Below, piece by piece: positions 1 to 64,000 of a stretch of DNA of 64,000 nt. Numbering within the stretch: the first letter of the stretch is position 1; the number at the start of each line of letters is the position of its first letter. The DNA lies in assembly GCA_038496445.1 (NCBI GenBank), contig JALMLS010000520.1, forward strand, positions 1-64,000, in the 5' to 3' direction. The DNA is from Trichosphaerium sp. ATCC 40318 (Eukaryota; Protista; Tubulinea). Made by a program: the position numbers and the translations under genes. The notes beneath the pieces are model-generated. The model was not told the DNA's origin. It did no database searches and worked only from the letters and a program-made list of their open reading frames with translations.

Positions 1-3000
1 TTTTGACAACCCAAAGAGTTATCGCAAGAGTAGAGCAAGCACTTGTCAGTTTTGTTACAATCAAGTTTCTCGAAAACACATCCACTGGCACTAAAGAAGA
101 AAGTATAAGGTCACGTGACCAAAATATTTTCAAAATGTAAAAGTCTTGTTCAAACCAAGAAACAAAGGAATACAAAGCCTATTCACGTACGGGTCACATC
201 TGGCGACTTCACATTCGTTTCTCTTATCACAAACAACATCTTCAGTTGTACAACCAGTATCCGGATTACAACCGTCAATGATACATGCACTGCCGCTGTC
301 ACATACTTTAGGTGTTGCAACACACTCTCCAGTGGTTATGTCACATGTATCAATGATACATTGGGAGTTTCTGTGGGTAAACGTTAGCAACACAAAAAAA
401 AATGAACTAAATATTTCTGAAATAGTGCGTACGAGTTACAGTCAGGAGTAGTATCTCTGATTCTGCAATTTTCTGTAGGGATATTGCTAGAACCATCAAC
501 GTCACAGAAGGTAGCTTGGCACTTGTTAGCCTAAGAAAGAGTGTAAGAGGTTAAATAATCATAATAAGTTTTTCGTACATCGAGCTCATCTCTGAATACT
601 GCATCACAGTCAACTTCAGCACCAGTTCCTACGATCTGGCATTTATCGCACATACGATTGACATTTTCACAAACACCAGTCATTGCATTACATGTGTCTG
701 TGGTACAGAAAAGACCATCATCACAGTCCTTTGGTCTTTCTTGACAACCAACAGCAGCTATAATTCTATGTTAGTCTCTCAAGTATGGGTGACATTGTCA
801 ATGATTTAAAAACGTACGATCACAAGTGTAAACCTTGCAAGGATCTCCTTTATTGCAATCAACATCTGTTGTCTTACAGCCTTGATTAAAATGTTAGTTT
901 GAAACTTTGGGGTTTTTTTTCCTTCAAAGAGACATACCAGTAACAGGATCGCACTCGTATATTTTACATTTGTCGTTTCCAGAGCAATCTACACGTTCAC
1001 GTTTACAACCATTATCACAAGTATGGGTCCAGCACGCCTAAAAAACAAGAATAAGAAACAATATTCGTTCATGTGAACACAAAAAAAAGCCCTTACAGTT
1101 TGGAACTGGCTTGCAGCACGGCGTTCGCATTCGGCATCAGTGATAGTAGTAGATTGACATCCTGTAGCTGGGTTACAGCTGGTTTCTTGACATTGGTTGG
1201 CAGGATCACACGTTACATCTTTGATGACACACTAAGACAAAGTCAAAAAGTGAAGAAGTGGCAAAACAATTTGAGCAAACGTACACCAACAGCAGGTTCG
1301 CATGAGTTATCGGTACATTCGCTGTTATCATTACATTGGCTCTTGATGTCTGTGAATACACAACCGGCTATACAAACGTTAGAAAACGTGATAAAGAGAA
1401 AAAAATAAGAACAAGAGCAAAACGTACTGTTAGGGTTGCAAGTATCCTTAGTACAAGCATTGTTGTCGTTACATGTAATTGGCTTTTGTACACACCCGAA
1501 ACCAGCGTTTGCAACACAAACAGCGGTATGGCACTTATCTTTTGGTTCACAGCTGCTAGGGCAAGTACATTCTTGTCCACAGTGGCAGAATCCGTTGCAA
1601 GAAGCACCACAGTCGTTAACAGTGTTAACTGGGCAGATAACTGTGAGGATATCTTGGAGTTTTTGGTTAAGGGAGGCGAAATCTGCAAGAACAAGTTAGA
1701 GAGAAGCCCATATAGGTTTAAGGAAGTACATACCGGCTACAGCGATGTAATCAGCTGGCCATTCGCTAGTAAAGAGTTTGAGATCATCTTCAGACAAGTT
1801 ATCACCAACACCAATGGACACCATCTTGTATCCAGCGGATCTTGCGCGGTCAGTCCATTCGATAAGTTCATCGCGACCACCACAGTTATCACAATTTCCA
1901 GTACCGCCAGGTCCCCAAACACTGTAAAGGCCGGTTAGAGAAAATTACGGGAATAAAAAAATTGTTTTTATGAAAACCACGTACGGTCCTTTACCACGGC
2001 AACAGTCATTAGCACATGGGCTATTACAACCACAAGCGCTCAATTGACATGGACGGTTGTTACGACCATCAGTTAGTGTTACAATGATACCAGGTGTACC
2101 CGGTCTCTTGTTTGCTTGTAGCTCTTTGTAAGCGAGTTCAATACCACATCCAATGCAAGTGTAAGAACTGACTTTTGTGATACCTAAAAGAATCACGTGT
2201 TAGAAATATGTGCAAAGCGTTTTTTGTTAAAAAGCGTACTTCTGAGCTGATTCAAGATAGATGTCTTAGAGGCTGACATGGTCAAGAGATTACGACCAAC
2301 AGTAGAGTAAAGTTTGATGGCTTAAAAAAAAGTAAGAAAAGTAAAAGCCAAGGTAAAAGGCAGTACCAAAGTTAGCGCCTGTTGGACCAACTTCAAAAGC
2401 TTCGACAAGATCTTCTGCGAAAGCCTTCAATTGATTCCACTACAACAAATTTAGAAACAAAACAAACAAACAATAATAAACGCTTATGTAAACGTACTTC
2501 ATTGTTATTAATAGAACCAGACTCATCCAATACTAGGACGATATCGAATACTTGAGAACACTCATCAGTACATCCACCGCCACCAGGTAGCTTCCTAGAA
2601 GAGGTATAAGAATAAACGTGTAGAAGAGGAGGAATAATAATTTATCGTAATTTTTATTTTCGAAAATAATCAAAAAACACCGTCGCAAGTTTTTCCGTAC
2701 TTTTTTTCAGCGACAGAATCCAAGAAAGCGTCATTAGGGAAAGAGCCTGTTGTGATAGCGCCGTTAAATTTCCATGTCTCTCCGCTTGAGAATTCAACAC
2801 TAAAAAAAATCTCTTGGTTAGCTAATTATCACGTGATAATTTAAAAAAAAAAATCTGAAAATCGCTTCAAAAAGAACCGAAAAATTTTCCGGCTGGTTTC
2901 TGATATTTTCACGTGGTTTTTGAAATTATCACGTGATTTAAAAAAAAAATTAGACGCTTCTTTTTGAAGCTCAAAATGAGAGGATAATTATTATGCGTAC

Positions 3001-3979
3001 AGACAGATGTTGTTACCGTTGAAACACAAGGTATCGACTTGCCCATTGGCATTATTTGGGTTTTCGTTAAAACATGTTTGGCAACCATCGCGAGCGGCGG
3101 TAGTACCACCTTTAGATACTAGATCTGGTACGTTTCTGTCCTCACCGAAGGCTTCGCAAGCATCTGAACACTTACGCAAGCGAAGATTCTAAACGATCCC
3201 AATTAATTGTTTTTTTTCACCCACAAATCAATAGAGAAGAAAAGGTCGCCGTTTGGTGGATTTTGTGAGTTCGTTTGTTTAATGTGCACGTTTTTTTTTT
3301 TGTAAAAATTAACAAGTAAGCTAGCGTACCTCATCGTAAATGTATGCTTCACTCAAAGAACCAGCTTGGATACCTTTGTAGGTCCTACCGATTGTCAGAA
3401 AAACAAAAAAACGAAAAAAGAAAAAATCCAAATGAAAAAAAAAAAACCAAAAGCTTTCTTCCATTTTGTAATTACTCCGGAAAACCGCACTGTCACAATC
3501 GCTCGCAACACCCCATAACCTTTCTAAAACACAAAATTGAAGAAAGCGGGCATCTCTCGAACTTTAGGAACAAAGCGCCAACCAAGTAAATTTAGAAGAG
3601 GAAAATTTTTTTTTTACTTTATACTGCAAATATCGTAAACTACGAGTTTAGTAACTTACCATGCGATACGTTCGTTATTTTTATCATAGTACATAGATTC
3701 GGCTTCTAGAACACCCTACAAAAGAAGTAAGATATCAACAGATACACAGTTGGGTAAAAACCAAAAGCAAGTTGACCCTGACATTCGAGGGAGTACGTTT
3801 CTGAACAGACAACAATTTCCAGAAAAGAAAAAGTGCCTTTCAGAAGAAAGGGGAAGGTTACGTGTACGTACATTTATAAAAGGACGGTTGGTGATGACTA
3901 CATCTTTAGCAGTAAAACTAGCGCGTCCGGCCGCATAGGCTAGGGCGAAAAGAACAGCGAGGAGGATGAGTTGTCTCAT
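1..3979 (-). CDS. vWA + Cys-rich (Dicty CTDC-type) repeat surface receptor, left copy, 3' end outside window (multi-exon)
   Basis: ATG at 3979, signal peptide MRQLILLAVLFALAYAA, MIDAS motif DIVLVLDESGS, LTDG, repeats such as CNDNNACTKDTC. Mirror of 40111-45010. Confidence 0.9.
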
Positions 3980-5244
3980 CTGTAGTGAAACTGAGATTTT
4001 GTTCACAAATGCAGGACTCACGTCATTGATTTGTGTACGCTTGGTGCGTCCGTTTGCGCTAGTTCATAAAAACCGCCGAGGGGTGCTTCTATATCGTTTT
4101 GCGATAGTTTTTAAGACATTTTGTTATCAGATGACGCTACGAGGTAGCATCCTTACAAACGACCTTCTAGCGGTGCTACAAACACCATAAGCGTATTATA
4201 AGACGATACCAGAAGAAACGTCTTCTCGGAGGAAAGCGGATTAAATCCCAAAACCCATCCCACGTTCGCTGCTGCCAGCGACATTTTTGGAGCCAACACG
4301 CCTAACTGTATTCGCACATTCGAAACAACTCAAAAAAAAAAATAAAAGTCGAACTTTCTTTGCCGAAATAATTATTGTTTTGAGGCTAACGAACTTCACT
4401 TTTTCTTACATAGAAATATAACTTTCGCGGCAGGGCTAGGACGCACTAGGCTCTTAATAATTTTCATAAAGCCGTAATAAAACGCGCTAGAACGTAAAAA
4501 CAGCTCTTAAGCGTCCCTCAAGTAAACGCGATACCATGTCGTTTCATTGGCGTACTTTAAGCGCCTTGGCTTTTTTTGGCTTGTATTTTTTGTCACGTGG
4601 TTTACGGGCAACGTGTTGTAGACAACTCTCAGGGTGGGTAGCAGCATACAATACGTTTTGTATACTCGTTTTAGGTCTGGATTAAATTATGCTCCTAGTA
4701 CGCTAGCTATACGGTGTAACGACGTCAGGAGGTAATAAAACTTAGAATTGCGAACGAATTAGGGACTAGTACAACTTTGTGGACAAAATATTCGGCCGAC
4801 CCAGAGGCGTATTTTGGTAACATTACCTAACCCAAAGTACAATGGTCATAGTGAGCAAATCACAACATTAAAGGGAAAAGGCAGTTTGGTTAACCGCCAA
4901 ACTGCTGGACAGAGCTAACAACGTGTATGTGCTTTGCTATTCATCTAGGTTCACAAGGACGACTCGAACTGCCATTCAGATTTTAGGTTCTCCTTGGACG
5001 CACCAAAAGCAAAGGTAGTGTATTATTATGTGAGCTGATTTTGTTTAATCTGTGAATATTTTTTGGGTGAGAACAAGGAAATTTGGCAAACAGAATCCAA
5101 ACACTGATATTACAGAAGCAACAAGCACGTGTTTATTACGAACTCTTTTACAATTGTAACTTTACGTGTGGAGGCAAAAAAAAATTGAAAAGAACATAAG
5201 ATTCTCTTCACCTTTTTTTCTTTTGACTTTAGCGGTTCTATTTA

Positions 5245-6084
5245 TCAATCTGCGCATGTCATCATCATCTCAACAAATTCGCTAAAATCAATTTTACCAT
5301 CACCTATAACTCTAATGTCAGCCATTGCTTTTAAGTTCATACAACACTACATAGCATTCTTTGTCTTTTTTTGAGATTTGGTAAAAAGATACCCAAAAAA
5401 AAATAATTTCTACTTGCCGTTTGCGTCAGCATCATCAAACATAACCTTCAACTCAGCATCAGTCAGATCCTCTCCCATGTTCTTCATACCAGAACCAAGT
5501 TCTGCAAGTGTAATAATGCCTATTTTTGTAAAATTAATGTCAACAACTTTTTTTTTTTTTTGCAACGTCACGAGTTGATGTTTTCTAGAAGAAGTTGAAG
5601 ATTCGCCCTTACCATCACCGTCAGTGTCGAAAACAGCAAAAGCTTCTCTATATTGTCCATAGATCATCTCCAAAAACTCATCAAACTCAACAGTTCCGTT
5701 TTCTAGTAATCTGTTAGCGCTTACTCAGTAGTTTGTGTGAAAAAGGTGTTTGATGGCCGGAAAGGGCTATAATAGCGTACTGTCTGCGTCTACGCTCTCA
5801 ATGAGCGCTACAACTTGTTTCTTGGTCAATGTAGTCCCTGAAGCTTTCAAAAACTCTCTAACCTCATCCGGACAGAGACCGCCTGGTACTGTGTAAGCTA
5901 GGTGAAGTTGCACAAAATTAAAGAGTAGTTTGAGCTTCCAGTAGCAACTACTCACCGTCTTTGTTTGTGTCGCACATGGCAAACGTATCTTTGAGCTCAT
6001 CAAGCTGTTTGATGGACAACATATCGCGCATTGATTTAGTCTATTGAAACCTTAGTAAATACTACTAGCATATAAAAGTACCAT
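5245..6084 (-). CDS. Calmodulin-like four-EF-hand protein, left copy (multi-exon)
   Basis: Spliced product has EF loops DTNKDG, DADKNGTVEFDEF, DTDGDGIITLAEL and DANGDGKIDFSEF. The first coding exon is probably the ATG alone. Confidence 0.9.
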
Positions 6085-6179
6085 TTTAGTAAGTTGCAGT
6101 GCTTGTATCTTTGATTCGTAACAACCCAAATTAAGAAAATTCGCTATATTTCAGTTTTGTGGTTAAAAAAGCCTTGACG

Positions 6180-8057
6180 ATGCTCAAGCTCCAGCTGGAA
6201 CCTGACGTGGAAGAGTACTTAGCAAAATGGTACACAAAGGAAGGGTTAGATGATGTTCTGCGTCATTTGGCTTGTCCTCCAATTTGCACGACTATTCGTA
6301 CGAATACATTAAAGACCACGCCTGAAGAGTTGTGTAAACGATTAAACGATAAATTTACAAAAGAGGTACAAATAAACACTTACAACGCGATGGTTTATTC
6401 TTAAACGAGTTTATAGCTCTCAGTTAGTGGCATCAAATTCGAAATTAGCAACAAAATTTCAGAAGTCGTTCAATTAGTATCTACAGGCCCGCATAGCGTA
6501 GAAAAGCCAGAAAAGAGTACGTTCGCGGATTATTGTAAATCTGTTACTCAAACCGTTGTTAAGAATGCGTCATTGGCCAAAAAGCAGGTGAATCTGTTCT
6601 TAGAGGTGCCGATGTATACGCTGTAGGCGTTCTTGGTGCATCAAACCACAGTACGTATTAATTCATTAACCACCTCTTTACTTACCCGTTAGTCCACGAG
6701 AATGATCCAGTATCCGTGTACGCAGATACGACTGGGTCTGTATCTAAAGGAACAATTACAAATGATGTATCGGCTGATACTTATGTTTTTGTTGGCGTTG
6801 GAGAAGCAACACTTGTGCGTCCTTGTAACCTTGAATCAACTCTTTTTTTTTTGGTCTAAATATGTTCTCGTCTCACAGAGCAGAGCTGTCATAATGAACA
6901 CTAAAAGAGGTGTTGGCATACGTATGACCAACCGTATTTACACAAATCTACCTCTTGGAGAGGTATACACTGATGAGTCTTTCCTACAAAACTTGCCTTC
7001 TATTTTAACAGGAAAAATACTTGAAGTACGTTTCTGACGCAAACATGCCATTACACTGGTCAGCGTAGTAATAAGATTTAATAGCCAAAACCAGGAGACA
7101 CGATTCTAGATATGTGCGCTGCTCCAGGTACTATAGTGCCTCTTCATACCTTTATTTTATTCTCACGTATTGTGTAGGTGGTAAAACAACGCATATAGCA
7201 CAATTGAGTGGTGATAAAGCTACAATTTATGCGCTTGACAGAAGAAAGAAAAAAGTGCCTGTAATCAAGAAGAACTGTGCTAGATTTGGTATTACGAGCG
7301 TTACACCTCTTCACATGAACGCATCAAAATCGTTATTGAGTGATGGGCAACCTTTTAACCCAGTACGAGAATGATAAAAGCAGAAAACAAACCGGACATT
7401 TTTTTTGGTCTTTTTATTTTGTTTAACAGTTCTCTTAGGAAGCGCCTATAGGATTCCCTGCTGAATACTTTGATAAAATACTGCTGGATCCACCTTGCTC
7501 AGGTACTACTTAACAAGAGGTTTCGTTTCGAATGATAAGTTGGTGTTTACTGTGTTTTCGATAGGATTGGGCAATAGGCCTCGGTTTAGAGATGATATGA
7601 CGCTTAATAACTTGTTACAGTACCATGATTATCAAAAAAAACTATTTAACGTTGCTGTGCAACTATTAAAGCCTGGAGGAACTCTTGTATACAGTACATG
7701 CACAATTCATCCAGAAGAAAACGAGAATGTTGTGTTTTTCGCTCTACAAGAGTATGGTAAGTACCGCTTTGTTTATGCTTCTTGTTGATTGTATTCTAAG
7801 GTTATTGCTTGGAGCTGGTAAGCCAGGATCCTTTCGTAATGGGTGCGTAAAGAAGCCACTTCTACACGTTAATTATTCTCGTGGGATGAGTGCTAATTCA
7901 AGCTGTAGGTGAGCCTGGACTTGAAACATCAGAACTAGATGAGAAAGAAAGAAATATGGTACAACGTTTCGATCCAAGAGCAGACGTAGATACCATTGGC
8001 TTCTTTATCGCCAAATTTAAGAAGACAAGTAGTTTTAATAAAAAACCGAGCTCTTGA
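6180..8057 (+). CDS. NSUN6: NSUN6-like RNA m5C methyltransferase (PUA + RsmB/NOL1 domain), left copy (multi-exon)
   Basis: Motifs [24 protein letters not shown] (PUA), [38 protein letters not shown] and [10 protein letters not shown] are recovered across canonical introns. Confidence 0.92.
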
Positions 8058-8175
8058 CGAATGTGACGTTTGTTTTTTTTTGAGCGAGCATTCTTCCCTA
8101 AAAAGGACATTGGTCAATTAAATTAGTTTACTCGCCTCTAAGAAACTAAAGAAGTACCCACAAATAAAAGCTGAA

Positions 8176-9128
8176 ATGGCCATGTCTTGTAATAACAACT
8201 GTGAAAAAAATGCTGATAAGCGCTGTACTTCTTGTAAGAGCGTCTATTATTGTTCTGCCGAATGCCAAGTACAGTAACACACTATTGGGGGTGTTTTAAT
8301 GGCGTGTTTAGACGGCTGATTGGCCAGAACACAAATTCAGATGCACAAACGCCAAAAAGGTACGAATTCATAACCAATGATATGAGTCTATGCGTTTTCT
8401 TGAAATTATTGCTTTGTGTTTTGGATTGTTTTGTTACTTCATCAACAATTGGCCATTGACTTATGGTGGGTATATTAAAACGTATCGTAGGAGTTTGCTA
8501 GAGTACGGACTTTCAAAAAACTGATAATAAAGGAAGGAGACGGTAAAACGTTCCCTAAAAAAGGTCAAACAGTAAGTATGCACTACGTTGGTACGTATCA
8601 CAAGGGTTTTTAACCTCTCCGTGAGTCTAATGCTTATTTTTACTCATAGGCACTGTACGCATTCTAAACTGGGTTTGGCGTACTAATTAAAGCGTGTACA
8701 TAGTTCCTAGACGGTAATAAGTTTGATAGCTCAAGAGATAAGAACAGAGAGTTTAAATTCAAGCTTGGCTGTGGCCAAGTAATTAGAGGATGGGATGAAG
8801 GCGTAATAAAGGTACAACAAATACTTACATTCTATTTTTCGTATTTTTTAGAAACGGTTTTTCTTTTTTTGGAATTTTGATCGTCGTTTCGTTTTCCCTC
8901 TTCTCTATGAGACTAATATACCTTATAGATGAGCCTTGGCGAGCGTGCTAACTTGATTTGTGGACCAGCATATGCGTATGGCAAGGAGGGATACCCAGGA
9001 GCGTAAGTTTCCGTTTTTTTTGTTTTTTTTTCTTTTTGTTTTTCTAAGCGGTATAGCTAACATGTTTTTGTAGAATTCCACCAAACTCTGTTCTATGTTT
9101 TGATGTAGAACTTCTTTCTATAAATTGA
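8176..9128 (+). CDS. MYND zinc finger-FKBP12-type peptidyl-prolyl isomerase fusion, left copy (multi-exon)
   Basis: Spliced: [32 protein letters not shown], then [66 protein letters not shown]. Needs a 5-nt exon at 8650-8654. Confidence 0.9.
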
Positions 9129-9375
9129 TTTTATAAAGTATAGTATATTGTGATTAAGAGTAAACGTGAGGGATAATAGCTTTCCTCGACCTTTTGTAAA
9201 GACAAAAGAAACCACTCAGAATAAATAGTGTATTCACTCTAAGCTTGACCTCTTGTCGTTGGTGTTATCATATTTTGACTCTTCCACATCAATAACACTG
9301 AAATCCACGTCAACTTGTTTTCTAAGGCCAACTGTTGAGACTAACTGTATTTATTTTGGTTTCTTGATGACGTTT

Positions 9376-10038
9376 TATTTTTAGTTACAGAGTAAGGCTT
9401 ACTATTGTTACTTTTGCATCACTTTTTTGAGAGCCATGCAAATGTGTAGTCTCCATTTTCCTTTAGGAATAGTCACAGCGTAAGACTCACCGTTGTTATT
9501 CAAACCAAGAGTGGTCCCATTAATGCTCAATAATAGTGTAACTGTAACAAAGTTTGGACGTGTTCCTCTGACATCACCTTGGCTGTGTTTTTTTGTTAAA
9601 CCACAAATCTGTCCTTGATTTATGATATAATCTCGTCTCCATACATAAGATGAAGGTAACATGGTCGGCTTGCCGACATCTGAAAACCTGATTGTATCAA
9701 AGTCGCTCAGAATACCGATCCAAGCACACTACATCGTATGAATCCAAAATCATTGTCTGAACCTAACGTCACAGTTTCCTGAGAATAGTTAACTTTCTAT
9801 TGCTAATATACTGTTCTGAGAATGTCTTGCTTTAGTATTGGTACGGGCAATAGGTTAGAACTAATGCCAAGATATTCTACGAGTGCTTCAAAATCCTTGT
9901 CTCTACAACGAGAAGCTATAGTTGGGCAATCAATTATTTCTCTATTGTTAAAAACAACTGTTCTCAGAGCACGTAAGATAAGTTTAAAGTATTCCGGATC
10001 AATGTCTAGGAAGGTAACGCCATCTTCATCAACCTTGT
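9376..10038 (-). pseudogene. Decayed BTB/POZ (KCTD-type) + SPRY-like gene fragment
   Basis: 9900-10035 is nearly identical to the BTB core of 48064-48957 (KVDEDGVTFLDIDPEYF). It lacks the N-terminus and has frameshifts and an internal deletion. Confidence 0.85.
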
Positions 10039-10147
10039 AGCCTATGCGACATGTAGTAAGAATCAAATCTATTTGCAGTGACATCTTTAACCCTATTTTG
10101 GAAGTTACACTTCACAGAAAACCTTTGTTTACATTTTTTGTTCTTAG

Positions 10148-10818
10148 ATGGCTTTCAAAGCACATCTTAAAGCAATGGGAAGGAAACCACATATATCGCG
10201 GCTCCCTGTAGAGGTACTACAATGCTATAACGTTGTTTGATCAATTGTTTTGACGTGAAGTAAATAGATGTTGTTAGAAGTGTTTTATCACTTAGATGCC
10301 AGGACTGTTATCTCTGTAGTGCTCACGTGCTCTCATTGGAATCAAATTGGCTGTGATAATGTAATATGGTCAGTACAAGCCAAAACGTTGACGAGACGCT
10401 GTAAAACCTTCCTAAAATGTTAGTTTAGGCGTAGATTACACGATCAAAAACTATTTCCAAAGTATCGAGGAAAGCAGTCTTTCAAACTCGTTTTCCTACG
10501 TCGGTATGTTATCTACATCACAAACAACGTATTTTATAGTGGATTTAAACTCATTTCGTCTATTTTTGTTCATTAGAAAAGCCACTATTTGACCTTTCTT
10601 CTTGGCATATCAACCGACCTTTTTTTCCTTTGTAGGATTCAGTCCAAGAACTTTTGTAACTGCGGATTCAAGACGAAGAAATCTCATCTTGTTTTTGGTA
10701 ATACAATATGTAGCACGTGCACATGGAATATACCAAAGTACCGGATTGAATACAAAACACATGCAAAAACGTGCGAAAACAATTGTTTTCTTCTGTTTGG
10801 CTTACTCTTTCTATGACA
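10148..10818 (+). pseudogene. 3'-truncated copy of the F-box/XPA-like gene
   Basis: Mirror of 33298-33973. It breaks inside the last intron just before the acceptor AG, and a 3-nt deletion changes CNNC to CNC. Confidence 0.8.
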
Positions 10819-12055
10819 TTTCAAGTGTTGTTAATATGCTTTGGTAATTACCTACTGTAGTTGATGCAATCATACCACATTTAATTAGTTCAGGTGAGAT
10901 ATGTACATGGTGAGCAAAAGTAATGTGCACTATTTCGGCAATGCTGGAATTTAGTGTTTGAATTACATTACGGCATTACATTCTTTATATTACAATCCAC
11001 ATTATAGTGGCAAACCAAAAACAAATATTGGAGACAGAGTCACTTCACAACAGAAATCTGAGGAGCTTTTATTGAGTAAAGTGATATCAATGTCTCCTTT
11101 CTATTTTTGCTTTTTTTTAAAGAAAGACATGTGCCTACAGCTATGGCGAGATTAACAAGAACCCATACATGGGTGGAATATTAGAAAGAGTACCCTTCAA
11201 GTTTTGTTTATTGTAGAATGTAAATTTTTTTGCGTTCAATTCTTTTGAGGTGAAATTGTGAAGGCCAGCAGTCACAAAGAACAGAGCCTTTCACAAAAAG
11301 GAAGCCACAAACAAATTTATGGATTTTTGAACAAAGTTTCAAATTCTCTGCCTGTATTGGTTATCACGTTCTGTTTTGTAGTCAATTCATGTATATTTAT
11401 AAGCGTGTGCCTCTCAAACCTAAAACTAGGTTCTGTAACAAATCAGGCTCCTCATTTCATGAACGTCGAAATTTTACGCTGTCATACACATTGTTTGCGC
11501 GCAGCGGCCTCGTTTCGCTGGGTTAGAGCCGTTTGTGAAAAAAACATTTTGGACACTATTACAAAAGAATGTAAAGTGTGCACTTACAATGTAAGGATGT
11601 GTACCTGGCCAGTGTATACAACGGCCAGTGTATCTTCCTTATTCTCTCTTTATTAGGAATGTACACGGTATGAATTCTATTCATTGATAGTGTGCAGTTA
11701 CAAGGTCTTTGTGTCTACGTCAGCACCAATTCAATTCAATGAACGGACTTGCTTACATACAAAGTAAGAGATACATTTTTTTGTTTGAAAACGCTATTTT
11801 TTGTTAAATTGACATACTAGTAATTTTTTTAGACTGTTATTGGGTTTTAGCAAGCTCTCGCGTTATTTTATAGTATGAAATTCCTGTTGGAGTTTTTGCA
11901 ATGTTTACAGCTTGACAAAATGTAAATGGCGTGACTAACGTTAATGCAAGTTTTATAATGTACAATATGAACACACGGTGTGCTTATATGCTTATATGCT
12001 TTGAGCTTTGAAAAGGCTTTTGGTGATATTTTGTTACATTAACCTCTCTGAGGAA

Positions 12056-13590
12056 TCAATGCACCTGTAGATAAATACCAATAAATGCACTATCGACAGG
12101 ACCTAGAGTACTTAAAGCATAGTCAAACCCGATATTACTAAGGTCCATTGGTAAAAAAGGCAAATCCATATCCTCAAAAAGTGTACACCCGTCGCCCGTT
12201 TCTTCCTCAATTTGGTCTGTGCTGTGTAAATACGATATAATAACATATTTTGATTATACTTACTTGTGGTGCTGAAGGGTATTTGTGATGGTGATGCAAT
12301 GTAGTGGACTTCTATTTCATTCGAGTACCCATTCACTTGTTTCAAAATTAGTACATTTGCTCATCAGAAACACAATTACTTACAACACAATACTCTCACC
12401 CTTTTCACTGTTGGACTATACTCAACTGGCATATTTATGCCTGTAATAACTGCAGTGGCTTCATTCCCAATTAATTGAGGTTCAGCGCCTGAGATTAAAA
12501 CCTTGGATGGCCCTACTAACCTTTCCCCAGAGATCATAGCACCTTAAAAGTAGAATTATCCAAAGAAGTATCGTCTAACTTACTTGTCACGTGCTGTCCG
12601 AGTATTATTTGTGGGTGCGAAATACAATCAATACGAGGCGGAAGTAGTGATTTGCCTTGAATGTGTTAAATGCGATAAAGTCGTAGTTGATAACAAATCA
12701 CTAACCTATCCACGCATGCGCTGTAACATTCATTGAAACGGCTGTTATCACTTGATCGAGTCTATCTTTCTAAAATAAAAACATATTTTTAGCAACCAAA
12801 AAATTGTAAACAACGAACCCGTAACAATTCAAACTGAAGCTTACAGTGAAATACGAATTGGTCATCTTCGTGATGACGCAAAAGACCTTAAACTATTACT
12901 ACTCGCGTTCAAAAAGTCAATAACAAGTTACCTAATTGGAGCTTATCAAACGTCGCGACACCACCACGAAACCCTCGGTAAATGCAATCTACGCCATCTA
13001 ACTGAAATGAGTGTGTCTCGCTGCGCAATTTAAGGGATCTCTCCGTAGCCACTACACTGAATCAAATCACAATTATAGTTGAGTTTTTTTTTTGTTCAAA
13101 AAAACGTATTTCTGCCAGAAAATAAGGCATAGCCTAGCAATACTGCAGAAGAGTAAAAAAACAGTGAAAACCGCTCACAGACGATACTTTGGCATTTAAC
13201 ACGCACCCTGAAGTTGCTGTACAGGGTTATTTCTGTCAATATTTGTATTAGTGCGATCAGTTAACTGTGCGGGCTTAACAAAGCACTTCATAATGTAATT
13301 CGACTCATCCCCACTCATGCCTTCCTAAAAATGTTGTCAAGCCAGAAAAACTAACCAAACACAAATACCCATCCAAAGCAAGGTGGAGGCGTCAAACTTT
13401 GCTGTTCCTTACATTGGTCTCTACCAACGAAATGCAGTGGGATCGTATAGTCCGTAGAAGTGCGAAGTTGTATTAGGCGTCCATTTGGACCACAGTCCAT
13501 TGGTATGGCTGAAGTGTTAACGGTTTGATGATAAGATTTCCTTCAAATCCAAATTCCTGTACCTGGATACTGTCCAAGGGAGGTTTTCAT
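12056..13590 (-). CDS. Multi-exon protein with a putative Ig-fold (Rel-homology-like) domain, an IPT/TIG-like domain and an acidic tail; 3' end uncertain
   Basis: About 10 exons join through GT-AG introns: MKTSLGQYPAIPMDCGPNGRLIQL...GFRGGVATFDKLQLGLLRHH..FHCKLQFELL..VITAVSMNVTAH..LPPRIDCISHPQIILG..MISGERLVGPSKVLI..NGYSNEIEVHY..EEETGDGCTLFEDMDLPFLPMDL. Absent from the ORF track. The fold assignment is by eye. Confidence 0.6.
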
Positions 13591-14336
13591 TACGTCGTTA
13601 GTCTAGACTAAAACACCAGAATTCTATTAGATAAAATTGTTGACTCAAATACCTCTTTTTTTTAGTCGTAAAACTTAACTATACGAACTGATACGCCCGA
13701 GAGCGGTAGATACGAAGAGTTTATTGTGAAAGAACGGTTTCTTTACAGATACAAAGTTGTGTTTGACATGACGTGCAATCTTGTTTTCGTTCCAAAAATT
13801 TGTCCGTGTCCCTACGTGAAGGAACGGCGTTAGTAATAAGGCATGTGATGTACACTGTGCCAGTGCCGCCACAATCTAGGTTTGTTTTCATATTTTACAG
13901 TAGCAGAAAACTCGTGTGCTACAAAGGGGGCCAGTTAAAACGAGAAGGGCACATAATTTTGAACCTCAATAAATAGTTCAAGTGTCATGTAAATCGGTCA
14001 CAACCTCCTCGCATAAACGGCTCGTATGCGCCTCGCTAGTTCTACAGGCTATTGTATGCTATTGCAACAAGGGAAAAGTTGTGAAAAGAATGATCTGGGC
14101 CAGACCTAAAATACGCTATCACGGATTTCCTGCCCTCAGGCGCTCTTGTTCGCCATCGCACGTGTTATTGGTCAAAAACCTACAAAATCACACTGCGAAA
14201 GTTATATTGTTATCAACGCCTTTACTGGCACATTTTGGGTACATTTACAAAAACTTTTCACCTGTAAAATTGAACGTATTCAAGAAAGCTGTTCGGCCCT
14301 AACAAATTTCTTTTATTGTATAAATACAACTGGCCA

Positions 14337-16321
14337 ATGGCTGAAACCACTAATGGTGTGAAATGCCAAGCAAAACTTCATACAGCTAACTGGATTTTAG
14401 AGTTATTTCTGGCACTCCACGAAGACCCCAACAAAGTTATTGAAGCTATTAACGACCCCAGTAGTGGAATTGAGACAATGCAATTGCCGCGTACGCAGAA
14501 AATTATTATTTTTCTTTCCCAACGTTTCACCAGAGTCTGGAGACAATCTATTGCATATGGCAGTTAGTATTGAAAATTTGTCATTGGTTCTCAAGCTTGT
14601 AACGCAGATTGACTGCAACACAAGCAATAACAAGGGTGAGACTCCATTACACCTAGCCGCAATGAAAGGAAACGCCAGTATCGCGTCGCTCCTAATACAC
14701 AATGGCACGAAATTCGTTAGAAGTATTTGGTCACGTGCTAAAATAGTTGTAGGAGCTAGTATTAGTGCTTGTACAAAAAGGAACGAAACAGCAGCTGATA
14801 TAGCGGCGAGGTACTGGCCAGAAAATGAACGGATCCAGCACTTAGTTAGACCAGCTGTAAGAATACCAAAGCCACTAGCAAAGATACCAGAAGAGTCACT
14901 TCAATTTGCACCTATCCGACAACAAGTTTTTTTTTCCTCATCCGAAATTTGCGATACACCACTATCGCCTCAAAAATACATTCAAGCAAAATTCAAATGG
15001 ATATTCGTGATAACGTTGGCACAAGGTCGAAACTTGAGCGGTGTAAGTCTTTTCCGCTTTTCTCTCCCCCAACGTGTGAAACTCACTCTCATAAGCGCCT
15101 GAAACCTGAATATAAAGCGAAGCCATTCAAAAACCGCGAAGCAATCAGAATGATTCTTCCTGGAAGCGACATAACAAAATATGTATGTGATGTTAAGCAT
15201 AAGACCAAAGAAGACTTAAAACGAACATTCCCTTGTAGCGAACCAAACAAAAAATATAATAAGCAGAAAGGGAGACACCCAGTATTAGAGAAACAACAAT
15301 CTTGGACACCTACACCAGATGGCAACTTACAGTACAGCCTGGTATTGGCCATTGCTCACGGTGGCTGGTACTCTGCCAGCATCAGATACAAAGCTGACTG
15401 TAAAGAAGAAATTTTTAATATTTCCATCCGAGCGTTCAATCCTCGCAATCCCAAATTTTCAGGGCTCAAAGACGAAATTTCATCCTACACATCTGAAAAA
15501 CAAGTAAAAGAACAAGAAAAGAAACTCAAAAGTCGCAGTTTTGAGAACGGATCCAGTAAGCGAACAAAGACAAAGCAGTACGTTATCAGATTACTCTAGT
15601 TTCAGCTAACTGCTAATGTTAATTAAGGCTAACAAACAATAAACAAAAGAGGCAACGAATAGAAAAGGCTGCGAGATTGCACAAAAGTAATTCAGCTGAG
15701 ATCCTGAAGGAGAAAATGTCAAATCTCCTTGTGGGTAAAAAGCATTCTTCAATGTTCAAAATCAGCTTGCTTGGTAAACCTGTAGATGAACAAATCACCT
15801 GCGGAAATACACCCACAACTCCTGTTGCAATCAATAGAAATACTTTTAATGAAAAAGAATTAAACGAGCTTCTTATGGAAGCCTCTCAGTACATTTATGG
15901 CTCTAAACAAATAATTATACAAAAACTTCGCAGAGAAAGAGACGCCGACTTGGACTTTGCCAACAACTCATTTATCATCACCGTACGAGGTTCTGACTGC
16001 ATCCCTGAAGCCTACTCAAAAGAAAGCTGCTTTTTCAAGCATGGTCTACTTTGGTCGGCTGTGGCTCACCGCCCTACAGTCCAAGAGGTTCGATTTTCAG
16101 GTGTTCCGGGACCTATTACTGTAAGTAAATTTTCGTCTTTTCTGGCAAATCATTTCAATGCCAACGTTACTCATGGAAAGCGAGTACTATTACACACTTT
16201 CCCAACTAAAGACATTATCATTTCTCTTGGTAAAGCATGTTATGAGCTCTTGAAAGGGACGTTCTCTTTAAGGATCAATGAAGAAGTGATACGCATCAGA
16301 TATGAAACCATTCATAGTTAA
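14337..16321 (+). CDS. Spliced ankyrin-repeat protein with a C-terminal region resembling L1/Tx1 ORF1 RRM domains
   Basis: Introns near 14491-14533, 14705-14752 (GC-AG), 15043-15095 and 15577-15627 join the ORF-track pieces into one frame. Ankyrin motifs GDNLLHMAV, NNKGETPLHLAA and NETAADIA are present. Confidence 0.75.
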
Positions 16322-16400
16322 CCTAGTTTTTCATAATCCGGCAAAACTGTTTTATTCCTACTCCAAGTTAAGTGTACTAATAAAATACATTGTTTTTTCA
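16302..16400 (+). mobile_element. Possible stub of non-LTR retrotransposon ORF2 (APE endonuclease N-terminus)
   Basis: The ATG overlaps the upstream ORF by 20 nt. MKPFIVNLVFHNPAKLFYSYSKLSVLIKYI resembles the hhxxNxxxL...K...L..(W/Y)I start of LINE APE domains. No RT or further APE motifs follow. Confidence 0.35.
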
Positions 16401-16853
16401 ACTATTAATAAGAACATATGCAATTCTGACTTGGGATTATGTATGCTAGCGTCCTTGCTTTTTCCTGCGCTACTAGCGCTAATTGATAAATAAATACAGC
16501 ATAACTCATCTTGTGAAGGCCCCAAGTACAATCACTTTCAAGTGCTTTAGTCACCAGTAGCTGAAACACTATCGTTGTCGTGCTAGAGTGAAAACAAACG
16601 AAGAATGCTCAGGAACCAATGGTTGTTCATACATTTACCCACATTTGCCTTACCGTCGCATGAAATGTTTTCATGTACTACACGTTGTGCGCGAAAATTG
16701 CTTAAAAGGCAATTTAAGTTTTCATTTCACACCTGCGCCTGGAATAGCGACAGTCTAGAAACAAGTCATCGCTGAACAATTGTGCTACGCACTCGTTTCA
16801 GCCACTGAAGCGTAGTATTTATTTTGGGCTATTGGGCCATTTCTTAGCACACC

Positions 16854-19800
16854 ATGAGCAAGTACGACCAGATTAATAGGCTAAATGCTCTGTTTTTGTA
16901 TTATTCGTGCAGGCACTTCATTGCGACCCAAACAAACTAAAAGCCGATTTATTGCTAGTTTTGGTCGCTTGCTACCTCACAACACTTACTTGATGGCTTT
17001 TTTTTTGTTTTCACCATGAAAAGCTATAACGCTATACCACAAACCAATGCTATTAAACACGACATTTGTTGATATTAATTCCAGGCTTGCGAAACTCACT
17101 GGAGGCGATGTTGGTCGCGACACGTTGGCAGTAAAGTCTATGAAAGCATCTAAACGGAATTCTACGCCATTGAAGCAAAAAAGCCCAAAAGTACTGAAAG
17201 CCGCACCGCCAAGTCCACGATCCGCTACTTCTAATAAATCATCCGCAAGAGAAAAAACAGGTAGTACTTGGCCCCTTTCCGTTTACAGACGCACAAACTA
17301 AACATTTAATTAAGGAGAACTAAAACTCGCGAAACTGAGCACACCAGACTTCGATGAGGGTCTAGGATCAAAATCAGCACACAAATATTTTTTCCGTTAC
17401 AAAGCACCCTCAGATTACATTTACTATGCACGAAATGAATCAGAGGTAAGTACTGCCTTATGGTCCTCTGTGTTGACACTTTTTAACAGCTACAAGTTGC
17501 TGGTCATTTTATCAATATACAGTCGTTTAAACTGCTTAAACGAGGCTCCAACGTGCACACGTTTTATATAGCGCGTCCTCAGTCCAATCCTCACGGATTT
17601 TATTTCATGGCCAAGGATAGTGCCACATTGTGCGTTATATGTTTTATTATGCTCCTATTATACGCGTCACACTCGTTTAACGTATCGTTTGTGGATTTTA
17701 TTTAATTTTATTTATTTGTTACAACGCTTTTACGTTTACGTACTCATTGCATGTAGTGATTATTGGTATGAAGTATTTGATAGTATTATCAATGCGCAAA
17801 TAAGTAAAGTTCGCCACATGATGCTTGATAGCACGAATAATTTGGTTCTAACACGCACAACGTCATCGCAGACGTCTTATAAGTATCACCACTATATTTA
17901 CGTTAGGCGTACGTCACATTTGGCCAATATTCTTTGCGATTATTGCTTTGTTGATTCATAATGAAAATTTTTTGATTACACTTGGGTTTACGAGGCTAAT
18001 ATTATATAGTGAGTGAGGCTAAACTCCAGTCAACATACGATAGTTATGCCCTACTACATTGTGATCACTCTGTAGAGAAATCTAGTGCGTTTTTATTTAT
18101 TTTAGGAGATTTATTAATTTTTCTACTTCTAGCGATTGTTAAGGCTAGTAATAATCCTCTATGGGTTGAAGACTATGAATTACAAGTTGTAGATCCTAAT
18201 GAGTCTACTTTACGTCTTACAATATGGGAAGATAAGAAACTAACTGATACTCTCATTGGTTGTGCTGATATAAATATCGCTCAATTTTCTGCCAATACAA
18301 ATGAGAAGCAAGAGCTTTGGGTTGATCTAATGTCAGCTTCTGCTTCTGATGCCATTATAATGGGTGACCTAAATGTTAGAATTTCTTTCAATGTGGCTAC
18401 TTCATCACTATCAGTATCCAGTAAGGCTACAAGATTATAGTTGTTTGTTAGTTGACTTTTTTTTTTGTAGTAAGGAAAGCAAGGAACCTTGCTAAAGCTA
18501 AAGGTACTTGAGGTTGTGAATACTATTTTATACTTAAGCTGTTAGGATTTGATCGTGGTTATATGGCCAAGTTATCTCTAAAGGGAGAGAAATCCCAGCG
18601 TACTAGATCTGTAAAGATGGAAGGTCGTATTAATGAAGTGAATTGGTTTGAAGACTTTACATTGTACGACTTTGTTTTTATTGTTTGACAAATAGCTTAC
18701 AAATGTATCTGTAGTTCGGGTACTAATATAGCAAACTGTCACGAAGCGTTAGTGATATCAGTATCAAGAGAAACAACAGCACTTCGGGGAAGGGTAAGAA
18801 ATATTGCCTTTGTGGTTTTTTTCTTCTGGTTTAATGTTGTTTGTAGCGGTCGTTAGGAAAGGTTGAGATTCCTGCGTCTACTTTTCTATCAGCTAAAAAC
18901 GAAGAAGCTTGGTACTTACTTCATTCAGATGAGACAAAGGTTGAAAAGAAAGAAGCAGTTAAAAAGGGTTCTGTAAGACTTACAGTCCGATATAAGGTAA
19001 GGAAGAATAAGTTACAACAAAAAATTCATTTTTTTGTTTAGGATTATAGAATCTTTAAGCCTAAGCTCTTTGAGTCGTTTACCAACCTTATTTTGGAACA
19101 AAGTACAGGTCTAGTATCAATTTTAGATAAATTATCAGCTGGTACTGATGCTGCTGCTCTTGGAAGAAAGAAGCAGTTGGCTAAAACATTAGTTAATATT
19201 TATGAGGCAAAAAATATGTAAGTCTTTTTTCACTGCGTATGAGTTCTTCTAAATCAAGATTTAGGGCGCCTCTTGTATTAAAGAATCTTGTGAGCTTGGA
19301 GATTGCAGAATCTCAAGCAGTTGAGACGTTATGGCGGTAAGTTGTTTGCTATTTAATTGAATACTTTTTTTTTACTTTTTTTTAGTGCTAATTCTGTTGG
19401 ATCTCATGCTATTGATTCCTACATGAAGTATTCTGCCGTAGACTACTTGCATGAGATGGTCAGACCTCTCGTAGAGAAGATATATGATGAAAGACAAGTG
19501 CTTGGTGTATGCGTTGATATTTTTGAGTGAAGAGTATTAATGTCTTTTATTAGGTTTTTGATAATGCTAAACCAGCATCAGATGCGCTCATAGCGTACCT
19601 TGAACCATTTTTGGCTGATTTATGGGCTTCTGGAGATAAATTACCTGTGTACGTTAGAAATGGTTTAACTTACGTCATGTGTTTATTGTTTATTACAGGC
19701 CTATGCGTGGTTTGTTTCAACACTTGCGTGTTGAAGCTGGTAAGAAATTCCCTGGTGATGCTGTAGTACAGTATACAGCCGTCAGTGCATTTTTATTCTT

Positions 19801-21444
19801 GAGGTTTATTGTTGCTGCTATTAAGAGTCCTAAGTTGTTTAAGCTAGTAAAGTATCACCCTGGTAAGATTATAGCGCACTTTGATGACCTCTTTTGCTTA
19901 AAAGTTTGGTTCTCTTTTTTAACTTTTTTGTTTTTTAGATGGTGAGACGGATAAAAGCCTTACAGTGCTTGCTAAGACAATTCAAAAGATTGCAAACTTG
20001 GCTCCTTTAGGAGAACATGAAAAAGAAGGACGTGAAGCTATTACAAAGCTTATTGTTTCTCATCAAGAGCAGCTTAAGAAGTTTATTGATTCTGTTACTG
20101 TAAGCGCTTCTTTTTTTTTTCCCCAAATTTTTTTTTTTATATTGATTGCTGTTAGATTTTTATACCACATGACCCTGGATTTAATCCAGCTGCTGTTGAT
20201 TTTGAACGAGAGTTATCTTACTTGGCCGATTTTTTACAGACCAAGACAAAAGAGCTACAACAAATGGCTTCAGCGCTAGAGGATAGTAAAGAAGGTTCTA
20301 AGGTAAGTATTTATTATTTGATGATTGGTTTTTTAACTGTGGCTTTAGGTCGAAATTAGGCGTACAATTGCGCCTCTTTTGGATGTTTTAAGCGTTTTAA
20401 AACAGCACAGTGGACCAGTTCCAATTATTAAGCGTGGTATGTTACCTAAGAAGCACCCAAAACCTAGATCATCATCCGAAGGACCTCGTGCGTAGTAACT
20501 TTCTTTTTGAGTTTATTTAAATTAACACTTTCCTCTAGCGGTTGATGAACCCAAAACATTCCCTGGAGATAGTATTAGAAATCAGAGGATAAAAGCATCT
20601 CAGAGCTACGGCGCTGCTGATAGGCACAGTCGTATGTTTTATTTGATAATAAAATAGTGTTACGTCCTATCTAACACCTATTCAGTTGGTAAACGAGGCA
20701 AACAACATTCAAGGAATGCTTCAGATCTACCACGTGTTCGACTATCACATAGCAATCCGCACAAGAAGCGACGTGCAAGTGAGAAACGGAGGATCTTAAG
20801 GTGAGAAAAAGTTACTTATACACGTGCTTAAACAACGTTACTTTAGAGCAACTGGTAAACGAGGAATGAGTTCTGCTGCAAGTGATGAAGGTCTAAGTAA
20901 CCGCATCAAGCAAAGTGAAAACAAAGACACAATTACTGGCATTCCACGTTCAGCGTAAGCAATTTTTTCAATTATTTTTAGCACGTGCTGTACTTCATTT
21001 TGAAAAAAACAGCATAAATTTCCTTTATATCATAAGAAGAAGGCTCCATGGTGTAACGGTTATCATACGTGTTTTTGGTACATGTGACCCCGGTTCGACT
21101 CCGGGTGGAGCCTAATATCTTTTTGCTTTTTCCTATTGTGTCTGACTTTTTCTCCAGCACTACTGGCGCCCTCACCACTGGCTTGTCTCGTTCTGAAATT
21201 GCATTGGAGAGTTCAGATGACCAGTCAGTAGATTCAGTTTCTCCTCGTAATTTCAAGGGTGTAAAAGACATTGATGGGCGTGGTCGTTTTTACACCAAGC
21301 CAGCAGAAAAAGAACCCAAAAAGAAGGAAAGACGTAAATCTAGGTGTACGTTGATTTATTTTTCGTGTTGCTTTGCACTTACTTACATGCTTTTGTTTTT
21401 TAGCTTCAGATAAAAAAAAGAAAAAGATTGTTACAGATAATTGA
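16854..21444 (+). CDS. PH-C2-C2-RasGAP protein (multi-exon)
   Basis: PH-like exons (YFFRYKAPSDYIYYA..WYEVF), C2 motif (NPLWVEDYEL..LRLTIWEDKKLTDTLIG), RasGAP motifs TLWRANS, AVSAFLFLRFIVAAIKSPKLF and LAKTIQKIAN. Low-complexity basic tail. Confidence 0.88.
21042..21113 (+). tRNA. tRNA-Gln(UUG): tRNA-Gln (anticodon TTG), inside an intron of the RasGAP gene
   Basis: Cloverleaf: acceptor GGCTCCA/TGGAGCC, anticodon arm CGTGT-TTTTGGT-ACATG, T arm CCCGG-TTCGACT-CCGGG, A box TGGTGTAACGG. A T-run terminator lies just downstream. Confidence 0.95.
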
Positions 21445-21789
21445 TAGGATAGGATATTTAGTAACCCTATTGTTGATGTAAGTAATACCTGTACATGTGT
21501 AATCATAATGTCATACTCAATACAAATTGCTATGATGTACACTGCTCTTTGGTTCTGTAAACAAAAAGTCCGCCCCAAAAAGTTTTTTTAGCTTTTCGCT
21601 TACTAGACATGCCTTTGAGAAAAATGCTGCCACACGTAAACAATTGCTTTAAAACTTAGAGAGTGGAGTATAAGTTCCACGTGACTTTTTTTCTGAACGG
21701 TTTTATTTTATCAAGTTAACTATTTCCACTCAAGCATTTCTTTCAACTACTGCCAGTTTAGTAACAAACTAACAAAGGCAAGAAACTCC

Positions 21790-24700
21790 ATGCCTCTTAT
21801 ACCTCCTACGCGTTCTTTTTCTAGAGCACTATGGGATGATGTAATGCATGATTTCGACTTTGTTATGCAGAAAAAGCGCGTTGTAGACGCGTCTGGTAAT
21901 CGTTTGTTTACCGATACTCAATTTCGTATCGCGTTAAAGTGCAATCGGTTTCTAGTTGCTAAAGCGAAGGATGAGGTTGAAATAAAGAGAGATTGGGCTA
22001 AATTACATCCAACTCTTGATAATGACGTTATAACAGCTGAGATTGGCGTAAAAAAGTATGAACAGCGTGTGTCTTCACGTACTGAGGACTTGGGTGTACG
22101 TTACGCTAGTTACATAATACAACCGTCTAAAAACAACCTAGCACCAAGCCAATACGTACATAGATTGTATAGACGGTGTTATAAGCGATCTAGCGGGATT
22201 AAAAGAAAAAACAAACAATTTCAGTAGAACCAAAGGTAAATCAAACAAAAGTAACGTATTCGCCGTGATGTGATGCAATTTCGCGCTTTCCGTGTGAAAA
22301 ACGTTTTTACCCAACAAAAAAAAGTTCTAACTTTTTTACAAGGTATCTCTGCCATTGCTTTGGAGCTATGTAAATTGTCTCATGCTTGTATTGTCAATGC
22401 TTATAATGTTGTTGATGGTCACGTGAGGAGTGTTGCAAGTCGGGTATGTAATAATTCTTCAAGGAATTCGAGTTTTAATAGTCACACCAACAACGACAAA
22501 AAAAAAGACTTGGAGAAAATAATATTCTTACGGTTTTTCTTCTTCTAGGTATCCATGGATTGTCCTTTGGATGTACCAAGATCTCCTAGTTTCGAAGATA
22601 TTGCTGAAGCACAACTAGATGATGTACACGTGATATTTCGGTTTAAAACGAGGGTACTAACTTAAAAACAAATAGGGATTGAAATTATTACAAGAATGTG
22701 CGAAACGTATTCATGATATTGCATCTACCCATGATGATGCATTACATAATCTAAAACTTGTTTCAAGTGATCCACAGCTTCAGTCATTATGGAGGAGGCA
22801 AGTATTTGAAGATCTGCCAGATGTGACACATTGAGCTGTTCTTATTTTTTTCTTGTTTTAATTACTAACCTGCTTGTTGTCGTAGTGACCTATTTTTTAA
22901 AGAAGTTTATTATCCTCCTGTGCTTTGTCCAAAATCAAAGATGGTAGATAATCGATGGGTTAGAGAAATTCTTTTATTAACCAGTGAAGAAAAGATTGAG
23001 GAGATGATGTATAATCACTTGGATAAATTAGTTACTTTTGGAAGCAAAAAGTACGTTTTTTTGAACATCAAAAAACAGCGCATGAGTCCTTTTTGTAGCT
23101 CGATGAAACTCGTTAAAGCATCTTCATAATGAATAGAAACCAAAGAAACTCTTTATTTAAATTTGTAGTGTTATGAGGGCGTTGAATTTTCTTGAGAACT
23201 TATGGGCTAGTTTTTTTTGATTTTATTTTTGTTGATTTTGTTTTGGTTTTTAGGAAACAACAGCAAAAGTCAGATCATCCTTGGTCAATTGCGATGAATT
23301 ATATGTTAAAGAATTGGTCTAAAATATTAAATTCAAAGCTATCTAATAATTATATTGACGCTGATCTTCTAAGAAAGTTTAAATCCGATATGGAACAATT
23401 CTTGGGTATATACTTTTCTTCTTTGGAAGAAAACTTGATAGCAGTACCTAACATCACAAAATAGATTTAATGGTTGTCTCAGCTAAACTATCTTTGATTG
23501 ATTTATCAGAATCTGAGGCGCATTTACAGCTTCTAAGGTGCGTAACTTGACAGTGGCTACAAAATGTCAAAAGTTGCACGTTTTTTTTGGATAACGCTAA
23601 CGATTCCTAGGCAATGCCTTAAAGATATTATTGTTTCTAGATTATATAAGTACATACACCATTTATATCGTTTAACAGTACGTTATTAAAATGGTGTGTT
23701 TGTTAGGCGTTGTTCTAATGTATTTTTCTTTGATAGCATGTTAAAAATGATAAGACATTGTGTTTGAAAATGACAGAGTTGAGGTACTTTATAGTGCATT
23801 CTTTTGTTACCCCTTTTTGGTTCCTTTATAAACAGATATATAGTACAGTATCCTTGGAGCAGCTTGGAATACCTGAACAATTCTGGGATGCATTGAAGGT
23901 GCTTCTTTGTATACTTTGTTGTTTCTATGTTAATTTTAACAAATAGGATGGTAAAGGATTAGAAGAACCACTTCTTGATTGTAAACTATTTCTTGAATCC
24001 AAAAGTGTTCGAGAAAAGTTTAAACACTTACAAAAAATGATTTCAAGCACATCAGACATGGCTGTGAAATCAAAAGCGAAATTATTGTACGTTTCTTATT
24101 TTTTTCTCTTTTGCATTGGTTTTCCCGGAATAACTATTCACCACGGATACTGCAGTTCTACCATGTTTACATTTTAAACTGTGTAAATCAAGTATATCAT
24201 TACGGAGGGTTATTTAATTCCGTTGGTTACACTAGAAACAAGGAAAAAGTTCAAAAACTTTGAGTTGATTTTGTTTTTAGAGGTGCTGATGATTTGTTGC
24301 CTTTATTATGTCATACACTTGTTCATGCTAAAATTGAAACTTTGTACTCTGATTTAGCGTTATTATCTGACTTTTCACCCAATATGATGGGCAAAAATGG
24401 TAATGACTAATACGAGTTAAAAGGTTAGCTAAAGATGTTTTTTAATAGGTTATATTTTGGCAACACTTCAGACTGTTGTTGAGTATTTGCTTCACTTTGA
24501 AGTAAAGAAGGAAACTAAAGAAGAACATATATCACCAAGATGGGTACATTTTCTATAGAAACCTTAATTTGAGACTAACAATAAAGTAGAGACCAAGCAT
24601 GTTCCTACAAGATCAAGAATGTACTTTTTTTTTGTTGCCTTGTTTTGACCTTAACTCACCTCTTATAGCCCCAGAAAACACAGATAATATATCTACGACC

Positions 24701-26019
24701 CCACCACTAAAACGTGCAAGATCTAAAACTATAGATGGCGAAGTAATACTTAATGCGTCTCCGGAATTGGAAGGAGAACTCTTCTCTGGAGATGTCAGCT
24801 ACAATATTTCTTTGAGATTGTTTTCTTTGATTTCGTCTCTGTACAATAATCATTCGAACCTATTACTTAATGGTAGCACAGAAGAAGCACGTGCGTTTAT
24901 TAAAAACGACGAAATGTACACGTGCTTTGAGCAAGAAGTGCCTCAACTCCAACTTCTAAATATCTTTGATTTTGAATCAGAACAAATGAGATTTGTACGG
25001 TTTTTTTTTCCTTTTCTCGATTAACTCCACTCTTTGTTTACATTTTTTTAATCTAAAGGTATTCTTTGTGACTGTATATAATATGTTATCGTTACATGCA
25101 TATATTGAAAGAGGACATCCAGATTCAATGGTAAGAAGCAACTTGTTTTACAAATTATTTTTTGGTTCTCATTTTTTTCCAAAAGCTGAAGCGGTACAAC
25201 TTTACAAAGTCAACAAGTTACAATATTGGTGGCCATCTATTCTCTTTATTTGATATAGAACACTCCATTCTAAGAGCTTCATCATCACCTATGACTGTCA
25301 TGGGTGGATTAAACTTTATTTACACTCCAAGATTCAAGCGCAGTGATCCAAGATATAAACTAATGATGAAGCGACCATGGTGTCGTGTGTCATTTTTGTT
25401 GGTTACACTTTCAGTATCTGGACCTCCACTAAGGTGAGCTTATAGACATTAATACTAAGCCTCTTCAACGTACTGACTTGTTCTTTCAGAGCATTAACTG
25501 TTGATTCTCTTGAGCAGATTTTGGAGTTTGCAACAGCTGATTATTTAAGAAAACATGTAATTGTCGATAAGACTGTACGCCTCCTTCCTTTTGGACACTC
25601 ACTTAGTGCTCTTCAGCTGTATTTTTTTATTGTTATATGCATTAGTGCGCTTTATTCTTAGTTTGTATTTATGTAGGTGGAGCTTCCGAAGCTTCTTGAG
25701 TACTTTAAAAAAGACTTTGGTAATTCTACAAGAGAGGTACTTCAATGGGTTGCATCATACCTTGCAGAAGATGATAAGGTCGCTCTTGTTAAACTTTCAA
25801 CAAGAAGACCTAAGGTTAGATACCCAGTACGTGTAAACTCCACATATCTCTGACCAAGACACATGGCGTCATGTTTGGACCCGGAACATTATTTATTTTT
25901 AGTTTTTTTTTTTTGGTTTGGAGCGTTAATTTTCCTTGTAGGAGTATGATTGCTGTTTTGATTACGATTTCCAGGAGATACCAGATAACTCAACACTGCA
26001 TGATTTTACAAACGCGTGA
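21790..26019 (+). CDS. VPS9 (Rab5-family GEF) + DUF547 protein (multi-exon)
   Basis: VPS9 core GADDLLPLLCHTLV..GKNGYILATLQTVVEYL. DUF547 motifs VYNMLSLHAYI, YNIGGHLFSLFDIEHSILR, SGPPLR and LPKLLEYFKKDFG. Confidence 0.85.
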
Positions 26020-26899
26020 TTTTGATTAACAAGTCTCCTACGGAAGAAAAACCTAATAAGTTTTTTTTTCAAACCCGATGTACTTTAAATAATAATAACT
26101 CAGTAACATAACGCCTAGTTCAATGGATTTTAACTGCAATGACGGCAAAATATAGTAAATTCTACATATTAATTTCTCCTCGGGGCGTGATGTACACGTT
26201 TTAGGACGAAACGACACAAATCATATTTTTTGCTTGCCGACTTGATATTATCCCTCGATAACATTGCGTTATGGATGATGATAATTGGTACTCCTGTTTA
26301 CGAGAATGTTTTGCTTCTAGTGATGGCGTTGATCTTTTTTATTCAATCATTCAATGTATAGCATCTTAATCAATCGGGAGACTTGGAATAAGGAGAGTTG
26401 TACATCTCTTTTCTTGTCGTTGACTATTAGGTAGTTTTTCTTTTTTAGAATATTCCATGTTCGCGAAAATCTCCTTGTTGTCATCATAACCCATCATTAT
26501 GTTATTTAATAACACCTAATGAAGGTGTATTTACCAATACGGAGTTACGGAATGCACTCACTAGCGCTTTTTGGGATTTATGAGTTCGTTTTGCTAATAA
26601 TTACAACTAACTTGCGCGAGAATTCTAACAGAGAATTCATGTTTTCTTCGTGTGTTTTGGTGTCTTTCACTAGAAACTTCGAAGGTGTTCGCTTTAACCC
26701 TGCATAGTTCCAAAAACACGTAGGTTTTTTCCACGACAATTTAAAGTAATTCAATATCACGTGACGCAGTACGAAGCAGCGCTAGTTAAATTCGGAGATA
26801 ATATTCGGACATTTTGATTTTAAGTGAGACTTTAATGTGATTTTTTCACTACACATCTTAACTGCATGCGCCTTTATATTAATAATAAACTGCAAACGC

Positions 26900-27869
26900 A
26901 TGGCTCACGGTTCTGCAAGTAAGCATGCTCTTGTACGCATAGCAATGATGGGACCTCAATCATGCGGAAAGACGGCGCTAGTTTCAATGCTAACTACAGG
27001 AAACTTTGTAGAGACTTATGGTAAGCACAAGCCTTTTGCTTCTTTTCTTTAACGTTTTTCCCGCTGGCCACGTTTTGAAGTTTTTCTTTGATTTCTTGGT
27101 CTTCCTCGAGTCTCACTCTTTTTCGTATAGAGCCTACCATTGAAGACAATCATCACTCAAGCGTTAAAATACGAAAAAAAGATCAAAAAGTTCTTATCAT
27201 TGATACAGCTGGCTCGGAGAGTTCCAAAACTATGAAACAACAATGGGCAAGCCAAGCTCAGGGCATTGTGCTAGTATACGTACGTATTTGTGTTAAAGCG
27301 TCAGCAAAACCTGCAAAAAAAAATTCACATGTGTATCACGTGACACAAAAAAATGTTTCGGTTGTTTTTTTTTGCTTGTTTTTCTCTTTCAAGTTCTTAC
27401 GTTTTTTTTCGTTTAGGATGTTACTAGTAGAAGTTCTTTTGAGGCTATAGACGATGAAAGAAAACTTATCCTACAAGCAAGAAGAACAAAGAAATTCAGG
27501 ATTATTCTCATTGGAAATAAAATTGATAAAACAGTAAGACGAGTTGTTACAACAGCAGAAGGAAGGCTTTACGCTAAAAAAAACAATATGAAGTTCTTTG
27601 AAACTAGTGCTCGGTTCAATACGAATGTGACTAGTCCTTTTGAAGAGGTAGTAAAGTATGTATTGAAGCACGATAAAGGAGGTAGAACAACAAAGTCAAA
27701 GTCAGCAAGACCACATTCTTTACAGAAAGGAAAAAGTTTTAACGGAACAGAGGGAAGGATAAAAAGGGCTCAGAGCGTATCTTCTAGACCTCATAAACTT
27801 AAAAAAGGCTCCAGTTTTTCAAGGATGTCTTTCAGACGACTTGTTTCATCTAAAAGGATGGATGAATGA
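26900..27869 (+). CDS. Ras-family small GTPase with a polybasic tail and no CAAX (3 exons)
   Basis: G1 GPQSCGKT, effector loop YEPTIED, G3 DTAGS, G4 GNKID, G5 ETSAR. Confidence 0.92.
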
Positions 27870-28041
27870 AGCACATTGTAAACTTTTCTCAGGATAATTA
27901 TAAAATAATAAACAACTTGTACACTAGAAAAAAAAAAGCCTTCGCACTCCTAGGAGTTGATCATTGTCGTTTTAGAAATCCCAAACGCAGAGTATATTAG
28001 TAAACGCCATATATTGCCACGGTTCTTGAAAGAGCGAAACT

Positions 28042-30298
28042 ATGTTTTTTTGGATTCCACGTAAGGCTTTTTATTTGAGCAACACGTGTCTCAAGCGTAT
28101 AAGGTACATAAACGGAGCCTTGCTAATAGTTTTATGCCTGATTTTGATTTTATTTTCCTTGTACATGGGCCACACTGCCTTGCTGGATAGTAGCGAATAC
28201 TCTCACCGAACTAAATTGCAGAGATTTAAGTCATCTAATCCACTACCTACAACATGTAATGTCGGTTACCAACAGTTCAGTAAAAAACAAAACCGAATGC
28301 TGTATTATATCTAGATTACCATTAGAATGCCTGTGGATGATTTGGTGGCATATATGGCCTTACAGCCATACAATCCGGTTAACGTCCGTAACAAATCTAT
28401 TTAGAGCGCAACAGCTTATTCCAGTAGTCTGGTTTGTAAAGAATGGTATGAAGCTATTAAACGCGACAGTTTCTGGCACAGCTTGATGCCAATTGGATTT
28501 AAGCTTGAACCAGCGAGCACGTGGAAGAAAAGAGTAAGAAACCATCAAATACGCGTCTTAATGAATTTACTAACAACTCAAAGTGCATGGAAATGTCAGG
28601 AGCGCTACACTGGGAAAGGCACGTGGTCACCACGATACAAGAAAAAAAAAAGCAAAATGCGTAAAACTTGTCCAAAATCACGTGTTCGTACTCTTATTAA
28701 CGTGATTTAGTTGCTTTCAAGATTCTAAAATTATTAAGCGGAATAATTGTATTCCAGGATGTATTACAGAGATCCACCAGGATGGATTTGGTGCAGTAAT
28801 TATACTTCAAAAGTACAACGATGTTAGTGAACTGCATATTTTTAAAGAAGGCGAAGGAGAAGTTTTTGAAAAAAACATTGACGACATAGTAGTCACGTAC
28901 CTAAACCGTAAGTACATCATATACTACAATGATACATTACAAAGACTTTACAGAAACATTTTATCTTCTCATCACATACAGTCAACGTACACACATAGTG
29001 GAGTTGACTAGCCATCGTAACAATTTTTTTTTTGTGTGTTTTTTTTTGCTAACTAAAATGTAGCTTATACAAAAGAACTGACAATAGCCAAAATGAACAG
29101 AAAAACAAACGGAAATATCCACCTCTTCAGATTAGGAAATATCAAAGAACCCTATAGGCGGTTAAATACAAACATTGGATCCAACTCCATTGATGAACTG
29201 AATAAGCGCCTTTATTCAATAATCGTGAACCATAAGTGTGTTGTTGTGGTACGTCTATCAATATCGGTGCGATATTTAACAGTTAAATACCAAAAAAAGG
29301 TTTTGAGGGTGACACAAGAGAGAAACACAGATACAAGTTTTTTAATTTTATATTTTCCTTTCATTGAAGAAGAAGGTCCAATGTATGTTGCTATTTTCTT
29401 TAAATATTAATCTTAATCACTAACTTATTGTCACAAAAGTCCGTTACAAGGTGTTATCATCAACAGATATGGGATGGAGTATACTGATATCCAACTCTTT
29501 GACAACAATGATTCTTTTTTCATCTTAGAAGAAATGCACAGAAAAAAGATCATACAAAGGGTTTCTCTTGGTTCTAGTGATGGACTGAGAAAAACAATGT
29601 TTAAACAAGCCTCACGTCCATTGAGAAAAGCTACTTTACTTTGTTCTTGTTCTGGGCATTCTCATTTCTTGTTGTATCAGAAATCGTTAGCTGGAGTGAC
29701 TAGACTTTCAGTAGCAAGTGTTGGTTTGAATAACTATGGCGAAGCCACAGACATACTATTCCTTCCACACTCGTTTAATAGTGTCACTGAATATGACGCA
29801 AATAGAGGTATGTACTCATGCACTCGTTTTTAAAAAAGATACAGCACACTGTACAGAAAATTGACACAATGCATTTATGCTGTTTTTTTTTCATTTTCTT
29901 TCGTTACGAAAAAGTTGAAGTAGCACGTGTATTTGACGAGTTTTATGCTTGCTCATTTGTATTTTGTTGTAGATACCTTATTAATATGTACGCACTCTTC
30001 AGTTCAACTCTTTCAAGTAAACACCAAAAACTGTTTGTTTAAATGTGGAATATCACAAGGTGTACTTGTTCCTATGTTTTGTCACGTGGATGTTGACAAT
30101 CAACTTATTATTATCTGTGGTGTCCGAGAATGTATTGTATTGAATTCATTTGGTAACAAGATATTATCATTCAGGCATAGTGTTTCTTTGAAGTGTATAA
30201 AACAATTAAACAATACAATTGTATATTACTATAAACACGAAGTATCATCAGATGTTACAAAGCAGCAGGTTTTCAGAATACTTAGAATAAAACTGTAG
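28042..30298 (+). CDS. F-box protein with a beta-rich C-terminal region (multi-exon, start uncertain)
   Basis: RLPLECLWMIWWHI...SLVCKEWYEAIKRDSFWHSL fits the F-box consensus across an intron. Further open exons run to 30298. Confidence 0.65.
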
Positions 30299-31286
30299 AA
30301 ATAAATAATAGCTCTGTCATAGTTTCCCAGAACACATAACTTATTAGCTGAATGACGGATTTGACCTGAAACGTTATTTTATTTTAACTTTAAGCCTACT
30401 CTTAAAAGGGCACTTGACAGATTACAAGTACCTTTATTTTTATGTATTGGTATATTTTCCTTCATCAAGACACCATACACTGGTTATGTATTGGTTTTTC
30501 TTTGTTCTTTGTCAAGCATGGCTTGGCCATGACACTTGTACGTAGTTTTACTATTGTCACTAAAGAAGACGTTGGTCCAAGAGGTACAAGTACTTGGAAA
30601 GATATGGGAAGACCTGCATTCTGGGTGTATCATTTAAACAGCTTCAAAGCATCAGGATCTTTAGCGTAATTAATAATAATGCTGTTTGGAAGTTTAGCCA
30701 TTCTACTAATAAACCAACTTGTTCTTCATCACGTGGTCTATTAATAAAATATTGTAAGTACTGCAAACCATTTTTCGATTGTACTGAAAATGCTATCATA
30801 AATTGTGAATTTGTGGTTTAAGAACAGTATTCACGCGAACTTTAGAAACATTTCATCAAAGAAGAATTCATAAAATCGTATTTCAATGCGCTATGTGACT
30901 TGTAGTTGTGTACCTCTTTAGATACTTCCGAAATGCGTTTTATTTGAACCAGCACTGATGAAAAAACACGTGCAAATCGATAGTAGTTTTTCAAAAACCC
31001 ATCCAAGTGTACAACCGAATCATTTCCAAAATGGCTTACAAACAAAATGGAACATGTAGAGAAAAATAATTGGCTTTTTGGCATAAGTGGTTTCAGATAA
31101 CCTGCTTCTTATATTTTTTTAATAACAGATATACGTCCGTGTTTAAAACAACCAACAGGCAGTATTCACCCAGAAACAAAAAACTCATAGACTATTATCA
31201 AGCAAAACGAGATGAACAAACACAAGTATTTATTCAAGTAACTTTTTTTATCATAAAAGGGTACAAGCACTGGTTTGGGAGCAATC

Positions 31287-31693
31287 TCAGCAACTTCCGC
31301 ATGCTGCTTCACTCCAGCAACACCATTTATCACTTCTGATACGGAAACATAATGGAGATCCTGGGTAGCAGTATGCAGTTGAACCTTGAAAAAACGAAAA
31401 GTAAGTAACCAACATTCGGATACTGTTTTTTTCATTGTTCACGTACATTGACCACGCTTTTCGCGACCGCGTTTACGCCATCCAGGAGGACACCATCCAT
31501 TTGTGTCACACGTTTCGCCACAGAGTAATGGTCCTTGCTAAAGAAATGGTGTGAACAAGAATTCTATGAGGTGGTAAGGAAAGGGATTTACCTCAGTTGC
31601 TCTTTTAGCTCTTTCGTTGAGTTCATTAGATTGGACCGCCAAGGCAAAAGTTAAAGCCACAAGTACAAAGACAATAAGAGTAGTTGTTTTCAT
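31287..31693 (-). CDS. Small secreted cysteine-rich prepropeptide, 96 aa, 3 exons
   Basis: Exons 31693-31592, 31537-31447 and 31384-31287 with GT-AG introns give MKTTTLIVFVLVALTFALAVQSNELNERAKRATEQGPLLCGETCDTNGWCPPGWRKRGREKRGQCSTAYCYPGSPLCFRIRSDKWCCWSEAACGSC*. Confidence 0.85.
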
Positions 31694-32799
31694 CAGGGTT
31701 TACGTTCAAGAATTCGTGAGGTGTTGTTTATGTTGGAAAGTTTTGAGTTTGTGATAGTTTTGAGAAGTGAATTAAATCACATTCTTTACGAGTGCTTTCT
31801 CATAAATATCATAGAGAAGGTAGACAACATTGTTAAAAAGATAGTGTAGTACTATAAATTTCAGGTTTCAAACACTTCTCTTTGCTCATTGCTATGTATT
31901 TCGTGAAAAATTCCAAGATTGTTGTTTATCGTAAACATAGTTGAACTATGCAGGTTTACCATAGAGATTACTGATTTCATGCTAAATTGGTTACTGTAAA
32001 CGTTACTATGCATTACATGTTAATCTTAGAAGGTGGCGGTATAGAATATCTCGCCAGGTACAATTTCTTTCTTTGGCTTTGTAATTTTGAATTCTCCTGT
32101 AGCGTCAACTCATGTAATTCAGAAAATCACGTGCACATCTCACTCTATTTTCTTAAACTTTCTTATCCTTCGCAGTGTTATATATGAGATAGATCCTACA
32201 CTCTTGAACAAATCTAATCAACCTATACGATCTTTGTATTCAATTGTTAGCTATTGCATTTAATTAAGATGTTTGCGTCCAAATTGTATGCTCAAAGTTG
32301 TCCAATACATATTCTAAACTGCCAACATGATAAGAAAAAAATCTACATTATTGAGAACCTTACATATCTCAAAGAATGGCGTGTTTAGCATCAAGTATCA
32401 ACTCATTTCCATTCCCACACTTCGTCCGCATAAAGAATGCCAACAAATTAGCTAAAATATATTTTAGTTGTTAATAAGGTTCTCAATTAGAGGTAATTAT
32501 TGTAAATGACCATATGAATAAACACCAGTCTAATCTTGACACCCTTGTCTATCTTATTCGCACCTGAGTATTAAAGTCATTGATTACGTTTGCCTCATAG
32601 TGAATGACAATCATTATACACAGCTTGCATACATAGAATGTCAATACTTTTTCGAGAGTTACAGATGAGGGTATTTCAGCCATGTCTCGAATAGTTGTTT
32701 GACTTATTTTATTTTGTCCTTACTTCCAGTCAACACCTTTTTTGTTGTGATTCGAGTTCTCGAGAGTTTAGTCTTCCAAAATGAAACATGATTTTTTGA

Positions 32800-33973
32800 T
32801 TACTTAAATATTACTTTCTTGTGCTTTAGCTTTGGTATGGGTGCGTCGTACATTTCTTCATCTTCATCTACAACTGCCATCATCTTTCTTCTTTTCTTCT
32901 TTAGTTTATTCACAGCTACTTTAGTATCACGTTCTCGTTTTTTTCGTTTACATCTAAGTTGCTCTTTCTTTTTTTCACTACGAGGCGATTGTGTGGGTGC
33001 CTTGCATATTTCTTCGTGTTCATCATCATCTTCGTCTTGAAGTATCTTTCTTTTCTCCGTTTTTGGTTTATCCACAGCTACTTTATCACCACATTCTCTC
33101 TGTTGTTGTTGAAGTCTACTTTGCTCTTTCTTTTTTTCAGCAAATGCCAGAAGATCGGATTCCTTTTTAATCAAGTTAGAATCCATTCTAGCGTACTCTC
33201 TTTCACGCACCAAGAATACAATAGCAGGGTATGTCCATTGTGTTTTAACACGTTTGTGGTTGATAGACATGATCTCTGTCTCTGTCAAGCCAAAACCTGT
33301 CGTAGAAAGAGTCAGCCAAACAGAAGAAAACAATTGTTTTCGCACGTTTCTTTGCATGTGTTTTGTATTCAATCCGGTACTTTGGTATATTCCATGTGCA
33401 CGTGCTACATATTGTATTACCAAAAACAAGATGAGATTTCTTCGTCTTGAATCCGCAGTTGTTACAAAAGTTCTTGGACTGAATCCTATGAAGGTAAAAA
33501 AGGTCGGTTGATATTCCAAGAAGGAAGATCAAATAGTGGCTTTTCTAATGCACAAGAATAGACGAAATGAGTTTAAATCCACTATAAAATACGTTTTTTG
33601 TGATGTAGATAACGTACCGACGTAGGAAAACGAGTTTGAAAGACTGCTTTCCTCGATACTTTGGAAATAGTTTTTGATCGTGTAATCTACGCCTAAACTA
33701 ACATTTTAGGAAGTTTTTACAGCGTCTCGTCAACGTTTTGACTTGTACTAACCATATTACATTATCAGAGCCAATTTGATTCCAATGAGAGCACGTGAGC
33801 ACTACAGAGATAACACTCCTGGCATCTAAGTGATAAAACACTTCTAACAACATCTATTTACTTCACGTCAAAACAATTGATCAAACAACGTTATAGCATT
33901 GTAGTACCTCTACAGGGAGCCGCGATATATGTGGTTTCCTTCCCATTGCTTTAAGATGTGCTTTGAAAGCCAT
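32800..33973 (-). CDS. F-box + XPA-like zinc-finger/DNA-binding-type domain + charged tail (multi-exon)
   Basis: Spliced: MAFKAHLKAMGRKPHISRLPVEMLLEVFYHLDA..CSHWNQIGSDNVIW (F-box), then CNNC..FGNTICSTC..KYRIEYKTHAKKRFGLTETEI..VFLVRE, then a Lys/Glu-rich tail. Confidence 0.72.
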
Positions 33974-34140
33974 CTAAGAACAAAAAATGTAAACAAAGGT
34001 TTTCTGTGAAGTGTAACTTCCAAAATAAGGTTAAAGATGTCTGCAAATAGATTTGATAGTAGTTTTTGTGGTTTTTTTTTCTTTGACAATGAACGGGTTT
34101 TTTGATAAACTTTTGTGGCAGAAACTGGTATGACTATTTT

Positions 34141-34713
34141 TGACAAGGATTTGAAGCACTCGTAGACTATCTTGGCATTAGTTCTAACCTATTGCCGGTA
34201 CCAATACTAAAGCAAGACACATTCACAGAACAGTATATTAGCAACAGAAAGTTACACTATTCTCCGTTTAGGTTCAGACAATGATTTTGGATTTGTAGGA
34301 TGTAGTGTGCTGATCGAATGTTTATGACAAAAATGTAATTTGGAAATTAAAAGTCCAAGTACTGCTCTTGACCAATATCTATTCATGGGTATTCTGAGCG
34401 ACTTTGATATAATCATGTTTTCAGATTTCGACAAGCCGACCATGTTACCTTCATCTTATGGATGGAAACGAGATTATATCATAAATCAAGGACAGATTTG
34501 TGGTTCAAAAAACACAGCCAAGGTGATGTCAGAGGAACACGTCGAAACTTTGCTACAGGTACAGTATTATTGAGCATTAATGGGACCACTCTTGGTTTGA
34601 ATAAAAACGGTGAGTCTTACGATATGACTATTCCTAAAGGAAAATGGAGACTACACATTTGCCTGGCTCCTGATTCAAAAGTAACAATAGTAAGCTCTGT
34701 AACTAGAAAATAA
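34141..34713 (+). pseudogene. Decayed BTB-family gene fragment (C-terminal SPRY-like part)
   Basis: Frameshifted pieces (YLFMGILSDFD, TGTVLLSINGTTLG, IPKGKWRLHI) are paralogous to 48064-48957. The BTB core is missing. Confidence 0.82.
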
Positions 34714-34955
34714 AACGTCATCAAGAAACCAAAATACAGTTAGTCTCAACAGTTGGCCTAGAAAACAAGTTGACGTAGAGTTCAGTGTTATTGATGTGGA
34801 AGAGTCAAAATATGATAACACCAACAACAAGAGGTCAAGCTTAGAGTGAATACACTATTTATTCTGAGTAGTTTCTTTTGTCTTTACAAAAGGTCGAGGA
34901 AATCTATGTATCCCTCACGTTTACTCTTAATCACAATATACTATACTTTATAAAA

Positions 34956-35906
34956 TCAATTTATAGAAAGAAGTTCTACATCAAAACATAGAACAGAGTT
35001 TGGTGGAATTCTACAAAAACATATTAGCGATACCGCTTAGAAAAACAAAAAGAAAAAAAACCAAAAAACCGGAAACTTACGCTCCTGGGTATCCCTCCTT
35101 GCCATACGCATATGCTGGTCCACAAATCAAATTAGCACGCTCGCCAAGGCTCATCTATAAGGTATATTAGTCTCATAGCGAAGAGGAAAACCGAAACGAC
35201 GATCAAAATTCCAAAAAAAGAAAAACCGTTTCTAAAAATACGAAAAATAGAATGTAAGTATTTGTTGTACCTTTATTACGCCTTCATCCCATCCTCTAAT
35301 TACTTGGCCACAGCCAAGCTTGAATTTAAACTCTCTGTTCTTATCTCTTGAGCTATCAAACTTATTACCGTCTAGGAACTATGTACACGCTTTAATTAGT
35401 ACGCCAAACCCAGTTTAGAATGCGTACAGTGCCTATGAGTAAAAATAAGCATTAGACTCACGGAGAGGTTAAAAACCCTTGTGATACGTACCAACGTAGT
35501 GCATACTTACTGTTTGGCCTTTTTTAGGGAACGTTTTACCGTCTCCTTCCTTTATTATCAGTTTTTTGAAAGTCCGTACTCTAGCAAACTCCTACGATAC
35601 GTTTTAATATACCCACTATAAGTCAATGGCCAATTGTTGATGAAGTAACAAAACAATCCAAAACACAAAGCAATAATTTCAAGAAAACGCATAGACTCAT
35701 ATCATTGGTTATGAATTCGTACCTTTTTGGCGTTTGTGCATCTGAATTTGTGTTCTGGCCAATCAGCCGTCTAAACACGCCATTAAAACACCCCCAATAG
35801 TGTGTTACTGTACTTGGCATTCGGCAGAACAATAATAGACGCTCTTACAAGAAGTACAGCGCTTATCAGCATTTTTCTCACAGTTGTTATTACAAGACAT
35901 GGCCAT
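34956..35906 (-). CDS. MYND-FKBP fusion, right copy
   Basis: Mirror of 8176-9128 with splice sites intact. The 5-nt exon is at 35428-35432. Confidence 0.9.
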
Positions 35907-36021
35907 TTCAGCTTTTATTTGTGGGTACTTCTTTAGTTTCTTAGAGAGTAAACTAATTTAATTGACCAATGTCCTTTTTAGGGAAGAATGCTCGCTCAAA
36001 AAAAAACAAACGCCACATTCG

Positions 36022-37893
36022 TCAAGAGCTCGGTTTTTTATTAAAACTACTTGTCTTCTTAAATTTGGCGATAAAGAAGCCAATGGTATCTACGTCTGCT
36101 CTTGGATCGAAACGTTGTACCATATTTCTTTCTTTCTCATCTAGTTCTGATGTTTCAAGTCCAGGCTCACCTACAGCTTGAATTAGCACTCCCACGCGAA
36201 TAATTAACGTGTAGAAGTGGCTTCTTTACGCACCCATTACGAAAGGATCCTGGCTTACCAGCTCCAAACAATAACCTTAAATACAATCAACAAAGAAGCA
36301 TAAACAAAGCGGTACTCACCATACTCTTGTAGAGCGAAAAACACAACATTCTCGTTTTCTTCTGGATGAATTGTGCATGTACTGTATACAAGAGTTCCTC
36401 CAGGCTTTAATAGTTGCACAGCAACGTTAAATAGTTTTTTTTGATAATCGTGGTACTGTAACAAGTTATTAAGCGTCATATCATCTCTAAACCGAGGCCT
36501 ATTGCCCAATCCTATCGAAAACACAGTAAACCAACTTATCATTCGAAACGAAACCTCTTGTTAAGTAGTACCTGAGCAAGGTGGATCCAGCAGTATTTTA
36601 TCAAAGTATTCAGCAGGGAATCCTATAGGCGCTTCCTAAGAGAACTGTTAAACAAAATAAAAAGACCAAAAAAAATGTCCAGTTTGTTTTCTGCTTTTAT
36701 CATTCTCGTACTGGGTTAAAAGGTTGTCCATCACTCAATAATGATTTTGATGCGTTCATGTGAAGAGGTGTAACGCTCGTAATACCAAATCTAGCACAGT
36801 TCTTCTTGATTACAGGCACTTTTTTCTTTCTTCTGTCAAGCGCATAAATTGTAGCTTTATCACCACTCAATTGTGCTATATGCGTTGTTTTACCACCTAC
36901 ACAATACGTGAGAATAAAATAAAGGTATGAAGAGGCACTATAGTACCTGGAGCAGCACACATATCTAGAATCGTGTCTCCTGGTTTTGGCTATAAATCTT
37001 ATTACTACGCTGACCAGTGTAATGGCATGTTTGTGTCAGAAACGTACTTCAAGTATTTTTCCTGTTAAAATAGAAGGCAAGTTTTGTAGGAAAGACTCAT
37101 CAGTGTATACCTCTCCAAGAGGTAGATTTGTGTAAATACGGTTGGTCATACGTATGCCAACACCTCTTTTAGTGTTCATTATGACAGCTCTGCTCTGTGA
37201 GACGAGAACATATTTAGACCAAAAAAAAAAGAGTTGATTCAAGGTTACAAGGACGCACAAGTGTTGCTTCTCCAACGCCAACAAAAACATAAGTATCAGC
37301 CGACACATCATTTGTAATTGTTCCTTTAGATACAGACCCAGTCGTATCTGCGTACACGGATACTGGATCATTCTCGTGGACTAACGGGTAAGTAAAGAGG
37401 TGGTTAATGAATTAATACGTACTGTGGTTTGATGCACCAAGAACGCCTACAGCGTATACATCGGCACCTCTAAGAACAGATTCACCTGCTTTTTGGCCAA
37501 TGACGCATTCTTAACAACGGTTTGAGTAACAGATTTACAATAATCCGCGAACGTACTCTTTTCTGGCTTTTCTACGCTATGCGGGCCTGTAGATACTAAT
37601 TGAACGACTTCTGAAATTTTGTTGCTAATTTCGAATTTGATGCCACTAACTGAGAGCTATAAACTCGTTTAAGAATAAACCATCGCGTTGTAAGTGTTTA
37701 TTTGTACCTCTTTTGTAAATTTATCGTTTAATCGTTTACACAGCTCTTCAGGCGTGGTCTTTAATGTATTCGTACGAATAGTCGTGCAAATTGGAGGACA
37801 AGCCAAATGACGCAGAACATCATCTAACCCTTCCTTTGTGTACCATTTTGCTAAGTACTCTTCCACGTCAGGTTCCAGCTGGAGCTTGAGCAT
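36022..37893 (-). CDS. NSUN6: NSUN6-like RNA m5C methyltransferase, right copy
   Basis: Mirror of 6180-8057. The differences I checked are synonymous or intronic. Confidence 0.92.
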
Positions 37894-37988
37894 CGTCAAG
37901 GCTTTTTTAACCACAAAACTGAAATATGGCGAATTTTCTTAATTTGGGTTGTTACGAATCAAAGATACAAGCACTGCAACTTACTAAA

Positions 37989-38830
37989 ATGGTACTTTTA
38001 TATGCTAGTAGTATTTACTAAGGGTTTCAATAGACTAAATCAATGCGCGATATGTTGTCCATCAAACAGCTCGATGAGCTCAAAGATACGTTTGCCATGT
38101 GCGACACAAACAAAGACGGTGAGTAGTTGCTACTGGAAGCTCAAACTACTGTTTAATTTTGTGCAACTTCACCTAGCTTACACAGTACCAGGCGGTCTCT
38201 GTCCGGATGAGGTTAGAGAGTTTTTGAAAGCTTCAGGGACTACATTGACCAAGAAACAAGTTGTAGCGCTCATTGAGAGCGTAGACGCAGACAGTACGCT
38301 ATTATAGCCCTTTCCGGCGATCAAACACCGTTTTTACACAAACTACTGAGTAAGCGCTAACAGATTACTAGAAAACGGAACTGTTGAGTTTGATGAGTTT
38401 TTGGAGATGATCTATGGACAATATAGAGAAGCTTTTGCTGTTTTCGACACTGACGGTGATGGTAAGGGCGAATCTTCAACTTCTTCTAGAAAACATCAAC
38501 TCGTGACGTTGCAAAAAAAAAAAAAAAAGTTGTTGACATTAATTTTACAAAAATAGGCATTATTACACTTGCAGAACTTGGTTCTGGTATGAAGAACATG
38601 GGAGAGGATCTGACTGATGCTGAGTTGAAGGTTATGTTTGATGATGCTGACGCAAACGGCAAGTAGAAATTTTTTTTTTTGGGTATCTTTTTACCAAATC
38701 TCAAAAAAAGACAAAGAATGCTGCGTAGTGTTGTATGAACTTAAAAGCATTGGCTGACATTAGAGTTATAGGTGATGGTAAAATTGATTTTAGCGAATTT
38801 GTTGAGATGATGATGACGTGCGCAGATTGA
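37989..38830 (+). CDS. Calmodulin-like four-EF-hand protein, right copy
   Basis: Mirror of 5245-6084. ATG|gtact first exon, four EF loops, ends VEMMMTCAD*. Confidence 0.9.
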
Positions 38831-40110
38831 AAATAGAACCGCTAAAGTCAAAAGAAAAAAAAAAGGTTAAGAGAATCTTATGTTCTTTTCAATTTTTTTT
38901 TGCCTCCACACGTAAAGTTACAATTGTAAAAGAGTTCGTAATAAACACGTGCTTGTTGCTTCTGTAATATCAGTGTTTGGATTGTGTTTGCCAAATTTCC
39001 TTGGCAGTGCCGTCTCACCCAAAAAATATTCACAGATTAAACAAAATCAGCTCACATAATAATACACTACCTTTGCTTTTGGTTGCGTCCAAGGAGAACC
39101 TAAAATCTGAATGGCAGTTCGAGTCGTCCTTGTGAACCTAGATGAATAGCAAAGCACATACACGTTGTTAGCTCTGTCCAGCAGTTTGGTACAGCGGTTA
39201 ACCAAACTGTCTTTTCCCTTTAATGTTGTGATTTGCTCACTGTGACCATTGTACTTTGGGTTAGGTAATGTTACCAAAATACGCCTCTGGGTCGGCCGAA
39301 TATTTTGTCCACAAAGTTGTACTAGTCCTAATTCGTTCGCAAGTCTAAGTTTTATTACCCCCTGACGTCGTTACACCATTTAGCTAGCGTACTAGGAGCA
39401 TAATTTAATCCAGACCTAAAACGAGTGTACAAAACGTATTGTACGCTGCTACCTACCCTGAGAGTTGTCTACAACACGTTGCCCGTAAACCACGTGATAA
39501 AAAATACAAGCCAAAAAAAGCCAAGGCGCTTAAAGTACGCCAATGAAACGACATGGTATCGCGTTTACTTGAGGGACGCTTAAGAGCTGTTTTTACGTTC
39601 TAGCGCGTTTTATTACGGCTTTATGAAAATTATTAAGAGCCGAGTGCGTCCTAGCCCTGCCTCTTAAGTTATATTTCTATGTAAGAAAAAGTGAAGTTCG
39701 TTAGCCTCAAAACAATAATTATTTCGGCAAAGAAAGTTCGACTTTTATTTTTTTTTTTGAGTTGTTTCGAATGTGCGAATACAGTTAGGCGTGTTGGCTC
39801 CAAAAATGTCGCTGGCAGCAGCGAACGTGGGATGGGTTTTGGGATTTAATCCGCTTTCCTCCGAGAAGACGTTTCTTCTAGTATCGTCTTATAATACGCT
39901 TGTGGTGTTTGTAGCACCGCTAGAAGGTCGTTTGTAAGGATGCTACCTCGTAGCGTCATCTGATAACAAAATGTCTTAAAAACTATCGCAAAACGATATA
40001 CAAGCACCCCTCGGCGGTTTTTATGAACTAGCGCAAACGGACGCACCAAGCGTACACAAATCAATGACGTGAGTCCTGCATTTGTGAACAAAATCTCAGT
40101 TTCACTACAG

Positions 40111-43100
40111 ATGAGACAACTCATCCTCCTCGCTGTTCTTTTCGCCCTAGCCTATGCGGCCGGACGCGCTAGTTTTACTGCTAAAGATGTAGTCATCACC
40201 AACCGTCCATTTATAAATGTACGTACACGTAACCTTCCCTTTTCTTCTGAAAGGCACTTTTTCTTTTCTGGAAATTGTTGTCTGTTCAGAAACGTACTCC
40301 CTCGAATGTCAGGGTCAACTTGCTTTTGGTTTTTACCCAACTGTGTATCTGTTGATATCTTACTTCTTTTGTAGGGTGTTCTAGAAGCCGAATCTATGTA
40401 CTATGATAAAAATAACGAACGTATCGCATGGTAAGTTACTAAACTCGTAGTTTACGATATTTGCAGTACAAAGTAAAAAAAAAATTTTCCTCTTCTAAAT
40501 TTACTTGGTTGGCGCTTTGTTCCTAAAGTCCGAGAGATGCCCGCTTTCTTCAATTTTGTGTTTTAGAAGGTTATGGGGTGTTGCGAGCGATTGTGACAGT
40601 GCGGTTTTCCGGAGTAATTACAAAATGGAAGAAAGCTTTTGGTTTTTTTTTTTCATTTGGATTTTTTCTTTTTTCGTTTTTTTGTTTTTCTGACAATCGG
40701 TAGGACCTACAAAGGTATCCAAGCTGGTTCTTTGAGTGAAGCATACATTTACGATGAGGTACGCTAGCTTACTTGTTAATTTTTACAAAAAAAAAAACGT
40801 GCACATTAAACAAACGAACTCACAAAATCCACCAAACGGTGACCTTTTCTTCTCTATTGATTTGTGGGTGAAAAAAAACAATTAATTGGGATCGTTTAGA
40901 ATCTTCGCTTGCGTAAGTGTTCAGATGCTTGCGAAGCCTTCGGTGAGGACAGAAACGTACCAGATCTAGTATCTAAAGGTGGTACTACCGCCGCTCGCGA
41001 TGGTTGCCAAACATGTTTTAACGAAAACCCAAATAATGCCAATGGGCAAGTCGATACCTTGTGTTTCAACGGTAACAACATCTGTCTGTACGTATAATAA
41101 TTATCCTCTCATTTTGAGCTTCAAAAAGAAGCGTCTAATTTTTTTTTAAAATCACGTGATAATTTCAAAAACCACGTGAAAATATCAGAAACCAGCCGTA
41201 TAATTTTTCGGTTCTTTTTGAAGCGATTTTCAGATTTTTTTTTTTAAATTATCACGTGATAATTAGCTAACCAAGCGATTTTTTTTTAGTGTTGAATTCT
41301 CAAGCGGAGAGACATGGAAATTTAACGGCGCTATCACAACAGGCTCTTTCCCTAATGACGCTTTCTTGGATTCTGTCGCTGAAAAGAAGTACGGAAAAAC
41401 TTGCGGTGTTTTTTGATTATTTTCGAAAATAAAAATTACGATAAATTATTATTCCTCCTCTTCTACACGTTTATTCTTATACCTCTTCTAGGAAGCTACC
41501 TGGTGGCGGTGGATGTACTGATGAGTGTTCTCAAGTATTCGATATCGTCCTAGTATTGGATGAGTCTGGTTCTATTAATAACAATGAAGTACGTTTTCAT
41601 AAGCGTTTATCATTATTTGCTTGTTTTGTTTCTAAATTTGTTGTAGTGGAATCAATTGAAGGCTTTCGCAGAAGATCTTGTCGAAGCTTTTGAAGTTGGT
41701 CCAACAGGCGCTAACTTTGGTACTACCTTTTACCTTGGCTTTTACTTTTCTTACTTTTTTTTTAAGCCATCAAACTTTACTCTACTGTTGGTCGTAATCT
41801 CTTGACCATGTCAGCCTCTAAGACATCTATCTTGAATCAGCTCAGAAGTACGCTTTTTAAAAAAAAACGCTTTGCACATATTTATAACACGTGATTCTTT
41901 TAGGTATCACAAAAGTCAGTTCTTACACTTGCATTGGATGTGGTATTGAACTCGCTTACAAAGAGCTACAAGCAAACAAGAGACCGGGTACACCTGGTAT
42001 CATTGTAACACTAACTGATGGTCGTAACAACCGTCCATGTCAATTGAGCGCTTGTGGTTGTAATAGCCCATGTGCTAATGACTGTTGCCGTGGTAAAGGA
42101 CCGTACGTGGTTTTCATAAAAACAATTTTTTTATTCCCGTAATTTTCTCTAACCGGCCTTTACAGTGTTTGGGGACCTGGCGGTACTGGAAATTGTGATA
42201 ACTGTGGTGGTCGCGATGAACTTATCGAATGGACTGACCGCGCAAGATCCGCTGGATACAAGATGGTGTCCATTGGTGTTGGTGATAACTTGTCTGAAGA
42301 TGATCTCAAACTCTTTACTAGCGAATGGCCAGCTGATTACATCGCTGTAGCCGGTATGTACTTTCTTAAACCTATATGAGCTTCGCGCTAACTTGTTCTT
42401 GCAGATTTCGCCTCCCTTAACCAAAAACTCCAAGATATCCTCACAGTTATTTGCCCAGTTAACACTGTTAACGACTGTGGTGCTTCTTGCAACGGATTCT
42501 GCCACTGTGGACAAGAATGTACTTGCCCTAGCAGCTGTGAACCAAAAGATAAGTGCCATACCGCTGTTTGTGTTGCAAACGCTGGTTTCGGGTGTGTACA
42601 AAAGCCAATTACATGTAACGACAACAATGCTTGTACTAAGGATACTTGCAACCCTAACAGTACGTTTTGCTCTTGTTCTTATTTTTTTCTCTTTATCACG
42701 TTTTCTAACGTTTGTATAGCCGGTTGTGTATTCACAGACATCAAGAGCCAATGTAATGATAACAGCGAATGTACCGATAACTCATGCGAACCTGCTGTTG
42801 GTGTACGTTTGCTCAAATTGTTTTGCCACTTCTTCACTTTTTTGACTTTGTCTTAGTGTGTCATCAAAGATGTAACGTGTGATCCTGCCAACCAATGTCA
42901 AGAAACCAGCTGTAACCCAGCTACAGGATGTCAATCTACTACTATCACTGATGCCGAATGCGAACGCCGTGCTGCAAGCCAGTTCCAAACTGTAAGGGCT
43001 TTTTTTTGTGTTCACATGAACGAATATTGTTTCTTATTCTTGTTTTTTAGGCGTGCTGGACCCATACTTGTGATAATGGTTGTAAACGTGAACGTGTAGA

Positions 43101-45010
43101 TTGCTCTGGAAACGACAAATGTAAAATATACGAGTGCGATCCTGTTACTGGTATGTCTCTTTGAAGGAAAAAAAACCCCAAAGTTTCAAACTAACATTTT
43201 AATCAAGGCTGTAAGACAACAGATGTTGATTGCAATAAAGGAGATCCTTGCAAGGTTTACACTTGTGATCGTACGTTTTTAAATCATTGACAATGTCACC
43301 CATACTTGAGAGACTAACATAGAATTATAGCTGCTGTTGGTTGTCAAGAAAGACCAAAGGACTGTGATGATGGTCTTTTCTGTACCACAGACACATGTAA
43401 TGCAATGACTGGTGTTTGTGAAAATGTCAATCGTATGTGCGATAAATGCCAGATCGTAGGAACTGGTGCTGAAGTTGACTGTGATGCAGTATTCAGAGAT
43501 GAGCTCGATGTACGAAAAACTTATTATGATTATTTAACCTCTTACACTCTTTCTTAGGCTAACAAGTGCCAAGCTACCTTCTGTGACGTTGATGGTTCTA
43601 GCAATATCCCTACAGAAAATTGCAGAATCAGAGATACTACTCCTGACTGTAACTCGTACGCACTATTTCAGAAATATTTAGTTCATTTTTTTTTGTTGCT
43701 AACGTTTACCCACAGAAACTCCCAATGTATCATTGATACATGTGACATAACCACTGGAGAGTGTGTTGCAACACCTAAAGTATGCGACAGCGGCAGTGCA
43801 TGTATCATTGACGGTTGTAATCCGGATACTGGTTGTACAACTGAAGATGTTGTTTGTGATAAGAGAAACGAATGTGAAGTCGCCAGATGTGACCCGTACG
43901 TCCTTTGTTTCTTGGTTTGAACAAGACTTTTACATTGAAAATATTTTGGTCACGTGACCTTATACTTTCTTCTTTAGTGCCAGTGGATGTGTTTTCGAGA
44001 AACTTGATTGTAACAAAACTGACAAGTGCTTGCTCTACTCTTGCGATAACTCTTTGGGTTGTCAAAATGAGACTAAGTGTCTTCCACCAAACAACTGTTT
44101 CGAAGCTCTTTGTGACCCACTCACTGGAGAGTGCTCTTTCAGAAGCCTCTGCGATGATGGCAGCAAGTACGTTATAAAAAAAAAATGAAAAAAAGTTTGA
44201 CTTCGCAGTGACTAACCTCAATCTTTAGCTGTACCATCGATACATGTGACACCACAACCGATCCACTTGGTGTATGTGTAAACACTCCTATCAACGAAAC
44301 TGAAGTATGTAACGATTTCAGCGGATGTACAAGAGATTATTGCGAGTACGTATTTTATTCTTCACATTACGTTTCTTGAGTAACAAGAGCTTAACATACT
44401 ATTTTAGCCCTACACTAGGATGTGTAAACGAGTACCAAGAATGTCCTAACTTCAACGTTACTATTCCATGTCAAACTGGCGCTATGTGTCACCCGTACGT
44501 ATTATTTCGAATGAAAGGATTTTTGTAGAAAAAAACCGCCAAGATTCTACCTTCTCTGTACTAAATCGGTAACTCTAGAACTTTGGGATGTCGTATTGCC
44601 AACATTGAATGTACTCCTAAAGATAAATGTCATGTAGCTGACTGTGTCTTCTAGTACGTGTTCTTTTTTCTTTTTCTTCCTTTTTGTGGATACCTTCGCA
44701 ACGACATCGTTACTTACTTTCTTTCAGCAACGCCACTGATACAAAAGCAGCAGAGAACGTCTGTGAACAAAGTTTCGTAGATTCAACAATCTGTGTTCTC
44801 GGTGATGCCGCTGTAACCGGTATTTCCATCGGTGCTGGTGTACTCGCTGTCATTATCATTGCTGTCATTGTTGCTCTTGTACTTGCTTCTTTGGCTGCTG
44901 CTAAGGCATTCCAAGTCCTTACTGCTGACGGTCTTGCCAGCGGTGGTGCTCAAACATCCCAAATCTTCAAACCTGATGGTGTCGAGGGAGAATCCCAAAT
45001 CTTTGCTTAA
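40111..45010 (+). CDS. Integrin-beta-like type I membrane protein: signal peptide, vWA (MIDAS), many CTDC-type Cys repeats, TM helix, short tail (over 20 exons)
   Basis: DIVLVLDESGSI, IIVTLTDGRNN, repeats CDDGLFCTTDTC and CDSGSACIIDGCNP, TM GISIGAGVLAVIIIAVIVALVLASLAAA, tail ending QTSQIFKPDGVEGESQIFA*. Confidence 0.9.
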
Positions 45011-46044
45011 ATTTTTTTCAAATGTGTTGAAAAACAGCACAAAAAAAATCAGAAGAAAAAAAAGAAAGTTGTATTATCAAAGCAAACAAACAAAAGTCAA
45101 TAAAAATTAGTAGAGTTTTGCAATATTGTCGCCCATAGATTGCGCACCTAAGCTACAGTTGCTAGAATTCATTTCAATGTGAACACGAGATTTACCAAAT
45201 ACTCACGCTTGTTGGCGCGCTACTTTATGACTTCAACTATTTGGTATACACGGTGACATTGGCTATTTTTTTATCACGTGATAGATCTACAACCTTTGTT
45301 CAAGCCAATTGGCGCATAAGTTGTCTTTTTTTCGAATAAACGTACCTATTCCTTTTGTATTTACACAAATAACTCCTGTGATACGTTTGCAGCTTCTTTT
45401 TACCCTATCCCGAACAAGATGTCAAACCACAATTTTTTTATTTTTTTTTGCACCAAGTTTTTATTTTTCATAATTACTGTACCTCAAGCAATTAAGTGTA
45501 GCCCTGAGCAATCATCAAGGTTTCTACTCGAAGAAACGTTAGTTGGCAATACGTGGGCATACTAAAGAGTCTATACCTACCACAGGCTTTCACGATTAAG
45601 GATAGTCATGTTTACCTCAAGACTCTAAATTCCTTTTTTTTTCTACCTAAAGTTGTTAAACATTGTAAACCTATGGTAGCGTACCGCCTATTCTGGAAGG
45701 AATGTTTTCAATATCTAGATCAAATATGTACCACAGTTTGCCAATGACATAGCTTGATATCAACGACGTAGCTTGATTAATCGTCTGTTTCTCTTATTAA
45801 TACAATACTTTGTAAAAACAACATACAATTTGATCAGCAGGATCCATTTCGCCCTGGTTTTTACCAAAGTGAGGTTAGCCATTCGGCCCTTCCTTACTAC
45901 TAACTTGTACAATTATAAATTTAACCATGTAAAGGGCGTGAGGGTCGGCACCTCATATTGTTGGTAGCAGCGGAATGTAATGACTTAGTCATAGGCACTG
46001 TTATTAAACTAAAGAAGCGATTCTCTATGTGGATGCATACAGCT

Positions 46045-47021
46045 TTATTGTTTTAAACAAGCTTTTGTTTTTTGAAAGCTTGGCTCATGTGGTGCTTCAG
46101 ATTCGGCATTGTCTGCTTGTATTGCAAGTGTTTCTATCAAATTGGCTGCTATCGTTTCAAATTTAGGTCTATCCATATTGCAATAGCCTCGCTCAATCAC
46201 TCTACCTATCCTTCCAATCGTTTTTCCATATGCAGCGAATTTATTCTTGAGATTAACACAGCTGTTCTTCGACAAATATCCTTCCTTACGTCCATCTTCA
46301 ACTTGTTTTTTTATTTCATTAAATCTTTCCTGTATTACCATACATGTCAACCTGTACATGGCTGGCCGAAAGTAGTCTTTAACCAAACTGCGTAATAGTT
46401 TTAGCACATAAAAATAGTGTATCCTAGACTGAGACTTACTTGTATGATAATGTGTATAAGCTCTGGTATTCCTCCACAGTTAACTTAATTTTAGTACCTA
46501 CCATGTCTTGCTTAATGTTTTTGAGGCCATCATACCTTTATAACTGTTAGGACAAAGGCTATCTGCGTATAATTCAAGGGAAATTTTGACCCAAAAATAG
46601 AAATTAGTGGTTTCAGGCCTGGTAAAGGTGACCACGTGACAATGAAAATAATAACCCAATAAGAAACTAAAAAATCGTACAAACGCAGTAATTCTTCGTT
46701 CTTGTTGTAGTGGGGTACTATCTTTTTCGCTTGCAGGTGATTTTCGACAAATAGATCTGATTCTTTTTTTAACATCGTTTTTTTGAGCTGTGATATTTGA
46801 TGTTCTAACGGCTCATTGGAACTGTCAGAAATAGGGCATTTAGGCCAGAATCTACGTTTTGATGCTGCTTGATTGTATTTTGAAACAAGGATACTTTTAG
46901 TGTTGCTGAAAGCGTTTAATGTCCAGCAGGTAGTACCCAAGACCAATAATTGATCAAAACTGACAATATCACAAAGTCTGAACCAAAAACTAACCAGACT
47001 TACGCCCTCTTCTGTTTCCAT
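46045..47021 (-). CDS. Hypothetical protein, possibly with a degenerate N-terminal F-box (multi-exon)
   Basis: Two long exon ORFs (46530-47021, 46045-46407) with GTAC/GTAAG donors between them. FRLCDIVSFDQLLVLGTTCWTLN is weakly F-box-like. Confidence 0.5.
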
Positions 47022-48063
47022 GGTTTAAACTATTGATGGGTAATATTTTAATCCATTTAAGAGATAATCACCGTTGGTACGTACAAATGTACAAAAGTAA
47101 GAACAGTTTTATTTATTTATTTATTAATTTTTCGTCAACAAAAGTCCTTCGGGCCCAGTTGGGCGCTGGAGATTATTAATCTGAACCATGAGACGCAGCC
47201 AGTGTTTCGTGATCGACCGTTTAATAAAAGTATTTTTCCGAACCAAGCGACCTGATCTTCGCGAACAAATAACCAATAGTAATGTGTTTGATAGTGAACC
47301 GGCCGGCGGAAAAGGGATAGCAAAAGAAAAAAAAAAAAAAAAGAGAGAAAAACGAAGAAAAAGTAAAGCAGGAAATATGTTTAAAAAGAAAAGGGGCGTG
47401 ATCCAGAAAGGGAATAGGAGAAAGGTTAATAATTCTAACTTTCAGAAACAACAGTTTTTTAGGTTTGTTGGTGCGCTTAAGTAGTTTTCAATCAATAAAC
47501 GACTTAAACTCTATCAAATTCAGTCAAGATGTACACCAAACTCTGGGTATTACGGAGATATTGCTGCAACCTGTATCACGGTTTGTTAGTGGTATATACG
47601 TTACCTTAACGCCATGCAACGAACTAAACGGGAACCGAAAAAAGTGGTTACATCAAACCTGACTGTTTTCTTACAATCTCCAAATTGAAAACGTAGTCAT
47701 TTTGCTCTATCATAGTATAGTCAAAGATATATAAGCCAGTTATCTAAAGGTAAATATGTAAAATAAAACCTAACGATAGTATCAGCTTAATAAACTATGG
47801 AAAAAACATGCAAGAAAACTCCTTGTCAAAGCCACTAACTTACTACGTTCTTGCCACTTGTAGTCTTTGAGCTAATTCCTAACATTTGTTTGCGTGATTA
47901 TGTACTCTCATCTGTTAACATTTAGTCTACAGCCGTTGATCAATCAGTACACCTCAATTGTGACATGTGAAGGTTTCGATGTAATGATGGTGGTTTCGGG
48001 AGGACGATTTACTACAAGTTATTGTGCTATGTCAAAATATATTGTGGGGTGTTTGGTTCCTAT

Positions 48064-48957
48064 TTATTCATCATACAAGTAAGGATGATCATTACAATAA
48101 ATGGGTAAATTGCTAGTAGTAGAGCTTACAATGGTTACTTTTGAGCTATGATCCATACGAATATGAAGCCTCCATTTACCTTTCGGAATTGTCATAGATA
48201 AATACTCAATTCCTATAGATTTTCCCTTGTTATATATACCAAGAGTGTTTCCATTGATGCTGAGAAGTACTGTGCCTGTAATAAAGTTTCGACGTGTACG
48301 TGATCCACAAGATTTTCCTTGCTTTATCATTTCAGTTCCTGCACCTCCATATGATGAAGGTAAGTCCATTGGTGTACTAACATCTGAATACATGATAGTA
48401 TCAAAGTCGCTGAGAACACCAATGAACATGTAATTGTTTGAAGGGGCTTTGATTTTTAATTTCCAAACTACGTTGTTGTCATAAACATTTGATCCTAAGA
48501 CAAAATACCCATATCTACCATCTTCTTCAGATGAGCTTGAGGATACAGTTTCTGGAGAATAGCGTAATTTTCTATTGTGTATATACTGTTCTGAGAATGT
48601 GTCTTGCTTTAGTGTTGGTACTTGTAGTAGGTTAATACCGAGGTAACTTGTTACTGCTTCAAAATGCTTGTCTTCTCTACAACGAGAAGCTATAGTTGGG
48701 CAATCAATTATTTCTCCATTGTTAAAAACAACTGTTCTCAGAGCACGTAAGATAAGTGTAAAGTATTCCGGATCAATGTCTAGGAAGGTAACACCATCTT
48801 CATCAACCTTATGTTTGTCCCATCGTCCGCTGAACATAATTTGGAGAAAAGAGCCAGGAACAATACAAAGAGTACGTCTAGTCGTATTAAAAATCTTTCC
48901 TCCAACGTTTAGTTTGATAATATCGTCAGGGCTACAATCTTTGTCTTGGTGTGTCAT
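48064..48957 (-). CDS. Intronless BTB/POZ (KCTD-type) protein with a SPRY-like C-terminal domain, 297 aa
   Basis: IIKLNVGGKIFNTTRRTL..SFLQIMFSGRW..FLDIDPEYF..IL is a canonical T1-type BTB. The C-terminus is beta-rich (VVWKLKIK..YMFIGV). Confidence 0.92.
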   Translation of the reverse strand: MTHQDKDCSPDDIIKLNVGGKIFNTTRRTLCIVPGSFLQIMFSGRWDKHKVDEDGVTFLDIDPEYFTLILRALRTVVFNNGEIIDCPTIASRCREDKHFEAVTSYLGINLLQVPTLKQDTFSEQYIHNRKLRYSPETVSSSSSEEDGRYGYFVLGSNVYDNNVVWKLKIKAPSNNYMFIGVLSDFDTIMYSDVSTPMDLPSSYGGAGTEMIKQGKSCGSRTRRNFITGTVLLSINGNTLGIYNKGKSIGIEYLSMTIPKGKWRLHIRMDHSSKVTIVSSTTSNLPIYCNDHPYLYDE

Positions 48958-49646
48958 TTGTGAAGTTGCAAATTATATGTAGTAATTGTTGTTTGCAAAA
49001 TCACGTGATGTTATCTTGTTTTCAGGTAACCGGTAGTTCTTTTTCCCACTATGGGATTTCAAAACTGCCGGTTATGAGAACCGGGGAATGCGCTTTCAAA
49101 TGAAACACCAAGGAAGATTGCAATTATCTGTACTTTAAAAAGGTTCACATGAAGATTTTACAAAATTCATTGGGAGAAAGGCTCTTGCTGTATTTATTAA
49201 AATTGTCCGAACTATTGAAAAGAATTTGGTTCTCGAATTGTTTGTGCTAAAAAGAGGGTTGTGATTTACAATGATGAAGACTAAAGCAAATACGCTTTGG
49301 ATTTGGTTGTCTGTCACCTCAACGCAATTTAATCACCTGCGTATACAGAGTAAGACCATAGCAATGGTTCAAGGTGATGAAATAACGCTAATAGTAGTAA
49401 CTTTTAGGTTCTTTTCAGAACGTCCACTCCCGATTTGTAGAGCATGTGACTTTAATATTATAGACCGTTCATACATATAAGGCCAGCAGCACAGTCTCAG
49501 CGCTAAAGAGAAACAATGTGCAAACCCCTTGAACACTACAATAACCAGCACTATTCATGGTAAAACTCGTGAATTATAAAAATAAATTGACCAGTCAGGA
49601 ACAACAAACTGTTCACAACAAAACGCAAGTCAATAAATAGCATCAT

Positions 49647-51560
49647 ATGGCAAACCCTTTCGAAATTATCGAACCAATAACTATTCTAAACCCATTTGAA
49701 GTTAAGAAAAATAACGAAGTGTCAACTGCATCAAAAAGCCTATCTATCGCATGGGTAGATGATTTACTACCTTCAAATCGTTCTACAAAGCGTTCCATCC
49801 AATCTCCCTCTACATACCGTAAAAGACTATCAAAATGCTCTGCATACCCTCCTTTGCCTTCAGATGGCTTTCTAGGCTTGGAAGAGTCTATAGATCATAC
49901 GGAAGGTGATGAAATAAGCGTAGAGTCAGAAGATATTAGTATAGAAGGGACGAAGACAAGTGATAAGAAAGGAAAAGGTAAACAAACAATAACAAATTTT
50001 TATTCGGTGCGCACGTTTTATTTTTTTTTGACACGTGCTTTTTGGGTAGACGTCACGACGATAGATCTTGAGGAGCAAACTGGAGATAGCGCTTCAAAAA
50101 ATAGGTATCTAGTTTTAAGTTGGAATAAAAAGTAACGGCTTTAGTACACAATCGAGTGAACAAGAACCTTCGAAGGAAAAAATAGCGTCACCAACTTTGA
50201 ATAGAAAAAGAAAAAAGTCATCTAAAAAAAACGAAGAAAAATTCAAGTCTTACGCTAGTGGTACGACACCAAGAACTTTTTTTTTCATATCAATACTCTG
50301 GGTTGTTTCTAATAACATATTAGAAGTCGTTATAGACCAGGATATAGAATCAGGGCAGAATAGTGTAGCACTAGGTTTCTTTCATTGTCTCGCTCTAACA
50401 GCTAGTGGTACTATTTATTCTTGGGGGAGGGTCAACAAGGACAACTTGGTTATGAGTCACAGAACACTTTAACTCCTTCTTGTATACCTAAAGAGATACC
50501 TGGTATTGTTAGTGTTACTTCTATTGCCGCAGGAGCTGTACACAGTATCGCTTCTTGCGCAAATGGTAAAGTGTATGCTTGGGGTGAGAATATGTCATGG
50601 CAAGTTCAAGAAAACGAAACAAAGACTTTCTCATCGCCTACTCTTGTAAGCCTACCTAAAACTGTAAAATTTTCCTGTGTAGGTTCTGGAGAGTACCATT
50701 GTTTAGCGCTTACGATAAAGGGCACCGTATATTCATGGGGAGCTGGAATACATGGACAATTGGGTCATTCTGAAAATGAAGAAAAAGCAGCACCTAAAAA
50801 GATTAAAGTGCTTCAAAACGTACGGAAAGTGACTGGTGGAGATCAATTTACCATGGCTCTTTTGAATGATGATACTGTTTATTGTATAGGAAAGGTAATT
50901 ATCTTCCATTCAATTTCATTCCGTGAAAACAAAATGTCAACTTTTTTTTTTTTTTTTCATTTTCAAAGTGGTCCACAGAAAAGGCGAAAAAATGAGCTTT
51001 CGAATTTCTTTGTTCTAGGGTAATGATATACCGTGTTAAAAATGGGTAATGGAATTGAGTTGGTCACCCGAGGTCATAGAATGACACCTATAATATCAAC
51101 TTTTTTTATTCTTTTTTTTTCATTTTTTTTTACAACGAATTAGCCAATGCTTACAAAGGTTTGTGTTTAGGCGTTCAAGGAGAAACAGAATTTTCTATTT
51201 TCAAGTGATCCTGTAAAAAGTATTGCACCTGGCCTTGTTTTAACAATTTCAGGTAATGTTTATGAAACAACACGTGATGGTAACCTTAAAGTTGTTGCTG
51301 GGTTATCTAATATAATATCTATACATTTTTGCAATGGTAAATATAAGGGTATTGCAATAAATGAGAGAGGAAAATCATTCAGATGGGTTTCTGGTGAAAA
51401 ACCAGAAAAGTTAAATATCATAAAAAGTTATAATTGTTCACAAAGTCATAGATCTTATCCTCATTTTTTTGCTTTATCAAAAGAAGCAAGGCTTGTAATG
51501 GATACAACAAAAGGTTCTATTAGAAGTGTTCCTTTCAAAAAGCTTGGTATTACGAACTAA
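49647..51560 (+). CDS. RCC1-repeat protein with a low-complexity N-terminus (multi-exon; apparent 1-nt frameshift near 50425)
   Basis: Repeats ALGFFHCLALTASGTIYSWG, IAAGAVHSIASCANGKVYAWGEN and VGSGEYHCLALTIKGTVYSWGAGIHGQLG. Confidence 0.85.
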
Positions 51561-51592
51561 AGGAGCGCCAATGGAAGAATGTCAACCGACGA

Positions 51593-53953
51593 ATGTACTT
51601 TTCCGTCCATCTCCGAATCTTATTTCTTATAAATAACATTATCTTGCCTCGTATCTTCTACCTATGCATTTGCTTCTTGAAAAAGAGAACCACGTTTTTA
51701 TTGAGATGTGAAAGGTTTTCTTTTTTAGCTTGCTGCATGTGTAGTATTGCTATACTTGGAGTACTACACCACTTTTGTAGAAAGCCTGAATAGTATGGTA
51801 TTTCGATGATAATCAAAGTTCTCTATTGTGTTGCTAATGTAACAAGGAGCAATATCAGCTGAGCAAAAGAAATTATTGAATTACGGTAAGTTAAGTCTAC
51901 AGTTTTTCAGTAAAAAACCACTGTGAAACCAATGTGTAAACTACTCATTGCGTTGGTGTTAGTTGTACTGTATACATGCGTAAATACAAGCTTGCAGAGG
52001 GAAAGTCGTACGTCCGAGTAGATTTTTAATAAAATGCCTCGTATCACGTGTATAACAATGTCTTCAAGGGTGTGATGTCTATGTTGCTGATTTCGGAGAC
52101 GATTTAAATGTAAGTCACGTGGAAGTTGCTCGCGCGTTCGTTTTACGCTTCAAAAGTTGTTATAGTCACGTGACTTATCACTAGGGAAATGGTTCAAAAG
52201 AAAAACCTTTCAGAAGCATACAGAGAGCAACGCTTAATGACACAGGTGTACATTACATTGTTTGTGTTGGAGGTAAACATGAGGAGTTTAAAAGGGTTTT
52301 TGTTAATTGGAAAAAATAGGAAACATTGCTTTCTATCGCACTGATCGTGTTGAAATTCTATGCAATAATTTTAACAGCCTTACGTTTAAAGCAGTATACT
52401 GGCACCCTGAACAAAAAAAGAGACCTATTTTACACGGCTTGGTGCGCAATAATAGTCAGTTCAAACATTTGATTTTTACATTGTTTTTTTTAACAGCAAT
52501 TCAAAGTTACAACGGCTTCCTTTTACCTGCAATTCATTGGTACGTAAAATGCTATACAAAGAGATATTGATAGAATATTCATTAGCTGTCATGTAGGTGT
52601 TGAAATCGACTTAAGGATTCCAGATATCTACCGGTCTATGTCACCATTTGAATTTAGTACAATACTGAGCCTTTATAATACAACTGCCACTACGTTTAAT
52701 ATTGGTCTCTTCAACAAACGTGCTTATATATACATTGCTGAAAGCACAGTAAATGGTAGTGGTATTATATATGGATCACTCTCGAAAGTGATCATAGAGA
52801 ATAGTCATATTACGCACCAAGTGATATGGGAAGGTAAGTACTGTGATTTTTTTTTTTGAAAAGGTTTTACGTTAATTCTGCTCTTTAGTGTCACAGTTGT
52901 TCATTAAGAATTCGCAAATTGATTCTAGAATAAACACTATTAATTCTAAAAAGGTGGTTGTATCGAATAGCAGTATTAACCTAAATCCATTGGAGCTTGA
53001 AGGCGAGAATCTGAACATTACTTTGATTGACAATGTGTTTTATGAATCGAGTAATTCCTTTTCTATTTTATATATCTATGTGACACGTGCTACAATATTT
53101 CTAAGTAATAACACTATACATAAAATACAGGTATGCCATCACGATTATTCTAAAAAATAGTTGTGTTTAACAGTTGATCCTTAGGATGGGGAATGGGGAC
53201 CTCCAGATGTTTCTTTAATATATGTTCTGTCAACTGATGATAGACGTGGGTACAATATATCTCTCAATCTGGACAACCAATACATTGGTCCTGAGCTCTA
53301 TAGTGAGTCTATCTTTATACAGAAACTGCTTCATGTTTATTGAGAATAGGTAAAAGTTGTCTGCCTGGATATACACCTCGTGGCAATGTTCTAAACTGTA
53401 AATATTGTGGAAGCGGTCAGTCATCTAATGGTGGAAATAGCTCCTGTTTTGACTGCCCTGCAGGTATGTAGAATAGTCTTCTGTTACATATCTAAGCTGT
53501 TCAATTGTAGGGACATTTGCTCCTCAAATACCAAGTGAGAGATGTGAGCTATGTCCGTTAAATGAGTTTTCTGAAGTGTAAGTATAAATGATTCACCCTA
53601 CATTGACTTTTCTTAAAGAGGAAGTACACAATGCAAGTCTTGCTCATTGCCAGATAGAAACAACACTCAGTGTTTCTTTTCGCCAGCAATGGAAGGTATG
53701 TGATGACCTTTGATGTTTCACAAAAACCTTCACACTGTTGTAATGACTGTTACTTAGACAAGTCGCCTTGGACTATTGTATATTTGTCTGTTCTAGGACC
53801 TTTAATTATAACTACTCTTGTTGTTGCTACAGGTACCATCATATTGTTGCGTATTGATTTATTCATTGTAATGTAGCATTGATATACGATGGCTTACAAA
53901 AACAAAACTATCAAACTATCGAGATGCAGCAACAAACCATTGCAACTATTTAA
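51593..53953 (+). CDS. Surface membrane protein: DUF1565/beta-helix-like region, Cys-rich GCC2/GCC3-like repeat, TM helix (multi-exon, ends approximate)
   Basis: YVADFGDDLN|GNGSKEKPFRSIQRA, Asn/Ile-rich beta-helix exons, CFDCPAGTFAPQIPSERCELCPLNEFS, hydrophobic WTIVYLSVLGPLIITTLVVAT. Confidence 0.65.
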
Positions 53954-54210
53954 TCCGTAGCCAAGTAATTTGCATGACAGTCAAACTCAAAAAATTATGC
54001 TCTTAAGGTTTTTAAGCACCCTTAAATTGGTATTGACGAGATGCTATTGATGTAGCAAATACTGCTTGAAAAATCAATAGAAATACACTCTAAAAAATTC
54101 ATTCATAAGCCCAATTACCAATAGAACTATGGCTTTTTTTGAAATCCGTAGCTAGATTATTGTACTTGCGCGGATTTCTGACAAGGTGGAAACATGTGGT
54201 TATTTTATAA

Positions 54211-57200
54211 TTACAAATCAATGCTGATAGTACCAATCCCTGGTTTAAGCTTTGCAAGTTCCTCTTCAAGGAGTTTATATTCCGCTTGAGTTTTACTATG
54301 TACTTCTTTTAATTTTTCAAGTTCCTTCTTTGTCTTCTCAAGCTCTAACTCTAATAAACCACTCCTTGACTCTGATGTATCGGACATTACACCAGAACCC
54401 TTTGGCCTAATTCCACCTCGCCTTGTGCCCATTGGAGTAGACCGTCCAGAAGCGCTAGTTTAGTCATTAACAATAAAACAGGAACTCTTTGTTTGTCAGT
54501 TTGATAGAAATATCATTACGCACTTCGCATTGTTAGCAGAGTCCGAATCTCTGTGAGCGAAAATGGTCCATAATTTTGGAAGAAACATCATGCAGAGTGT
54601 AACTTAACCAATGAGTTAAGCAATAACAAACAAGTAATTTTAAAAGCACGTGATATCACGTGCTTTATCTGGATATTTTATGCAAAATGCGCTTACCTGA
54701 TGCTATAAACCAAATGCCGATAGACACTATTGTACTCAAGGTGCTGTAAGATGACGGAGATGTAATTGTGTAACCACAAATCAATAGTAGTGACGCCCAA
54801 ATCAAGTCGTTATAAATGATAGCTCCCATCCACTTTGATTCATTGTACATAGAAGGTACGCTTCTAACTGCAAATGCATAATAACACCCAGTCAACACCA
54901 CAAGTCCCTATTTGAAAGGAGTTAGTAGTACCACACAAATAATGACTAACCTCATAAACTATAGTGATTATCAAAAATATCTCGCCAAATTCACTTGAAC
55001 ATTGACCTAGCTCGTAAAGATAGCTGTTTGGATCTGGTTTATATGCAATTTTGTTTCTAGAGAAAACTGTCCATAGAATCAAAATAATCTTGCCGTGTGT
55101 TAAGGTGAGAAAAGGAGAAGGAAATATTTGCTATGATTGAAAAAAAGAGGATACAAGTTGAAGTACAATCGCTGCCAAAGTGACTTGGATCATCTCAGTA
55201 AACGATATAACTGTACGAGATAAGTTTCCATGATCAAAAATCCGTTTAATCCTATATGTCTTTGCAACAAGTGGCCTTCAGCGAGTAAGCGAAAACAAAG
55301 TTAACAAAGAAGAAAAGTACGCAAGTATAATGATAAATCCCATTGCAGGAAACCAAACACGAAGTTCGCAGGATACACTTGATACTGGTACAATCCTAGA
55401 TAATCGTTAGATATACATAGTACATCATATGTTGTACCATGCGAGTGAGCCTAGGTATAATACCATGACACCGAACAGAACAAGCAATAGAAATTCTCTT
55501 GTTGAAGCCCTGATGATCTTTGACGAACTCCTATAGCAAATAACATGAACTCCCTTAAAGTATCAAAGATTAACCTGATTCGTACCAGTTTGCTACGATA
55601 AAGAAAAACATTGCCAGAGTGGCAATGAGACCAATAATAACAAGAACTATAACTATAATTGTTTGAGCATCACTCCACTTGCTCCAGTCTCTAGGAGAAC
55701 GTGGTAATTCTTCAATAGAAATTGATATACCCCCATCTAATATGATTTTTTTGAACGCAAATGAAGCATTTACAGCAATCACTTGGACATTAGAAAAGCT
55801 TTCGGCGAAGCTACTGGACTCATTCGAGAATGTCATTAATTTGAAAACAGATCCAATTTTCAAAGAAGATACATCATTAACTGATAGACTTACAATGCCA
55901 TCTAAAGGTTAACATTAGAATCATACATAGAAAAAGCAAATAAAGCGTATTTTACCAAATTCAGGTGTAGTAATCCAGTGTATAGATGAAACGCCCAAAA
56001 TCATGTCAATAGAACTTTGATTGTTAAATTTCATATGATTAATTTCGATTTCTCCCTTAATAGATATCATGTCAATTGAAGATTAACAACAACTTATCTC
56101 AATAATAATGAGTGGATAGAGAAACGTACATTAACGATGAGAGTAGCATTTTTGAATTCATAAATTGTATTTGTTCCAAGAAGTTCAACATTGTTTTCAA
56201 CAATGAACTTTGAACCATCACAGTTAACGATGCTTGTATTCACAGGTTCAAATGCAAATCTTGTATCTCTAGTAACTGACAAGGTACCTAGTAGCGGAAG
56301 TTATAAAGAGAAATGTAGCAACACCAACGAAGTACCTTTGTTTTCAATAACCATATCCTGAATGGTAATTGATCCAGAAAGCTTAATGGTTGTCAGTGAT
56401 GTTTCTGCAAGAACTAAATGAGGCTTTGAAATGATAATTGTGCGCTTGAGTTGTCTTTCATATCCCTTTCATAGCGGTCAGCCTCAATAGAAAGAGAAGA
56501 GAAATACAACATGCCTTCAATGATCCGTCTGATAAAGTGAACTCTTTCAATACAACAATAGATGCATTTGGACTAATCGTTACATCTCCACCATTCATTG
56601 ATAAACTGTCAATAACAAGATCTTCAGTAATGTTCACAGGGTATGATAAAGGCATAACCAAGTTCTCAAAGGTGCTACCTTCATAGAAAAAAGAATGAGA
56701 AACGCACAATTCTAAAGAAAGTTCGTTCAAGTACCAAAATTGCCTTCTGGGATAAATCCGCTAAGATCATTTGGTGAAGAACTCTGAAATAGACTTCTTT
56801 GTACCAAAACAAACTGATCGCCTGCAATACCTATTACACCAGTTACAAAGGCTATAGTGTTATTGTTTCTTTCGCACTATATTGAGAATTTGAGGTAAAC
56901 GTGCAGTTATCTACTGTGTTTCCTCTCAAAAACATAGCTCCACCAACCACTGCTGTGTTGGATATAAATGTGCTTCCTTGGAAAAGCGAGTCCGTAGCAG
57001 AACAAATGATAGCACCACCAGATACGGCCACGTTTCTCATAAACATACAGTCCCTTACAACTGTTCTGAAGTTGTCAGCTTGCAGTGATATGGCACCACC
57101 CTAAAAAGAGAGGTTGAGATGAGAACATAAGAGTTGTTACTTGTGTTGTACATTATTGTCGGCTTTGTTGTCATAGAAGCTAGAGTTGCTAAACGTTATG

Positions 57201-59813
57201 TCTGTATTATTGACCTCAATCTGTACACTTCCACCGAATACTGCTTTGTTGTTGATAAACTGAGAATCTTCGATATTAAAATTCTGGTTGTTCATAAAAA
57301 TACGTATTGCTCCTTACACAAAAGTTAGTTTCTCAGTTTTTTCTTAAAACGTTGGATCGATTCTTTTTTAAGTATGACGAACGCACCACCATCATTTTCA
57401 GCAAAGTTACTTTCAAAATACATTTCATTCATTGATATATACGCATTACTCCTATAGAAATATATGGCACCACCGTCAGTAGCATGATTTCTTTTGAAAG
57501 TTATATTTTGAAAATTTATATTTGTATTCATTATCTCGACATATAGACCACCGCCTTCCATGGCCTCATTGTCTTCAAACAATACATGTTCGATAAAAAG
57601 ATTTGTGCTATTGTAAAGATATAGGCCTGCTCCCCATGTTGCTTCACAGCTCCTTTAAAGGTACAGTAAGAATTTATAGTAAATACCATTTTGTTCATAC
57701 CTGAAGGTGCAGTGCTCAATCACTCCATTTTCAAGAGATAATATTGCAAGCGTACCTTATTAGTCAATTAGGGTCTAGATGCGGAATTTTAGTGCGTATT
57801 TTAACTCACCATAGCTCGAAGAGCTGTCTTCAAATTTCAAATACCGAAAGAAGATATTCTTGTTTGTATAGTGCTCAACGAGAATACCAGATCCAGGTCG
57901 CCTTGCATGATTATTCAGGAAAGAAGAGCGCTGTATTGTAATATTTTCACAGTATTGGTAGATATAAATGCCAGCACCGTGTCTAGTGACTGAATTGTTT
58001 TCAAAAACTAGGCTGTCCAAGTTGAGATTGGAAGCATTTCTCATTGATATACCAGCTCCAGAGGCAGCCGATCCGCTCCTAGGTACGTTGAATAAAAGTT
58101 AAATAATACGCTAGAGGTGTTTACCTGAAGGTAGTAGTAATAATATCGCTGTCAGCAAGACCATGAATAGCAAGTGCTAAACCAAACATGAGAAAATTTA
58201 AAGTAAACAAAATTCCCAATTATGGATCTGCTGTTTAGTTATTTTCTTACCTCCACCGTTATTTGCTGAGTTGTTTCTAAACACACAGTTTTCTATTGTG
58301 ATGTTTTTATTGTTGCCTGCAAAGTAGATTCCACCGCCTTCAGTTGCTATATTACTTACGAAAATAACTTCTGTCAGTACTATATTATTGCTTTGGTGGA
58401 TGTGTAATGTGCCATCTTCGTTTGAGTTGCCTCTAAAAAACAAAATTAGAACGGCAACAAAAAACCCAAATCTTCACTTCGTACATAAATGTACAGTTTT
58501 CAAAAATGCCTTTGCCTATTCCGTCAATATAAACAGCTGTATAGTGTTAATTTGTATAAGATATTGAAGTTTTGTTCTTACTTCCGTTTGATGGAGAAAC
58601 GTTATCCTCAAACACCGAATTTCTAACTTGTAATGTTGATCCTGGATTGCTAGTTTCAATAACTTAAGGAAGAGTTAATTGTAATTATCAGAAAACTACA
58701 TACATATCGCTGAACCTGACTGAGCACTACCATTAGTGAAAGTACAGTTATCAATTTCTAGGTGTATTTCCTCTGTACCGTATATAACACCTTTGTTGAA
58801 CAAGTTAAAACAAATTTTGTAAATAATTCGAATACCATTTCCTGACACAACGTTGTTAATAAACGTGGTGTTGAGCATCTGTGCGTTTGCATTATTCATT
58901 CTTAATATGCTAGCTCCATCTTGCAACAATTCGTTGTTATTTATAAAACGTACACTAGTAACAAGTTAAAATTGAAGCATAAATGGCCTTCCTCACTTTG
59001 TCATTGAAATGGATGATTCTTGTATGTGAACTATGCCTGTTAATTCGGCGTTTGAGTTTGATACTCCACATGTATTATCGGTAAGGGTGCAATCACTTAA
59101 AAATAGCATCAGTCACTTGGAATTTCATACTTGTACTACGTGCGTCAGAGAAACGTGACATCCTGCGTTAGCAAAAATAACAGAACCTTTGTTTCCATTT
59201 TCCTAAAATAATTTTAAACGTCTGATCAAACGCACGTGTTGCGTACCGTTGGTTCAGGACACGCGGAGTTTGTCAATGTTATTTGCGATAACGAGAAAAC
59301 GTCCAAGTGTGGATCCCCAAAAGAAACACCACATGAAGGAACCAAGAACAGAAAATTTATAAACTCTCCATCAATGATAGTTTCTCCTGTTGTTGACCCT
59401 TTCAGAGTATTACTACGGGAATAAATTTTTTGTCGCTAGTACCCATAATACGTATTCCATTGAGATTTTCTACGCTAGGCCATACAAGACGCGTGTTTCC
59501 GGTGCCTTGTATTTGGTTTAATATTACTATTTTCAAATTCAAATACAAAAACCCTCGCTACCTGTGTATCGCCCTTGAGCCACTTCTATGGTATCACCTG
59601 GTTCAGCTACAGCGAAAATGGCATATCTAAGCGTAAGGCAGGGCCTTAAATTATCACTACAGCTCCCTGTATCACTCCCTTTTCGTATATTCGCATTAAA
59701 GCAGTTTTCGTATTATACTTACCTTCTGTACTTACAAAGCGTCGTGTGCCATGTACTGCGTAAGTAAATAAAATGAATATAGCCAACAAGCGGCCAGGCA
59801 TTCGAAGGAGCAT
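54211..59813 (-). CDS. Class C (GABA-B-like, 7tm_3) GPCR with a large parallel beta-helix (GGAI/FxxN repeat) ectodomain and a C-terminal coiled coil (multi-exon)
   Basis: Signal peptide MLLRMPGRLLAIFILFTYAVHG, repeats FxxNxAxxGGAIY, 7TM motifs IIRASTREF, LVAKTYRIKRIF, VRSVPSMYNESKWMGAIIYN and FLPK, heptad tail LELELEKTKKELEKL. Confidence 0.88.
54643..54666. repeat. Perfect 24-bp palindrome made of two CACGTG boxes, intronic
   Basis: aaagcacgtgatatcacgtgcttt equals its own reverse complement. Confidence 0.95.
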
Positions 59814-61285
59814 TTAATAATCTTTTTTCACCTTGTGTCACGTGCGGAAAAGACTTATTTGTGTGTTGTTTTGTGGGATTTGTAAGAACCAAAAATACCA
59901 AAAACTCCGCTCAGCAGATATCGAAAGAAAGTATCTTATGCATGAATAGCATCGATATAGGATAAATAGCTTTACGGAAAGTAGAGGGTAAAAATCCTGT
60001 CGATAATTTCCGAGTACATTGCGTTACATGCAAGTCACAAATTTTGACTGTTCAATTCACTAAAAACTCATTAAATGATAGATTGCAGTTCTGTCACGTC
60101 CATCGTTATGTACCAAACCTTCTGCGCTTGTTAACTCCGATAATATAAATGTGAGCTTATAAGCCAACTGGTAAATGTGATACGGGGTGTCTCCCGAAGA
60201 TATTTTCCAAGGCTTGGAAGAAAAAACAACATTTATTTATTACTGGACATTAGGCATGGGTACAAAAATCGGCTATTTGGTATTTATTTAGTACAATTAC
60301 AAGTAATAATGTTTCGATAGGTTCAAAAAGCACCCTGTACATTTAATTGAGCGACGTTGGTAGTCATGTTGAGAGAATTAAAAATGGAAGAGAAAAAACC
60401 AAATCACGTGGAAACTTGAGTAATGTGTTGTGATGTGACTTTGTTGTTGTTGCATCGGAATAAGATACCGGGCTAGTTTGGCATGTAATTCAGGGCTAGG
60501 TTGTATTGTTTTTCTAATTAGTTATTTAGACAGCGAACCTTTTTTACGCCTTTGTTTCAACTTAAACTTAGCGTAAGTAGCTATATTGGAGTAATTTTGT
60601 CAAATCTGTCTTACGTTAATTGTAACTGTTCAAACATAGGTAACTTGCGTCAGTATTTGATACCAGTTATCAAGAGGTGTTTATTATGGTACACTTGCAG
60701 TACCATAACATCCGAAGTTCACTGTTTAGCTTTTTTACGTTCGTTGTAAATAACTTGAATTTTGTACCACTACGACAAAAATTTACGCGTAAGTTATACC
60801 AGATGCTACAAGGCTCAGAAAAAAGTTCGTTGTCTATGTACTAAACGTTCAAATAGCACAATAATATTAAGCCACGTGATTCCATTGCATAAAATACCTT
60901 TCATGCTCAGCAGAGAACCAGTTCAGATAATTGTAAATATTTATATGCGGAAGCCTTGGAGATTTAGGAACTCTAAAGCAGTTATGCTGCTAATAGTTGT
61001 ACCCTTAAGTACAAGTAATGAAAAACGGTTTTTTTGTTTTTTCATACTATAAAACTGTCTTTATTTTGTAAGTGTTTCTTGTATAATAGATAACAAATGC
61101 TTGGCGTTTGTACAGCCATTTTTTTGAGCTTATTATGGTTTGACTTTGTGTATTTCTTTATGGATCCATCCAAAACTGTTCGAAGTCAACAAGAAGAAAC
61201 TTGACCGTTTAGCGTCAAAACTAATCTTCAATAATAAATCTTTTCGCTTTAATGGACAAATCAGCAATAATAGAGTACAAAACCA

Positions 61286-62499
61286 ATGATTTGTTTCAGT
61301 CTATACCTTGATTGTAGTTTTTCTTATTCTCTTTGCTCTAGACCCGCACCACTAGCACTTATAACACTACCAATCGAAATATTGGCATTAATCCTTTCTT
61401 TTATATCAAAATCAAGGCAATCTGCAGCGAATACATGCTCCTACTTGTTAAATATCATACGAAGTATTGTAGGGTTCAAAAGTATCTATGTTATTACAGC
61501 CAAACAAGCAAAGTACATAAAACGATACAAAGGCGTATTACAAAACACTCATGTCATTGTACCTTTCCCATCAGATAATATACTGATACACCTCAAAGGT
61601 GTCAAACATGTCAAACTCAAAAAAGGTTATAGAACTGGCTTACTGGATATTTGTGTTCTCTCTGGTGTACACAAAGTATATTTAAAAGGCCTAGCTTGTG
61701 TAAACGACCGTACGTTAGAGTCTTTTGCTGGTGTTCATTCGATTAAATTGGAGATTGTCTTAATATAACAGATGAGGGTATAAAACATCTTCGTGGAGTT
61801 CACTCAATATGTCTTGCACATACTTATGTTACTGATGATGGTGTATCCTCGCTTGAAGGTGCTCATACCATTGATTTGCATGGGACTAAGGTCACAGATA
61901 AAGGATTAAAGTGTCTTGCAGGTGTCTATTGTATTAACTTGAGACTTTGCCATATTACTGATGAAACACTTTTTGCTCTTAAAGATGTACATGCAATCAA
62001 CTTGGACATGTGTAATGCTATTACAGACAATGGTATCAAAGCTTTAGAAAACGTACACACGATATGTTTACCAAGTCATATCACAGAAGAAGGTATCAAG
62101 TCATTAGCTGGTGTTTCAAATATCATGATATGTGACATCAGCTGTTGCATCACAGATGATACTATCATTGCACTTAAAGGTGTTAAGAATGCATACTTAT
62201 ATTGTAAGAATATTACAGATGATGGTATTAGATCGCTTAGAGGCATTCATTCGCTTAGTTTGTATGATAGAAACAAGGTTACAGATTTAGGAATTAGAGC
62301 TCTTATTGGGTCTTCTTTGATACAATTCGTTCATTGTAATCAAGTTACTATGGATACAGTGAATGTACTTTTGGATAGTGGTACATCAGTGACTGCATGG
62401 AAGTGTAGACTACTTGACGAAACTAACTTTGAATCTTCTTGTATTGACAAGACTGTTGACGAAATAATCTGTGAGATTTTCAATGTATTCAGCCTGTAG
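61286..62499 (+). CDS. F-box + leucine-rich repeat protein, with a 1-nt frameshift near 61750 (error or recent pseudogene); start approximate
   Basis: ITLPIEILALILSFI (F-box), then repeats such as ITDEGIKHLRGVHSICL. The frames join if ttggagat is read as ttgggagat. Confidence 0.8.
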
Positions 62500-62571
62500 A
62501 ACCCATTTTAAACCCTTACCTTGTAAAAGGGCATTGTTTAGAGCTAGAAATAAAAAAATGCTTTTTCTTTT

Positions 62572-62958
62572 TTATTTACAGCAGACAAAAATCATAACAA
62601 GTAGTATCAATGTTATACACAATGGTAGCGTATAATTTAGAGAGTTGTTTCTGGGCAACTTGAGACTAGTTTTCGTGGGGCACTTTCGTCTGGTTTTTAT
62701 CAGTATTTTATCAACAGTATCACGTGCTCGCATGTGATTGTTTATTGTTCTGGCAAATATTAGTTTCAACCTTACGCATGGTAAAGAAGCGTACATGTTC
62801 GTTATGTGAGGACTCTCGTATACAACGTAGTAGTAAGGCTTTGGTTTTGAACCCTTAATGGTTTTGATCAAGCGATTCCAGTAGCATTTCGCTCCTTTTT
62901 TAACACGCCCATGAAGTGATTTGTACGCCTTGTTGATCCGGTGTGGATATTTGACCAT
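62572..62958 (-). CDS. Hypothetical basic 128-aa protein with a C-terminal hydrophobic anchor
   Basis: ATG-initiated intronless ORF with a TATA-like tttatata upstream and tail LPLCITLILLVMIFVCCK. No recognisable domain. Confidence 0.45.
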   Translation of the reverse strand: MVKYPHRINKAYKSLHGRVKKGAKCYWNRLIKTIKGSKPKPYYYVVYESPHITNMYASLPCVRLKLIFARTINNHMRARDTVDKILIKTRRKCPTKTSLKLPRNNSLNYTLPLCITLILLVMIFVCCK

Positions 62959-63377
62959 GTATAGCGACCTTTGATAGAGCTGTGGTTACGCCCAAGACAG
63001 AATAAGAATGTCCGCTATATAAAAGTTTCTGCTAGCCATTTTTCACGTTTTAGCCCGAAAGGGTACGGGGTATTTCGGGAGTAAAAATTTAGGAATAGTC
63101 CCGGGTTCTATTCAATCCTGTCGGATTTTGGATTTTATTTTATGCTTTCAAAACAGTTAAAACCTCATTATTTCACGAAACAGGGTCTTGTATTTCACCA
63201 TTTAGACACTTCAAATAAAAGCTCTTTAAGAAAAACGTGGAGATAGAAACGTACACAACACGTACTGTCTGATCTTTTTTATTGTTAATTAACATATAAC
63301 ATGCCTTTGATGTGCTCACAGAACAATTGCTTTTTACTTTTACAATGACAGCTAATCATGCTTGAACTACTGCGCAC

Positions 63378-64000
63378 TTATAGTACTTTAGTTTCATTTT
63401 CTGAGTCAATCGCGGATACATCTATCACGTTGTTGTCTAAGTCTAATAATCCTGCTTTTTCGAGTCTTTGCTCTAAATCTACAACACGTTTTTTTAAAGT
63501 GTCTATTGTTTTTTGCATTTTGTTTTTCTCGCTTATATCCATTTTCTTTTGTGCTGTAGACGTTATTTTAGTTACACCACTCATAGATGTTGACTTGTGA
63601 TCATTACTGTCTATTTCAGCGTCAGTTTTTGTCATGTAGTACATCCGTGGAACAAGCAAAGACATGATTGATATGAAAGGTCCCAAAATGATACAAAGAG
63701 ATCTTAAAATAAACGCCACTTCTCGATCACGTGATCCAAAAACCTTTAGAATAAGATCAGTTAATTGTAAACAATAAATGTGTAGTACATGAGACGTACT
63801 TGAACAATGATAATAATTATAATGAAAAAAGTAAGAGTGTAAACAGCGAATCCGATAGACCTTGAACAAACAAGTTACTCACAAAAACCTCAGTTATGCA
63901 ATACAAAGATCGTAATGGTAGAGTGGATGGAGGTTGTAGTAATATTTTATACAACGTAAACTTCAAAAAAATAAAAGAATCATTTTGTTCGGTTGTACCT
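63378..64000 (-). CDS. 3' end of a second class C GPCR-like gene (TM6-TM7 and coiled coil); 5' part outside window
   Basis: FILRSLCIILGPFISIMSLLVPRMYY (TM7 with a PK/PR motif), followed by a Ser/Thr stretch and the heptad IDTLKKRVVDLEQRL. Confidence 0.7.

Follow-up and report, generated by a model that had tools for sequence, protein, structure and literature searches.

In a window of 64,000 nucleotides from Trichosphaerium sp. ATCC 40318, a marine amoeba (the whole stretch of DNA that was analysed), a short, intron-split reading frame had been predicted to encode a secreted prepropeptide with ten cysteines and convertase sites. This locus raises the question whether the gene is real and, if so, to which kind of peptide its product would belong, a two-chain hormone, a defensin, a toxin and a cyclotide-like peptide all having been considered for it. 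The draft genome of Trichosphaerium sp. was reported to comprise 70.87 Mb (710 scaffolds, 37.7% GC), its introns having a mean length of 75 bp (PMC10521059). The analysis of this genome for further copies and the search for relatives of the encoded peptide led us to predict a lineage-restricted family of secreted and processed peptides, produced at high gene dosage and, by a more tentative guess, acting in defence or feeding, an explanation that we consider the best one overall, with a probability of roughly 0.6.

Structure of the gene and its surroundings

The minus strand from position 31693 to 31287 carries a gene of three exons (102, 91 and 98 nt) and two GT-AG introns (54 and 62 nt). Its predicted product is a prepropeptide of 96 aa with ten cysteines, which consists of a signal peptide, a short pro-piece running to RAKR and a domain of 65 aa. 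The features of the gene, all on the minus strand, are the following:

31182 to 31935, minus strand: duplicated unit of the window-type (singleton) subfamily, made up of the gene with roughly 240 bp of flanking DNA on its 5' side and roughly 105 bp on its 3' side
31592 to 31693, minus strand: exon 1, 34 codons, phase 0, with the ATG at 31693; encodes signal peptide, pro-piece and the ATE after KR, and ends ..ERAKR-ATE
31637 to 31693, minus strand: predicted signal peptide, 19 aa, with a hydrophobic core and A-L-A before the predicted cut (-3/-1 rule applied to the sequence)
31601 to 31636, minus strand: pro-piece, 12 aa, ending in R-A-K-R, which corresponds to the RXKR convertase consensus
31538 to 31591, minus strand: intron 1, 54 nt, GTAAAT..TTTAG
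31447 to 31537, minus strand: exon 2, 91 nt (30 codons and 1 nt), N-terminal mature part with three cysteines (C-GET-C-x5-C) and the basic loop
31454 to 31477, minus strand: basic loop RKRGREKR, in which R-[KR]-R-G-R-E-K is invariant and the final residue is R in the window-type subfamily and N in most copies
31385 to 31446, minus strand: intron 2, 62 nt, GTACGT..CAAG, phase 1, splitting the codon of Cys 4
31287 to 31384, minus strand: exon 3, 98 nt including the TGA (31289-31287), C-terminal part with six further cysteines, C-x6-C-x8-CC-x5-C-x2-C
31229 to 31234, minus strand: AATAAA hexamer, a candidate poly(A) signal, 52 nt past the stop codon

After its third cysteine, exon 2 continues with PPGW-RKRGREKR-GQ, and the product as a whole has three cysteines before the basic linker and seven after it, arranged as C-x3-C-x5-C, a basic loop of 14 residues and C-x4-C-x6-C-x8-CC-x5-C-x2-C. 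The elements named in the original prediction (signal peptide, RAKR, three cysteines, RKRGREKR, seven cysteines) agree with the sequence, and the three-exon model could be confirmed. Retention of intron 2 had been expected to produce a stop after GQCT; the translation gives the same result, and the exon-2 frame runs into a stop within this intron in all 41 models scored below. The absence of the gene from the list of open reading frames, which had also been noticed, is accounted for by its exons, each of which is shorter than 35 codons.

The GC content of the window is 35-40%. An open reading frame fragment with a Ras-family Pfam match (E 4e-9) lies at 27088-27450 on the plus strand, so that the neighbourhood of the peptide gene is not empty of genes; several further frames of 110-240 aa between 29.4 and 33.5 kb are without a Pfam match. 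Positions 28930-30618 and 31033-31755 of the window are found again as a segmental duplicate at another locus (L030; G000:C601:3000-5356), with 94% and 89% identity, respectively, and this duplicate continues for about 2 kb past the gene in one direction. In L030 the peptide gene carries stop codons in exons 1 and 2 and is therefore a pseudogene.

An amplified gene family under purifying selection

The gene had been treated as a lone one. Searches of the species' own assembly (G000; 70.3 Mb in 642 contigs) with exon 3, exon 2 and exon 1 as queries revealed that it is one member of a family amplified to about 45 copies. With exon 3, and likewise with exon 2, 50 matches were obtained, of which about 46 are strong, on more than 20 contigs. 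The paralog search that had been suggested thus yielded about 45-50 copies in the genome, 40 of them intact; the copies agree in their division into three exons, in the length of exon 2 and in the phases. Exon 1 matched at 28 loci, which were peptide-family loci without exception; a signal exon common to other families was rejected for this reason.

From 33 fetched loci 44 three-exon models were obtained. Of these, 41 keep the mature frame intact and make up the scored set; 40 are intact throughout, and one has a frameshift in exon 1. Both introns are GT-AG in 38 of the 40 intact models, the other two having a GC-AG intron 1, and the prepropeptides of the family are 96-104 aa long. Some eight other loci hold pseudogenes or fragments. 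Their marks of decay are stop codons (L019 and L030), the loss of 7 nt at the exon 2 donor (L026), the loss of the last cysteine (L018) and a frameshift in exon 1 (third gene of L012); in L031 and L032 exons are missing.

The main subfamily accounts for 29 of the 41 scored models and has the linker RKRGREKN; 26 of its members are identical in the core and three are single-residue variants of it. The window-type subfamily has six intact copies with the linker RKRGREKR (five identical, one with ..GGC), and a third subfamily, likewise of six copies, reads ..C-GE[ST]-C-DENGW.., with the linker RRRGREKR and the end ..NEAVCGQTC. Two unlike types of pro-region are encoded by exon 1, namely ..QSNELSERAKR-ATE (type A, 34 aa) and ..QSKDSEEMPDMHEKR-STE (type B, 38-42 aa). 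Genes of the main subfamily are arranged head to head in pairs whose start codons lie 307-359 bp apart, often with one gene of each exon-1 type, and these pairs are stacked tail to tail, with spacers of 740-954 bp, into arrays of three to four genes. Window-type copies are dispersed singletons on contigs C65, C15 and C584 that share only a unit of about 750 bp. In a blastn comparison of window positions 28000-35000 with the fetched copies, this unit (31182-31935) showed 87-88% identity in L001, L007, L016, L018, L027 and L028.

AATAAA or ATTAAA is present 24-72 nt past the stop in 40 of 41 copies, which is weak evidence because the copies are related. Upstream of the genes, a GACTTAAA-like motif occupies a fixed position about 73 nt before the ATG in 26 of 40 copies. 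This motif and an AACAACA-rich leader are common to the subfamilies (the upstream region of the window copy is 31694-31935) and may represent promoter or 5'UTR elements that belong to the family. Two copies (L010:5218-5622 and L011:5493-5896) have a longer type-B pro-region (..SKHAQDSEEMPDMHEKRSTE) and GC in place of GT at the intron 1 donor; the entire L010 locus can also be read as one uninterrupted frame of 143 codons, with exon 2 out of frame.

The comparison of the copies demonstrates that the gene is real and under strong purifying selection. DNA identity among the copies of the gene is 74-96%, and the identical 62-aa core of 26 copies is encoded by 25 distinct DNA sequences, in which all 27 variable columns are synonymous (pS 0.18, pN 0). 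With the exons joined computationally before counting, dN/dS was 0.03 and mean dS 0.33 over 34 distinct mature sequences of 62 codons, and the variable columns were distributed 7/2/33 over the three codon positions, 33 of 42 being third positions. Mean pairwise identity amounts to 67% in intron 1, 70% in intron 2, 78% in exon 1 and 94% in the mature coding part. Exon 1 is looser than the mature part, with pN/pS values of 0.26 (type A) and 0.11 (type B) versus 0.03. The GT-AG borders are kept in 41 of 41 scored models at intron 2 and in 38 of 41 at intron 1, despite intron lengths that drift between 44 and 71 nt (intron 1) and between 45 and 77 nt (intron 2) through all residues modulo 3. Exon 2 measures 91 nt in every scored model, and in almost all copies its frame is bounded by a stop on either side, so that 32 aa are open. 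Each intact copy has kept all ten cysteines. Given the low dN/dS, the bias to third positions and the preserved splice sites, the gene model rests on selection and not on a single reading.

Remains of the family were also found joined to a repeat. At three loci, L020 (G000:C25:340959-341499), L021 (C3:768996-769516) and L022 (C131:123228-123680), a decaying piece of the peptide gene is fused to the end of a dispersed repeat that has at least 40 copies genome-wide. The order is about 300 nt of the repeat end, an A/AAG-rich tract and then the 5'-truncated gene piece, which extends from within exon 3 (..CYPGSPLC..) into the 3' flank and crosses no splice junction. This looks like one chimeric event of retro type that was later copied three times, and it hints that the family is transcribed.

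Predicted processing and comparison with known peptides

All intact copies have a hydrophobic N-terminus, and by the -3/-1 rule the signal peptide would be cleaved after A-L-A, at residue 19. At the pro-site, all intact copies of both pro-region types have an invariant KR and then [AS]TE; the site reads R-A-K-R in type A and either E-K-R or K-K-R in type B. At four intron-rich loci of the genome Peptidase_S8 lies directly upstream of P_proprotein, and enzymes of the kexin/furin type should therefore be available:

G000:C36:153211-154893: kexin/furin-like convertase locus (Peptidase_S8 + P_proprotein)
C188:94006-95799: kexin/furin-like convertase locus (Peptidase_S8 + P_proprotein)
C27:38486-40347: kexin/furin-like convertase locus (Peptidase_S8 + P_proprotein)
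C11:113930-114710: kexin/furin-like convertase locus (Peptidase_S8 + P_proprotein)

With an N-terminal signal, a conserved dibasic pro-site and the enzyme loci in the same genome, the product has the features of a predicted kexin/furin-processed prepropeptide. The view of a secreted precursor with a convertase pro-site has probably been right, to judge from the KR that is shared by two pro-region types and from the four convertase loci. We propose that the signal peptide would take the prepropeptide into the ER, that the ten invariant cysteines would form five disulfides and that a kexin/furin-type convertase would remove the pro-piece after the invariant KR. This would give a mildly basic peptide rich in aromatic residues, for which 65 aa, about 7.2 kDa, a pI of about 8.1-8.4, a net charge of +2 to +3 and seven aromatic residues are predicted.

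A second cut may occur in the exposed loop with R-[KR]-R that lies between Cys 3 and Cys 4, which would leave two disulfide-linked chains; we put the odds of this at about even. Since the cysteines are split 3 + 7, a cut in the loop would create two chains with at least one inter-chain disulfide. The two-chain idea of the original prediction is upheld as far as the 3 + 7 cysteines around a basic loop are concerned, but the final KR on which it also relied reads KN in most copies: the linker is REKN in 29 of the 41 scored models and REKR in 11, the latter only in the window-type and third subfamilies. The internal R-[KR]-R is invariant, which says little about cleavage because nearly every residue of the mature part is invariant.

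Homology and fold searches were carried out exon by exon or on stop-free open frames. A Pfam scan of each exon found no family at E up to 10. No match was obtained in a word search of 5.8 billion proteins with open frames of 61 aa (exon 3) and 143 aa (spanning exon 1 type B and exon 3), and a HMMER profile of exon 3 had 0 matches at E up to 0.001 against 1.84 billion representatives, where an exon query of 31 aa detects close relatives only. Scans of JGI metagenomes and IMG/VR with an open-frame alignment (A1) returned pattern matches and no relatives. In the PDB sequence search exon 3 had no match and exon 2 only chance-level rows (E 0.6-1), and the best ESM Atlas scores of exons 2 and 3 (0.77-0.84, including a meaningless lantibiotic row) lie in the range of noise. 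AlphaFold2 models built exon-wise are of low confidence (pLDDT 66.8 for exon 3 and 64.0 for exon 2), and the exon-3 model matched no solved fold in the PDB by Foldseek and VIA-align. Peptide strings of the family were absent from the text of 8.4 million papers, and a literature search on cysteine-rich peptides of amoebozoans brought up nothing relevant. These results would be explained best by a lineage-restricted family without known relatives in the databases searched; the lack of a spliced product in the protein libraries searched could also reflect low or stage-restricted expression.

None of the defensin, toxin, cyclotide and insulin candidates of the original prediction found homology in these exon-by-exon searches. 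The likeness of GPLLCGETC to a cyclotide motif had already been regarded as probably convergent. In exon 2, C-G-E-[TS]-C and the five-residue loop place the cysteines approximately as in cyclotide loops 1 and 2, and the T/S alternation of cyclotides is also seen between the subfamilies of the peptide. However, cyclotides have six cysteines in a cyclic cystine-knot within about 30 residues, whereas the amoeba peptide has a 14-residue basic loop after Cys 3, and in place of the C-terminal Asn/Asp cyclisation site it ends in ..C-G-S-C-stop. A cyclotide (PF03784) was rejected, as none of the exons has a Pfam match at E up to 10 and the first three cysteines alone (C-x3-C-x5-C) fit; the cyclotide framework, profile and cyclisation site are all missing, and the resemblance is most simply due to chance or convergence.

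A member of the insulin/relaxin family (PF00049) was rejected as well, on account of the missing Pfam match of its exons and a cysteine distribution of 3 + 7 and not 2 + 4. The two have in common a precursor with basic sites between two cysteine-bearing segments that would be disulfide-linked after cutting, but the insulin A chain has CC-x3-C-x8-C and the amoeba peptide CC-x5-C-x2-C, and the piece excised from the latter would be at most 5 residues. Known defensins were rejected because no exon has a Pfam match and none a notable PDB match. The cysteine order of exon 3 fits the knottin order C-C-CC-C-C, with a last loop of 2 residues versus 4 or more in knottins and a low-confidence model. Defensin-type host-defence peptides of animals and fungi and Kex2-processed fungal peptides are similar in their organisation, with a signal peptide, a short pro-piece with a dibasic or RXKR site, a small cationic cysteine-rich domain and, as in the amoeba genome, convertase loci; they differ in that no sequence relationship was found and the ten-cysteine framework is without a match.

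Possible roles of the peptide

The existence of a real, secreted and convertase-processed ten-cysteine family without known relatives, which is the core of our interpretation, appears highly probable. About 40 genes, mostly head-to-head pairs in arrays, would provide the gene dosage for bulk production of one product; that forty diverged genes in paired arrays are held to one protein points to dosage for a fixed and abundant product. Divergent pairs in arrays are a layout familiar above all from the chorion genes of silk moths and from histone genes, whose products are needed in bulk and in stoichiometric amounts. The amoeba genes resemble them as near-identical small genes in divergent pairs, with about 300-360 bp of shared 5' region and in arrays, each small gene having a short signal-peptide exon. 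The proteins are unrelated, however, and the members of an amoeba pair share the mature peptide and differ solely in the signal/pro region.

What this product does can be stated far more tentatively. Our leading suggestion is a mass-produced extracellular or phagosomal peptide for defence or feeding, defensin-like in logic and not in ancestry; by our guess a unit of the coat or matrix would follow as less probable, and a signalling ligand and any other role, equally placed, as less probable again. Defence peptides and toxins usually diversify, and in most defence-peptide families it is the mature part that does so. The amoeba family shows the reverse, a frozen mature part with drifting signal and pro-regions, which argues against an arms-race toxin and is unusual for a defence peptide, and a net charge of +2 to +3 is modest for a membrane-active one. 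The frozen mature part favours a product that meets a constant partner, be it a microbial target that is conserved, the amoeba's own coat or a receptor.

An own coat as partner leads to the alternative that survives best, although it is still rather unlikely: the peptide might be a structural block, released in bursts and incorporated, by cross-linking or packing, into the fibrous coat (tectum), a cyst wall or the matrix of spicules, where the seven aromatic residues could possibly bind polysaccharide. Trichosphaerium has a fibrous test (PMC10521059), and an invariant product of about 40 genes, arrays of divergent pairs that share promoter regions of about 330-360 bp and a domain rich in cysteines and aromatic residues would all suit such a block. 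Against it, the exon-wise Pfam scan detected no carbohydrate-binding or matrix family, and dibasic pro-peptide processing together with a size of 7 kDa is more typical of bioactive peptides. A more far-reaching variant, in which the roughly 40 genes in chorion-like divergent pairs mass-produce an invariant two-chain peptide of new fold that serves as a unit of the flexible coat or as a self-factor governing the polymorphic, multinucleate life cycle, is doubtful; if true, it would mean a peptide class without counterpart outside the lineage.

Improbable, in our opinion, is a two-chain signalling ligand (pheromone, autocrine or life-cycle factor) in which a 3-Cys chain is linked to a 7-Cys chain and recognised by a specific receptor. 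The invariant R-[KR]-R, the REKR (RXKR) of 11 of 41 models and the odd cysteine numbers on each side are compatible with it, as are the convertase loci and the combination of conserved mature and variable pro parts, which is the pattern of hormone and pheromone precursors. But forty genes give a dosage far beyond what signalling would require, most copies have lost the second site (KN), and in a peptide in which every residue is conserved the conservation of the loop is not specific to cleavage; moreover, the exon-wise Pfam scan gave no insulin-family match and the CC-x3-C-x8-C spacing of an A chain is absent.

The passenger of a mobile element or a gene derived from a virus, with copy number resulting from transposition, is very unlikely. 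The copies lie scattered over more than 20 contigs, three fragments of exon 3 have been joined to a dispersed repeat at its end, and the Trichosphaerium genome has been reported to be rich in giant-virus genes (PMC10521059). Yet the peptide is under strong purifying selection, the IMG/VR scan found no relative encoded on viral contigs, and the shared unit of only about 750 bp, on which ground a mobile-element origin was rejected, consists of gene, promoter and 3' flank and showed neither a transposase nor an LTR nor any other feature of an element. Finally, the suspicion that chance reading-frame pieces with chance splice sites, or a dead repeat, have been mistaken for a gene would agree with the lack of a database relative in the Pfam, word and profile searches of exons and open frames, but it is refuted by the dN/dS, the third-position bias, the splice sites kept despite drifting introns and the ten retained cysteines.

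A better knowledge of such peptides is desirable, since it is largely from secreted peptides rich in disulfides that new antimicrobial, toxin and signalling scaffolds are drawn; to our knowledge, very few are known from free-living amoebae. Our analysis also implies that an entire amplified family can escape ORF-based and standard gene calling if its exons are all shorter than 35 codons. The peptide of 7 kDa is short enough to be synthesised as a target for assays. It represents a new family within a known kind, the disulfide-rich secretory prepropeptides, and stands out by copy number, invariance and the arrangement of its genes. Silent divergence (dS about 0.2-0.3) among about 40 genes, with zero amino-acid change in 26 of them, suggests that this peptide would be abundant and functionally important for the amoeba.
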